The notes under the pieces were generated by a model. That model did no database searches, had not been told where the DNA came from, and was given only the letters and a program-made list of their open reading frames with translations. Both the position numbers and the translations under genes were made by a program. Shown one piece after another: positions 1 to 32,296 of a stretch of 32,296 nt of DNA (positions are counted from its first letter, which is position 1; each line of letters starts with the position of its first letter). The DNA is from Patescibacteria group bacterium (GTDB lineage Bacteria; Patescibacteriota; Minisyncoccia; Minisyncoccales; PWPS01), in NCBI GenBank assembly GCA_051745165.1, contig JBNJDU010000005.1:1-32296 (forward strand). Reading direction: 5' to 3'.

Positions 1-2145
1 TCTTAAAGAGTTAAAAACAACTGAAACTGAAGAAATAGTCATTGCACCAGCAGCAATTGCTGGTCCTATAGGAGTAGCTAAAAATCCAAAGGCAGCAACT
101 GGTAGAGCTAAGGAATTATAAAGATAAGCCCAAAATAGATTTTGCTTTATTATTTTGAAAGTTTTTTCTGATAAATCTATTGCTTCTATTAATTTTTCTA
201 ACTCTCCTTTGATTAGGGTTATATCTCCGGATTCAATAGCTATATCTGTCCCCGTTCCTATTGCTATAGATACATCAGCCTTAGTTAGAGCAGGAGCATC
301 ATTTATTCCATCCCCAACCATAGCTACGGACCTTCCTTGGCTTTGCAAGTCTTCTATAACCTCTGTCTTTTGATCTGGATAAACTTCTGCTATAACCTTT
401 TCGATTCCTAATTCTTTCGCTAAAGCTTTAGCAGTTTTCTCATTATCCCCAGTAAGCATAACTAATTTAAATCCTTTGTCTTTTAAATCTTGTATTGCTT
501 TTTCACTAGTCTCTTTTACAGTATCAGCAAGCGCTATAAGTCCAAGCAACTTATCACTACCGACAATAACTACTGTCTTCCCTTGCTCTTCTAGTTCTTC
601 TTTTTTATTTGTAAGATCTTCAGTTAAATTAAAGTCATTTTCTTCTAATAGGTTTTTTCTTCCTACTATCACTTTTTGCCCATCGACCTTCCCAACAACA
701 CCCTCTCCAAAAAGAGCTTCGAAATTAGTAATTTTTCTAAGTTTAAGGTTTTCTTCTTTTGCTTTTTTAGTAATTGCTCTTCCTAAAGGGTGTTCAGAAT
801 TAGATTCTAAAGATCCAGCAATCTCTAAGATATTATCTTTTTCTCCTTCAAAAGAATATAAATCAGTCACACTAGGAGCACCTTTAGTTATAGTTCCAGT
901 TTTATCAAAAACAATTGTATCTACTTTTGTAATCTCTTCTAAGGCTGATCCTTTTCTAAATAAAATTCCTCTTTTCGCTCCGTTACCCACTGCTACCGTA
1001 AGCGCAGTCGGAGTAGCTAATCCTAGAGCACACGGGCAAGCAATAACCAAAACAGTCATCGCTGCAAAAAGAGCGGTAAACCATTCTCCAAAAATAAATC
1101 CCCAAACTAAAAAAGTAATTAACGACAAAAATAAAACAACAGGAACAAAATAAGAAGTAACTTTATCCGCTAAGTTTTGAATCGGAACTTCAGATCCTTG
1201 CGCTTCTTTAACCAAATTTATAACTTGAGAAAGAAAAGTGTCTTCACCCACCTTTGTAGCTCTTACCTTTAAAACTCCTTCGATATTTATAGTCGATCCT
1301 ATCACTTCGTCTCCCGGTTTTTTAGTAACTGGAACTGATTCCCCGGTAGCCATTGACTCATCAATACTTGATTTTCCTTCTAACACTTCTCCATCCGTAG
1401 GAACCTTTTCTCCCGGCCTAACAATCATTATATCTCCCTCTTTTAATTCATCCACTCTAACCTGATCCTCTTCTCCGTCAACTAACACATTGGCAGTTTT
1501 AGCTTCTAGTTCTAATAAAGATTTTAGAGCTGCAGAAGTTTTTCCTTTTGCTCTGGTTTCCAAATACCTTCCTAACAAATGAAAAGCCATAATAAAGGCA
1601 GCAACACCAAAAAACGCAGGTAAATCAAGGACAAAGAAGGCAGCTAAGCCAAACAAATAAGCCGCATTATCCCCCATAGAAATCAATACATCCATGTTGG
1701 CATAACCTTTTTTAATTGATTTAAAGGCAGAAAGGTGGGTTTCTTTCCCATAATAATAAACAGGAAAGAAAGCGAGAATAGCCTCAAAAGTAAGTTGTAA
1801 ATAATGAGAGCTTATTCCTAAAAAAGACAATCCAAACATCGGTTCAAAAAAATAGCGAACCCCCATAAGTAACATTAGAAACGTAGCTATAGCAAGAGAT
1901 GTAAAAGCCTTACTTTTAGCTTGGGATATTTCTTCGTTCTGCTCTTTAGAACCTACTTCATATCCTAAATCTTGCACTATTTTTCTAACTTTATCTTCAA
2001 AAATTTCCTCACCTTTAACTATTAATACCTCATTAGTAAAATCAACCTTAGCAGAATTAACACCGTCCATTTTGATGACTTCTTTTTCAATGGAGTTTGC
2101 ACAACTAATACAGTGCATTCCTGATATATCAAATTCTTTTTTCAT
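1..2145 (-). CDS. copA: Heavy-metal (Cu+) translocating P1B-type ATPase, 3' end runs off the window
   Basis: Not in the ORF track. Manual translation from ATG at 2145 gives [20 protein letters not shown] (HMA CxxC), [44 protein letters not shown] and a C-terminal [11 protein letters not shown] at the edge. Confidence 0.95.
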
Positions 2146-2146
2146 A

Positions 2147-2416
2147 TTATTTATTTAGAAATTTCATTACTTTTATAATTTCGTTAATCATTTCCTGCTT
2201 CTTTTCTTCATCATCAGTTTCCATTGCATGTCTAAAACAAGTATTTAAGTGATTTCTCATTAATTTTTCATGTGAAGATTTAAGCATGCCCATAACTGCC
2301 AAGTTCTGTTGCATTATGTCAATACAGTACTGATCTTCTTCAATCATTTCCAACATTTTATTTATTAAGCTCTTCGCTTTTTTTAAGTTTATTACTGCTT
2401 TTTCTTTTTCACTCAT
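2147..2416 (-). CDS. csoR: CsoR/RcnR family metal-sensing transcriptional repressor
   Basis: 89 aa with YCIDIMQQ...NHLNTC (Cys...His-x3-Cys fingerprint), directly upstream of copA. Confidence 0.88.
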
Positions 2417-2419
2417 GAC

Positions 2420-2971
2420 TTATATTTTACAATTATTTTTTGTAATCGATTGACTTAAGATTAGTATTAATGAAATAAACAACAAAATTACTCCAGCTAT
2501 ATCAAACTCAGCTCCGCCAAGAGGTAGGGCAGAAACTAAAGCTCCCATTCCAAAAAAGGATAAAAATGAAACTGCTAAAATTCCACAAGCACCACAACCG
2601 GCACCCAAAAGACTAAATATTAAACCGCCAGTAGTAGTGGTAGCTGTCTTTCTATCAATGCCACCATTAGTTCTAATATTTTTAAAAGCTATTAAATTAA
2701 ATCCAAAAAGTAAAGCTATTAAAATAGTAGTTACTATAGAAAAAGAACGAAACCCAATAAGATGTAAATAAACAGCATTAAAAAAATTAAATAATAAATT
2801 ACTTTCTCCATTAAAAATAGCTGTTTTGATGCTTTGAATATTTGGAGCTGTAACTAAAATAATTAAAAACAAAAAAGCTACCCCGAAAGCTAAAAATAAG
2901 TTTTTTAAATTAAAAAATATTTTTACAAACTCTTTCCCAGCACAAGATAATTTTCTTAAATTTTGATTCAT
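2420..2971 (-). CDS. Hypothetical multi-pass membrane protein with GxGCxxCG motif
   Basis: Several hydrophobic segments, GAGCGACG in a TM region, first gene of the csoR-copA run. Confidence 0.7.
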   Translation of the reverse strand: MNQNLRKLSCAGKEFVKIFFNLKNLFLAFGVAFLFLIILVTAPNIQSIKTAIFNGESNLLFNFFNAVYLHLIGFRSFSIVTTILIALLFGFNLIAFKNIRTNGGIDRKTATTTTGGLIFSLLGAGCGACGILAVSFLSFFGMGALVSALPLGGAEFDIAGVILLFISLILILSQSITKNNCKI

Positions 2972-3010
2972 CTCCCTATAAATTAGTCAAATTTTATCTT
3001 TAATTTTATC

Positions 3011-3037
3011 AATACCTACACCTATGGTACAGGTATT
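3011..3037. promoter_or_regulatory. Probable CsoR operator
   Basis: Dyad AATACCT-n2-ACC-n3-GGT-n2-AGGTATT, resembling TACC...GGTA CsoR boxes, just downstream of the promoter at 3048-3075. Confidence 0.6.
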
Positions 3038-3047
3038 ACTTATCAAT

Positions 3048-3075
3048 AGTTTACAAAATCAATGCTAAATGTCAA
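3048..3075 (-). promoter_or_regulatory. Sigma70-type promoter of the copper operon
   Basis: TTGACA (3075-3070), 16 bp, TAAACT (3053-3048). Confidence 0.55.
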
Positions 3076-3077
3076 AT

Positions 3078-3112
3078 AAAAAAAACCACCTCCCTCTCGG
3101 GAGATGGTTTTT
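3078..3112 (-). terminator. Rho-independent terminator of the ncRNA
   Basis: Minus strand ACCATCTCCC-GAGA-GGGAGGTGGT followed by a long U run. Confidence 0.85.
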
Positions 3113-3114
3113 AC

Positions 3115-3240
3115 GCACCCCGCTGCTCATAAAAAATCTGAGAATGTTCCAAGTGGGTGCCTCAGCTTTAGCCCACGGGCTAAAGATCATATGCGGCTCC
3201 CTTAAATGTTGATGTGTCAGACTTTATGTCAACGAGGTGC
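3115..3240 (-). ncRNA. ssrS: Probable compact 6S RNA
   Basis: Own consensus promoter and terminator with no ORF. Rod fold: GCACCUCGUUG/CAGCGGGGUGC, CAUAAA/UUUAUG, UCUGA/UCAGA, a central bubble, then GGGAGCC/GGCACCC followed by ACUUG (like the GGGAG...GGCACCCACCUG motif of Gram-positive-type 6S RNAs) and an apical hairpin CUUUAGCCC/GGGCUAAAG. Confidence 0.72.
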
Positions 3241-3246
3241 ACCTGT

Positions 3247-3276
3247 ATTATATCTTTTATTAATATTTAGTGTCAA
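3247..3276 (-). promoter_or_regulatory. Consensus sigma70 promoter for the ncRNA
   Basis: TTGACA (3276-3271), 18 bp, TATAAT (3252-3247). Predicted +1 near G3240, the first base of the terminal stem. Confidence 0.8.
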
Positions 3277-4346
3277 GAATTTCTAAGTACGTCTGCAAGC
3301 TGTCCTAAGAAAGAAACAACTGCTGGAGGAGCTAAAAGGCTGTAGCTTTCCACCCCTTCATCATCTTTTACAGTCCAAGGAACTTCTTCAATTTCTACCT
3401 CATCTTTTTCTTCGTTATACTCATACTTGTATTCGGGAGTAATTTCATAATCTGCAACATATTCATCAGCTTTTTCTACTGGAATAGAATTTCTAACTAA
3501 AACCTTTGGAATTCCGTGCAGTTTAAAAGCTTGCTTAATAAGTTTTTCATCTAAGTCAAGTCTATCTCTGAGCGGTTCAATCCCTTTTTCATCACCCTCT
3601 TTCCTGACCATTCTAACCTCTTCACAGTCAGGATTATCACAAATTAGATGAAATTCATCTTCTTCCTTATCATATTCTACTTTAGAAGTAGGGAAGAGTT
3701 TTAGATTTCTAGAAGTATTACACTCGGGACATACCTTTCTGTATTTGATTCGCTCATCAATAACATTTTCTGGAACATCCAATAAAGCAAATATATCCAC
3801 ATCTTCTCTGTACCCGATTAGATCTCTAAAGAATAAAGAGTAACTAATTTGATCCATGTTTCGTGGAAATCCATCAATGAAAAGCACCTTTCTTCCTCTT
3901 TTTGCAATCTCTCTTTTAATTAAAGTTAAGATAAGGGGTGTAGGAAGAAGAGACTCTGTACTTCTTCCTTCTAAACGAGCAATTATTTCATCAAGTTCAA
4001 TCCATCCTCGATAATTTTCTTCTAAAAATTGAATTAATTCTTCTCTTTTTTCATCATCCTTAAGCTCTTGATCCACTTCTCTAATCATATCTCCAACTGA
4101 GAAATGTTCTACTTTATCTTTTCCTAAAGCATCAGCAATCATTTTAGAGTAAGTTCCTTTACCGGCACTTTTTTTTCCTAAAAGATAAACTACAAAAGTA
4201 TTATTTTCTAAAAAGTCTTTTATAGCTTCTATATCTTTACCAGCTTTGAATTCGAAATATTCAAGCCTTTCATCCGGATCAGAAAGATCAAATCCGGGAT
4301 CGTCTTCCATTTTTGTCTTATATATTGGGAATTCTACTCCTTTCAT
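3273..4346 (-). CDS. adk: Adenylate kinase / NMP kinase family protein, extended form
   Basis: P-loop GKKSAGKGT, HFSVGDMIR, IDGFPRN and Zn-lid CPEC...C-x4-C. At 357 aa it is much longer than a canonical Adk. Confidence 0.8.
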   Translation of the reverse strand: MKGVEFPIYKTKMEDDPGFDLSDPDERLEYFEFKAGKDIEAIKDFLENNTFVVYLLGKKSAGKGTYSKMIADALGKDKVEHFSVGDMIREVDQELKDDEKREELIQFLEENYRGWIELDEIIARLEGRSTESLLPTPLILTLIKREIAKRGRKVLFIDGFPRNMDQISYSLFFRDLIGYREDVDIFALLDVPENVIDERIKYRKVCPECNTSRNLKLFPTSKVEYDKEEDEFHLICDNPDCEEVRMVRKEGDEKGIEPLRDRLDLDEKLIKQAFKLHGIPKVLVRNSIPVEKADEYVADYEITPEYKYEYNEEKDEVEIEEVPWTVKDDEGVESYSLLAPPAVVSFLGQLADVLRNS

Positions 4347-4368
4347 ATTTTTTTAAATTAATTAATAT

Positions 4369-5064
4369 TTATCTTTTTAATGGTTTCCCATTTTCAATAA
4401 CCTTTAAAGCTTCTTCCGGCGTATCTACTACTTGAATTAAGTCTAAATCTTTTTGACTAATTGTTTTGTAATCATCTAATAAAGTATTTTTAAACCATTT
4501 TATTAAAGGATTCCAATAATCTTCTCCAACAGCAACTACAGTAACCGGTTGAGGAAGTTTTTTAGTTTGCATTAAAGTCAGCATTTCAAAAAGCTCATCT
4601 AAAGTTCCAAAACCCCCAGGAAAAAATACATAACCATAAGATGAAAAAGAAAGCATTACTTTTCTTGTAAAAAAGTAGTGGAATCCAACTGATTTCTTTA
4701 AATAATCATTAGCCTTTTCTCCTTCTCCTTGTAATTGAATATTTATTCCAATAGAATCTCCATCCGCTTCATAAGCTCCTCGATTAGCTGCTTCCATAAT
4801 CCCTGGACCTCCACCGGTAATTACAGAATAATCTTTTTTTACTAATAAATCAGCTAATTTTTTAGCTTTTTTGTAATGAGGGTTGTCTTCATCAAAACGA
4901 CTAGATCCAAAAAAGGAAACTGCTTTGTCGAAATCAGCTACAAACTGAAAACCCTCAACAAATTCAGCCATAATCCTAAATATTCTCCACTGAAAAGTTT
5001 CCCTAAAATCCTGCTCTGGGAATGGAAAATATTGATCTTCAAAATTTTCTTTATCCTTACTCAT
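4369..5064 (-). CDS. LOG family (TIGR00730) nucleotide monophosphate nucleosidase
   Basis: TGGGPGIMEAANRGA, FFTRKVML, PGGFGTLDE. Confidence 0.93.
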   Translation of the reverse strand: MSKDKENFEDQYFPFPEQDFRETFQWRIFRIMAEFVEGFQFVADFDKAVSFFGSSRFDEDNPHYKKAKKLADLLVKKDYSVITGGGPGIMEAANRGAYEADGDSIGINIQLQGEGEKANDYLKKSVGFHYFFTRKVMLSFSSYGYVFFPGGFGTLDELFEMLTLMQTKKLPQPVTVVAVGEDYWNPLIKWFKNTLLDDYKTISQKDLDLIQVVDTPEEALKVIENGKPLKR

Positions 5065-5156
5065 AAGTTTTTCTAGTTTATCATTTTTAAGTTCTTTTTC
5101 AACTTTTAAAATTTATTTGCACTAATTTTACCATCTTATAGGCTAACATAAAAGCC

Positions 5157-6014
5157 TTATTCAGCTATTACTTTAAAGTTACCTTCTTCAAAGGTTTTAT
5201 GAGTATCAATACTTAAATCATTAAAGATTTTTAAAACCTCCTCATGAGGATGACCATGCCTATTATCCGCACCAGCACTTATTACTGCTACTTCGGGATT
5301 AACACGTTTAACAAAATCATAACCAGAAGAACTAGCTGATCCATGGTGGCTCACCTTTAAAACATCTGATGGAAGATTAATTGCCCTACACCAATCAAAC
5401 TTATTTTCAGAACATTCCTTTTCCCATTCTAATAGCTTTTCTTCTTGCCTCTTTCCTGCATCTCCCGTAAATAAAACACTACCGTCTTCATGAACTAATC
5501 TATTAACTATAGAGGCTTCATTAAGCCCCTTAGAAAAATCGAAATCTTTAGGTGGAAAAAGGATATCAAGATAAGCTTCTCCTAAATAAACCCTTTGACC
5601 TCTGTAAACTTTTTTGTCGTCAACTTTTTCTAATAAGCTCTCCCATTCTCTAAATACTAGACTATCATGGCTTTGCTTGGTCCATAGGACTTTCTCGACA
5701 TTAAATCGTTCAAGAACCTCCACTAATCCAGATAGATGATCAGCGTGAGGATGAGTCAAAATAATTAGATCTATATCTCTATCCCAAAAAGGAAGTTCTG
5801 AACTCAAATGAGAAAGAATTTTATCTTCTGGTCCGCCATCTATAAGTATATTTTTTCTATCCGAAGTTCTAATTAAAGCTGCATCTCCTTGCCCGACATC
5901 AAAAAAAGTTACTTCTAAGTCTTGCTCCTTCCGTAAATCTAAAAAAATTGAAAGAGCAACTAAATTACAAAATATTAAAAACGATATTATTAAAAATTTT
6001 TTATCTTTGTTCAT
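5157..6014 (-). CDS. ComEC/Rec2-type metallo-beta-lactamase-fold nuclease domain with N-terminal membrane anchor
   Basis: FFDVGQGDA, LIDGG, THPHADHLSG, FTGDA, KVSHHGS, ISAG..N.HGHPH. Confidence 0.9.
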   Translation of the reverse strand: MNKDKKFLIISFLIFCNLVALSIFLDLRKEQDLEVTFFDVGQGDAALIRTSDRKNILIDGGPEDKILSHLSSELPFWDRDIDLIILTHPHADHLSGLVEVLERFNVEKVLWTKQSHDSLVFREWESLLEKVDDKKVYRGQRVYLGEAYLDILFPPKDFDFSKGLNEASIVNRLVHEDGSVLFTGDAGKRQEEKLLEWEKECSENKFDWCRAINLPSDVLKVSHHGSASSSGYDFVKRVNPEVAVISAGADNRHGHPHEEVLKIFNDLSIDTHKTFEEGNFKVIAE

Positions 6015-6023
6015 AATTTAAAA

Positions 6024-6054
6024 CCAAAAACCACCGTGGTCGGGTGGTTTTTGG
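6024..6054. terminator. Intrinsic terminator downstream of the small zinc-ribbon gene
   Basis: 12-bp inverted repeat CCAAAAACCACC / GGTGGTTTTTGG. Confidence 0.7.
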
Positions 6055-6076
6055 AGGTAGAGAATCGATAAGCGAT

Positions 6077-6235
6077 TTACGCTTTTCCGAGAATCCTGAA
6101 CATTTTAGTTCCACATTCAGGACATTTTCCAGAAAGAGCTCTTCTTTTAGTTCCGCCCTTACCTTTCATAGTTACTTCTTCTTCGTTCTCCATTTCTCTT
6201 TTAGCTTTGCATTTTACACAGTATGCTTCAGACAT
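6077..6235 (-). CDS. Small zinc-ribbon protein (DUF5679-like), 52 aa, missed by the ORF track
   Basis: MSEAYCVKCKAKREMENEEEVTMKGKGGTKRRALSGKCPECGTKMFRILGKA: two CxxC pairs, own promoter (TTGATT 6370-6365, TATAAT 6348-6343) and terminator. Confidence 0.88.
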   Translation of the reverse strand: MSEAYCVKCKAKREMENEEEVTMKGKGGTKRRALSGKCPECGTKMFRILGKA

Positions 6236-6366
6236 ATTATTTCTATGTTGATTGATTACATATCCGACCTTTTTATTTTTAAAGCGGATTTTTAACTTGC
6301 ATGTAGGTTCTTTTTTAACTTATTTGAACCTAACTTAAGCTCATTATAACCAACACTACGAAAAAA

Positions 6367-7521
6367 TCAAGTTAAAACCCGTTTATTTTCTATACAGTCT
6401 TCTATTAAATCATCTAAATCAAGCTTTTCTTCTAGTTCTAAAACCCTTTTTAGATTGGATTTAGTCTCCGGACTACGGGGATTAAATAGAGTGCAACAAT
6501 CCTGATCTGGAAGGATTGAAATTTCATAAGTTTTTATTTCTCTCGCTTTAGAGATAATTTCTTTTTTATTTTCTCCAACTAAAGGTCTAAGTATTGGTAG
6601 ATCGGTCACCTCCTCCGTTGCTCGCATATTAGGTAGGGTTTGGGATGATACCTGCCCCAAACTCTCTCCAGTAACTAAAGCTCCCGCATTTCGGTTGTGA
6701 GCAAGCTCTTCGGCGATCTTTAGCATTAATCTTCTATAAAATATTATTCTATACTTTTCCGGGATGGAAATTCTAATCTTTTTTTGAATTTCTCCAAAAG
6801 GCATCAAGAAGAGCTTACTTTCGGGAGCATATTTTTTTAACACCTTAAATAACTTCTCTGCTTTTTTTATTGAATCGTTAGAAACTAAGGGGTAAGCATG
6901 AAAATGAACAAAATCTAAAGCAAGACCTCTCTTTAGCATCTTAAATCCAGCTACAGGCGAATCAATTCCTCCCGATAAAAGAAGAGTTCCTCTACCGCTT
7001 GATCCAACCGGCAAACCACCATAACCTTTTATTTTTTTAAAGTAAATAAAAGACCCTTCTCTGGTAATTTCAATAAATACATTCAAGTCAAAATCTTCAA
7101 GATCAACTTGCCAATCAAAGTTTTCAAAAACAGATGCCCCAACCTCTCGACTAACTACAGGGGAGTTGTGCGGAAAACTTTTATCCGCTCTCTTAGTAGT
7201 TACTCTAAAAGAATTGGGGGTTAACTTTTCTTTTTTCAAAAGATCAACAGTTTCTTTTTTAATTGTTTCTAACTTTGAATCTATTTTTTTTGCAAAAGAA
7301 AAATAAGCTAAACCAAATACTTTTTTTAAGCTTGATTCAACATCTGTCTTTTCAGCATTTTCATTTAACCTAATAACAATCCTTCCTTCTGGTCTTCTAA
7401 CACTAGTAAAGCTTCCACTTGGTAAAGCTTCTTTTATATTAGAAACTAGCTTTTTTTCAAAAAAGCTTCTATTGTTTCCTTTTAATCCTATTTCAGAATA
7501 ATGACAAATTACGTATTGCAT
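6367..7521 (-). CDS. thiI: tRNA 4-thiouridine synthase (THUMP + PP-loop, no rhodanese domain)
   Basis: HYSEIGLKGNNR, LLSGGIDSPVA, TGESLGQVSSQT, DQDCC. Confidence 0.95.
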   Translation of the reverse strand: MQYVICHYSEIGLKGNNRSFFEKKLVSNIKEALPSGSFTSVRRPEGRIVIRLNENAEKTDVESSLKKVFGLAYFSFAKKIDSKLETIKKETVDLLKKEKLTPNSFRVTTKRADKSFPHNSPVVSREVGASVFENFDWQVDLEDFDLNVFIEITREGSFIYFKKIKGYGGLPVGSSGRGTLLLSGGIDSPVAGFKMLKRGLALDFVHFHAYPLVSNDSIKKAEKLFKVLKKYAPESKLFLMPFGEIQKKIRISIPEKYRIIFYRRLMLKIAEELAHNRNAGALVTGESLGQVSSQTLPNMRATEEVTDLPILRPLVGENKKEIISKAREIKTYEISILPDQDCCTLFNPRSPETKSNLKRVLELEEKLDLDDLIEDCIENKRVLT

Positions 7522-7721
7522 TAATTATCTGCGTTAAGATCTTCTAAAATAGATTCTAAGTCTAAATCATACTGCTTAGCAACTTGCTCAATTTTAAGAT
7601 CTTGCATTTCCATTGATGCCATAGGGCATCCCAGACAAGGAACTTGATATTTAGCCATCACCTCTTGTCCTTTTGGGTGTTTTAAAATTTCTTCAATTGT
7701 AGAATCTTTTGTTATTTCCAT
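7521..7721 (-). CDS. DUF1858-like small CxxC protein
   Basis: MEITKDSTIEEILKHP...CLGCPMASME...LEDLN. ATG 7721 is preferred over 7751, which overlaps mnmA. Confidence 0.8.
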   Translation of the reverse strand: MEITKDSTIEEILKHPKGQEVMAKYQVPCLGCPMASMEMQDLKIEQVAKQYDLDLESILEDLNADN

Positions 7722-7731
7722 AATATTTTTG

Positions 7732-8754
7732 TTAATTAATAACTCCTCCACCTAATAATTTATCTTTCTTATAAAAAACTATTGATTGACCTTTAGCAAT
7801 AGCTCTTTGCGATTCGTGAAATTCAAACTCATTTTTGTTTTTTAACACTCCTTTTTCTTTTGGAGCATTATAACGGATTTTTGCTTTTACCTCTAGAGGA
7901 AAATCTATTTCTTCAAAAAAATTAGAATCTCTAAAAGATACTTTTCTACTCATTAAATCATCATTGTCTTTAGTTACAATTAACACATTTCTATCTATAT
8001 CTTTATCCAACACATAAAAGGGGCCACCAGAAAGTCCAATTCCTTTCCTTTGCCCTAAAGTGTAAGCGGGTAGACCGATATGCTTTCCTAATTTTTCTCC
8101 TTTTTTATTTTCTATATCTCCAGATTTTAAATCAATATGCTTTTTTAAAAAATCTATTAAGTTGCTCTTTACAAAGCAAACCTCTTGTGAGTCAGAAACA
8201 GTTGCTGCGGGAAGATTATTTTTTTCAGCTAATTTTCTCACTCTCCTTTTTTCTAAATCCCCAAGTGGAAAAATTATATTTTCAAGATCTTCCTTTCTCA
8301 AACTCCATAAAAAATAAGTTTGATCTTTGTGTTTGTCTTTAGGTGTAAATAAACTTCCTTTATTATTTATTGCGTAATGACCCGTTGCTACTTTAGATCC
8401 TCCGAATTCACTTATTTTTTCAAATAAAACCTTAAATTTAATTTTTTTATTACAAACTATACACGGATTTGGAGTTTCTCCCTTTTTATAACTTTTTAAA
8501 AAATAATCAACTACTTGTTTTTTAAATTTTTTTCTTACATCTAAAGTGTAAAAGGGAATATTTAACTCATTGCAAGTTTTTCTTGCTCTTCTTTCTGAAC
8601 TTATTCCACAACAATGATTTTCCTCACCCCAAAACTTCATAAAAACACCAATAGGAGAAAAACCCTTCTCTTTTAAAAGGGTAAGAGCAACTGAAGAGTC
8701 TACCCCTCCGGAAACTCCAACAACTATTTTTTTATTTTTTTTCTCTGTAATCAT
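7732..8754 (-). CDS. mnmA: tRNA 2-thiouridine(34) synthase
   Basis: SGGVDSS, TPNPCIVCNKKIKF, ATGHYA, KDQTYFL, DSQEVCF, YTLGQRKG, GGG C-terminus. Confidence 0.96.
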   Translation of the reverse strand: MITEKKNKKIVVGVSGGVDSSVALTLLKEKGFSPIGVFMKFWGEENHCCGISSERRARKTCNELNIPFYTLDVRKKFKKQVVDYFLKSYKKGETPNPCIVCNKKIKFKVLFEKISEFGGSKVATGHYAINNKGSLFTPKDKHKDQTYFLWSLRKEDLENIIFPLGDLEKRRVRKLAEKNNLPAATVSDSQEVCFVKSNLIDFLKKHIDLKSGDIENKKGEKLGKHIGLPAYTLGQRKGIGLSGGPFYVLDKDIDRNVLIVTKDNDDLMSRKVSFRDSNFFEEIDFPLEVKAKIRYNAPKEKGVLKNKNEFEFHESQRAIAKGQSIVFYKKDKLLGGGVIN

Positions 8755-9106
8755 CAATTGCTGCCTTTAATCCTCTTTGAGCTAAATCAGCACAATGAAC
8801 TTTAGTTGGAGGTAAAGATCCTAATTCATCAACTAAGTCTTGAAAAGTTATCTCTAAAGCCTTATCTAAAGATTTTCCTTTAGCAACTTCACAAACCATA
8901 TCTGAAGTTGCAATTGCTGCTGCACAGCCCAAAGTCTTAAACTTCATGTCTTTAATCTTATCATCTTCTACTTTTATGTGAATGGTCATTAAATCTCCGC
9001 ACTTAGGGTTTCCCACATCTCCAACCCCATCAGGGTTTTCCATCTTTCCTAAGTTTCTAGGATTCATAAAATGATCCATTGCTTTGTCTGAATATGTTTT
9101 TTTCAT
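8732..9106 (-). CDS. iscU: Fe-S cluster scaffold, IscU/NifU N-terminal type
   Basis: HFMNPRN, GNPKCGD, GCAAAIA, LPPTKVHC. Confidence 0.95.
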   Translation of the reverse strand: MKKTYSDKAMDHFMNPRNLGKMENPDGVGDVGNPKCGDLMTIHIKVEDDKIKDMKFKTLGCAAAIATSDMVCEVAKGKSLDKALEITFQDLVDELGSLPPTKVHCADLAQRGLKAAIDDYREKK

Positions 9107-9121
9107 TTTTTTAATTTAAAT

Positions 9122-10270
9122 TTATCTTCCTGAAATTTCTCTAAGTCTTGTAATAGTTTTTTGTAATACTTTTACAAATTTATCAATCTTCTTTTTATTT
9201 GTTTTTCTCCCAATCGAAACTCTTAGTGAGCTATGAGCTTCCAAATCCTTCATTCCAATCGCTTGTAAAACATGAGAAGGTTCAAGGCTATTACTAGAAC
9301 AGGCTGACCCGGTAGAAGTGGCTATTCCTTCTTGATCTAAAATCATCACAATAGATTCACCCTCCACTCCCCGAAAACTAAAGTTGGCATTATTAGAAAG
9401 TCTTTTATTTTTCGGTCCATTAAGCGAAGAGCCTTCAATCTTCAAAACTTGATCAATTAAATAATCTCTAAGCTCCTCAGTTTCATCTTTCTTTTTCTCC
9501 TTTGTAATTAATTCTGTGGCTTTTGCCATTCCAACAATAAGCGGTGTATTATAAGTTCCTGATCTTAGTCCATCTTCTTGCCCACCACCAAACATTATCG
9601 GTTTTATATTAACGTTTCTTTTTTTAAATAAAACTCCGACTCCTTTTGGACCATATATCTTATGCCCACTCATTGTCAAACCGTCCACTCCCAAATCTTT
9701 TACGTTACAATTTAAATATCCTGCTGCCTGAGCTGCATCGGTATGAAAATATATTTTAGTATCTCTATCTTTGTTTTTTTCTTCCACAAGTTCGGCAATC
9801 TCTTTTACTGGCTGAATAGTTCCAATTTCATTATTAGCATACATTACAGTTATTAAAACCGTATTATCTTTAATCTCCTCCTCTAATTTTTCCAAACTAA
9901 CAAAGCCTTTCTCATCAACCGGCAAAATAGTAACTTCCGCTTTTGATTTTTTAACTGTTTTTAATACGGCATCATGTTCAACAGCAGAGGTTATTACATG
10001 CGGATTGTCAGACTTTTCAATAACTCCTTGGATAAATATATTGTTTGCTTCTGTTGCTGATCCTGTAAAAACAACTTCTTTTGGATCACAATTTAAGAAG
10101 TTAGCAATTTTTTCTCTAGACTGGTCAATTGCCACTCTTGCTTCCTGCCCAAAAGAATGAATTGAGGAAGGGTTGCCGAATTTTTCATTAAAATAAGGCT
10201 TCATTTCTTTTACAATTTCTTCTGCTACGGGAGTAGTGGATGCGTGATCTAAATATATTTTTTTACTCAT
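9122..10270 (-). CDS. iscS: Cysteine desulfurase IscS/NifS
   Basis: YLDHASTTP, ANNEIGTIQP, HTDAAQA, SGHKIYGPKG, STGSACSS. Confidence 0.96.
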   Translation of the reverse strand: MSKKIYLDHASTTPVAEEIVKEMKPYFNEKFGNPSSIHSFGQEARVAIDQSREKIANFLNCDPKEVVFTGSATEANNIFIQGVIEKSDNPHVITSAVEHDAVLKTVKKSKAEVTILPVDEKGFVSLEKLEEEIKDNTVLITVMYANNEIGTIQPVKEIAELVEEKNKDRDTKIYFHTDAAQAAGYLNCNVKDLGVDGLTMSGHKIYGPKGVGVLFKKRNVNIKPIMFGGGQEDGLRSGTYNTPLIVGMAKATELITKEKKKDETEELRDYLIDQVLKIEGSSLNGPKNKRLSNNANFSFRGVEGESIVMILDQEGIATSTGSACSSNSLEPSHVLQAIGMKDLEAHSSLRVSIGRKTNKKKIDKFVKVLQKTITRLREISGR

Positions 10271-10275
10271 ACTTT

Positions 10276-10671
10276 TTATTTATTATTATCTATTATTGTT
10301 TTAATGGTTATAAGCTCTAATTTTTCTTTTACTTCCGTATCTAACTTTTTCCAAGTAGGAGCAACAGGACAATTGGACAATCTTTCACAATCTTCTTCGA
10401 CACACTCAACCAAAGAAAATTGATTTTCTAAAGCATCGAGTATCATTCTTAAATTAATTTCTTCTGGTTTTAAAGCTAATGCATATCCACCAGTAGGGCC
10501 TCTTTTTGACTTTATAAAACCTTCTTTTTCCAGCTCGGTGAAAATCTTTTCTAAGTAATCAGATGATATGCCTTCTTTTTCTGCCACTGCTTTCATTGGG
10601 GTGTGCCCTTTTTCTTTTGCTAATCTAAAAAGACCTCTTAATCCGTATTGTGATTTTTTTGATATTTTCAT
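10276..10671 (-). CDS. iscR: Rrf2 family regulator, IscR-like
   Basis: SDYLEKIF, SKRGPTGGYAL and three C-terminal Cys (ECVEEDCERLSNC). Heads the iscSU operon. Confidence 0.85.
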   Translation of the reverse strand: MKISKKSQYGLRGLFRLAKEKGHTPMKAVAEKEGISSDYLEKIFTELEKEGFIKSKRGPTGGYALALKPEEINLRMILDALENQFSLVECVEEDCERLSNCPVAPTWKKLDTEVKEKLELITIKTIIDNNK

Positions 10672-10684
10672 AGTGTAAATAAAA

Positions 10685-10734
10685 ACCGAGTCATCTACTC
10701 GGTATTATAATAGCAAACCCTTAACTTCTGTCAA
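10685..10734 (-). promoter_or_regulatory. iscR operon promoter and IscR-type operator
   Basis: TTGACA at 10734-10729, -10 TATTAT/TATAAT at 10712-10704, and perfect dyad ACCGAGT-n5-ACTCGGT at 10685-10703 over the predicted start site. Confidence 0.7.
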
Positions 10735-10792
10735 TAATTTCCCTGGATGGGTTTACAAACTCCAAAAAAATAACTAAAATAACTCTACAATA

Positions 10793-10878
10793 GCCTGGAT
10801 GCTGGAATTAGGTAGACAGGGCGGATTCAAAATCCGCTGTCCGTTAAGGACGTGTGGGTTCGATTCCCACTCCAGGCA
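10793..10878 (+). tRNA. tRNA-Leu(CAA), CCA not encoded
   Basis: Acceptor GCCTGGA/TCCAGGC, anticodon arm GCGGA-TTCAAAA-TCCGC, long variable arm GTCC-GTTAA-GGAC, T-arm GTGGG-TTCGATT-CCCAC. Upstream TTTACA-17-TAAAAT promoter. Confidence 0.97.
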
Positions 10879-10888
10879 CAAAAAAAAG

Positions 10889-10913
10889 AAAGGACCTGTT
10901 TAAGGTCCTTTTT
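10889..10913. terminator. Bidirectional terminator between tRNA-Leu and the convergent ORF
   Basis: AAAGGACC/GGTCCTTT stem with A and T runs on either side. Confidence 0.7.
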
Positions 10914-10916
10914 GTT

Positions 10917-11150
10917 TTAATGTCTTCCAAAAAATATTTTTTCTAATTTATAAACATAAGCTTTTACATCTCCGTCTTGATAAAGAAAAACAAGTAGGGC
11001 AAAAATAAATATATGCTTCGGTGTGTAACTAATCAACCCAGTATAACTAGCATTTCCGAAAACGTAGATAAATAAAGAAAATATCCACATAAAGAGCAAA
11101 ACAGCAACCATCAGTCCAATTAAAAAAAGAACAAATTTCAAAGATTTCAT
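10917..11150 (-). CDS. Small hypothetical membrane protein
   Basis: Two hydrophobic segments, strong SD (GGGAGG), own promoter (TTGACA overlapping the PAP2 stop, TATAGT). Confidence 0.6.
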   Translation of the reverse strand: MKSLKFVLFLIGLMVAVLLFMWIFSLFIYVFGNASYTGLISYTPKHIFIFALLVFLYQDGDVKAYVYKLEKIFFGRH

Positions 11151-11199
11151 TAAAAACCCCTCCCTTTGTTCTTAAACTATACAATTTATAATTTTTATG

Positions 11200-11718
11200 T
11201 CAAGTATTACTCTTTCTCTCCTCTATTATCTGGATAACCAATCCGGTAATTAGTCCCAACATAGAACCTGCCAAAATGTCAGTTGGCCAATGCAAACCAG
11301 TATATATTCTAGCTATAACTATCAGAAAAGAAGAAAAATAAAACAAAATACCTAATTTTTTATTATCGAAAAATACCACAGTTGAAAAAGCAAAAAAGAA
11401 CGCGGCGTGTGAAGACGGAAAGGCAGAAAATTCTTCTTTAGGGACTAACGGGTCTAATCCAAGTTCTGCAAAAGGTCTCATTCTGGGAAGAAACCTTTCA
11501 ATTGGAAATATTAAAAATAGCTTAGTGAAAAATCCTGCTCCTATTGATTTAAGCAATGTTTTTCCATACCTTTTTCGGTCAGTTATAAAAAGCAAAATCA
11601 GAATTATAATAAGTAAGTATGGTAAATACTTAGCTAAAAAATGAGCCAAAAAATCAAGCCAATAATATTGACCAGAAAACTCATAAATGTAATTAAATAA
11701 ATTTAAATCAACTTGCAT
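11200..11718 (-). CDS. PAP2 family phosphatase (BcrC-like undecaprenyl-pyrophosphate phosphatase)
   Basis: RMRPF, FPSSHA, ARIYTGLHWPTDILAG. Confidence 0.9.
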   Translation of the reverse strand: MQVDLNLFNYIYEFSGQYYWLDFLAHFLAKYLPYLLIIILILLFITDRKRYGKTLLKSIGAGFFTKLFLIFPIERFLPRMRPFAELGLDPLVPKEEFSAFPSSHAAFFFAFSTVVFFDNKKLGILFYFSSFLIVIARIYTGLHWPTDILAGSMLGLITGLVIQIIEERKSNT

Positions 11719-12508
11719 TTCTTTTAATTAAATTATCTAAAAGAGACACTACAGTTAAAGGACCTACTCCTCCCGGTACCGGAGTAACCAACTTAACAAT
11801 TTCTTTTATTTCTTCTGTGTTTACATCTCCAACGAGCTTTCCATTTTTCTTACTAGTGCCTGCATCTATAACAACTGCTCCTTTTTTAATGAAGCTAGAA
11901 TCAATAAATTCTGGCTTACCAACTCCAGTAATAATTATATCTGCTTTTTTAGTTAATTCTTCAGGATTTTTAGTATTTTCATCAATTGTAATAACCGACG
12001 CTTTATTCAATAGAAAATAATTAACTGCTGGCTTACCCACTAATCTACCCGGACCAATAACTGCCACCAATTGGCCAGTTAAATCAATATTGTTTACCTT
12101 TAGAACTTTATCAATCGCCCCAACAGTAGGAGGTAAAATGTTTAGTCGTCCTGTAAAAAACTTTCCCAAAGAACTCTCTGCCAATACGTCTATATCTTTT
12201 TCAAAGGGAACTAAATTTAAAACCTTTTGTGCTTTAAGATCTCCTTTAATTGGTAATTGAACAATAAGGCCGTCATCAGATAGTTTTTGAATCTCTTTTT
12301 TTAACGAATTAAATAGGATGTTTTTAGGAAACTTATAGTGATTAAATTCTACACCTATTTTTTCCGCTGCTTTTCTTTTTTCATTGATAAAAACTTCTGA
12401 TACTTCATCATCACCAACCTGAACAACGCCTAAAGATAAATTCTGATTTAAAGAATTCTTCAGTCTTTTTAATTCTTCTTCTGCTAGTTTTTTACAATTA
12501 AAGATCAT
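11708..12508 (-). CDS. folD: Methylene-THF dehydrogenase/cyclohydrolase
   Basis: GLIVQLP, KDID, GRLVGKP, VIDAG, TPVPGGVGPLT. Confidence 0.95.
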   Translation of the reverse strand: MIFNCKKLAEEELKRLKNSLNQNLSLGVVQVGDDEVSEVFINEKRKAAEKIGVEFNHYKFPKNILFNSLKKEIQKLSDDGLIVQLPIKGDLKAQKVLNLVPFEKDIDVLAESSLGKFFTGRLNILPPTVGAIDKVLKVNNIDLTGQLVAVIGPGRLVGKPAVNYFLLNKASVITIDENTKNPEELTKKADIIITGVGKPEFIDSSFIKKGAVVIDAGTSKKNGKLVGDVNTEEIKEIVKLVTPVPGGVGPLTVVSLLDNLIKRNAS

Positions 12509-13763
12509 AAGGTAGTGGAAAATCTTCTGCTAGTTTTTTTATTTCTTTTCTCGCTTTTTTAGCTCTTTTTTCACTTTTTTCTGTTATTACTTCATCCATA
12601 ATTTTAGCGATTTCTATCATTTCCTTTTTCCCCATTCCTCGAGTAGTTATTGCCGGAGTTCCTAATCTTATTCCCGATGGATTAAATGGTTTAGCTGGAT
12701 CATTAGGAATGGCATTTTTATTTATTGTTATTCCTGCTTTTTCTAATAGACTTTCTGCCTTTTTGCCGCCAATATCTTTACTTCTAAGATCAATAAGACA
12801 AAGATGATTGTCTGTACCACCAGTAACTAACTCAAAATCTCTGTTTATTAATTCTTCAGCAAGTTTTTTATTATTATTCACCACTTTTTGCCCATAGGTT
12901 TTGAAATCATTTCCTAAAGCTTCTCTAAAGCAAACTGCCTTTGCTGCAATTTGATGCTCATGAGGTCCACCTTGAAGTCCGGGGAATACTGCCTTGTTTA
13001 TCTTTTGATCTAGCTCAGAATCTTTTTTCAATCCCTTTTCAGTTACCATCACCATTCCTCCCCTTGGCCCACGTAGAGTTTTGTGAGTTGTAGTCGTTAT
13101 TATATCTACATGCTCAGCTGGGCTAGAATGAACTCCAGCAACAATTAATCCGGCAATGTGAGCAATATCAGCAGCTAAATAAGCTCCAACTTCTTCAGCT
13201 ATTTTACTAAACCCTTTCCAATCAAAATCTCTAGGATAGGCAGAACCACCAACCCAAATAAGTTTTGGCTTCTCCTCTTTTGCAATCTTTCTTACTTCTT
13301 CTAAATTAATTCGTTGATCTTTTTCATTTACTCCATAAGAAGCAGATTCATAATAAGTACCCGAAAAACTAACTGGCCAACCGTGAGTTAGGTGACCCCC
13401 ATCTTTAAGATTCATTCCTAAAACTTTTTCTCCTGGCTCCATACAAGCAAAATAAACTGCCATATTAGCTGGAGATCCAGAGTAGGGTTGAACATTGGCA
13501 AACGGGACGTTAAACAGCTTCTTAGCTCTCTCCTTAGCCAAAACTTCTACCTCATCAATATACTCATTCCCTCCGTAATACCTCTTTCCGGGATATCCTT
13601 CTGCATACTTATCAGTTAAGATGGTGCTCATCGCTTCTAAAACCGCTGGTGAGGTGTGATTTTCAGAAGGTATCATCTCTAAGGTGTCTTTCCTTCTTTT
13701 TCTTTCCTTTTTTATTATTTTAAAAACCTCTTTATCTTCTTTTTTTAAGTTATTTCTCTTCAT
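12498..13763 (-). CDS. glyA: Serine hydroxymethyltransferase
   Basis: PSEN, KYAEGYPGKRYYGG, GGHLTHG, TTTTHKTLRGPRGG, SGIRLGTPA. Confidence 0.98.
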   Translation of the reverse strand: MKRNNLKKEDKEVFKIIKKERKRRKDTLEMIPSENHTSPAVLEAMSTILTDKYAEGYPGKRYYGGNEYIDEVEVLAKERAKKLFNVPFANVQPYSGSPANMAVYFACMEPGEKVLGMNLKDGGHLTHGWPVSFSGTYYESASYGVNEKDQRINLEEVRKIAKEEKPKLIWVGGSAYPRDFDWKGFSKIAEEVGAYLAADIAHIAGLIVAGVHSSPAEHVDIITTTTHKTLRGPRGGMVMVTEKGLKKDSELDQKINKAVFPGLQGGPHEHQIAAKAVCFREALGNDFKTYGQKVVNNNKKLAEELINRDFELVTGGTDNHLCLIDLRSKDIGGKKAESLLEKAGITINKNAIPNDPAKPFNPSGIRLGTPAITTRGMGKKEMIEIAKIMDEVITEKSEKRAKKARKEIKKLAEDFPLPYDL

Positions 13764-14649
13764 AATTTGAAATAGCTAATTTAACTGCTCCGAAAACCGG
13801 ACCTTTTTCGGGTTTAATAATCTCTATATTAGCAAATTTATTAATTTTGTTAGATAACTCCTCTTCTAGAAATTTTGACTTAAACATCCCCCCAATAAGA
13901 ATTAAGGGAAATGTGTCTTCTAATTCTAAATCTTCAACTACTGCTCGCACGGACAGAGAAAGCTCTTCAGCTGCTTTTTCTAAAATAGAACGTGCAATTT
14001 CATCTCCTTCTCTTTCTGCATAATCAACCATAATGGAAAGCTTGGGGATGGCTCTCATTGGGTTCTGATAAACTTTTTTATTTAATTCCTCTACTTTTTC
14101 AATACCCCACTCCTTAAAAAGCATCTCTGTTATTTTTGTCTTTTTCCCTCTTCCGTCTAGCTGCTTAGTAATTTTTCGATAGGCTTCAATACCGACCCAA
14201 AAAGCTGATCCTTCGTCTCCAAAATACCCCCATCCACTAGCTTTTGCTGACTTATTCTCCTTAAATCCTCTGACAACTCCTCCCGTTCCTGCAATTAAAA
14301 CAATACCTGTTCCAGAACTAGTTCCTGATTTAAAAGCTACTAATTGATCGCTTCCAATATTAATTTTTCCGGAAATTTCTTTAGCAAATATATTCCTAAT
14401 ATAGTCTTTTTGATCTGAATACTCTTCTTGAATGGCAGGAAAACCAATGAAAGTAGAAACTATATTTCCTTCGACAGGAAAAATATTTCTCACTCCTTCT
14501 AAAATATTTTTGCAAGATTCATCCACTCCCGTATTTCTAAGGCTAGCCGGCCCAGCTTCTTCTTTTTTTAAAATATTACCCTTTAAATCGGCTAAGGCAA
14601 TGTCGGTTTTCGTACCTCCGCCGTCAATTCCTAAAACTAATTTTTTCAT
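13750..14649 (-). CDS. BadF/BadG/BcrA/BcrD family sugar kinase (GlcNAc/MurNAc kinase-like)
   Basis: GIDGGGTKT, LIAGTG, GWGYFGDEGSAFWVG. Amino-sugar gene context. Confidence 0.85.
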   Translation of the reverse strand: MKKLVLGIDGGGTKTDIALADLKGNILKKEEAGPASLRNTGVDESCKNILEGVRNIFPVEGNIVSTFIGFPAIQEEYSDQKDYIRNIFAKEISGKINIGSDQLVAFKSGTSSGTGIVLIAGTGGVVRGFKENKSAKASGWGYFGDEGSAFWVGIEAYRKITKQLDGRGKKTKITEMLFKEWGIEKVEELNKKVYQNPMRAIPKLSIMVDYAEREGDEIARSILEKAAEELSLSVRAVVEDLELEDTFPLILIGGMFKSKFLEEELSNKINKFANIEIIKPEKGPVFGAVKLAISNYEEK

Positions 14650-15848
14650 TATTTATAAATCTTTTCTTTTTTAATGTTTTTATTCACTATTTTGTGAGGA
14701 TATATTGTAGAGTTGGCTCCAATCATTACTCCGGGCATCAAAGAAACATTTATGCCCGTCTTTACTCCATCTCCCAAAATTGCACCCAGCTTTTTCCTTC
14801 TAGTGCTCATTACTTTTCCTTTAACTTCTGTCCTAATAATTGACTCATCAAATTTAAAATTAGCAGCTATTGTTCCTGCCCCTAAATTACAATCCTCTCC
14901 TAAAACGGAATCTCCTAAATATGTTAAGTGAGGTGCATTGGAATTCCTTCCTAAAATAGTATTTTTAATTTCTACTGATTGACCTACCTTACATCCATCA
15001 TCGATGCTGCTAAAAGGTCTAATATAACAGTTAGGGCCTATTTCACAATTCTTTCCTATGTAAACCGGACCTTCAATTTTAGTTCCTGTTTTTATTTTGG
15101 CTCCCTTTTCAATAATTACTTTCCCTTCTAAAACTACATTCTTCTCTAAATTACCTTCATTTTTTTCTTCATAATCTTCAAAAATGTGCTTAGTAGATTC
15201 TAACAAATTCCACGGATAACTAACTGGATCCCAGCTTTCAGCAACATGGTAGTTAACGCAGTTACTTTCAATATAATTTTTAATATAGTCAGTAATTTCG
15301 TACTCACCTCTAGAAGATTTTTCGATATCAACTTCAAAAAAATCTTTATTCACATAATAAGCACCAATATTAACTAAATTACTAACATTTTCTTCGGGTT
15401 TTTCAACTAAATCTTTAATCTCCCCATCCTTGCAAACCATTTGTCCAAATCCAGAAGGGTTGTCAACTTCCTTAACCATAATACAAGGATTTTCTCGTAA
15501 ACATTCTTCTAAATCACTTCTTTTATAAAGATCATCACCATTTAAAATTAAAAAATCATCATCTAAAAAAGGAAGGGCTGACTTAGCTGCATCTCCAGTT
15601 CCAATTGGTTCTTCTTGCTTTGCATACTTAATTTTTATTCCTCTATATTCATCACCTAATTCTTTTTTAATAATCTCTCCCTTATAACCAATTACCAACA
15701 CAGCTTCTTCAACTAAGCCTGTTAATTGATCTAAATTATGCTCTATTAAAGTTTTTCCAGCTACTCTAAGTGCTGGTTTTGGCTTGGTATGAGTAAGCGG
15801 CCTCATTCTCGTTCCCCATCCAGCTGCTAATATAACTACTTTAGTCAT
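14649..15848 (-). CDS. glmU: Bifunctional sugar-1-phosphate nucleotidyltransferase/acetyltransferase (archaeal-type GlmU)
   Basis: ILAAGWGTRMRPLT..KPKP, GTGDA, LNGD, VEKP, RGEYEITD, hexapeptide repeats, HLTYLGDS, GAGTIAAN. Confidence 0.88.
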   Translation of the reverse strand: MTKVVILAAGWGTRMRPLTHTKPKPALRVAGKTLIEHNLDQLTGLVEEAVLVIGYKGEIIKKELGDEYRGIKIKYAKQEEPIGTGDAAKSALPFLDDDFLILNGDDLYKRSDLEECLRENPCIMVKEVDNPSGFGQMVCKDGEIKDLVEKPEENVSNLVNIGAYYVNKDFFEVDIEKSSRGEYEITDYIKNYIESNCVNYHVAESWDPVSYPWNLLESTKHIFEDYEEKNEGNLEKNVVLEGKVIIEKGAKIKTGTKIEGPVYIGKNCEIGPNCYIRPFSSIDDGCKVGQSVEIKNTILGRNSNAPHLTYLGDSVLGEDCNLGAGTIAANFKFDESIIRTEVKGKVMSTRRKKLGAILGDGVKTGINVSLMPGVMIGANSTIYPHKIVNKNIKKEKIYK

Positions 15849-16789
15849 AAATTTAAAATTACATTGGTTAATTTATCTGAATCATGGATTATTTTCCCTT
15901 CATCAACTAAAACGTCTGCTCCTACAAACTTATTTTCATCTAGATTGTTATCAGGTTTAACAAGTTCTATAAGTTCTTCGTGACTTTCTTTATATTTCTC
16001 AACTCTCTTCTTGTTTGGAAAATTATTATTGTAAATGACTTTATCAAATTCTCCTCCTAAAAATTGTTCTGCCTTTTTAGTAAAATCAGAAACTGTAAAT
16101 TCATTAGTTTCTCCGTTTTTAGTCATTAAGTTAGTAATATATATTTTCTGAGCTTCGGAATTTCGGATTGCTTCTGCCATTCCTTCAACTAGTAAAATCT
16201 GAGCTAAAGAGGAAAATAAATCACCTGGACCAAGTACGATTTTATCCGCTTCATAAACTGCATTTATTGCTTTTGGATAGGCTTTTGCTTTTGGGCGTAA
16301 AAATACATCCTCAATTTTTAAAGATCCATCATGCTTAGGAATGTCTATATTTGTTTCTCCTTCAATTATTTGTCCATCTTCTAAAACAGCACAAACATGT
16401 GAACTATCTAAAGTAACGGGCAAAACTTGATGAGAGACATTTAAAAGATCATTCATAGTTTCGAAAGTTTTCTCTCCATCATTTGTAGAAAGATTTAAAG
16501 CAGTAATAAATAGATTGGCAAAATTATGCCCTTGCAATTCACCAGCTTGAAATCTGTAATCAAAAAGCTCTTCGATGATTGGGGAGGTGTTGGCTAGGGC
16601 AATAAAAGCTCTGCGAATATCTCCCGGGGATACTATGCCGTAATCTTCTCGTAGACGCCCTGAAGAGCCTCCAGAGTCCAGCATTGCACAAATTGCAAAT
16701 ATCTCTACATCTTCATGTTTTAAACCCTCTAAAACGGCTCTAGGCATTGCGTTTCCCCCACCTAAACAAGCGATTTTATTTGTACTCAT
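15845..16789 (-). CDS. yvcK: YvcK/GlmR (CofD-like, UPF0052) UDP-GlcNAc-binding protein
   Basis: LGGG, DSGGSSGRLR, PGDIR, GHNFANL, LGPGDLFSS, NLMTKNGET. Confidence 0.92.
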   Translation of the reverse strand: MSTNKIACLGGGNAMPRAVLEGLKHEDVEIFAICAMLDSGGSSGRLREDYGIVSPGDIRRAFIALANTSPIIEELFDYRFQAGELQGHNFANLFITALNLSTNDGEKTFETMNDLLNVSHQVLPVTLDSSHVCAVLEDGQIIEGETNIDIPKHDGSLKIEDVFLRPKAKAYPKAINAVYEADKIVLGPGDLFSSLAQILLVEGMAEAIRNSEAQKIYITNLMTKNGETNEFTVSDFTKKAEQFLGGEFDKVIYNNNFPNKKRVEKYKESHEELIELVKPDNNLDENKFVGADVLVDEGKIIHDSDKLTNVILNL

Positions 16790-17589
16790 ATTTTAGATTG
16801 AAGTATATCTTTTACTGGAACCGAACCGCCATCAGTCTTTAACTCTTTTTCGAAAACTGGTTTTTCCTCTTTTTTAAACACTCCCAAAGGAATTCTATCT
16901 CCTCCATCATAACCCCATTCTTTAATTTTTTCTTCCGGGCTATCAGGTATTTCTTCCATTTTGTAGCTCTTTTCTCTGTAATCAACATTAGTATCATACC
17001 AAGTAGTACAAGGTTGCAAAACTTCGATAAAAGAAAATCCTTTATGCTCAACAGCTTTTTCCATCATTTTTTGGAGATGTTTCATATCGCCACTGAAAGT
17101 GCGAGCTATAAATGTTGCCCCTGCAGAATTAACTAGTTCTAATGCATTTAAAGGTTCTTCAACACTACCTTCCGGAGAAGAATTACTAACAAATCCTTTT
17201 GGGCTAGAAGCTGTAAATTGTTTAACAGTCAAAGCAAAATTGCGATTCTGGTGTAAAACTACAGTTATGTCAGAATTTCTTTTGGCAGCGTGGATAAGAT
17301 GAGAAACACCTTCATTTAAGGAATCACCATCCCCACTAAAGGCTAAGACTTTTAAATCCGGGTTGGCAAGTTTTATCCCCGCAGCAACAGGAACTGGTCT
17401 TCCGTGAAGACCATAGAAGCTATTAACATTAACATAGTCTATTATTTTTGCATGACAACCAATGCCAGCTGTAATAGCTACTTTTTCTTTACCTAATTTT
17501 TCAGCTAATTTTTTGGTGGCCATTTCGATTGCAAAGTTTCCGCAACCGGGACACCAAGTATTTTTAGCACCTACATCTAAATCAGACAT
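16786..17589 (-). CDS. 2-oxoacid:ferredoxin oxidoreductase beta subunit
   Basis: TWCPGCGN, GIGC, LHGR, TPP motif GDGD, EVLQPC. Confidence 0.95.
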   Translation of the reverse strand: MSDLDVGAKNTWCPGCGNFAIEMATKKLAEKLGKEKVAITAGIGCHAKIIDYVNVNSFYGLHGRPVPVAAGIKLANPDLKVLAFSGDGDSLNEGVSHLIHAAKRNSDITVVLHQNRNFALTVKQFTASSPKGFVSNSSPEGSVEEPLNALELVNSAGATFIARTFSGDMKHLQKMMEKAVEHKGFSFIEVLQPCTTWYDTNVDYREKSYKMEEIPDSPEEKIKEWGYDGGDRIPLGVFKKEEKPVFEKELKTDGGSVPVKDILQSKI

Positions 17590-17622
17590 ATAATTTTATT
17601 TTAGAGTTTAAATTTCTAATTT

Positions 17623-19233
17623 TTATTTGAGTTCATTAATTATTTCTTCTTCATAGAAAGGACGTCCATCATATTTTAAGATGGTCTTATCTACATCCAC
17701 ATACTTATCAATTATATTTGCAGCCTGCCCAGTTCTATTAGCTTCTACAACTACTACCTCTTCCACACCTTCTAAAGCTTCTTCAAATTGTTTTTCAGGA
17801 AAAGGAGCGAAACACATAATCTGAACTACTTTAAATCCAAGCTTTTTACCAGCTTCTTTAGCAGCCATTTTGCTAGAACCCCACGTCACTAATGCTTTTT
17901 CTCCTTCTCCAAAAGTTTTTACCATTTCCAATCTTTCTAATTCTTCTTCTATCATAGGTTTCTTTTTCATTCGTTTATCTTGCATTTTAACTATTTCTTC
18001 TGGTTTTTCGGTAGTAGTTCCATATTCATCATGTTCATAACTTGTACTTCTGACCGTTGCATCACCTCCCGGATAACATAGAGGAGAAATTCCTGTTTCA
18101 GTGTCAGCGTAACGATTATAATCTTTACTATTTTCACCCTTTTCTTCTTCCCAATATTCAGCTTTTTCTAAAACAGAATCATCAAATGAAAAGGTGCTTT
18201 CAGAAATATCTTTATCGATTAGCATTATAGCTGGAATTTGGTATTTCCAAGTTAAATTCATTGCTAAATTAGTCAAATAGAAAGCTTCTTCAGCATCTCC
18301 AGGAGTAAATAAAAACCTAAGAAAATCACCATGTCCAACACTGAGTGCAAAATTTAAATCAGACTGAGCATTATAAGTTGGCACTCCAGAAGCTGGTCCA
18401 GCTCTTTGACTGTCAACAATAACAAGTGGAGTTTCTGATATTGCAGCTAAAGAGACCCCCTCACCCATTAAAGCAAGTCCTCCCCCTGAAGTTCCTACCA
18501 TGCTTCTTTTTCCAGCAAACGCAGCTCCTAAAGCAGTATTTATTACAGAAATTTCATTTTCTGGTTGCATTACTTGTATGTCATATTCTTGCCTTAAATC
18601 TGCCAAAAAATGCAATATGCTTGTCGAGGGAGTCATCGGATAAGCAAAATAATTTTCTAATCCCGCTTCTAATGCACCTAAACTTAAAGCTTCATTTCCT
18701 GTAATTAGTGGTGATGGCTCTCTAAAATTATCAATTTCATATTTATTTTCAACTGATTCATAGGCTTCTTTAGCAACTTTTAAATTCTCCTTTGGTTTCG
18801 GCATTCCGTTTACAACCTTCTCTAAAACATCTATTTCTACCCCTACAAGCTTACAAAAAGCACCTAAAAGCGCTGTATTTTGCATAATCTTTTCTCCGTG
18901 CTCCTTAGCAATTGATTCGATTGCAACTCCGATTCCATCACAATCAACCTTGTCTGAATTAAAAAGTAAATCTCCTGTTAATTTATCTGAATGTTTATCA
19001 ATAGTATCTTCATTTAGAGCAAGTAAGAAATTAATATCTTTTTTGATTGATCTTTTCTCTTCTTTTGAGGCTCTAATTAAAGAAAAATTATGACCTCCTC
19101 TAATTAAAGAAGGGTAATCTTCATAAATGAATATTTTATATCCATATCGATTTAGAACTTTTGCTATAAGCTGTCCAGCCGCTTTTGATCCTTGACCAGC
19201 TGCACCACCTATAAGTATTTGAAAGTCTTCCAT
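17623..19233 (-). CDS. 2-oxoacid:ferredoxin oxidoreductase alpha subunit (gamma-alpha fusion)
   Basis: GGAAGQG, IRGGHN, TGNEA, AYPMTPST, TSGGG, QRAGPASG, KYDGRP. Confidence 0.95.
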   Translation of the reverse strand: MEDFQILIGGAAGQGSKAAGQLIAKVLNRYGYKIFIYEDYPSLIRGGHNFSLIRASKEEKRSIKKDINFLLALNEDTIDKHSDKLTGDLLFNSDKVDCDGIGVAIESIAKEHGEKIMQNTALLGAFCKLVGVEIDVLEKVVNGMPKPKENLKVAKEAYESVENKYEIDNFREPSPLITGNEALSLGALEAGLENYFAYPMTPSTSILHFLADLRQEYDIQVMQPENEISVINTALGAAFAGKRSMVGTSGGGLALMGEGVSLAAISETPLVIVDSQRAGPASGVPTYNAQSDLNFALSVGHGDFLRFLFTPGDAEEAFYLTNLAMNLTWKYQIPAIMLIDKDISESTFSFDDSVLEKAEYWEEEKGENSKDYNRYADTETGISPLCYPGGDATVRSTSYEHDEYGTTTEKPEEIVKMQDKRMKKKPMIEEELERLEMVKTFGEGEKALVTWGSSKMAAKEAGKKLGFKVVQIMCFAPFPEKQFEEALEGVEEVVVVEANRTGQAANIIDKYVDVDKTILKYDGRPFYEEEIINELK

Positions 19234-19258
19234 AGTATGTTTTTTATTTAATTAATTT

Positions 19259-21085
19259 TTATTCAACTGTAACGACTTTACTTAGATTTCTAGGCTTATC
19301 CGGATCAAAGCCTTTAAAAACTGCTGTGTAATAAGCAAGTAATTGCAGAGGAACAACCGCTAAAATCGGAGATAGTTCTTCAATTATTTCTGGAATATAA
19401 ATTGCATTATCAGTAAACTCTTCTAATTCATCATCTCCTTTAGTTCCTAAAGCTATAACTGGACCCTTCCTTGCTCTAATTTCCTCCACGTTAGAAAACA
19501 TTTTATCATAAACACTATCCTGTAAACAAATCGCAAAAGTGGGGAAGTCATCATCAATTAAAGCAATTGGACCATGCTTCATCTCTGCTGCAGAATATCC
19601 TTCAGCGTGAATATAAGAAATCTCTTTAAGCTTTAAAGCACCTTCCATTGCTGTCGGGTAATTATACCTTCTACCCATAAATAAGAAATGCTCAAAGTCT
19701 TTGTATTTTTTTGCCTTTTTCTTAATATTTTTTCGCTCTTCTAGAATTTCTTCTACCTTTCTCGGAATATTGCTTAATTCGGATAATATTTGCTTTCCTT
19801 CAGTAACAGATAAGTTTCTCTGTCTTCCTAAATAAACTGCAAGCAGAGTTAAAACTGCTAATTGAGAAGTAAATGCTTTAGTTGAAGCCACACCAATTTC
19901 GGGTCCAGCATGGTTATAGATGCCAGCATCCGTCTCCCTAGCAATTGAAGAACCAACAACATTAACAATCCCTAGTGTTAAAACATCTCGTTTTTTTACT
20001 TCTTCTAGAGCTTTAAGAGTGTCAGCTGTTTCTCCAGATTGAGAAACAAATAAAAATCCTTCGTTTTTACTATAAGGTCTTTTTCTGTATCTAAACTCAG
20101 AAGCTAAAGCAACTTCAACAGGTAATTCTGAAATTTCTTCTATTAAATACTTACCAACCATAGAAGCAAAGTAGGAAGTTCCACAAGCAAGAATAGTTAA
20201 TTTATCCAGTTTTTTTAGCTCTTCTTCATGATCCTCCAAACCTCCCAATTTAACATTTCCTTCGTCTTCTATAATTCTGCCTCTAATTGAATTTTTAATT
20301 GATTTTGGTTGTTCAAGCATCTCTTTCATCATGAAGTGAGGATGGCCTGATTTCTGAGCTTCTTCTAAGTCCCAGTCAATTTCTACTGACTCCTTATCTA
20401 AAATATTTTCATTTTGATCAGTAACCTCAAACCCGTCTTGAGTAACGACTGCTAATTCACCGTCTTCTAAAAATACCATCTTTTTAGAATGCTCTACAAT
20501 AGCAGCTGGATCTGAAGAGACAAAACCTCCTGATTCATTTACCGAAATAACAACTGGAGAAGACATTCTAGCAGCAACAATTTTTCCCGGTTCTTCACTT
20601 GAAATAACAGCTAGCCCGTAAGCGCCTTCCACCAAAGATAAAGCTTTACGAACTGCACTTTCTAAATTGCCATCATAAAACTTTTCTATAAGATGAGCTA
20701 TAACTTCTGTGTCGGTTTCAGAAGTAAACTCGTGACCTTCAGCCACGAGTTTTTTCTTAATTGGTTTATAGTTCTCAATTATTCCGTTATGAACAACAGC
20801 TATTTTTTTATCACAATCAAATTGAGGATGGGCGTTTTCTTTTGTCGGTCCTCCATGAGTTGACCAACGGCTATGAAAAAGAGTGGGGGTTCCTTTAAAA
20901 TTAGTATCTTTTAGAGCTTCTTTCAATTTATCAACCTTTCCAGAAACTTTAACAGAAGAAAGCTCACCATCTTCTAAAACCGTCATTCCTGCGGAATCAT
21001 ACCCTCTATACTCAAGCCTTTTAAGCGCTTTAATTCCTAGCTTTGTATTATTTTTAGGACCAACATAACCTACTATTCCACACAT
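19259..21085 (-). CDS. glmS: Glutamine-fructose-6-phosphate transaminase
   Basis: MCGIVG, RLEYRGYDSAG, SQSGETADT, ASTKAF, EMKHGPIAL, KPRNLSKVVTVE. Confidence 0.98.
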   Translation of the reverse strand: MCGIVGYVGPKNNTKLGIKALKRLEYRGYDSAGMTVLEDGELSSVKVSGKVDKLKEALKDTNFKGTPTLFHSRWSTHGGPTKENAHPQFDCDKKIAVVHNGIIENYKPIKKKLVAEGHEFTSETDTEVIAHLIEKFYDGNLESAVRKALSLVEGAYGLAVISSEEPGKIVAARMSSPVVISVNESGGFVSSDPAAIVEHSKKMVFLEDGELAVVTQDGFEVTDQNENILDKESVEIDWDLEEAQKSGHPHFMMKEMLEQPKSIKNSIRGRIIEDEGNVKLGGLEDHEEELKKLDKLTILACGTSYFASMVGKYLIEEISELPVEVALASEFRYRKRPYSKNEGFLFVSQSGETADTLKALEEVKKRDVLTLGIVNVVGSSIARETDAGIYNHAGPEIGVASTKAFTSQLAVLTLLAVYLGRQRNLSVTEGKQILSELSNIPRKVEEILEERKNIKKKAKKYKDFEHFLFMGRRYNYPTAMEGALKLKEISYIHAEGYSAAEMKHGPIALIDDDFPTFAICLQDSVYDKMFSNVEEIRARKGPVIALGTKGDDELEEFTDNAIYIPEIIEELSPILAVVPLQLLAYYTAVFKGFDPDKPRNLSKVVTVE

Positions 21086-21224
21086 AAAAATTAAATTAAA
21101 TTTTAATCATTAATTACAAATCTTTAATCGTTAATGCAAGCTTAAAAATTAATTATTAATACTTTTAATTTGCTAGGCTTATTATATTATAGATGTTTAA
21201 AAATAACAAAACCTCGCAAAGTGA

Positions 21225-21329
21225 ATAGGTTCGACCTATCAGAAATAGTTAAAAATAGGTCGAACCTATTAGAAAAGTAAAAACCGCCTCTTTGGCGATT
21301 TTGTTGATTTAAAAATAGGTCAAACCTAT
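21225..21329. repeat. Three ATAGGT-N3-ACCTAT palindromes
   Basis: Copies at 21225-21239, 21255-21269 and 21315-21329. A fourth lies at 25411-25425. Confidence 0.85.
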
Positions 21330-21358
21330 CCGAATCAGCACGGTCTTCATAATCCAAA

Positions 21359-21503
21359 GCGAAGATACTCTCTTTGAAGAAGTTCTCGGAGAGGATTTTG
21401 CATGGTCTTTTCGTTAGAAAAGAAAATCCTCGAGAGCACAGAGCCCGAATTCCCGCTGGGAATTCTTGAGGCTCGGTTCTTACAAAGGGGGTATCGAGCG
21501 CAC
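21359..21503 (+). repeat. Structured dispersed element, copy A
   Basis: Multi-stem fold that aligns with 25642-25784 and 30764-30900 with compensatory changes. Confidence 0.85.
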
Positions 21504-23897
21504 TTATGTGACAAAATTCACAAGCTTATCTTCAACAAAAATTTCTTTTTTAATCTCAGCATTTTCAATCCATTTCTTGACTTTTTCTCTTTCTTTTGCC
21601 AATTTTAAAGCTTCTTCCTTGGTAATTCCTTTCTTAACTTCCATTTTATCTCTTAATTTTCCGTTCACTTGAACAATTAAAGTAATCTGTTTCTTTTCTG
21701 CAACTTTCGGATCAAATTCAGGCCAGTCAGATTCCAAAATAGACTCTTCATTGTATTTTTGCCACAATTCTTCACTAAAGTGAGGAGCAAAAGGAGCCAA
21801 GAGTTGTAAAAATTTAGTAAATATATCAACAGAAACAGCTTTCTTATCTTTCATTTTATTACTAATTATCATTAAGCTACTTATTGCTGTATTGAACTTA
21901 AAACTTTCAATATCATCAGTTACCTTCTTAATAGTTCTGTGTAGTAAGCTTTGCAACTTTTCATCTGGTTCTTTTTCCTTTACTTTCTCTACTAAACCAT
22001 TAACTTTTTCTAAAAATCTTCTCATCCCAACTACGCCTTCTTCATCCCAAGGAACCTCATCTTCAAATCCACCAACAAACATTTCATAAAGTCTAAGCAC
22101 ATCTGCTCCATACTCATCGACAATATCGTCCGGGGAAACTACATTTCCTTTTGACTTAGACATCTTAGTCCCGTCATCAGCCATAATAAGACCTTGATTT
22201 TTTAGCTTTTTAAATGGTTCTTTAGTTGACACCACATCCAAGTCATATAAGAACTTGTGCCAAAATCGAGCATATAAGAGATGGAGTACGGCGTGTTCTG
22301 CACCACCAACATACAAATCAACAGGCATAAAGTAGTCTTCTTTTTTCGGATCAATAAGCTCTTCACTATTTTCAGGGTCAATATATCTAAGATAATACCA
22401 ACAGGATCCAGCCCATTGCGGCATAGTGTTTGTTTCTCTTTTCGCCTTACCACCACATTCAGGACAAGTCGTGTTTACCCATTCATCAATTGCTGCTAAT
22501 GGCGAGTGTCCAGTTCCGGTTGGTTCATATTTTTCTACCTCCGGCAAAGTAACAGGGAGCTTCTCTTCAGGAACAGGAACTGTTCCACACTCTTCACAAT
22601 GAATAATAGGGATTGGCTCTCCCCAATAACGTTGCCTAGAGAAGACCCAATCTCTTAATTTATAATTAACCGCTCTTTCTCCCTTGTCTTTCTCTTCTAG
22701 TTTTTGAACTATCTTTTCTTTCATCATCTTAGTAGATAGTCCATTAAATTCTCCAGAATTAATCACCTTGCCGGTCCCAGCAAAGGGTAGCTCTTCAGCT
22801 TCCACTACTGGTCTTATCTCCAAATCGTATTTTTCAGCCATTTCAAAATCTCTTTCGTCATGAGCAGGAACAGACATTATTGCTCCGTATCCATAAGAAC
22901 CGAGTACATAATCAGCAACCCAAACAGGAATTTCTTCCCCACTTACTGGATTTATTGCCGTTAATCCTTTTACTTCCACTCCTGTCTTCTCTTTATTTAA
23001 TTCAGTCCTTTCTAAATCGGATTTTTTTCTTGCTTCTTCTACATATTTTTCAACCTCTTGTTTGTTTTCAATTTCTATATCTCCAGAAAGTACTCTTTTA
23101 GTAAGATCATGTTCAGGCGCTAAAACCATAAAGGTGGCACCGAAAACGGTGTCCGGTCTAGTAGTAAAAACTTCTAACTCATCCTTGCTTTCCTTTACTT
23201 CAAAGCTTATCCTTGCTCCTTCCGAGCGACCAATCCAGTTTCTTTGCATTTCTTTAATTGATTCAGGCCAATCTAAATCTTCTAAATCCTCTAGCAATCT
23301 ATCAGCATAATCAGTAATTTTTAAAACCCATTGCCTAATATCTTTTTTTTCTACTTGCGTGTCGCAACGCTCACATTCTCCATCTATAACCTCTTCATTA
23401 GCTAAACCAGTTTTACAAGAAGGACACCAATTAATAGGTAGCTCATCTTCATAAGCAAGACCTTTTTTAAACATTTGAACGAATATCCATTGTGTCCACT
23501 TAAAATAATCCGGATCAGTAGTATTAACCTCTCTATCCCAGTCAAAACCTAGTCCAATTGATTCTAATTGTTCTTTGAAATGCTTAATATTTTTAGTAAC
23601 TGATTCACGAGGATGAGTTCCTGTTTTTATCGCATAATTTTCTGCCGGGAGTCCAAAAGCATCCCACCCCATTGGATGTAAAACATTAAAACCATTCATT
23701 CTCTTAAAATTAGAAAAGACATCAGTAGCAACATATCCTCTCGGATGACCTACGTGAAGTCCTTTTCCTGAAGGGTAAGGAAACATATCAAGACAATAGA
23801 ATTTTTCCTTTTTAGAGTCATCATCAGCCTTAAATACTTCTTTATTTTTCCAAAATTCTCGCCATTTTTCTTCTTGTTTTTTATGATCGTATTTCAT
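21504..23897 (-). CDS. leuS: Leucyl-tRNA synthetase
   Basis: MFPYPSGKGLHVGH, GWDAFGLPAEN, FTTRPDT, VPAHDERD, SRQRYWGEP, KMSKS, VQVNGK. Confidence 0.98.
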   Translation of the reverse strand: MKYDHKKQEEKWREFWKNKEVFKADDDSKKEKFYCLDMFPYPSGKGLHVGHPRGYVATDVFSNFKRMNGFNVLHPMGWDAFGLPAENYAIKTGTHPRESVTKNIKHFKEQLESIGLGFDWDREVNTTDPDYFKWTQWIFVQMFKKGLAYEDELPINWCPSCKTGLANEEVIDGECERCDTQVEKKDIRQWVLKITDYADRLLEDLEDLDWPESIKEMQRNWIGRSEGARISFEVKESKDELEVFTTRPDTVFGATFMVLAPEHDLTKRVLSGDIEIENKQEVEKYVEEARKKSDLERTELNKEKTGVEVKGLTAINPVSGEEIPVWVADYVLGSYGYGAIMSVPAHDERDFEMAEKYDLEIRPVVEAEELPFAGTGKVINSGEFNGLSTKMMKEKIVQKLEEKDKGERAVNYKLRDWVFSRQRYWGEPIPIIHCEECGTVPVPEEKLPVTLPEVEKYEPTGTGHSPLAAIDEWVNTTCPECGGKAKRETNTMPQWAGSCWYYLRYIDPENSEELIDPKKEDYFMPVDLYVGGAEHAVLHLLYARFWHKFLYDLDVVSTKEPFKKLKNQGLIMADDGTKMSKSKGNVVSPDDIVDEYGADVLRLYEMFVGGFEDEVPWDEEGVVGMRRFLEKVNGLVEKVKEKEPDEKLQSLLHRTIKKVTDDIESFKFNTAISSLMIISNKMKDKKAVSVDIFTKFLQLLAPFAPHFSEELWQKYNEESILESDWPEFDPKVAEKKQITLIVQVNGKLRDKMEVKKGITKEEALKLAKEREKVKKWIENAEIKKEIFVEDKLVNFVT

Positions 23898-24003
23898 ATG
23901 CTTTTTTGTTTATTTACTAACTCATTTTACCGAAAATATAACCGTTTGTCTAATTAAAAATATTATTATAAAATAAAGTTAACCCCTTGAAAGGAGGGAT
24001 AAA

Positions 24004-24540
24004 ATGAGATCTCAGCAATGTGAAAAAGATCACGGGTTGTTGGAAAAAATGATTGAACTGGATAGAAAAGATTTAGACAAACACTTAAAAGAATGTTCTG
24101 TTTGTGCTAGCTCATTAAAAAAGGCTTACCGTCTTTATAAGGATAAAAAGAAAGAGCCTATTCTTAATAGTTTCCCTCCATATGACTCAACTAGAACTTT
24201 GACTGAGTTTTTAGACGCTTGGGTTATTTCTTTAGTTTCTAAAAGAGATAGATTACATCACTACGCCACAGAAATAAATGCTAAAATGGCTAATGAAAAT
24301 GTAAGAACATTAACAATTGGCTTAATTCAAGAATTAATAAAGTCATTGAAAGCTAAAACCAAGCAGGAAAGATTAGACAGGTATAAATCTTTATCTGAAA
24401 TAATAGAAATACTTGATGGCGAGTTTTTTCAAGAAGAATTTAAGCTTTTCCTTGGACATTCAAAGGAAGAGCTAATAGAAATAATAGAAGATCATTTATT
24501 GATTGAGGAGGATAAAGACAAATTATTACCCCGGAAGTAA
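24004..24540 (+). CDS. Hypothetical protein with N-terminal zf-HC2/ZAS-like HxxxCxxC motif
   Basis: SD AAGGAGG, HLKECSVC near the N-terminus, downstream hairpin CCCGG/CCGGG plus T run. Confidence 0.65.
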   Translation: MRSQQCEKDHGLLEKMIELDRKDLDKHLKECSVCASSLKKAYRLYKDKKKEPILNSFPPYDSTRTLTEFLDAWVISLVSKRDRLHHYATEINAKMANENVRTLTIGLIQELIKSLKAKTKQERLDRYKSLSEIIEILDGEFFQEEFKLFLGHSKEELIEIIEDHLLIEEDKDKLLPRK

Positions 24541-24551
24541 CCGGGGCTTTT

Positions 24552-25283
24552 TTATATATTAAATAGCTTTTTGACGTTTTTATCAGTGAGTTTTTCTAAT
24601 TTTTTAAAATCAATTTCTTTAACTTTAGCCACTCTTTCAGCAACAGAAATTACTCCCAGTGGATTATTTTTACCTTTCCACTTTGGAGGAGCTAGATAAG
24701 GGCAGTCAGTTTCCAGAAATATTCTATCCGTTGGAGTTCGTTCAATTTGCTTATCTAAACTTAATTTGAAAATAATCCCATTAAATCCAATATAAAATCC
24801 TAGTTCTAAATATTTTTTTAGACTAGTCATATTTCCAGTAAAGCAATGAACTACTCCCTTTACTGAAAAGTCTTCTAAAATATTTAAAACCTCTTTATGT
24901 GCTTTTCGAGAATGGATTACTACTGGTAAGTTGAGCTCCTCAGCTATCTTTAATTGTGCTTTAAAATCTTTTTTTTGTTGACTAAAAGTTTCTTTCTTTT
25001 TCTTATCTAAACCAATCTCTCCGATAGCTATTACTTTTTTATTATCCTTAGCAAGCTTTCTAACCTCTTCTACTTCTTCCTCATCAGCATGTAAGGGATG
25101 AACACCAACCACAGCGTAAACACTTTCTTTATATTCGTCTGCAATATTTACTGCCCTTTTACTAGTTTTAACATTAGAACCAACATTTATTACTTTGATA
25201 TTCCTGTCAAAACAATCTCTAATTATTTCTCTATAATTATCTTCAAAATCATCAAAATTTAAATGCGCATGACTATCAAACAT
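24552..25283 (-). CDS. tatD: TatD family hydrolase
   Basis: DSHAHL, GVHP, IGEIGLD, VIHSR, VHCFTG, LETDCPYL. Confidence 0.95.
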   Translation of the reverse strand: MFDSHAHLNFDDFEDNYREIIRDCFDRNIKVINVGSNVKTSKRAVNIADEYKESVYAVVGVHPLHADEEEVEEVRKLAKDNKKVIAIGEIGLDKKKKETFSQQKKDFKAQLKIAEELNLPVVIHSRKAHKEVLNILEDFSVKGVVHCFTGNMTSLKKYLELGFYIGFNGIIFKLSLDKQIERTPTDRIFLETDCPYLAPPKWKGKNNPLGVISVAERVAKVKEIDFKKLEKLTDKNVKKLFNI

Positions 25284-25410
25284 ATAGCAATAATTTATAA
25301 ATTTTTAATTTTAATTTATGAATTATTATAACATAAATCATCATAATTTTGAGAAAGTAAATCTAAGTCCCTAAATTATGTAATAGGTTGCAAGGGTGGT
25401 TAAGTTAAAA

Positions 25411-25425
25411 ATAGGTTGAACCTAT
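25411..25425. repeat. ATAGGT-N3-ACCTAT palindrome, fourth copy
   Basis: TTAAAAATAGGTTGAACCTATC, with the same left flank as the copies at 21255 and 21315. Confidence 0.8.
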
Positions 25426-25433
25426 CACAGCTC

Positions 25434-25508
25434 ACGATGACCATGACGATGACATTACTATGACAATGACTAAATTGCTCTAATTGCACTAATTAACTTA
25501 ATTGCTCT
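25434..25508. repeat. Degenerate short tandem repeats (6-mer ACnATG, then 9-mer AATTGCTCT x4)
   Basis: ACGATG ACCATG ACGATG ACATT ACTATG ACAATG, followed by AATTGCTCT AATTGCACT AATTAACTT AATTGCTCT. Confidence 0.75.
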
Positions 25509-25545
25509 AAAAATTACTAAATCTCAATTGAAAATTATTATAAAG

Positions 25546-25573
25546 GGATTCTTCACCTACGGCTCAGAATGAC
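25546..25573. repeat. REP-like unit GATTCTTC...CTCAGAATGAC
   Basis: Same unit as at 30628-30662 and 30716-30747. Confidence 0.8.
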
Positions 25574-25641
25574 GGATTAATCTGAAGCGAAGATACTCTA
25601 TTTGAAGAACTCCGCGTAACCGATTCAGTAACTAACCTGAA

Positions 25642-25784
25642 GTGAGGGATTGGGGTTGAAAGAAGTTCGCGGAGGCAATTTGGCACGGCCTCGGCTTCGC
25701 CGAGCAAATTGTCGAGCGCACAACCCCCGAATCGCCGCCGGCGATTCTTGAGGGGTGGTTCTTTCAACCCCAACCCGAGCGCAC
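25642..25784 (+). repeat. Structured dispersed element, copy B (preceded by a 5' fragment at ~25578-25618)
   Basis: GGATTGGGGTTGAAAGAA/TTCTTTCAACCCCAACCC closing stem with the same internal arms as copies A and C. Confidence 0.85.
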
Positions 25785-25807
25785 TAAAAAAAGAGCCCAC
25801 CCTGTTT

Positions 25808-26500
25808 CTAGGTGAGCTTTATTTTTGATGTATCTTTCAAACTCTTAATTTTTCTTAAATCATTTTGAGCTTGTCGTAAACTAGTTCTTTTTCTAGGGTA
25901 AGCATCGTTTGCCTCTTTTAACCATTCAATCAATTGATTCCGTGCTTTTTTACCTGTTGGTGGATTTCCCCAAGGTAATCTAATTCTGTCTTCTTCAAAG
26001 AAAAAATAAAACATTTTCCTTTTAACTTCTCCAACAGTCTTACCGTTGAGATTGTTAAAAATATCGTTCATTTTCTTAACTTCTTCCTCAGTCGTTTTTT
26101 CACAATCCAAAAGACCTTGCTTAATTCCTTGCATGCGAAGTAAAAATCTTTCATTTTCAGCCGATTTAAAGAAATCTTCAGGTCTAGGGAAGTGCAATGA
26201 ACTGAAATGAGGCAGTTGAAATTTTGCATAACTAGTTAGTATATGCTTAAGACCTTGAATGGTCCAATCACTCCCTGCTCTAACTAAAAATGGATTGTTT
26301 TTAGCTTCGTCAGGTGCTATCTTAACTAGCTTGTGTGCAGTATAAGAAAAATTATTTCTTTTTCTTCCATTAAAAATTACTATTCTGTGTTTGTCTATTT
26401 TTCCACTGCATTTAATGTCTCTAAACCCCATCTCTTCTAATGCTTGTCTAATCTCTTCTAGAACTATAGTCTCTTCTTTTATAAAGAACGAAAGATACAT
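25808..26500 (-). CDS. Hypothetical protein (orphan)
   Basis: Long ORF. ATG 26500 (MYLSFF) follows SD AAGGAGG, so it is preferred over GTG 26518. No recognisable motif. Confidence 0.65.
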   Translation of the reverse strand: MYLSFFIKEETIVLEEIRQALEEMGFRDIKCSGKIDKHRIVIFNGRKRNNFSYTAHKLVKIAPDEAKNNPFLVRAGSDWTIQGLKHILTSYAKFQLPHFSSLHFPRPEDFFKSAENERFLLRMQGIKQGLLDCEKTTEEEVKKMNDIFNNLNGKTVGEVKRKMFYFFFEEDRIRLPWGNPPTGKKARNQLIEWLKEANDAYPRKRTSLRQAQNDLRKIKSLKDTSKIKLT

Positions 26501-26580
26501 ACTAGCACCCTCCTTCACTTATTTTTTGATCCGCTTAAAGACCAATCAAAACTCATTAGCTTTAAACGAGCTTTAAGCCC

Positions 26581-26785
26581 AAAAAAAGTCCTCCCGTTTT
26601 CTTAGGAGGGTAACTTCCGAGAATCTTAACTTTTTTACCGGCTTACTTAGCGATCTCGAAAATTACCTTCTCCAATCCAAAGATACATCTCTGGTCTGGA
26701 GACGGTAAATTTGCAAATCGCTTTTTGATCTATTTGTTTTTCCATAAGCCACTTAAAGTGTATTATAAATTAAAATAATTGTCAA
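26581..26785 (-). promoter_or_regulatory. Putative leader-peptide transcription attenuator (uORF 26647-26745)
   Basis: TTGACA-17-TACACT promoter, 32-codon uORF, mutually exclusive 1:2, 2:3 and 3:4 helices, U7 tail. Confidence 0.65.
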
Positions 26786-26871
26786 AAATTTACACAAGCT
26801 ATACTTTCTGGTATTATATTCTTAGCTAAGCGGAATCCCCGCTTGGTATTTTAATTAACTTATCTTAAATT

Positions 26872-28272
26872 ATGAAAAGAACAAAAATAATCACGACTAT
26901 TGGACCCGCTTCTCAAGATGATGAAACTTTGTCCAAATTGATAGATGCTGGAGCTAATGTGTTTCGTTTTAATATGAAGCACGGCGAAACTAGTTGGCAT
27001 AGTAAAATAATAGAAAAAGCACAAAAAATAGCTGATGAAAAAAATATTCCGTTAGGAATGATGATTGATCTTCAAGGTCCGGAAGTGAGAATTAACACTA
27101 AAAATGACTTTATAAAGGTTGAAAGAGGAGAAGAGATTTACTTCAAAACTAGTTTTGACTCAGAAAAAAAGACTATTAAGGTTCCGGATAAAGATCTTCT
27201 TAATTTGCTAAAAGAAGGGAGTAAGCTTTTAATTGATGATGGCTTTTACGAGTTTGAGGTTGTAGAAAATAATAATGGAGAAGTATTAGCAAAATCCCTC
27301 CGCAGCGGAAGAATTGGAGATAGAAAAGGAATGAATATCCCTGCTCATAAATTAAACTTACCATCTTTGATTAAAGATGATTTAAAAAAACTTGACTTAG
27401 CTGCAAAGAGAGAAATTGACTACGTCGCCCTTTCTTTTACCAGAACCAAAGAGGACGTTAAAAGGTTAAGAAAAGAAATGAAAAAGAGAGGTATTGACGC
27501 TCATATAGTCGCAAAAATTGAAAACAAGTCTGCTCTTGAAAATTTAGAAAAAATTATTAAGGAGGCAGACGGAGTTATGGTTGCCAGAGGAGATTTAGGA
27601 ATAGAAACTCCTTTAGAAGAAATTGCTTACTGGCAAAAAAAGATTATTACTAAGTGTAGGGAAATGAAAACTCCGGTAATAGTTGCTACTCAGATGCTTC
27701 AGTCAATGACTGACAACCCTATTCCTACAAGGGCTGAAGTTACTGATGTTGCAAATGCGATATTTAATGGAACAGATGCCGTAATGCTCTCTAATGAAAC
27801 TGCTATGGGTAAATATCCTATAGAATCAGTTAAAGCAATGAAAAAAATAATTGCTTATAATGAAAAAGGAACTACATTTGAACCAATAAGCTCTGAACCG
27901 GAAACTTCTTCAGATCTAATAATGAGATCAGCTGTAGAGATGTTAGAAAAATCCGGCAAAGTTAATTTTGAAGCGGTTTTAGTCTTTACTAAAGACGGAG
28001 AAACAGCAAAGCAAGTTTCTTCATTAAGACCAAAATTACCTATATTTGCAATTACTAACAAAAAAGAGGTTATTGAAAAATTAAATATTTGTTACGGTAT
28101 TGAAAATAGGTATACCGTCTTTAATGAGGAGTTGTTAAAAAATCCGAACAAAATAATTGAACAATTACGAAAAGAGGGACTGCTCAAAAAAGGAAAAAAA
28201 GTATTAATGGTTCAAGCTCAGCACTGGGACTTACCCGAACTATCAAAAGCACTAACCATTGTTAATGTATAA
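26872..28272 (+). CDS. pyk: Pyruvate kinase
   Basis: RTKIITTIGPAS, DLQGPEVR, AKIEN, MVARGDLG, ATQMLQSM, PTRAEVTDVANA, DAVMLSNETA.GKYP. Confidence 0.97.
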   Translation: MKRTKIITTIGPASQDDETLSKLIDAGANVFRFNMKHGETSWHSKIIEKAQKIADEKNIPLGMMIDLQGPEVRINTKNDFIKVERGEEIYFKTSFDSEKKTIKVPDKDLLNLLKEGSKLLIDDGFYEFEVVENNNGEVLAKSLRSGRIGDRKGMNIPAHKLNLPSLIKDDLKKLDLAAKREIDYVALSFTRTKEDVKRLRKEMKKRGIDAHIVAKIENKSALENLEKIIKEADGVMVARGDLGIETPLEEIAYWQKKIITKCREMKTPVIVATQMLQSMTDNPIPTRAEVTDVANAIFNGTDAVMLSNETAMGKYPIESVKAMKKIIAYNEKGTTFEPISSEPETSSDLIMRSAVEMLEKSGKVNFEAVLVFTKDGETAKQVSSLRPKLPIFAITNKKEVIEKLNICYGIENRYTVFNEELLKNPNKIIEQLRKEGLLKKGKKVLMVQAQHWDLPELSKALTIVNV

Positions 28273-28298
28273 AATTAAAACCTCCTTTTAGGTCGGTT

Positions 28299-29363
28299 TT
28301 AACTTATATCTTTAACAAATTCTTTTAATACTTGATAGTACCTTTCTAAGTCTTCTTTGCTTATCCATTCATTTGGCCCATGATGGCCACCACCCTTGGG
28401 TTTAACGACTAAAGTTGGAATCTTTTTCGAAGCAAAGAATCGCGCATCAGAAGAACCGTGAGAAAAAGCGGTTCTTCTTTTTCTTCCATACCTATCTTTA
28501 GCAATTTGAAAAAACTTTTTAAAATATTTATTGTTTACATTCCACTTAAAGCTAGGGCCTGTGACTACTTTTTCTAGTTCAATGTAATCTTTTTTAATCG
28601 AATCAATATTTTTCATCACTTCTTCTACATTTGTTTCTGGAACAAATCTAATATCAACAAGAGCTTCGGCAAATTCGGGCACTTGATTTCCCGCTTTCCC
28701 GCTATGTATTTTAGTAAGTGTAGCTGTAGTTCTATAATTCTCATCAGTATCAGGATATAACTCTTTAAGATCATTAATAAATAAAAGCAATCTTTCGGCT
28801 GCATTTTTGCCTTGCCATGGCCTACTAGCATGAGCCGCCTTGCCTTGAGCTTTTAGTTTTAAGTGAATAACTCCTTTTGCACCTTCTTCTAATTCCCAAT
28901 TTGTTCTTCCGTCAGGTAAAAAACAAAAATCCCCGATATATCCTTTTTCTACTAAACTTCCAACTCCATTAAAACCACCCAGCTCTTCATCGCTAGTAAT
29001 CATTACTCCTAAATCAAGATTTGATAATTCATCTTTTAATTCTTTTAGAAGTTTTATATAGCAAGCAATAGCAAATTTCATGTCGTAAACTCCGCGCCCA
29101 ATATATTTTCCTTCTTTTTCTTTTAAGCTAAATAAATCTTCCGAGCCTGGCACCACATCAATATGCGCTTGCAAAAAAACTTTGGGTTTTTTGGTTTTTT
29201 TAGTCGTTAAAATTAAAGAAGAGAAATCTTCACTCTTTTCCCATTTTTTATATAACTGCAAATCAGAAAGTTCTTCTTCTACATATTCTAAAGCTTTCTT
29301 ATTCTCCTTTTTATCCTTAGAAACCGTTTTAAAGCCTATTAATTTTTCTAATATTTTTTTCAT
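28299..29363 (-). CDS. M20 family metallopeptidase/deacylase (ArgE/DapE-like)
   Basis: AHIDVVP, GRGVYDMK, DEELGG, GKAAHASRPWQGKNA, SSDARFF, HHGPNEW. Confidence 0.92.
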   Translation of the reverse strand: MKKILEKLIGFKTVSKDKKENKKALEYVEEELSDLQLYKKWEKSEDFSSLILTTKKTKKPKVFLQAHIDVVPGSEDLFSLKEKEGKYIGRGVYDMKFAIACYIKLLKELKDELSNLDLGVMITSDEELGGFNGVGSLVEKGYIGDFCFLPDGRTNWELEEGAKGVIHLKLKAQGKAAHASRPWQGKNAAERLLLFINDLKELYPDTDENYRTTATLTKIHSGKAGNQVPEFAEALVDIRFVPETNVEEVMKNIDSIKKDYIELEKVVTGPSFKWNVNNKYFKKFFQIAKDRYGRKRRTAFSHGSSDARFFASKKIPTLVVKPKGGGHHGPNEWISKEDLERYYQVLKEFVKDIS

Positions 29364-29391
29364 AATTACTTTTATTTTAATAAGTTTAAAG

Positions 29392-29421
29392 AAAAAAGAA
29401 AAGGGCCAATTTTTGGCCCTT
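29392..29421 (-). terminator. Intrinsic terminator after the ATP-grasp gene
   Basis: AAGGGCCAA/TTGGCCCTT stem followed on the minus strand by TTCTTTTTT. Confidence 0.7.
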
Positions 29422-29425
29422 ATTT

Positions 29426-30538
29426 TTATCCTTGTTCCATTATAGTTCCGGCAAAACCAGCTCCCTGACTAACATTTATCATTCCACGCTGCCAATAACT
29501 TTCATACTTTTCTACTCTGGCAATTGTATACAAATACTCTATATTACCATCTTCCACCCAAAAAGATGGATTTAAATCAAAACTATAAAATTCATCATTT
29601 ATCTTAATTTTGGGTAGCCATTTTGCCTTGCAAAGTCCGTAACTTCCTTGTTGAACCTTTTCTTTTAATACCTCTTCCCATTGTTTGTTACTAACTTTGC
29701 GGCCGAAAACAATCTCCTTTCCTCCGTGTCCACGCAGAGGTTTTAAAACATAATTATCTTTATTTAGTCCCTTAACTTTTGCTAAATCATCAACTGATTC
29801 CAAAATAAAATCATCCGCTGCTGGGTTTAAAACAAACCTTTTATTTCCAACATCTTCTTTAGACTCTCCAGGAATAGTATTAAAAACTAAAACTGAGTCA
29901 TTTTGTGCCTCTAAAAGCCACTTTTGAAAACGTTGAGGAAATTCACTAAACTTACCAAATCGAACATCACCCCAGCGATATAAAGGCGAGGGCCGATTAC
30001 GGACAATCTCATCTTTATCCATTGGAGTAACATTTAAAACCTGATTCATGTCTTCAAGATAGTCTGCGCCCCACTCTTCTTTTACCTTGCCCGAACCCCA
30101 AGCAAGATAAATTTTTTCAGTAGAAAAAGAATTCTTTATTCTTTTTGCTAATCTCTGTGTGGCTGAAGGTTGCATTTCACTTAGTTTAGGGAAGGCTTTG
30201 TGCTGAGCAGAAACTGCTGGAGCACATTCAGGAGTATGGACATTAGCTTCATAAACTCCACGAATAGAAAGCGACCCTAGATCATATTCATTTCCATTTG
30301 ATTGAGCAACCTCCCTGGTTAATCCAGGAATTAAATCAAAGCGAATATGACCAACAAAATGATCAGTCCGCACTTGATTCCAAATTCTATTCCAGGTTTG
30401 AGTGGCAAAATCAATTATTCTGTCTTTTTCTCGCTTAGAAATAGTAAAACTACCGTTTAGGACTCTAACCCTTTCACCTGCTAGAGAAAAATCATCATTT
30501 TCAGCAAAAACATTTTTACTTAAAAGAACAAGTTTCAT
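29426..30538 (-). CDS. Circularly permuted ATP-grasp amide ligase (glutathionylspermidine synthase-like / CP-ATPgrasp), paralog 1
   Basis: N-terminal RFD and YEAN..TPE, then GNK, VLKPLRGHGGKEIVFG, DLNPSF, ARV, INVSQGAG. Motif order matches circularly permuted ATP-grasps. Confidence 0.75.
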   Translation of the reverse strand: MKLVLLSKNVFAENDDFSLAGERVRVLNGSFTISKREKDRIIDFATQTWNRIWNQVRTDHFVGHIRFDLIPGLTREVAQSNGNEYDLGSLSIRGVYEANVHTPECAPAVSAQHKAFPKLSEMQPSATQRLAKRIKNSFSTEKIYLAWGSGKVKEEWGADYLEDMNQVLNVTPMDKDEIVRNRPSPLYRWGDVRFGKFSEFPQRFQKWLLEAQNDSVLVFNTIPGESKEDVGNKRFVLNPAADDFILESVDDLAKVKGLNKDNYVLKPLRGHGGKEIVFGRKVSNKQWEEVLKEKVQQGSYGLCKAKWLPKIKINDEFYSFDLNPSFWVEDGNIEYLYTIARVEKYESYWQRGMINVSQGAGFAGTIMEQG

Positions 30539-30610
30539 AATATCCCTCCTTTTTTATTTAGGGTTTTATCCCTATTTCTCTCTTCAAATAATTTAAAAAG
30601 AGAAATAGAA
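30520..30610. repeat. 91-bp direct repeat covering leader, SD and first 6 codons, copy 1
   Basis: Matches 32206-32296 with one mismatch. Confidence 0.95.
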
Positions 30611-30627
30611 ATAAAATTTATTGTAAA

Positions 30628-30747
30628 GGATTCTTCGGTCGTTTCACTTCCTCAGAATGACATACTTTTGTCATCCTGAGCGAAGCGAAGGATCTCATCT
30701 ATAACACTTTTCGAAGAGATTCTTCGGCCTACGGCCTCAGAATGACA
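30628..30747. repeat. Cluster of three alternating REP-like units (GATTCTTC...CTCAGAATGACA / TGTCATCCTGAG...GAAGGATC)
   Basis: Units at 30628-30662, 30669-30696 (inverted) and 30716-30747. Confidence 0.85.
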
Positions 30748-30763
30748 AGTAGAGCAACCTTTC

Positions 30764-30900
30764 GCGAGGGTTGTGGTGGGAAGAAGTCCGCGGAGGCGGT
30801 TTGGCATGTTCTTGATTTATCAAGAAAACCGCCGAGCGAACAAGACCCGAATCGTCGCTAGCGATTCTTGAGGTCTGGTTTTTCCCATCCACATCCGAGC
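30764..30900 (+). repeat. Structured dispersed element, copy C
   Basis: Same architecture as copies A and B with different stem sequences. Confidence 0.85.
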
Positions 30901-30932
30901 AAAAAGAAAACCTCCCGATCTCTCGGGAGGTT
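30901..30932 (-). terminator. Terminator (3:4 helix) of the Leu/Ile leader
   Basis: AACCTCCCGA-GAGA-TCGGGAGGTT followed by TTCTTTTT. Confidence 0.85.
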
Positions 30933-30954
30933 CCAAATTCTTTTTTATTTTAAA

Positions 30955-31041
30955 TTAGATTTTTGCAAACTGGAAACCTCCCGAATTTAGTTCGGTAAGA
31001 AGTAAAATAATAAGAATTAAATTTTCTCGGAAAGTTTCCAT
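30955..31041 (-). CDS. 28-aa Leu/Ile-rich leader peptide (or small hydrophobic peptide)
   Basis: METFRENLILIILLLTELNSGGFQFAKI, between a TTGACA-16-TATAAT promoter (31095-31068) and a terminator. Confidence 0.65.
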   Translation of the reverse strand: METFRENLILIILLLTELNSGGFQFAKI

Positions 31042-31111
31042 AAATATGTTCAATTTTTATTACTACTATTATATTTATAATTTTTTGTTTGTCAAGAAAA
31101 AAAGAGAGCTT

Positions 31112-32224
31112 TTAGCTCTCTTTAACTTCTTTTAACGTTCCTCCGTAGCCTCCTCCTTGAGCTACATTAATAGTTTTTCGAGAAAAGTAACTTTCCCAAG
31201 GTTCGACTCTGACTAGGCTATATAAATATGTCAGATCTTTTCCATTTGCAAAAAATGAAGGCAATAAGTCCATAGTAATAGACAAGTTGTTAACTTCTAT
31301 TTTAGGAAGTAATATTTTCTCAAAAATTCCATAATCTCCCTTTTTAGTTGCTTTTCTTAAAATTATTCTCCACTTATCTTTACTTACATCTTCTCCAAAT
31401 AAAATCCCCTTTCCGGAAGCTCCTCTCAACGGTTTTAAGACATAATTGTCCTTGTCAACGAGCATTGCTTTTTCCAACTTGTGATTGCTATTTAAGACAA
31501 TATCTTCCTCAGAAGCTAAAAGTTTTTTGTTGGCTATATCGGCATTTCTACTTTCTGGAATTGTATTTATCACTCTTGAATAATTATTTTGTGCCTTGTA
31601 GAGCCACTTCTGAAAATCATCACTATACTCATTAAATTCTCCTTTAAAATCAACATCTCCCCACCGCCACAAAGTAGAAGGGGGATTTTTTTGAGCATCT
31701 GCCCATTTATTTACTGATACATTCAAGCCATTAGCAGACAGTTCATCAAGAAAGGCACTGGCCCAACTGCTCTTAGCTAAATTAGAACCTCTAACCATCG
31801 TTAATTTGCTGTCATAAGTCTCTAATAGCTTTTTAGCTAGCTGTTTACCAGCAGAAGGAGTATAGCTACTAATTTCAGGAAACTTCCGTCTATAAAGCGC
31901 ATCACAAGCTACTCCCTCTGGGCTATGTGTGTTTACTTCGTAAATTCCTTTAATAGATATTTCTCCCAGTCTTATTTCTGATCCCTTTCGTCTCGCTTTA
32001 CCTTTGAACTTTGGAATAAAATCAAAGCGAACGTGCCCTTCAAAATAATCCATACCTGATTTCTCAAAAATATTTTTCCAAATATCTTCTGCCTTTTTTA
32101 TGACTTTCTTCTTTTCTTTCTTTGTTATTTCTAAATATCCTTGAAGAGCATTAATTTTTTGATCACCAACAGAAAAACCTTCTCTTTTCTCGAAAAGCTT
32201 ATCTTTTAAAAGAACAAGTTTCAT
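31112..32224 (-). CDS. Circularly permuted ATP-grasp amide ligase, paralog 2
   Basis: RFD, YEVNTHSPEG, ANK, VLKPLRGASGKGILFG, DLLPSF, VRV, INVAQGGG. Same length as, and colinear with, 29426-30538. Confidence 0.75.
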   Translation of the reverse strand: MKLVLLKDKLFEKREGFSVGDQKINALQGYLEITKKEKKKVIKKAEDIWKNIFEKSGMDYFEGHVRFDFIPKFKGKARRKGSEIRLGEISIKGIYEVNTHSPEGVACDALYRRKFPEISSYTPSAGKQLAKKLLETYDSKLTMVRGSNLAKSSWASAFLDELSANGLNVSVNKWADAQKNPPSTLWRWGDVDFKGEFNEYSDDFQKWLYKAQNNYSRVINTIPESRNADIANKKLLASEEDIVLNSNHKLEKAMLVDKDNYVLKPLRGASGKGILFGEDVSKDKWRIILRKATKKGDYGIFEKILLPKIEVNNLSITMDLLPSFFANGKDLTYLYSLVRVEPWESYFSRKTINVAQGGGYGGTLKEVKES

Positions 32225-32296
32225 AATATCCCTCCTTTTTTATTTAGGGTTTTATCCCTATTTCTCTCTTTAAATAATTTAAAAAGAGAAATAGAA
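32206..32296. repeat. 91-bp direct repeat, copy 2 (runs to the window edge)
   Basis: Matches 30520-30610 with one mismatch. Confidence 0.95.

Follow-up and report, generated by a model that had tools for sequence, protein, structure and literature searches.

Three copies of a repeated element and their neighbours

The window, that is, the whole stretch of 32,296 nucleotides that was analysed (a Patescibacteria group bacterium, contig JBNJDU010000005.1), carries three copies of an element whose core is about 140 nt long. The features at these sites are the following.

21249-21330, no strand assigned: a different, small hairpin repeat (AAAAATAGGTCRAACCTAT), present twice
21336-21358, plus strand: putative arm 1 remnant of an older copy (..CAGCACGGTCTT), then the leader CATAATCCAAA
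21359-21503, plus strand: core copy 1; R1 model E 8.4e-35; -65.1 kcal/mol, z -6.6; ORF distance 1
21504-23897, minus strand: leuS (leucyl-tRNA synthetase), 797 aa, assigned by Pfam; C-terminus intact
25587-25628, plus strand: 5' fragment of a further copy, from the P1 5' strand to the arm 1 5' strand (blastn interval 25587-25784)
25629-25641, plus strand: leader TAACTAACCTGAA ahead of copy 2
25642-25784, plus strand: core copy 2; R1 model E 1.9e-37; -74.3 kcal/mol, z -5.4
25794-25818, minus strand: terminator-like hairpin overlapping the 3' end of the 236-aa gene at 25808-26518
30764-30904, plus strand: core copy 3; R1 model E 5.0e-34; -59.7 kcal/mol, z -4.4
30907-30934, minus strand: terminator-like hairpin downstream of the 370-aa gene at 31112-32224

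The initial annotation proposed that these are three copies of one element, and this was borne out by alignment, in which the copies can be matched end to end with a mean column identity of 77%, and by a covariance model. The positions given for copies 1 and 2 were exact, but the model match at 30764-30904 shows that copy 3 extends 4 nt beyond the end first set at 30900; its tail runs into the A-tract of the following terminator. Copy 2 represents a subfamily with P1 GGGATTGGGGTTGA, its nearest relatives being copies in genomes G005 and G003 with at most 86% identity, and the 42-nt fragment immediately upstream of it had been overlooked. The interval 21336-21358 was read by comparison with the leaders of 75 copies, and the leader CATAATCCAAA stands before the core in the window's genus. 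The hairpin repeat at 21249-21330 is separate from the 145-nt element and is similar to the hairpins on either side of the only Y1 (IS200-like) gene in the genome.

A second proposal, that every copy borders on a minus-strand unit at that unit's 3' end, holds true, for copy 1 by the leuS stop and for copies 2 and 3 by terminator hairpins, which are positioned between copy 2 and the 236-aa gene and between copy 3 and the 370-aa gene. The TAA stop of leuS adjoins copy 1, the 3' end of which lies one base ahead of the stop codon, and leuS orthologues have the same terminal codon with or without the element. The supposed orphan ORF beside copy 2 encodes 236 aa and has no Pfam family, and the "leader" beside copy 3 has as its sole support a sub-threshold match to Phe_leader (33 bits, where the gathering score is 55).

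The fold and its conservation

Folding of the three window copies with RNAalifold recovered the P1 helix, the capped arm 1 and the arm 2 that were initially described, and gave a three-way junction with 52 pairs, of which 22 are changed on both sides. The element consists of a long closing helix P1, an arm 1 with a conserved GCAYGGU bulge, and an arm 2 with a CGCUGG loop cap; P1 and arm 1 each have the same C-GNA-G / C-GA-G internal loop at their base. Compared with shuffles, the plus strand was far more stable in copies 1, 2 and 3 (z = -6.6, -5.4 and -4.4, respectively). The minus strand has good scores too (z = -5.1 to -5.9), and therefore the folded strand is not decidable from the three copies alone.

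In an alignment of 76 copies from related genomes, 95.2% of 3882 cells were paired and 50 of the 52 pairs showed compensatory changes on both sides, figures that are biased towards the structure by the fitting of this alignment to the covariance model; none of 500 shuffles reached the observed values, and slid controls paired at 38-49%. On the plus strand G-U/U-G pairs outnumber A-C/C-A combinations (152 vs 58), and the plus strand is the more stable of the two in 70 of the 76 copies. The same structure is found in homologues from other phyla, where it pairs at 78.2% with 29 of 52 pairs compensatory (40 matches from Aminicenantes and Eubacteriales, 34 distinct sequences) and where the plus strand is the more stable in all 34 distinct sequences. 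The structure is thus under selection and the plus strand is the folded one, both as first suggested. Rfam 15, the search proposed at the outset, holds no family that matches the element, in agreement with the view that it belongs to no known family; its HEARO and IS605-orfB motifs did not match, nor did any known ribozyme family on either strand.

Copy number and evidence for mobility within the lineage

A covariance model search found 17 full copies in the 623-kb genome, well above the three members first counted. Matches were present in 8 of 8 other genomes of the genus (1-15 each), in 3 of 14 genomes of a sister genus, in 19 of 61 genomes of the order, and in 10 of 151 genomes of a phylum sample. 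The proposed comparison of orthologous sites revealed filled and empty sites that differ between species: 6 or 7 of 8 congeners lack the copy at G000:C2:35269 at the corresponding intergenic position, and the site corresponding to a copy in G006 is empty in G000. Between five species, copies from different loci share 94-97% identity, as compared with about 72-81% for the flanking genes, and at the leuS and pgm sites the subfamilies differ between G000 and other species. Truncated copies and nested insertions are common, and several copies are located at contig ends.

The sequence traces of insertion are few in the window's genus. CTA stands on both flanks of the polymorphic copy at G000:C2:35269, and TTA flanks the G006 copy, with TTA already in the empty site; these are the only two clean cases of a short target duplication, which fails for copies flush with tRNAs or terminators, and no classical inverted repeats were seen at copies in this genus. 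At the topA site the ancestral spacer and terminator are missing, which does not amount to a simple insertion. Sister-genus copies do have hairpin inverted repeats and a 5-7-bp duplication.

In a search for a mobilising protein no TnpB, reverse transcriptase, IS110 or IS66 transposase was found in this genome, the reverse transcriptase being one of the partners initially suggested; there is only one tyrosine recombinase. The suggested HUH partner has a counterpart in one HUH Y1 gene, but the hairpin repeat on its flanks, GAGAGGTCGAACCTCTC, is a different and small one. No transposase partner was found for the element.

Homologues in other phyla

Full-length model matches were obtained at 11 Aminicenantes, 6 Eubacteriales, 1 Saccharibacteria and 1 Wildermuthbacteria loci. 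One Eubacteriales genome of 3.2 Mb has 17 copies. At 6 of 13 loci inspected in it, the core lies between terminal inverted repeats of about 20 nt, G(T/G)AAGCAT..CCGTGA, with direct target duplications of 8-9 bp (ATACTGCAA, GGATCAGC, ATTCTTCC and three imperfect ones); the repeat motif occurs 177 times in that genome, compared with 9 for a control pattern. On an Aminicenantes chromosome, pairs of inverted repeats flank ordinary genes without a transposase. Among 114 metagenome loci no neighbouring protein recurred in more than three, and 10 of 10 neighbours tested were metabolic enzymes; phage and plasmid collections gave no match. Outside the window's lineage the element shows no tie to gene ends, nor any rule of orientation towards neighbouring genes (13 antisense vs 8 sense in tandem regions).

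Placement at gene ends

Copies in the window's genus run antisense to the gene next to them and sit directly against its stop codon or against the 3' end of a tRNA. A converging stop codon is found at +1 in 5 of the 17 copies of this genome and in 15 of 75 copies overall, and 27 of the 75 have one between -4 and +5, whereas chance would give 0.4% per copy (P = 6e-9); a tRNA 3' end adjoins the element in 7 of 9 loci scanned. No comparable stop-codon peak is seen on the 5' side. The genes concerned are unrelated housekeeping genes with intact C-termini.

Proposed origin and alternative explanations

The initial annotation left two readings, a structured RNA family or a non-autonomous mobile element, and the latter is now better supported because of the 17 copies, the insertion polymorphism, the near-identity across species and the inverted repeats and duplications of homologues. 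We lean, if modestly, towards a previously uncatalogued family of structured, non-autonomous mobile repeats that resemble miniature transposons and whose core of about 140 nt folds on one strand. A protein encoded elsewhere would move the element in trans. In some phyla it retains 20-nt terminal inverted repeats and generates 8-9-bp target duplications, and in the window's genus its ends would have been lost or shrunk to a leader of 7-9 nt, copies building up antisense to genes, exactly against the stop codon or the tRNA 3' end. This flush placement probably has two sources: the element may go into the TA(A/G) of a stop codon and so re-create the stop, and the genome, being very compact, offers few other tolerable sites and loses its spacers. 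The one-strand fold, together with the conserved unpaired bases, suggests a core that acts as an RNA, or as a single strand in folded form, and that is bound by a protein on which the spread of the element or its harmlessness depends. A fold selected on one strand was unexpected, as it is not what a plain double-stranded DNA transposon predicts, and it counts against the mobile reading. So do the searches in which no mobilising protein, recurrent neighbour, phage or plasmid match came up, the transposase-free inverted-repeat pairs of the Aminicenantes chromosome, the missing classical ends in the window's genus and the state of the topA site.

It is possible, although unlikely, that the copies are host small-RNA genes, transcribed on the plus strand towards the end of the neighbouring gene into structured cis-antisense or protein-binding RNAs, in which case the repeats would be paralogues maintained by selection and not transposon copies. 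The fold selected on the plus strand would fit, as would the conserved unpaired bases and repeated GNA/GA loops, which are typical of protein-binding RNAs, the presence in 8 of 8 other genomes of the genus, and the hairpin and T-run terminators, workable on the plus strand too, that follow several copies. In four metatranscriptome runs, contigs of 196-242 nt cover element copies at a depth like that of neighbouring genes, but they carry no strand information and the libraries may contain DNA. Plus-strand promoter-like sites do not exceed their frequency in shuffles, none being close to a copy, and the patchy distribution (3 of 14 sister-genus genomes, 10 of 151 in the phylum sample), the many truncated copies and nested insertions, the inverted repeats and target duplications of homologues, and the mixed orientation outside the window's lineage (13 antisense vs 8 sense) all argue against such genes. 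Still less probable is a gene-sense 3'-end element of the upstream gene, be it a processing site, a stabiliser or a ribozyme that cuts its own 5' end; indeed we give this very little credence. It would explain the exact start after stop codons and tRNA discriminator bases and the location of copy 1, which has the leuS stop codon on one side and the next minus-strand terminator on the other, and HDV-like ribozymes directly downstream of phage tRNA genes provide a precedent. Nonetheless, the gene-sense strand is the less stable one in 70 of 76 copies and, read on it, A-C combinations outnumber G-U (152 vs 58), copies 2 and 3 lie beyond the terminators of the genes, no known ribozyme family matches either strand, and the tie to gene ends is lost outside the window's lineage.

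The selected fold might also be the structure by which a HUH Y1 enzyme (IS200-like or RAYT-like) recognises single-stranded DNA, the element being akin to REP/REPIN or to IS200/IS605 derivatives, an explanation that we hold to be improbable. It would account for a fold selected on one strand and for the many copies without clear duplications, and in the closed genome G056 all four copies point the same way with respect to replication. One Y1 gene is present in the window's genome, and 15 of 19 genomes with the element have Y1 genes, as opposed to 17 of 42 without it, an association that is overstated because the genomes compared are related. However, that Y1 gene is flanked by the other hairpin repeat, and four genomes have the element without a Y1 gene (G008, which is 100% complete with 5 matches, G005, G009 and G022). 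IS608-type elements prefer the template opposite to the leading-strand template, on which the folded strand lies in G056. HUH single-strand transposition is not known to produce target duplications of 8-9 bp, such as those of the homologues.

Comparison with known systems

Like REP/REPIN repeats with their RAYT, the element forms palindromic repeats that fold as a single strand and occupy compact intergenic space at the 3' ends of genes, in a genome with a single Y1 gene. REPs are hairpins of 20-40 nt that flank the RAYT gene, a place taken here by a different small hairpin repeat, whereas the element, at 145 nt, is four times longer, branched, and present in genomes without a Y1 gene. Integron attC sites likewise have a conserved structure and variable sequence, measure about 60-140 nt and follow directly after an ORF, with the folded strand antisense to it. 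The folded strand is the leading-strand template, as in chromosomal integrons. The element differs in its branched junction with conserved internal loops and in its neighbours, which are scattered core housekeeping genes and tRNAs instead of cassette arrays; moreover, the genome has no integron integrase, only the single tyrosine recombinase. The TnpB/IscB omega RNA and the IS110 bridge RNA are also structured RNAs of 100-200 nt of mobile elements, with the 3' end directly against flanking DNA. Unlike with these scaffolds, no TnpB or IS110 gene is present, neither HEARO nor IS605-orfB of Rfam matches, and homologues carry inverted repeats and duplications, which are not known from IS200/IS605 or IS110 elements.

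ERIC/IRU, Correia, RUP and bcr1 are bacterial miniature inverted-repeat transposable elements with folded transcripts. Such elements are the subject of reviews (PMC3184786, PMC2229807). The present element differs from them in its three-way-junction interior, its invariant unpaired bases, its occurrence in at least three phyla and its one-strand selection, as well as in the window's-genus copies, which stand antisense and flush at gene ends without classical inverted repeats, and no parent insertion sequence was found for it. It shares with them that it is short, non-coding, multi-copy and intergenic, that its copy number varies between relatives and that subfamilies and nested and truncated copies occur, and its Eubacteriales and Aminicenantes homologues have the terminal inverted repeats and 8-9-bp target duplications of such miniature elements.

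Fold and strand of the repeat

The initial annotation pointed to three GC-rich intergenic stretches with a common fold, and its coordinates were confirmed when the three were aligned end to end, with a mean column identity of 77%. The copies of the element, about 145 nt long, are as follows.

21359-21503, + strand, copy 1
25642-25784, + strand, copy 2
30764-30904, + strand, copy 3 (4 nt beyond the end first annotated)

RNAalifold placed the three copies in a three-way junction (a closing helix P1, arm 1 with a bulge and arm 2 with a capped loop) of 52 pairs, 22 of which have changes on both sides. Compared with shuffled sequences, the + strand folds of copies 1-3 gave z = -6.6, -5.4 and -4.4; since the reverse strand folds well too (z = -5.1 to -5.9), three copies do not decide which strand is folded. 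For the covariation test, 76 copies were aligned to a covariance model. Standard pairs occupied 95.2% of 3882 cells and 50 of the 52 pairs had changes on both sides, values reached by none of 500 shuffles, and sliding the partners by 1-3 columns lowered pairing to 38-49%, where the pair counts are biased towards the structure by the fitting of the alignment to the model and the slid controls share that alignment. The compensatory pairs in this larger alignment bear out the earlier proposal that the structure is under selection. The + strand had also been proposed as the folded one, and this holds because of an excess of wobble pairs (152 G-U/U-G against 58 A-C/C-A cells in the 76 copies, with the same excess in every helix) and a lower folding energy on the + strand in 70 of 76 copies (mean difference 6.25 kcal/mol). 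In G056, a closed genome whose origin was placed near 290 kb from GC skew and gene-strand bias, the folded strand lies on the leading-strand template in four of four copies, antisense to co-directional genes; given this orientation and what we take to be the usual strand skews, replication-linked mutation bias would, if anything, work against the + strand signal.

Invariant or nearly invariant unpaired bases were found at the base of arm 1 (CG-AG and GAG), in its bulge (GCAYGGU), in the junction (A), in the loop of arm 2 (CGCUGG) and on the 3' side of the junction (GNU). The consensus also has a 3x2 loop, C-GNA-G / C-GA-G, at the base of both P1 and arm 1, which may form tandem G-A pairs. Protein coding on the minus strand, considered for ORFs overlapping the copies, was rejected, as the frame differs between copies and the conservation is accounted for by base-pair covariation instead; the family yields spurious ORFs, for example 25564-25800. 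A frame from the gene-sense GTG is likewise not conserved, since among the leuS-site sequences read it stops after 7 codons in copy 1 and is open further in the copy of the congener G004.

Copy number and signs of mobility

R1, the covariance model made from the three window copies, detected 17 full-length copies plus a fragment in the window's genome (623 kb in 29 contigs), where several copies lie at contig ends; with short blastn fragments the total is 3226 nt, or about 0.5% of the genome. Few known genomes are as small and compact as those of the candidate phyla radiation, yet this one carries 17 copies and fragments. R1 matches were present in 19 of 61 genomes of the same order, including all eight other genomes of the window's genus (1-15 matches each) and only 3 of 14 in the sister genus. 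R2, made from the 76 copies, matched 10 of 151 genomes sampled across the phylum, seven of the ten lying outside the order.

Like MITEs, the element is short, non-coding and present in many copies (17 of about 145 nt in 623 kb), and its presence at orthologous sites is polymorphic. In the window's own genome a copy (G000:C2:35269) follows the RNase J gene; 6 or 7 of 8 congeners lack it at that intergenic position, and it has CTA on both sides if a 16-nt leader is counted within the element. A copy in the congener G006, for which the corresponding site in the window's genome is empty, ends at the 3' end of the model and has TTA on both sides. These two 3-nt repeats are the candidate target-site duplications seen in the window's genus; none was found in tRNA-flush or terminator-flush copies, and of terminal inverted repeats only the variable P1 arms are inverted, no constant ends being seen. 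At the leuS and pgm sites the subfamily in the window's genome differs from that in other species, and copies from different loci in five congeners (G002, G003, G004, G005 and G007) are 94-97% identical, their flanking genes 72-81%. Upstream of many copies stands a 5' fragment of another copy, which stops in arm 1 and is separated from the full copy by a short TAAYCNNAA-type leader; one copy has a 3' fragment after it. At tRNA-Glu loci of three species there are arrays of copies spaced by a 21-nt piece of a tRNA 3' end, and the loops of some copies have been invaded by small hairpin repeats and a CCTGCC..GGCAGG palindrome. At the topA site of the window's genome the ancestral spacer and terminator are gone, so that this is not a simple insertion.

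Several smaller repeats and sites were noted along the way. Where the RNase J-flush copy would stand, G006 (C2, about 12720-12758; L117) has TAA-GCTTCGC-TAA right behind the stop codon; GCTTCGC complements the bases with which the element begins, and the sequence may be the footprint of a lost copy. At the tRNA-Glu(CTC) loci L068, L063 and L088 (G007, G005 and G008) the spacer between tandem copies is the same 21-25-nt piece of a tRNA-Glu 3' end, TGACCCCGAGGGGAATTGAACGTCG, which differs from the intact adjacent tRNA. A small hairpin repeat, AAAAATAGGTCGAACCTATCAGAAG, occurs at 21249-21275 and 21305-21330 of the window and in several contigs; it replaces the 5' part of the element copy at C2:36565 and sits inside arm 1 at C26. 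Similar hairpins, GAGAGGTCGAACCTCTC, flank a 233-aa IS200-like Y1 gene (G000:C16:651-1352) on both sides (G000:C16:520-600 and 1350-1400; L114), and together these hairpins and the gene look like a REP-RAYT pair. Another hairpin repeat, GTCATYCTGAG-(GCGAAGC or GCCGTAGGC)-GAAGRATC, is found at 30670-30696, 30716-30746 and also 25550-25575; it lies in either orientation upstream of several element copies and holds the same GA/GA internal loop motif. A palindrome, CCTGCCTGCCGGCAGGCAGG, inserted in loops or fragments of copies in several congeners (L090:345-511, L066, L074 and L084), is a third small invasive repeat.

Placement at gene ends

In five of the 17 copies of the window's genome a converging ORF has a stop codon that starts at the base after the 3' end of the element. 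Random intergenic placement would give this flush and antisense position in 0.4% of cases (P = 6e-9 for five or more of 17). Over 75 copies the stop codon was at exactly +1 in 15 and within -4 to +5 in 27, no comparable peak being seen on the 5' side of the element, and at seven of nine loci scanned a tRNA-Glu or tRNA-Trp gene on the opposite strand has its 3' end directly against the element or one base inside it. The genes flush with the element include leuS, argS, rpsG, topA and those for the ATP synthase beta subunit, RNase J, phosphoglucomutase and a ZIP transporter. They are housekeeping genes with no relation to one another, and their C-terminal domains are complete; the leuS stop is at the identical codon in a congener that has no element at that site. 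The family breaks assemblies at gene ends, the contigs of three congeners ending at the 3' end of leuS.

The flush position probably has two causes: insertion at the TA(A/G) of stop codons, duplicating 2-3 nt, for which there are two clean cases; and selection and deletion in a genome of which 11.7% is intergenic. Insertion at stop codons is not the whole cause, given the copies that are flush with tRNAs or terminators and the state of the topA site.

The ZIP-transporter gene (G000:C3:35291-36022, L004) is flush with one copy and has no blastn match in eight congeners, the gene across the element having matches there; it may be an accessory gene that came with the element. Copy 3 is flanked by two minus-strand ORFs of exactly 370 aa (29426-30538 and 31112-32224), with no Pfam family. 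As a near-identical terminator and flank recur at G000:C3:73656, close to a contig end, the copy 3 region may be duplicated.

Homologues in other phyla

A pattern of conserved core positions was scanned over one genome per species. It returned mostly chance hits in G+C-rich genomes, and among the matches listed Aminicenantes and "uncultured Eubacteriales" were hit repeatedly. The R2 check, which is not a taxon census, covered 100 pattern loci, 21 of them viral and the other 79 drawn from the 80 genome loci listed, and confirmed at least 19. Full-length R2 matches among the loci listed comprised at least 11 Aminicenantes loci, at least six from Eubacteriales and at least one each from Saccharibacteria, Wildermuthbacteria and another bacterium. 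One 3.2-Mb Eubacteriales genome has 17 copies, two Aminicenantes chromosomes have 3-4 and a Saccharibacteria genome has six. The structure derived in the window's lineage was tested across phyla on 40 matches from the Aminicenantes and Eubacteriales lineages (34 distinct sequences). Pairing was 78.2%, slid controls reaching 37-45%, and 29 of 52 pairs had compensatory changes; the + strand was stabler in all 34 distinct sequences. The same folded core is thus kept in at least three phyla.

In the Eubacteriales genome G211 the core is bounded by an inverted repeat, with G(T/G)AAGCATCC..CCGTGA on one side and the complement of this sequence on the other, and terminal inverted repeats were also found in Aminicenantes homologues (of the GTAAGCAT..CCGTGA type, G(T/G)AAGCAT..CCGTGA). 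Direct duplications of 8-9 bp were present at six of 13 inspected G211 loci, the remaining loci being nested beside further repeats. The inverted-repeat motif occurs 177 times in the Eubacteriales genome against nine for a control, and is also found around shorter elements that have no core. In the sister genus of the window's lineage (G017) the inverted ends are a TGTAAG..CTTACA hairpin, with a 5-7-bp duplication. The gene-end rule is absent outside the window's lineage, as seen at 45 metagenome loci for which the genes on both sides were called: the neighbours are divergent in 22 and convergent in two, and the other loci lie between tandem genes, 13 antisense and eight sense.

Candidate mobilising partners and alternative readings

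The window's genome has no TnpB (PF07282), reverse transcriptase (PF00078), IS110 or IS66 transposase and only one tyrosine recombinase, so neither the reverse transcriptase once suggested as a partner nor any of these transposases is present. Among 744 ORFs around 114 metagenome loci no protein cluster occurred in more than three loci, and 10 neighbouring proteins tested were metabolic enzymes. A parent element between inverted-repeat pairs 1.9 kb apart in the Aminicenantes genome G210 was considered and rejected, as the pairs enclose ordinary genes. Phage or plasmid carriage was also rejected, none of the 21 viral contigs with a pattern match being confirmed by the model, and there was no blastn match in plasmid or phage collections. 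An autonomous parent with the same ends was found neither in the own genome nor at the 114 metagenome loci nor between the G210 pairs, and this does not show that there is none, since insertion sequences are often missing from metagenome bins.

The best account of these results is that of a structured, non-autonomous mobile element of the general bacterial MITE kind, whose classical ends have been lost in Saccharibacteria-like genomes, where it comes to lie antisense to genes and flush with their 3' boundaries. One rival is movement by an HUH enzyme, a linkage that the initial annotation listed for checking. The genome contains a single IS200-like Y1 gene, and the small hairpin repeat on either side of this gene is a different one. 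A Y1 gene was present in 15 of 19 genomes with the element and 17 of 42 without it, a weak association among genomes that are kin, and four element-bearing genomes have none; on these grounds, and because of the different flanking repeat, the RAYT-like gene was rejected as the partner. A family of small-RNA genes is another rival. Short contigs (196-242 nt) over element copies were found in four metatranscriptome runs at a depth like that of neighbouring genes, in data that are contigs only, that give no strand, ends or level, in which DNA carry-over is possible and uncovered parts are uninformative; in a promoter scan of the + strand, shuffled sequence gave at least as many sites as the real one, in which no site was near a copy. 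The third rival, a sense-strand 3' processing element, would account for the position at gene ends. Copy 1 comes before the terminator hairpin of the gene, other copies, among them 2 and 3, beyond it, so that the element has no fixed place with respect to the end of the transcript.

Within the account of a MITE-like element, the core probably has a molecular job, because a plain DNA transposon relic is not expected to keep invariant unpaired bases and a one-strand fold. A bolder version, which we consider unlikely, is that the core is the working part, an RNA or folded single strand that would recruit or guide an unrecognised mobilising enzyme, or would cut and join itself. If true, this would be a new RNA-dependent way to move DNA, common to Patescibacteria, Aminicenantes and Clostridia and targeting exact gene 3' boundaries in Saccharibacteria-like genomes. 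What makes the element interesting is mainly that its core is conserved from phylum to phylum and that it is placed so exactly at gene ends. The flush antisense position is well suited to studying how mobile DNA comes to sites where it does no harm in very compact genomes, and the element deserves an entry in RNA and repeat catalogues.

Comparison with known systems

The initial annotation could assign the element to no family known to it, and the Rfam 15 scans agree. The three window copies had no match at the gathering score, and at E <= 10 no match covered a copy, the only hits being chance-level touches in the last 40 nt of copy 3; nothing was found on 18 loci from other phyla and nothing relevant on a Eubacteriales copy (E <= 5). 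Models of self-cleaving ribozymes (HDV-like, hatchet, twister-sister and hammerhead) had no match on either strand. The only Rfam match in the window is a tRNA with a long variable arm at 10793-10878 (53.6 bits). Literature searches, which covered titles and opening lines of abstracts, gave no description of such an element in Patescibacteria, Saccharibacteria or Aminicenantes.

REP/REPIN repeats flank their RAYT gene and co-occur with it, whereas here the Y1 gene lies between other hairpins and is missing from four genomes that carry the element. Derivatives of IS200/IS605 and TnpB omega RNAs go with TnpA or TnpB and have no inverted repeats or duplications; here PF07282 is absent and homologues of the element have both. 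Integron attC sites occur with an integrase in cassette arrays, unlike these copies, which are dispersed beside housekeeping genes in a genome with one tyrosine recombinase, and retron non-coding RNAs have an adjacent reverse transcriptase, of which the window's genome holds no example (PF00078). IS66-type ends, which we take from ISfinder descriptions to start with GTAAGC and to have an 8-bp duplication, fit the ends and duplication length in G211, but PF03050 is absent from all five genomes tested for an IS66-derived MITE. ERIC/Correia-type MITEs, REP/RAYT, attC sites and transposon guide RNAs each resemble the element in part and none in full, and what sets its interior apart from usual MITEs is a cross-phylum, one-strand fold with invariant loops.

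Follow-up and report, generated by a model that had tools for sequence, protein, structure and literature searches.

Amide ligases that work with amide hydrolases are familiar from the LysX/ArgX-LysW-LysK and PuuA/PuuD systems, in which the acyl or gamma-glutamyl group is removed by an M20 (LysK) or C26 (PuuD) hydrolase, and the usual partners of CP_ATPgrasp proteins are said to include alpha-E and transglutaminase. A ligase and a hydrolase also share the LdmS/HmrA operon of Staphylococcus, which encodes an L-Asp-L-Met ligase and an M20 peptidase; according to the published account, it is induced on shortage of methionine, the amine substrate, through an S-box or CodY/CymR, and its purpose is a paradox in the authors' own words (PMC9486568). 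The published description of the ligase Cp1B reports that it joins a carboxylate to the hydrophobic L-amino acids Ile, Leu, Val, Met and Phe, and that mutating its R-x-D / E-x-N residues abolishes or strongly cuts activity (PMC12568646).

The window, by which we mean the whole stretch of DNA analysed (32,296 nucleotides), is the entire contig C5 of its assembly, and the genome is rated 100% complete. The source organism is a tiny, symbiotic-type bacterium; members of the CPR/Patescibacteria are thought to depend for their amino acids on a host or on the environment, and we know of almost nothing on how they sense or manage a shortage. The pair of ligase genes described here points to a means, so far unstudied, by which such cells deal with hydrophobic amino acids in short supply.

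ORF calls, BLASTP and Pfam searches agree with the original prediction of two tandem, colinear 370-residue paralogs that carry a common set of motifs and are followed on the same strand by an M20 gene. The two paralogs are 39% identical over 370 residues (BLASTP, E 1e-92), and neither alpha-E nor transglutaminase is present in the window. The features of the locus are as follows.

32225..32296 (-): 5' untranslated end of ligase 1, with palindromic and small hairpins, an A-rich stretch and a strong Shine-Dalgarno sequence; contig end
31112..32224 (-): ligase 1, promoter-distal ATP-grasp paralog, 370 aa, Phe-leader class (ORF; family profile E 2.4e-160)
31101..31123 (-): terminator-like hairpin closing ligase 1 (scan; 10 pairs, then a T-run)
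31068..31095 (-): promoter-like TTGACA-16-TATAAT for the ligase 2 leader (12/12 consensus positions in the scan)
30955..31041 (-): ligase 2 leader ORF, METFRENLILIILLLTELNSGGFQFAKI, 28 codons, with eight Leu/Ile codons in a row at 30997-31020
31025-31037 (-): segment 1, within the leader ORF, pairing with segment 2 in the unconstrained fold
30975-30985 (-): segment 2, within the leader ORF, pairing with segment 1 in the unconstrained fold
30898..30934 (-): segments 3 and 4, intrinsic terminator GGAACCTCCCGA-GAGA-TCGGGAGGTTTT with T-run (scan and folding)
30618..30900 (no strand): GC-rich structured repeat lying between attenuator and start of ligase 2 (repeat families D2 and D4; copy at 25647-25780)
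30539..30616 (-): 5' untranslated end of ligase 2, with I4 and D1 and the same hairpins and Shine-Dalgarno sequence as ligase 1
29426..30538 (-): ligase 2, M20-proximal ATP-grasp paralog, 370 aa, Leu/Ile/Val-leader class (ORF; AlphaFold2; Foldseek)
29391..29421 (-): terminator-like hairpin in the gap between ligase 2 and M20 (scan; hairpin 29421-29401 and T-run)
28299..29363 (-): M20 (ArgE/DapE-type) metallohydrolase, 354 aa (Peptidase_M20 and M20_dimer)

The 5' end of ligase 1 carries the inverted repeat I10 and the direct repeat D1, the latter 77% identical to 30426-30610. The GC-rich repeat at 30618..30900 is an insertion and does not belong to the ligase system. Because the window is the whole contig, the sequence to its right, which the original prediction had proposed to inspect, is absent from contig C5; synteny nevertheless indicates that the 3' end of contig C3 continues contig C5, and it places the leader of ligase 1 there. 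This Phe-type leader of the other paralog, and the division of the locus into two units, lay outside the view of the original prediction. Each of the two ligase copies forms a transcription unit of its own, and the amino acids that feed into their control differ.

The AlphaFold2 model of ligase 2 has a pLDDT of 89.4 and a pTM of 0.89. Its named Foldseek matches (human, yeast and plant glutathione synthetase, 3n6x, Cp1B (9cjn), GspS and YgiC/YjfC) have probability 1.0, TM 0.45-0.57 and identity 7-14%; all of ranks 1-45 among the matches listed belong to the circularly permuted ATP-grasp branch (probability 1.0, query-normalised TM 0.41-0.57), and rank 47, among five lower matches listed, is 3k1t, a putative gamma-glutamylcysteine synthetase. 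The predicted model shares fold and domain order with the eukaryotic GSH synthetase, GSP_synth and CP_ATPgrasp members, and as far as such a model can tell both proteins are almost certainly stand-alone circularly permuted ATP-grasp ligases, the fold that had been proposed from the motifs. These motifs are present in both copies (R66-x-D68, E97-x-N99, K233, K266-P267..G270..G273, D321-L-x-P324 and N355-V-x-Q-G359-x-G361) and are invariant or near-invariant among relatives; R66, D68, E97, N99, K233, K266, G273, D321, R341 and N355 are invariant across 57 sequences. The catalytic and nucleotide-binding elements, namely R-x-D / E-x-N, two Lys and the Gly-rich loop, are thus conserved as in the ATP-grasp superfamily, and the activity would be ATP-dependent carboxylate-amine (amide) ligation. 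The equation of the ligase residues with R139, D141, E163 and N165 of Cp1B is by motif pattern and the Cp1B paper only, not by superposition (PMC12568646).

No Pfam or NCBIfam model matches the window's ligases at its cut-off. CP_ATPgrasp_1 scores 14.7 bits (cut-off 23.1), GSH-S_ATP 15.6 (cut-off 23) and the NCBIfam glutathione synthase models 14-15 bits (cut-offs 272-408), with GSP_synth unlisted. The family profile matches Cp1B best among solved structures (E 6.8e-5). When 25 remote profile matches were scanned for Pfam families, GSP_synth and/or CP_ATPgrasp_1/2 was the sole family above cut-off in five and stood beside another ATP-grasp-type family in four; six had only a different family above cut-off (four of these with sub-threshold GSP_synth or CP_ATPgrasp_1/2), seven had GSP_synth or CP_ATPgrasp_1/2 below cut-off only, and three had none of the three models. 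One remote homolog domain lies inside the NRPS protein P0084, and two remote homologs show weak sub-threshold TTL matches. The family is small, with 58 representatives at E<1e-30 among 1.84 billion, occurs patchily among CPR/Patescibacteria genomes, and as seen so far is an unnamed family confined to genomes of this type. Since the system was not found in a same-genus genome or in four same-family genomes, it is dispensable.

The main new result is the regulation, in which ligase genes have leaders of their own. A short leader ORF and a switchable terminator precede 29 of the 30 full-length ligase genes analysed, from 19 related systems whose loci often come from related genomes, so that the counts are not independent; the thirtieth gene lies too near a contig start for a leader to be seen. 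Most of the leaders have a promoter-like box, and the codon runs in the 29 are of F, L/I/V, L, I/V or mixed composition. Promoter-distal ligase copies have a Phe-codon run and M20-proximal copies a Leu/Ile/Val run; in triple arrays the order is Phe, Leu, Ile/Val, and single-copy ligases have mixed hydrophobic runs. The 28-codon Leu/Ile-rich ORF between the paralogs is confirmed, and the proposed connection of the Leu/Ile leader with branched-chain amino acids is supported. Twenty-six leaders were scored by script and three, which failed the strict terminator rule, were judged by eye. All 26 script-scored leaders have segment 2 within the ORF, the 2:3 duplex has a z below -3 in 23 of them, and the 1:2 pairing is weak in eight.

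In the ligase 2 leader segment 3 has segment 2 as an alternative, antiterminator partner, with a dG of -16.6 for 2:3 versus -16.5 for 3:4. The unconstrained fold contains 1:2 plus the terminator (z -4.07), and a ribosome placed at the first Leu codon flips it to 2:3. In a simple masking model the flip occurs only with a stall at the first regulatory codon, and steric exclusion must be assumed for the later codons. The stems covary among leaders (CCTCCCGA/TCGGGAGG versus CTCCCAGC/GCTGGGAG), and the conserved peptide tail varies with them, being SGGF with TCGGGAGG and LGD with GCTGGGAG. Because this C-terminal part tracks the RNA stems, the 28-aa ORF is a sensor and not a substrate. The Rfam family Phe_leader (RF01859) gives a weak match at 30902-31028 (33 bits, E 0.014), below its gathering score of 55, and the leader is thus not a member of that family. 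We regard the leaders as very probably leader-peptide transcription attenuators, with ORFs that are presumably translated, and their sequences point to a predicted induction by amino-acid shortage rather than surplus. We found no publication on an arrangement of leader-gated ATP-grasp ligases.

Leader type follows the protein phylogeny of the ligases. Mapping the leader labels onto the ligase tree takes 9 changes, compared with a mean of 17.9 after shuffling (0/200 shuffles as low), and ligase 1 falls within a clade of seven Phe-leader paralogs with SH-aLRT 100. Residues specific to leader classes adjoin the catalytic motifs. It is likely that the paralogs are specific for different amino acids.

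The M20 gene encodes both Peptidase_M20 (PF01546, E 3e-31) and M20_dimer (PF07687, E 1.8e-20), and is the single M20 in the genome. Its best NCBIfam match, TIGR01910, reaches 185.8 bits (cut-off 217.6), it is far below every cut-off of the DapE, ArgE and LysK equivalogs, and its nearest solved chain is the uncharacterised M20 2rb7. DHDPS, DAP epimerase and amino-acid kinase (AA_kinase) are absent from this genome, which leaves M20 without a DapE, ArgE or LysK pathway in which it could act. The expected co-occurrence of ligases and M20 in other genomes is found in 15 of 19 systems, and in the other four a different amide hydrolase (FGase in three, C26/GATase in one) takes the same place directly after the last ligase; the hydrolase family is thus swapped and the position kept, in neighbourhoods that otherwise differ. 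In two systems of the non-M20 type, ligase and hydrolase are a mere 13-15 nt apart. In the M20 type, the terminator noticed earlier in the ligase/M20 gap is confirmed by the scan and conserved, a hairpin and T-run being present in 13 of 14 M20 loci examined, and M20 has an apparent -10-like box of its own, without a Shine-Dalgarno sequence. M20 is therefore probably its own transcription unit, and co-regulation with the ligase is unsupported for this type. On balance we lean towards the view that the hydrolase cleaves the ligase product.

With the predicted fold, the catalytic motifs, the attenuator anatomy, the tie of leader to paralog and the conserved hydrolase partner established, we infer the substrates, the direction of benefit and the action of the hydrolase. 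The explanation that we somewhat favour as a whole is that the proteins act as amino-acid-specific amide ligases, are made when the amino acid runs short and work with a deacylase. Each ligase gene would form a transcription unit behind a leader-peptide attenuator, with the distal copy responding to Phe and the M20-proximal one to Leu/Ile/Val. When charged tRNA for the codons of the run is scarce, the ribosome would stall and mask segment 1, segment 2 would pair with segment 3, no terminator would form, and the ligase would be produced. It would then use ATP to phosphorylate a carboxylate and couple this to its cognate hydrophobic amino acid at the alpha-amino group, although the amino acid may be either the amine or the acyl partner, and the neighbouring hydrolase (M20, or elsewhere FGase or the C26 amidotransferase-like protein) would re-cleave the N-acyl or dipeptide product. 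The purpose would be to capture, retain or buffer scarce hydrophobic amino acids in an organism unable to make them, and capture or retention is the candidate that we would tentatively place at the head, by a logic like that of the LdmS/HmrA pair, which Met shortage induces; nothing points to the osmolyte, storage compound or protein tag that had been suggested. Against this explanation, a shortage that induces an enzyme consuming the scarce amino acid is a paradox, and an inducible ligase with a constitutive hydrolase would make an ATP-burning cycle. A more speculative reading, about which we are doubtful, is that the pairs form an ATP-driven conjugate-and-release cycle that holds the most membrane-permeant amino acids in ultra-small cells fed by imported peptides, with one ligase and its own leader each for Phe, Leu, Ile and Val (elsewhere Tyr/Trp/Met). 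If true, cells would have a form of amino-acid homeostasis that has not been described so far, and the LdmS/HmrA paradox would be accounted for as well; in a bolder variant, the pair supplies the final step that is missing from a non-canonical route starting with scavenged 2-oxo acids.

Induction by shortage is also the usual logic for biosynthetic genes, and the ligases might act on a precursor (for example arogenate, a D-amino acid, or a 2-oxo or 2-hydroxy acid) instead of the finished amino acid, other enzymes then converting the protected conjugate and the hydrolase freeing Phe or Leu/Ile/Val, as with ArgE, DapE, LysX/LysK and PuuA/PuuD. Such a route could draw on the lone prephenate dehydratase with an ACT domain that lies directly upstream of the Phe leader in this genome and in L001, L006 and L007, on the class I/II aminotransferase upstream of the Phe leader of L023, and on the one class IV (BCAT-like or D-amino-acid) aminotransferase and the broad 2-oxoacid:acceptor oxidoreductase retained here, and Cp1B-type ligases are reported to take non-amino-acid carboxylates (PMC12568646). 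We nonetheless consider it unlikely: the cluster has no conserved modifying enzyme, the dehydratase occurs in only 4 of 19 systems, which are closely related, and neither chorismate synthase nor a class I/II aminotransferase was found in the 100%-complete genome. Moreover, no single precursor serves both Phe and the branched-chain amino acids; what they have in common is a hydrophobic side chain. That the hydrolase follows the last ligase in 19/19 systems also makes it rather improbable that M20 is a general dipeptidase, nearby by history and functionally unlinked to the ligases. The latter would then make a needed or secreted pseudopeptide with a hydrophobic amino acid (for example an inhibitor of the E-64 kind, or part of the wall or envelope) and be raised on shortage to sustain flux, as aminoacyl-tRNA synthetase genes are. 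The separate M20 unit behind a terminator, the homolog domain in P0084 and the reported coupling by Cp1B of Ile, Leu, Val, Met or Phe with an acid warhead (PMC12568646) would agree with this, but no conserved warhead-making or export genes are nearby.

Small ORFs directly upstream of ATP-grasp genes recall graspetide clusters, and one could picture peptide or protein tagging, much as in the tagging idea of the original prediction, or a RiPP, with the small ORFs as precursors or a protein C-terminus as acceptor, modified by the ATP-grasp enzyme and trimmed by M20; TTL-type and RimK-type ATP-grasp enzymes do attach residues to protein C-termini, and the weak TTL matches of the two remote homologs lie in this direction. 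The small ORFs argue strongly against it, since a strong terminator follows each of them with a 5' arm that can pair with the 3' part of the ORF, their tails change with the stems, and in their variable part each paralog has a different homopolymer-like run of codons, as fits a sensor. Graspetide cores have a pattern of Thr/Ser/Lys and Asp/Glu that is missing from these peptides, and the predicted fold is of the small-molecule GSH-synthetase/GspS type, not that of graspetide ligases, which makes this reading very improbable. The top structural matches (glutathione synthetases, GspS, YgiC/YjfC) could in turn mean that the proteins are synthetases of a low-molecular-weight thiol or polyamine conjugate, i.e. 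a true glutathione synthetase, GspS or YgiC-like enzyme; at just 7-14% identity, with no Pfam or NCBIfam model for those families at cut-off, and with Phe and Leu/Ile/Val codon regulation and matching paralog classes out of place, we give this hardly any credence.

For our favoured explanation of shortage-induced ligases working with a deacylase, the leaders have a practical value: a textbook attenuator marks every enzyme of an orphan family by the amino acid that it serves, and a 'hypothetical protein' thereby becomes a directly testable enzyme with a predicted class of substrate. If the substrates are found, amino-acid-specific ligases would be added to the biocatalysis toolbox, and the buffering of hydrophobic amino acids in minimal cells could be explained.

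Among known systems, the Cp1B/AnkG-type fungal ligases of the E-64 pathway (PDB 9cjn) have the same R-x-D / E-x-N residues, and the amino-acid substrates of Cp1B are the same set as that sensed by the leaders here. However, the sequence alignment extends over only 35 residues, the structural identity is 11%, Cp1B has about 500 residues compared with 370, and it belongs to fungal secondary metabolism, with oxygenase and ANL ligase partners and without a hydrolase partner or attenuator. In the Atlas, a neighbouring cluster has AnkG_N in 10% of its members. Members of GSP_synth and CP_ATPgrasp are linked to the present ligases by profile searches through remote matches. The hydrolase families of LysK and PuuD (M20 and C26) recur here as alternative partners, but LysX and PuuA have other ligase folds or families, and the cluster has no carrier protein or modifying enzymes, in a genome without amino-acid kinase.

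The leaders resemble those of enterobacterial pheA/pheST, leu and ilv in their layout, in which a promoter is followed by a short ORF carrying consecutive regulatory codons, the pairings 1:2, 2:3 and 3:4 exclude one another and an intrinsic terminator stands at the end, and the ligase 2 leader matches the enterobacterial Phe_leader weakly over its full length; they differ in belonging to a CPR lineage and in controlling orphan ligases rather than biosynthetic operons or synthetases. As in LdmS/HmrA, an ATP-grasp amino-acid ligase adjoins an M20 peptidase and is raised by shortage (here a prediction), whereas the sensor there is a riboswitch or repressor and here a leader peptide, and the amino acids differ. 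No LdmS chain is among the solved-structure sequence matches (E up to 10) or the Foldseek matches listed, in database copies that possibly do not include LdmS, and the ligases may accordingly be analogous and not orthologous. The pairing with three unrelated amide hydrolases suggests a general ligate-then-release module parallel to LdmS/HmrA.

The two ligases and the peptidase lie on one strand of a stretch of low G+C content (~0.33) that makes up all of contig C5, in an assembly of 623,552 bases and 29 contigs rated 100% complete with 0.55% contamination. The original prediction of tandem 370-residue paralogs with an M20 metallopeptidase on the same strand is borne out by the open reading frames, by an identity of 39% between the ligases over their full length (E 1e-92), and by the Peptidase_M20 domains; all of the motifs it listed are found in both ligases, and the terminator it placed between ligase 2 and the M20 gene is present as a hairpin. 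At gathering cut-offs an Rfam search of the window returns a single tRNA and nothing else.

Genes of the ligase-M20 locus
31112-32224, minus strand: ligase 1, open reading frame of 370 codons
29426-30538, minus strand: ligase 2, open reading frame of 370 codons
29421-29401, minus strand: terminator-like hairpin between ligase 2 and M20
28299-29363, minus strand, 3′ of both ligases: Peptidase_M20 with M20 dimerisation domain (Pfam), 354 codons

No family name can be assigned to the ligases because their matches to Pfam (GSH-S_ATP, 15.6 bits; CP_ATPgrasp_1, 14.7 bits) and NCBIfam (glutathione synthase models, 14-15 bits) are all below cut-off. A single-sequence search of solved structures gives chance-level matches (the NtdA N-domain, E 0.03). 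An AlphaFold2 model built from 11 relatives (pLDDT 89.4, pTM 0.89) nonetheless matches, by Foldseek against the PDB, the circularly permuted ATP-grasp branch exclusively through rank 45 at probability 1.0. These matches include the (homo)glutathione synthetases of human, yeast and plant, 3n6x (a putative glutathionylspermidine synthase), Cp1B (9cjn), E. coli GspS, YgiC, YjfC and trypanothione synthetase, with query-normalised TM scores of 0.41-0.57 and identities of 7-14% among the matches listed; 3k1t, a putative gamma-glutamylcysteine synthetase at rank 47, is one of five lower rows among the matches listed. The family profile searched against solved chains finds Cp1B best (E 6.8e-5, in the P-loop stretch), followed by E. 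coli GshB (E 0.02). Ten residues are invariant in 57 family members (R66, D68, E97, N99, K233, K266, G273, D321, R341 and N355), and the family has the same R-x-D and E-x-N pairs as Cp1B, in which alanine substitution of these pairs is reported to abolish or strongly reduce activity (PMC12568646).

We scanned 25 remote profile matches against Pfam. GSP_synth and/or CP_ATPgrasp_1/2 is the sole family above cut-off in five, and one of these stands at cut-off alongside another ATP-grasp-type family in four. Six have a different family alone at cut-off (four of them with sub-threshold matches to GSP_synth or CP_ATPgrasp_1/2), seven match GSP_synth or CP_ATPgrasp_1/2 below cut-off only, and three match none of the three. 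The claim of a permuted ATP-grasp is therefore supported as to fold, by Foldseek, the remote profile matches and the motifs, but not as to formal membership of a named Pfam family, since no model reaches its cut-off. The model and the motifs show the fold and the catalytic residues of an ATP-dependent carboxylate-amine ligase. In one remote match, P0084 (3684 aa), the homolog of the ligase ATP-binding stretch forms part of a very large NRPS-like protein that also has condensation, PP-binding and thioesterase domains.

Judged from its sequence, the region between the two ligases is laid out as a classical leader-peptide attenuator.

Elements between ligase 1 and ligase 2
31123-31101, minus strand: terminator-like hairpin of ligase 1
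31095-31068, minus strand: promoter-like site TTGACA-16-TATAAT, 12/12 consensus positions
31041-30955, minus strand: leader open reading frame of 28 codons, METFRENLILIILLLTELNSGGFQFAKI
30934-30898, minus strand: terminator hairpin of 12 pairs with a T-run

The free leader RNA is predicted to pair segment 1, at the start of the reading frame, with segment 2 (codons NSGGF) and to form the terminator (-43.8 kcal/mol, z -4.07). Segment 2 can also pair with the 5′ arm of the terminator because it is a near copy of the 3′ arm, and this antiterminator (2:3) is computed at -16.6 kcal/mol versus -16.5 kcal/mol for the terminator (3:4). With a ribosome footprint masked so that its A site is on the first Leu codon, the predicted structure switches to the antiterminator; footprints on later codons cause no such switch, so steric exclusion has to be assumed for those stalls. 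Against the Rfam Phe_leader model the match is full-length but weak, at 33 bits (E 0.014) where the gathering score is 55. Copies of a GC-rich structured repeat lie directly 3′ of terminators at 30618-30900 and 25564-25800 in this AT-rich genome; the first, an insert, separates the attenuator from the start of ligase 2, and similar inserts occupy the same place in the related loci L001 and L006.

Ligase 1 is without a visible leader only because contig C5 stops 72 nt upstream. The sequence to the right of the window is thus absent from this contig, and its putative continuation, the 3′ end of contig C3 of the same genome, does carry a Phe leader. There we find, in order, a prephenate dehydratase (PDT) gene, a promoter-like box, the leader MEIVPKKENQFFGFFFTELNSGGFQFAKI, the same terminator and the GC-rich repeat, an arrangement identical to that of L001, L006 and L007, which are syntenic loci, and we infer that C3 and C5 are joined. 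The repeat on C3 (17660-17821 of L009) is directly 3′ of the terminator, and the assembly probably broke at it. The PDT, a lone gene with an ACT domain (16640-17476 of L009), is directly upstream of the Phe leader; shikimate-pathway genes were considered upstream of it and rejected, the genes found being aminoacyl-tRNA synthetases, an M16 peptidase, an AI-2E transporter and a methylase. As DNA, ligases 1 and 2 are 77% identical across their 5′ regions (30539-30616 and 32225-32296, with a further ~110 nt of each coding region), versus 39% for the proteins; gene conversion could account for this, as could conservation of an element at the 5′ end. Both 5′ untranslated ends contain a palindrome with 18-nt arms, a small hairpin, and then an A-rich stretch and AAGGAGGG; the small hairpin is kept just 5′ of the Shine-Dalgarno sequence in relatives, with a different sequence.

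Eight loci from species genomes and 19 from metagenomes reduce to 19 systems after de-duplication, the window counted and a weak partial match (L028) left out; the metagenome scan used a 27-sequence family alignment, and ligases were found by six-frame profile search. A short open reading frame and terminator precede 29 of the 30 full-length ligase genes on our tree, and for the thirtieth (L022) the contig starts too near the gene to show a leader. Nine leaders carry a run of Phe (KFFFFFFR and EFFFFFFFA among them) and nine a run of Leu/Ile/Val. All seven two-gene systems in which both leaders are visible are ordered Phe-type ligase, Leu/Ile/Val-type ligase, hydrolase, and the three-gene arrays L005 and L023 are ordered Phe, Leu (LLLLLVL, NLLLLS), Ile/Val (IIVINII, VIINIVEII). 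Single-gene systems have a Leu/Ile/Val run in L002, a Leu-rich leader in L015, and elsewhere mixed (LFILIL, LFFLII, AFILLFVI) or aromatic-hydrophobic (WYYLLFLFI) leaders. Scripted scoring covered 26 of the 29 leaders; the other three fail its strict stem and T-run rule, with their hairpins visible by inspection. Segment 2 lies within the leader reading frame in all 26; the 2:3 duplex stands out from shuffled sequences at z < -3 in 23, and the 1:2 duplex at z < -2 in 18. Stem sequences covary from one lineage to another (CCTCCCGA/TCGGGAGG versus CTCCCAGC/GCTGGGAG) and the tail of the leader peptide shifts with them, from SGGF to LGD, and the leaders are therefore conserved at the RNA level. On this pattern we rejected the small reading frames as peptide substrates.

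In a quick maximum-likelihood tree of the 30 ligases, those with Phe leaders form a clade of seven (support 100) and a second clade of two (support 100), with support of 98 for a Leu pair and 83 for an Ile/Val pair. The leader labels require nine changes on the tree against a shuffled mean of 17.9, and 0 of 200 shuffles is as low; as the sequences are related, this represents clustering rather than independent events. The residues separating the Phe class from the Leu/Ile/Val class adjoin the catalytic motifs: for example, A108C and A111L follow P103-E104, V152A precedes K153, N323L is within D-L-x-P, and F362Y is in the Gly-rich C-terminal loop. Such positions fit a changed substrate pocket and do not prove it.

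The predicted co-occurrence of ligase and M20 holds in 15 of 19 systems, in which M20 is the gene 3′ of the last ligase; the other four have a different amide hydrolase in this position, FGase (PF05013) in L022, L025 and L026 and a class-I GATase/Peptidase_C26 in L015. The gap between ligase and hydrolase is 13-15 nt in L015 and L025, and the wider neighbourhoods differ (VWA, ComEA-like, ClpB, SOD, RtcA, pyruvate kinase). The window M20, the only M20 gene in its genome, scores under every DapE/ArgE equivalog cut-off of NCBIfam, and its nearest solved relative is 2rb7, an uncharacterised M20. The genome (rated 100% complete) yielded no DHDPS, DAP epimerase or amino-acid kinase, and we have therefore rejected roles as DapE, ArgE or LysK. 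M20 enzymes of the ArgE, DapE, LysK and CPG2 types, FGase and C26 gamma-glutamyl hydrolases all release an alpha-amino acid by splitting an N-acyl or gamma-glutamyl amide. A hairpin and T-run lie 3′ of the ligase in 13 of 14 M20 loci, the M20 gene has no Shine-Dalgarno sequence (window gap 29364-29425; gaps in L001-L024), and in most loci a -10-like box is found 6-13 nt before its ATG. Thus M20 looks like a separate transcription unit, perhaps leaderless, with these elements suggesting an mRNA start right after the ligase terminator.

From its gene content the organism looks like a peptide-fed one incapable of de novo synthesis of Phe, Leu, Ile or Val. We found no class I/II aminotransferase and no chorismate synthase in the genome, rated 100% complete; its sole class IV aminotransferase (L029 6842-9468, on contig C11) scores about equally as a branched-chain and a D-amino-acid transaminase, and is followed by a PepF-like M3 oligoendopeptidase. 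The window itself contains a broad 2-oxoacid:acceptor oxidoreductase. Among transporters, the genome has a single APC permease and a single Opp/Dpp-type binding protein, and a survey found no LIVCS or Liv-type ABC permease. Two reading frames keep their position next to pyruvate kinase/TatD in related loci: 25808-26518 (minus strand, 236 aa), without a Pfam or NCBIfam family, in L001, L006 and L007, and 24004-24540 (plus strand, 178 aa), without a Pfam family, in L006.

A word-seeded search found 12 ligase-family proteins among 5.8 billion clusters, and an exhaustive profile search of 1.84 billion gave 102 representatives with E<=1e-3, of which 58 have E<=1e-30; in the Atlas the ligase falls in an unnamed cluster of 88 members. 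Every record with a name belongs to a CPR metagenome-assembled genome, under the label Nealsonbacteria or Saccharibacteria. Among 401 sampled genomes of the phylum only the organism's own has a match at E<=1e-20, and among 201 of the order three do at 1e-5, its own included; in the latter search a same-genus genome and four same-family genomes are without one. The system is thus, by these searches, a rare and patchy accessory trait.

The codon runs of the leaders name Phe and Leu/Ile/Val, the paralog classes of the ligases follow them, and a hydrolase is always adjacent, as comparison of the sequenced loci shows. A shortage of the matching charged tRNA would lead to synthesis of the ligase, which would join a carboxylate to its matching hydrophobic amino acid; later the hydrolase would release that amino acid. 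The purpose we favour, a tentative guess that may well prove wrong, is the capture, retention or buffering of hydrophobic amino acids, because those sensed share hydrophobicity alone and no pathway. The adjacency of PDT speaks instead for a biosynthetic route in which scavenged precursors would be protected, modified and deprotected. Alternatively the ligase product could be a pseudopeptide with M20 unlinked to it, and the apparent transcription of M20 on its own does speak against tight coupling of the two; a peptide-tagging or RiPP system and the formation of thiol or polyamine conjugates are further, unlikely candidates.

In the literature searched, which did not cover subscription journals, we found no description of a leader-gated system of permuted ATP-grasp ligase and hydrolase. 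An ATP-grasp ligase, an M20 peptidase and an attenuator are each of known kinds; what is new is their combination, together with the family and the lineage. The closest system-level parallel to the proposed capture and release by the window ligases and M20 is LdmS/HmrA of Staphylococcus, in which S-box or CodY/CymR controls an ATP-grasp Asp-Met ligase that sits with an M20 peptidase, and whose induction on Met shortage the authors of the study call a paradox (PMC9486568).

Follow-up and report, generated by a model that had tools for sequence, protein, structure and literature searches.

Codon runs of a modular leader family appear to mark one orphan ligase paralogue as Phe-linked and the other as Ile/Leu/Val-linked in a Patescibacteria group bacterium

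Upstream of a gene for an orphan ATP-grasp-like ligase, a Patescibacteria group bacterium carries a short leader that most likely acts as a ribosome-mediated transcription attenuator sensing the supply of charged Leu/Ile (branched-chain) tRNA. Through this leader, the ligase gene (paralogue 2) would very probably be turned on at Leu/Ile shortage. The leader combines several features of this functional class: a promoter and an ORF holding a codon run, mutually exclusive helices placed to respond to a stalled ribosome, a terminator upstream of the gene, and conservation in relatives. Related leaders appear to form a modular family; by its codon runs, one of two orphan ligase paralogues would be tied to Phe and the other to Ile/Leu/Val. 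Translation of the upstream ORF (uORF), ribosome stalling, termination and read-through are inferred here from sequence.

Results

Organization of the locus

The window, that is, the whole stretch of DNA analysed, is the complete contig C5 (32.3 kb) of a genome of 0.62 Mb (33% G+C, 29 contigs). The genome is labelled G000, and C3 and C5 denote contigs of G000. All features described below lie on the minus strand of C5. In the direction of transcription, ligase paralogue 1 is followed by a terminator, the leader promoter, the uORF, the leader terminator, a cluster of repeats, a 5′ UTR, ligase paralogue 2, and a gene for an M20 deacylase. Paralogue 1, the upstream ATP-grasp paralogue, is an ORF of 370 aa (31112..32224) and ends in an intrinsic terminator with a 10-bp stem and a T run (31101..31123). 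Paralogue 2, the presumptive regulated gene, also encodes 370 aa (29426..30538). The next gene on the same strand encodes the M20 ArgE/DapE-family deacylase (28299..29363; Pfam Peptidase_M20, E 3e-31).

The leader promoter is of the sigma-70 type (31068..31095), and its −35 and −10 hexamers match the consensus at 12 of 12 positions across a 16-nt spacer. The uORF starts with ATG and comprises 28 codons and a stop codon (30955..31041). Its codons 8–15 are 8 consecutive Leu/Ile codons (5 Leu and 3 Ile; 30997..31020), the putative regulatory run. Four kinds of RNA segments are arranged along the leader. Segment 1a (31027..31040), the distal anti-antiterminator, extends into the start codon and, in the minimum free energy (MFE) structure, is paired with segment 2. 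Segment 1b (30991..30995), the proximal anti-antiterminator, pairs with the 5′ end of segment 2 in a mini-hairpin of 5 bp. Segment 2 (30971..30984), within the uORF, nearly repeats the sequence of the terminator's 3′ arm and can pair either with 1a and 1b or with segment 3. Segment 3 (30923..30935) is the 5′ arm of the terminator and the antiterminator partner of segment 2. Segment 4 (30906–30918), the 3′ arm, and the U tract (together 30896..30918) complete a 12-bp stem with 6 G-C pairs and a T run; a scan for intrinsic terminators called a 12-bp hairpin at 30934..30907, followed by a T run. The preliminary description had reported the perfect promoter, the uORF with its Leu/Ile run, and the 1:2, 2:3 and 3:4 pairings with a U tail. 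All of these are found in place (12/12 at 31095..31068, the run at 31020..30997), and the pairings are mutually exclusive.

Between the leader terminator and the 5′ UTR of paralogue 2 lies a cluster of dispersed repeats (30620..30895), copies of which occur on at least 10 other contigs. It contains a weak promoter-like site (30647..30620; 9/12 consensus). With about 275 nt of repeats and this site between the terminator and the gene, control by the leader may be partly bypassed in G000. In relatives outside genus g1, which have no repeat insertion, the gap between terminator and start codon is 33–138 nt; only in genus g1 (G000, G006 and G007) do dispersed repeats widen it to 230–430 nt (361 nt in G000). 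On this comparison, the repeat cluster is not part of the ancestral leader. The 5′ UTR of paralogue 2 (30539..30612) is conserved and contains a strong hairpin, an A-rich stretch and a strong Shine-Dalgarno sequence. Of this UTR, 71 nt are 98.6% identical to 32226–32296, upstream of paralogue 1, and a hairpin of comparable kind precedes all 16 ligase family genes. C5 ends 72 nt upstream of paralogue 1, so that a leader of paralogue 1 would lie past the end of the contig.

Folding of the leader and the proposed switch

The whole leader RNA has an MFE of −43.8 kcal/mol (z = −3.35), and none of 200 shuffled sequences folds as well. In this unmasked structure, helix 1a:2 coexists with the terminator 3:4. 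We then carried out constrained folds, in which the stretch occupied by a ribosome was masked and the remainder refolded. When the mask extended to 12 nt beyond codon 9 or codon 15, the MFE structure contained 2:3 (−30.1 and −27.5 kcal/mol, respectively) and the terminator was lost; when it extended through the stop codon, 3:4 was regained (−20.3 kcal/mol). Among the alternative conformers, the predicted change from terminator to antiterminator thus occurs exactly when the codon run is masked. The Leu/Ile run ends at a distance of 11 nt from segment 2, and from the segment 2 core it is 16 nt to the stop codon.

The two competing helices differ little in energy, as the 2:3 antiterminator (−22.0 kcal/mol) is only slightly stronger than 1a:2 (−20.9 kcal/mol). 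In folding without a ribosome, 1a:2 is able to form once segment 2 has been made. In RNA truncated at segment 3, the MFE structure of the free RNA already includes 2:3, so the off state would rest on the order or kinetics of folding.

From these folds the following switch can be proposed. Transcription would start from the consensus promoter, and a ribosome would translate the 28-codon leader. When Leu-tRNA and Ile-tRNA are plentiful, the ribosome would reach the stop codon and mask segment 2, so that the 3:4 terminator forms and stops transcription near 30896. In the absence of a loaded ribosome, segment 1a (and 1b) would sequester segment 2, with termination likewise. A ribosome stalled on the eight Leu/Ile codons would cover 1a and 1b and leave segment 2 free, allowing 2:3 to form before segment 4 is made. 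With 2:3 formed, no terminator would arise and RNA polymerase would continue into paralogue 2 and the M20 deacylase gene.

The uORF has no Shine-Dalgarno sequence in front of it, unlike the ligase genes, where it is strong, so that uORF translation is a prediction. Some of the relatives seem to be leaderless. Metatranscriptome contigs from four runs of one study match parts of both ligase genes at 99–100% likeness, although strand, ends and level are not readable from them and they may derive from DNA. One further contig, of about 95% likeness, spans the terminator (30762–30957); as such contigs reveal no ends and could stem from DNA, it is neutral with respect to termination.

Conservation of the leader across the family

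To describe the part shared by related leaders, hereafter the chassis, a covariance model was built from 15 copies, covering segment 1b through the terminator, with the 2:3 pairs not built in. The model finds the chassis at 33 places in 22 of 28 genomes of the same family, and outside the family in 3 of 147 genomes (order sample, E ≤ 1e-4, stricter filters). Thirty-two of the 33 places were examined, the one on G022 contig 4 being left out. A uORF beginning with Met, 23–38 codons long and running into segment 2 is present in all 32 copies, where the best 8-codon window holds a median of 8 and a minimum of 4 hydrophobic codons. Such a uORF occurs in 31 of 31 testable copies, compared with 12% of mononucleotide shuffles; the copies are kin, and the trials are not independent. 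Promoter-like hexamers are found at the equivalent position in the related copies inspected.

The pairings are retained as well. Counted as paired cells, 3:4 is kept in 92.8% (14 distinct sequences) and 331/361 (31 distinct copies), 2:3 in 95.0% and 328/364, and 1b:2 in 95.7% and 136/155, respectively, compared with 10–70% in a control on the alignment of 14 sequences in which the partner was slid by 1–3 columns. The 31-copy counts were made on the model alignment after three reverse-strand matches (terminator hairpins read backwards) had been dropped and eight duplicate rows of overlapping loci merged. We chose them over a per-copy MFE terminator test, which was too noisy (extra tail pairs, two wrong uORFs); a whole-leader MAFFT alignment misaligned segment 1 and was excluded from the counts.

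Among the 31 distinct copies, the 2:3 duplex formed by each leader's own segments (−20.2 kcal/mol) is stronger than mismatched duplexes (−18.0 kcal/mol), a difference reached by 0 of 10000 permutations, a result that overstates the case because the copies are kin. Since the model was built without 2:3 pairs, this test does not merely return its input. Compensatory change is present but sparse, and the observed covariation scores are reached by 6–66 of 500 column shuffles. This modest covariation is explained by the G-rich core of segment 2, which barely varies; the flanks of the core give more pairing signal than the core itself. Across the copies, the distance from the end of the run to segment 2 has a median of 8 nt (range 1–21), and the stop codon follows the core by 3–22 nt. 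Run, segment 2 and stop codon are spaced in a way that fits the footprint of a ribosome.

Segments 1b and 2 encode the seemingly conserved portion of the peptide. Of the 31 copies, 23 read the G-rich core of segment 2 in frame 2, 4 in frame 1 and 4 in frame 0; this use of all three frames points to constraint on the nucleotides and not on the peptide. This bears on an alternative raised in the preliminary description for a type I toxin-like hydrophobic peptide and widened here to any free-standing hydrophobic small protein, such as a membrane micro-protein; helix 1:2 would then merely hide its start codon. Such a protein would be in keeping with a unit that has its own consensus promoter and terminator, with the hydrophobic core of the peptide, and with the position of the start codon within helix 1a:2. 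The hydrophobic stretch, however, is only about 8–10 residues long, too short to span a membrane, the chassis also stands before unrelated genes, and segment 2 repeats the terminator arm and changes along with it from genome to genome. Furthermore, no antisense promoter or partner RNA was seen, matches to Rfam small RNAs are at chance level only, and the Phe and Ile/Leu/Val classes of run follow the clade of the downstream gene (see below). We consider a free-standing small protein very unlikely and prefer the attenuator.

A Phe-run twin and the order of genes in relatives

A twin of the leader is located on contig C3 (73535–73662), 92% identical to it over the chassis, that is, the 3′ two thirds of the leader. 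Its 29-codon ORF contains a Phe run (five Phe in the best 8-codon window), and it has promoter-like hexamers of its own. The twin lies directly 3′ of the prephenate dehydratase gene pheA (NCBIfam PRK11898, E 2.3e-57, below that model's cut-off), and C3 ends 160 nt past the twin's terminator, within repeats. Relatives have pheA followed by the Phe leader, ligase 1, the Ile/Leu/Val leader, ligase 2 and M20. From this order we infer that the ends of C3 and C5 join, which would place the Phe leader before paralogue 1. Together, the constrained folds, the layout conserved in 32 of 32 copies and a Phe twin on the same chassis support the logic of ribosome-mediated attenuation that had been proposed from the single leader.

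Codon runs follow the clade of the ligase

A maximum-likelihood tree was calculated for 16 ligase genes, leaving out a ligase fragment on contig 37 of G022. The genes with Phe or aromatic leaders all fall into one clade (8 rows, support 93/91), which includes paralogue 1 of G000; without the long branch of G011, the clade has 7 rows and a support of 100/99. Phe or Phe/Tyr runs precede all 7 genes of the Phe clade that have readable upstream DNA, and Ile/Leu/Val runs precede all 8 genes outside it, the gene at 30538 included. Leaders of conserved design before homologous ligases, which the preliminary description had proposed to look for, are present for both paralogues. The split between classes is seen in every genome that carries both paralogues.

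The same chassis is used more widely. Elsewhere in the family its runs consist of Val, in one case of Ile, or of mixed hydrophobic codons, and it also precedes non-ligase genes, among them a family of proteins of about 400 aa without any Pfam match and small proteins with sub-threshold similarity to the allosteric domain of LeuA (LeuA_dimer-like). For most of the other genes behind related leaders, Pfam gave nothing over the cut-off.

The mixed hydrophobic runs of several relatives fit a sensor of one amino acid less well. They are compatible with a switch that is real and responds to an input other than stalling at Leu/Ile codons, such as general coupling of translation and transcription, recognition of the nascent chain by its hydrophobicity, or binding of segment 2 by a protein or small RNA; in that case the codon run would have a different role or none. 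The runs on the chassis are exclusively hydrophobic and several combine residues such as Met, Cys, Tyr, Trp, Val and Ile, the uORF has no Shine-Dalgarno sequence, and 1a:2 and 2:3 are nearly isoenergetic, all of which would agree with another input. On the other hand, wherever the target is known the runs divide sharply by class (Phe/aromatic versus Ile/Leu/Val clades), pure runs exist (six Phe in G001, seven Ile in G025 and six Val in G018), and the spacing of run, segment 2 and stop codon matches a ribosome footprint. A different input is improbable in our judgement, though less so than a free-standing small protein, and sensing of charged Leu/Ile tRNA remains the preferred reading.

The ligases and their genomic context

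Paralogues 1 and 2 are 40% identical. The ligase occurs in 8 of the 61 related genomes searched (G000 included); all 8 belong to the same family and have at least 2 copies each. Pfam gave no family over the cut-off for either paralogue. NCBIfam glutathione synthase models scored only 13–15 bits on the ligases, and no NCBIfam model exceeded its curated cut-off; for 6 of 7 further members of the ligase family that were scanned, no family was found at E ≤ 0.001. The ligase family is small, with 12 proteins at E ≤ 1e-3 in a 90%-identity library and 58 clusters at E ≤ 1e-30 among 1.84 billion representatives.

An AF2 model of paralogue 2 (pLDDT 89.4) was compared with the PDB by Foldseek, which indicated a glutathione-synthetase/GspS-like fold. 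There were 51 matches at E ≤ 0.001, and all those listed come from the glutathione-synthetase/GspS/circularly permuted branch. The best match is human glutathione synthetase (E 5.7e-11); yeast and plant glutathione synthetases, the GspS-like 3n6x, YgiC, YjfC, 7uk8 and fungal Cp1B (9cjn, E 1.7e-9) are also matched. Normalised to the query, TM-scores are 0.41–0.57 for most PDB matches. A profile of the ligase family reaches Cp1B at E 6.8e-5, the only solved protein below E 1e-3, and distant profile matches carry GSP_synth or CP_ATPgrasp_2 (20 of 102 matches scanned). The family alignment contains invariant Arg, Asp, Glu, Asn and Lys columns. The name 'ATP-grasp', given to the gene at 30538 in the preliminary description, is thus right at the level of the predicted fold, supported by fold and profile neighbours; at the level of families it found no counterpart, no Pfam family passing the cut-off and the ligase family itself being without a model.

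The preliminary description had also considered a precursor peptide for the flanking ligases; in a RiPP-like scheme, the uORF would encode a precursor or scaffold that these ligases modify or extend. Short ORFs do lie directly 5′ of ATP-grasp genes, and two ORF/ligase modules stand in tandem. Known graspetide ligases, however, belong to a different ATP-grasp branch from the glutathione-synthetase/GspS-like fold found here. The C-termini of the peptides and the residues free of RNA constraint are not conserved, the core being constrained as RNA in three frames; the same chassis precedes non-ligases (the ~400-aa family, the LeuA_dimer-like proteins and others); and a terminator between ORF and ligase would uncouple their expression. 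A precursor peptide is the least likely of the explanations considered, with a very small chance of being correct, and the uORF is better read as the leader peptide of an attenuator.

The M20 gene, which NCBIfam DapE-ArgE matches at E 1.3e-54 (below that model's cut-off), also lies 3′ of paralogue 2 in G001, G026, G011 and G018, and probably belongs to the same operon as paralogue 2. G000 has one class IV aminotransferase gene (contig 11), with no leader-like ORF near it in the ORF list of that contig. A class I/II aminotransferase, a CM_2 chorismate mutase and a T-box were searched for in G000 and gave no match at E ≤ 0.001. Nothing known ties the regulated genes to branched-chain amino acids; going by the leader itself and by analogy with Cp1B and LdmS (see below), paralogue 2 would be expected to act on branched-chain amino acids.

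Discussion

In these bacteria, one chassis guards genes of unassigned function instead of biosynthetic operons. The leaders yield a testable prediction for an enzyme family without a Pfam model: one paralogue would handle Phe, the other branched-chain amino acids. They also suggest that bacteria with genomes of 0.6 Mb, in which the search made here gave no T-box, nevertheless keep track of single aminoacyl-tRNA pools. Genes controlled by such switches could point to the means by which these symbionts acquire hydrophobic amino acids.

A broader interpretation is possible, though we put it forward only tentatively and by analogy. The leaders may be built-in labels of the substrates of the ligases, Phe (aromatic) for paralogue 1 and Leu/Ile/Val for paralogue 2; with the M20 deacylase and pheA, the ligases might form a starvation-induced pathway for capture or salvage of hydrophobic amino acids, and the leader would have spread as a cassette. 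If so, the pathway would be peculiar to ultra-small CPR bacteria that are unable to make these amino acids. Its chemistry might be ATP-dependent N-acylation or dipeptide formation followed by hydrolysis, as in hmrA-ldmS. A constant chassis with exchangeable runs would then be a modular regulatory cassette that has spread to several unrelated genes in the family.

Comparison with known systems

For the combination of ligase and hydrolase, the closest parallel is the hmrA-ldmS operon of Staphylococcus, which encodes an M20 peptidase and an ATP-grasp L-Asp-L-Met ligase, has an unclear physiological role, and is de-repressed by scarcity of the ligase's own (sulfur) amino acid via an S-box riboswitch or CymR/CodY (PMC9486568). 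The two systems share the pairing of an ATP-grasp amino-acid ligase with an M20 hydrolase; they differ in ATP-grasp branch, gene order and sensing devices, and are likened by pairing and regulation only. For the ligase itself, Cp1B (PDB 9cjn) of the fungal E-64 pathway is reported to join a dicarboxylic acid to hydrophobic L-amino acids (Ile, Leu, Val, Met, Phe, Trp and Tyr) through their amino group (PMC12568646). The amino acids so described are the residues found in the leader runs. Cp1B differs from paralogue 2 in length (517 versus 370 residues) and in its eukaryotic secondary-metabolite context, and the two are about 11% identical in the fold alignment.

At gathering scores, Rfam reported only a tRNA in the whole window. 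The best match to the leader is Phe_leader RF01859, which aligns over the whole model at 30902–31028 on the minus strand (E 0.0013); its 33 bits fall well short of the gathering score of 55, which places the leader outside that family. His_leader RF00514 scored 20.3 bits against a gathering score of 49. T-box RF00230 has no match in the window, nor genome-wide at E ≤ 0.001. The enterobacterial Phe_leader, pheL-pheA, resembles the C3 twin in that a Phe run stands beside pheA; unlike pheL, the Phe leader here comes after pheA and, in relatives, before the ligase.

Branched-chain leader-peptide attenuators are known from the enterobacterial ilvGMEDA/ilvL, ilvBN/ivbL and leu/leuL systems. A search of full-text literature other than subscription journals found no paper connecting leader peptides or attenuation with Patescibacteria, the Candidate Phyla Radiation or Parcubacteria. 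The leader described here is unrelated to the enterobacterial ones by sequence or profile and matches no Rfam leader family at the gathering score. Its host is a CPR/Patescibacteria-type genome of 0.62 Mb, its targets are orphan ATP-grasp ligases and an M20 deacylase instead of biosynthetic genes, and it has two anti-antiterminators, 1a at the start codon and 1b beside segment 2, and a uORF without a Shine-Dalgarno sequence. Like the enterobacterial attenuators, it has a short, presumably translated leader with a run of codons from the Leu/Ile/Val group, mutually exclusive 1:2, 2:3 and 3:4 helices, and a terminator before the regulated genes. The proposed mechanism is classical, of the ilv/leu/phe type; its lineage and regulon have no counterpart in the literature searched.

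Flanking elements of the ligase genes

The two ATP-grasp-fold ligase paralogues are only 40% identical as proteins, whereas the DNA immediately upstream of their genes is 98.6% identical over 71 nt (window positions 30539-30612 and 32225-32296, minus strand). In both 5' UTRs, a strong hairpin is accompanied by an A-rich segment and by a Shine-Dalgarno sequence that is likewise strong. A hairpin is found at the equivalent position upstream of all 16 of the 16 ligase-family genes, and its sequence is lineage-specific. The near-identity of the UTRs of such divergent paralogues may be due to concerted evolution, or the UTRs may hold a further regulatory element. Between the terminator of the Leu/Ile leader and the 5' UTR of ligase paralogue 2 lie two families of dispersed repeats (30620-30895), with further copies at 21350-21471 and 25644-25780 of the window and on at least 10 other contigs.

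Pieces of both ligase genes (window 29400-32296) were matched at 99-100% identity by contigs from salt-lake metatranscriptomes (libraries X1-X4, coded runs from one study). Matches at this level to both genes indicate that the source organism or a near-identical strain occurs in these libraries.

Leaders with the same RNA layout at other loci

A Phe-run twin of the leader is located directly 3' of the prephenate dehydratase gene on another contig of the source genome (C3:73400-73820; locus L002, 1388-1786). C3 terminates within repeats 160 nt beyond this twin. No CM_2 chorismate mutase was found in the search of the source genome, and pheA therefore appears to be an isolated gene of the aromatic pathway.

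Weaker matches to the conserved leader layout, with uORFs, were detected in 3 genomes from other families of the same order (L080, L081 and L082 in G136, G035 and G108, respectively); one has a Met-containing run upstream of an unknown 314-aa protein. A family of ~400-aa proteins with no Pfam match is encoded downstream of such leaders in 3 related genomes (L061 1729-2928 in G018, L065 188-1384 in G010, and L074 in G022); the hydrophobic runs of these leaders are mixed, drawing on Met, Leu, Cys, Tyr, Val, Ile and Trp. Ile/Leu-run leaders are followed in 2 genomes by small proteins (L059 943-1398 in G009; L053 556-1086 in G024, where a winged-helix protein precedes the small protein) that show a sub-threshold likeness to the allosteric, Leu-binding domain of LeuA.
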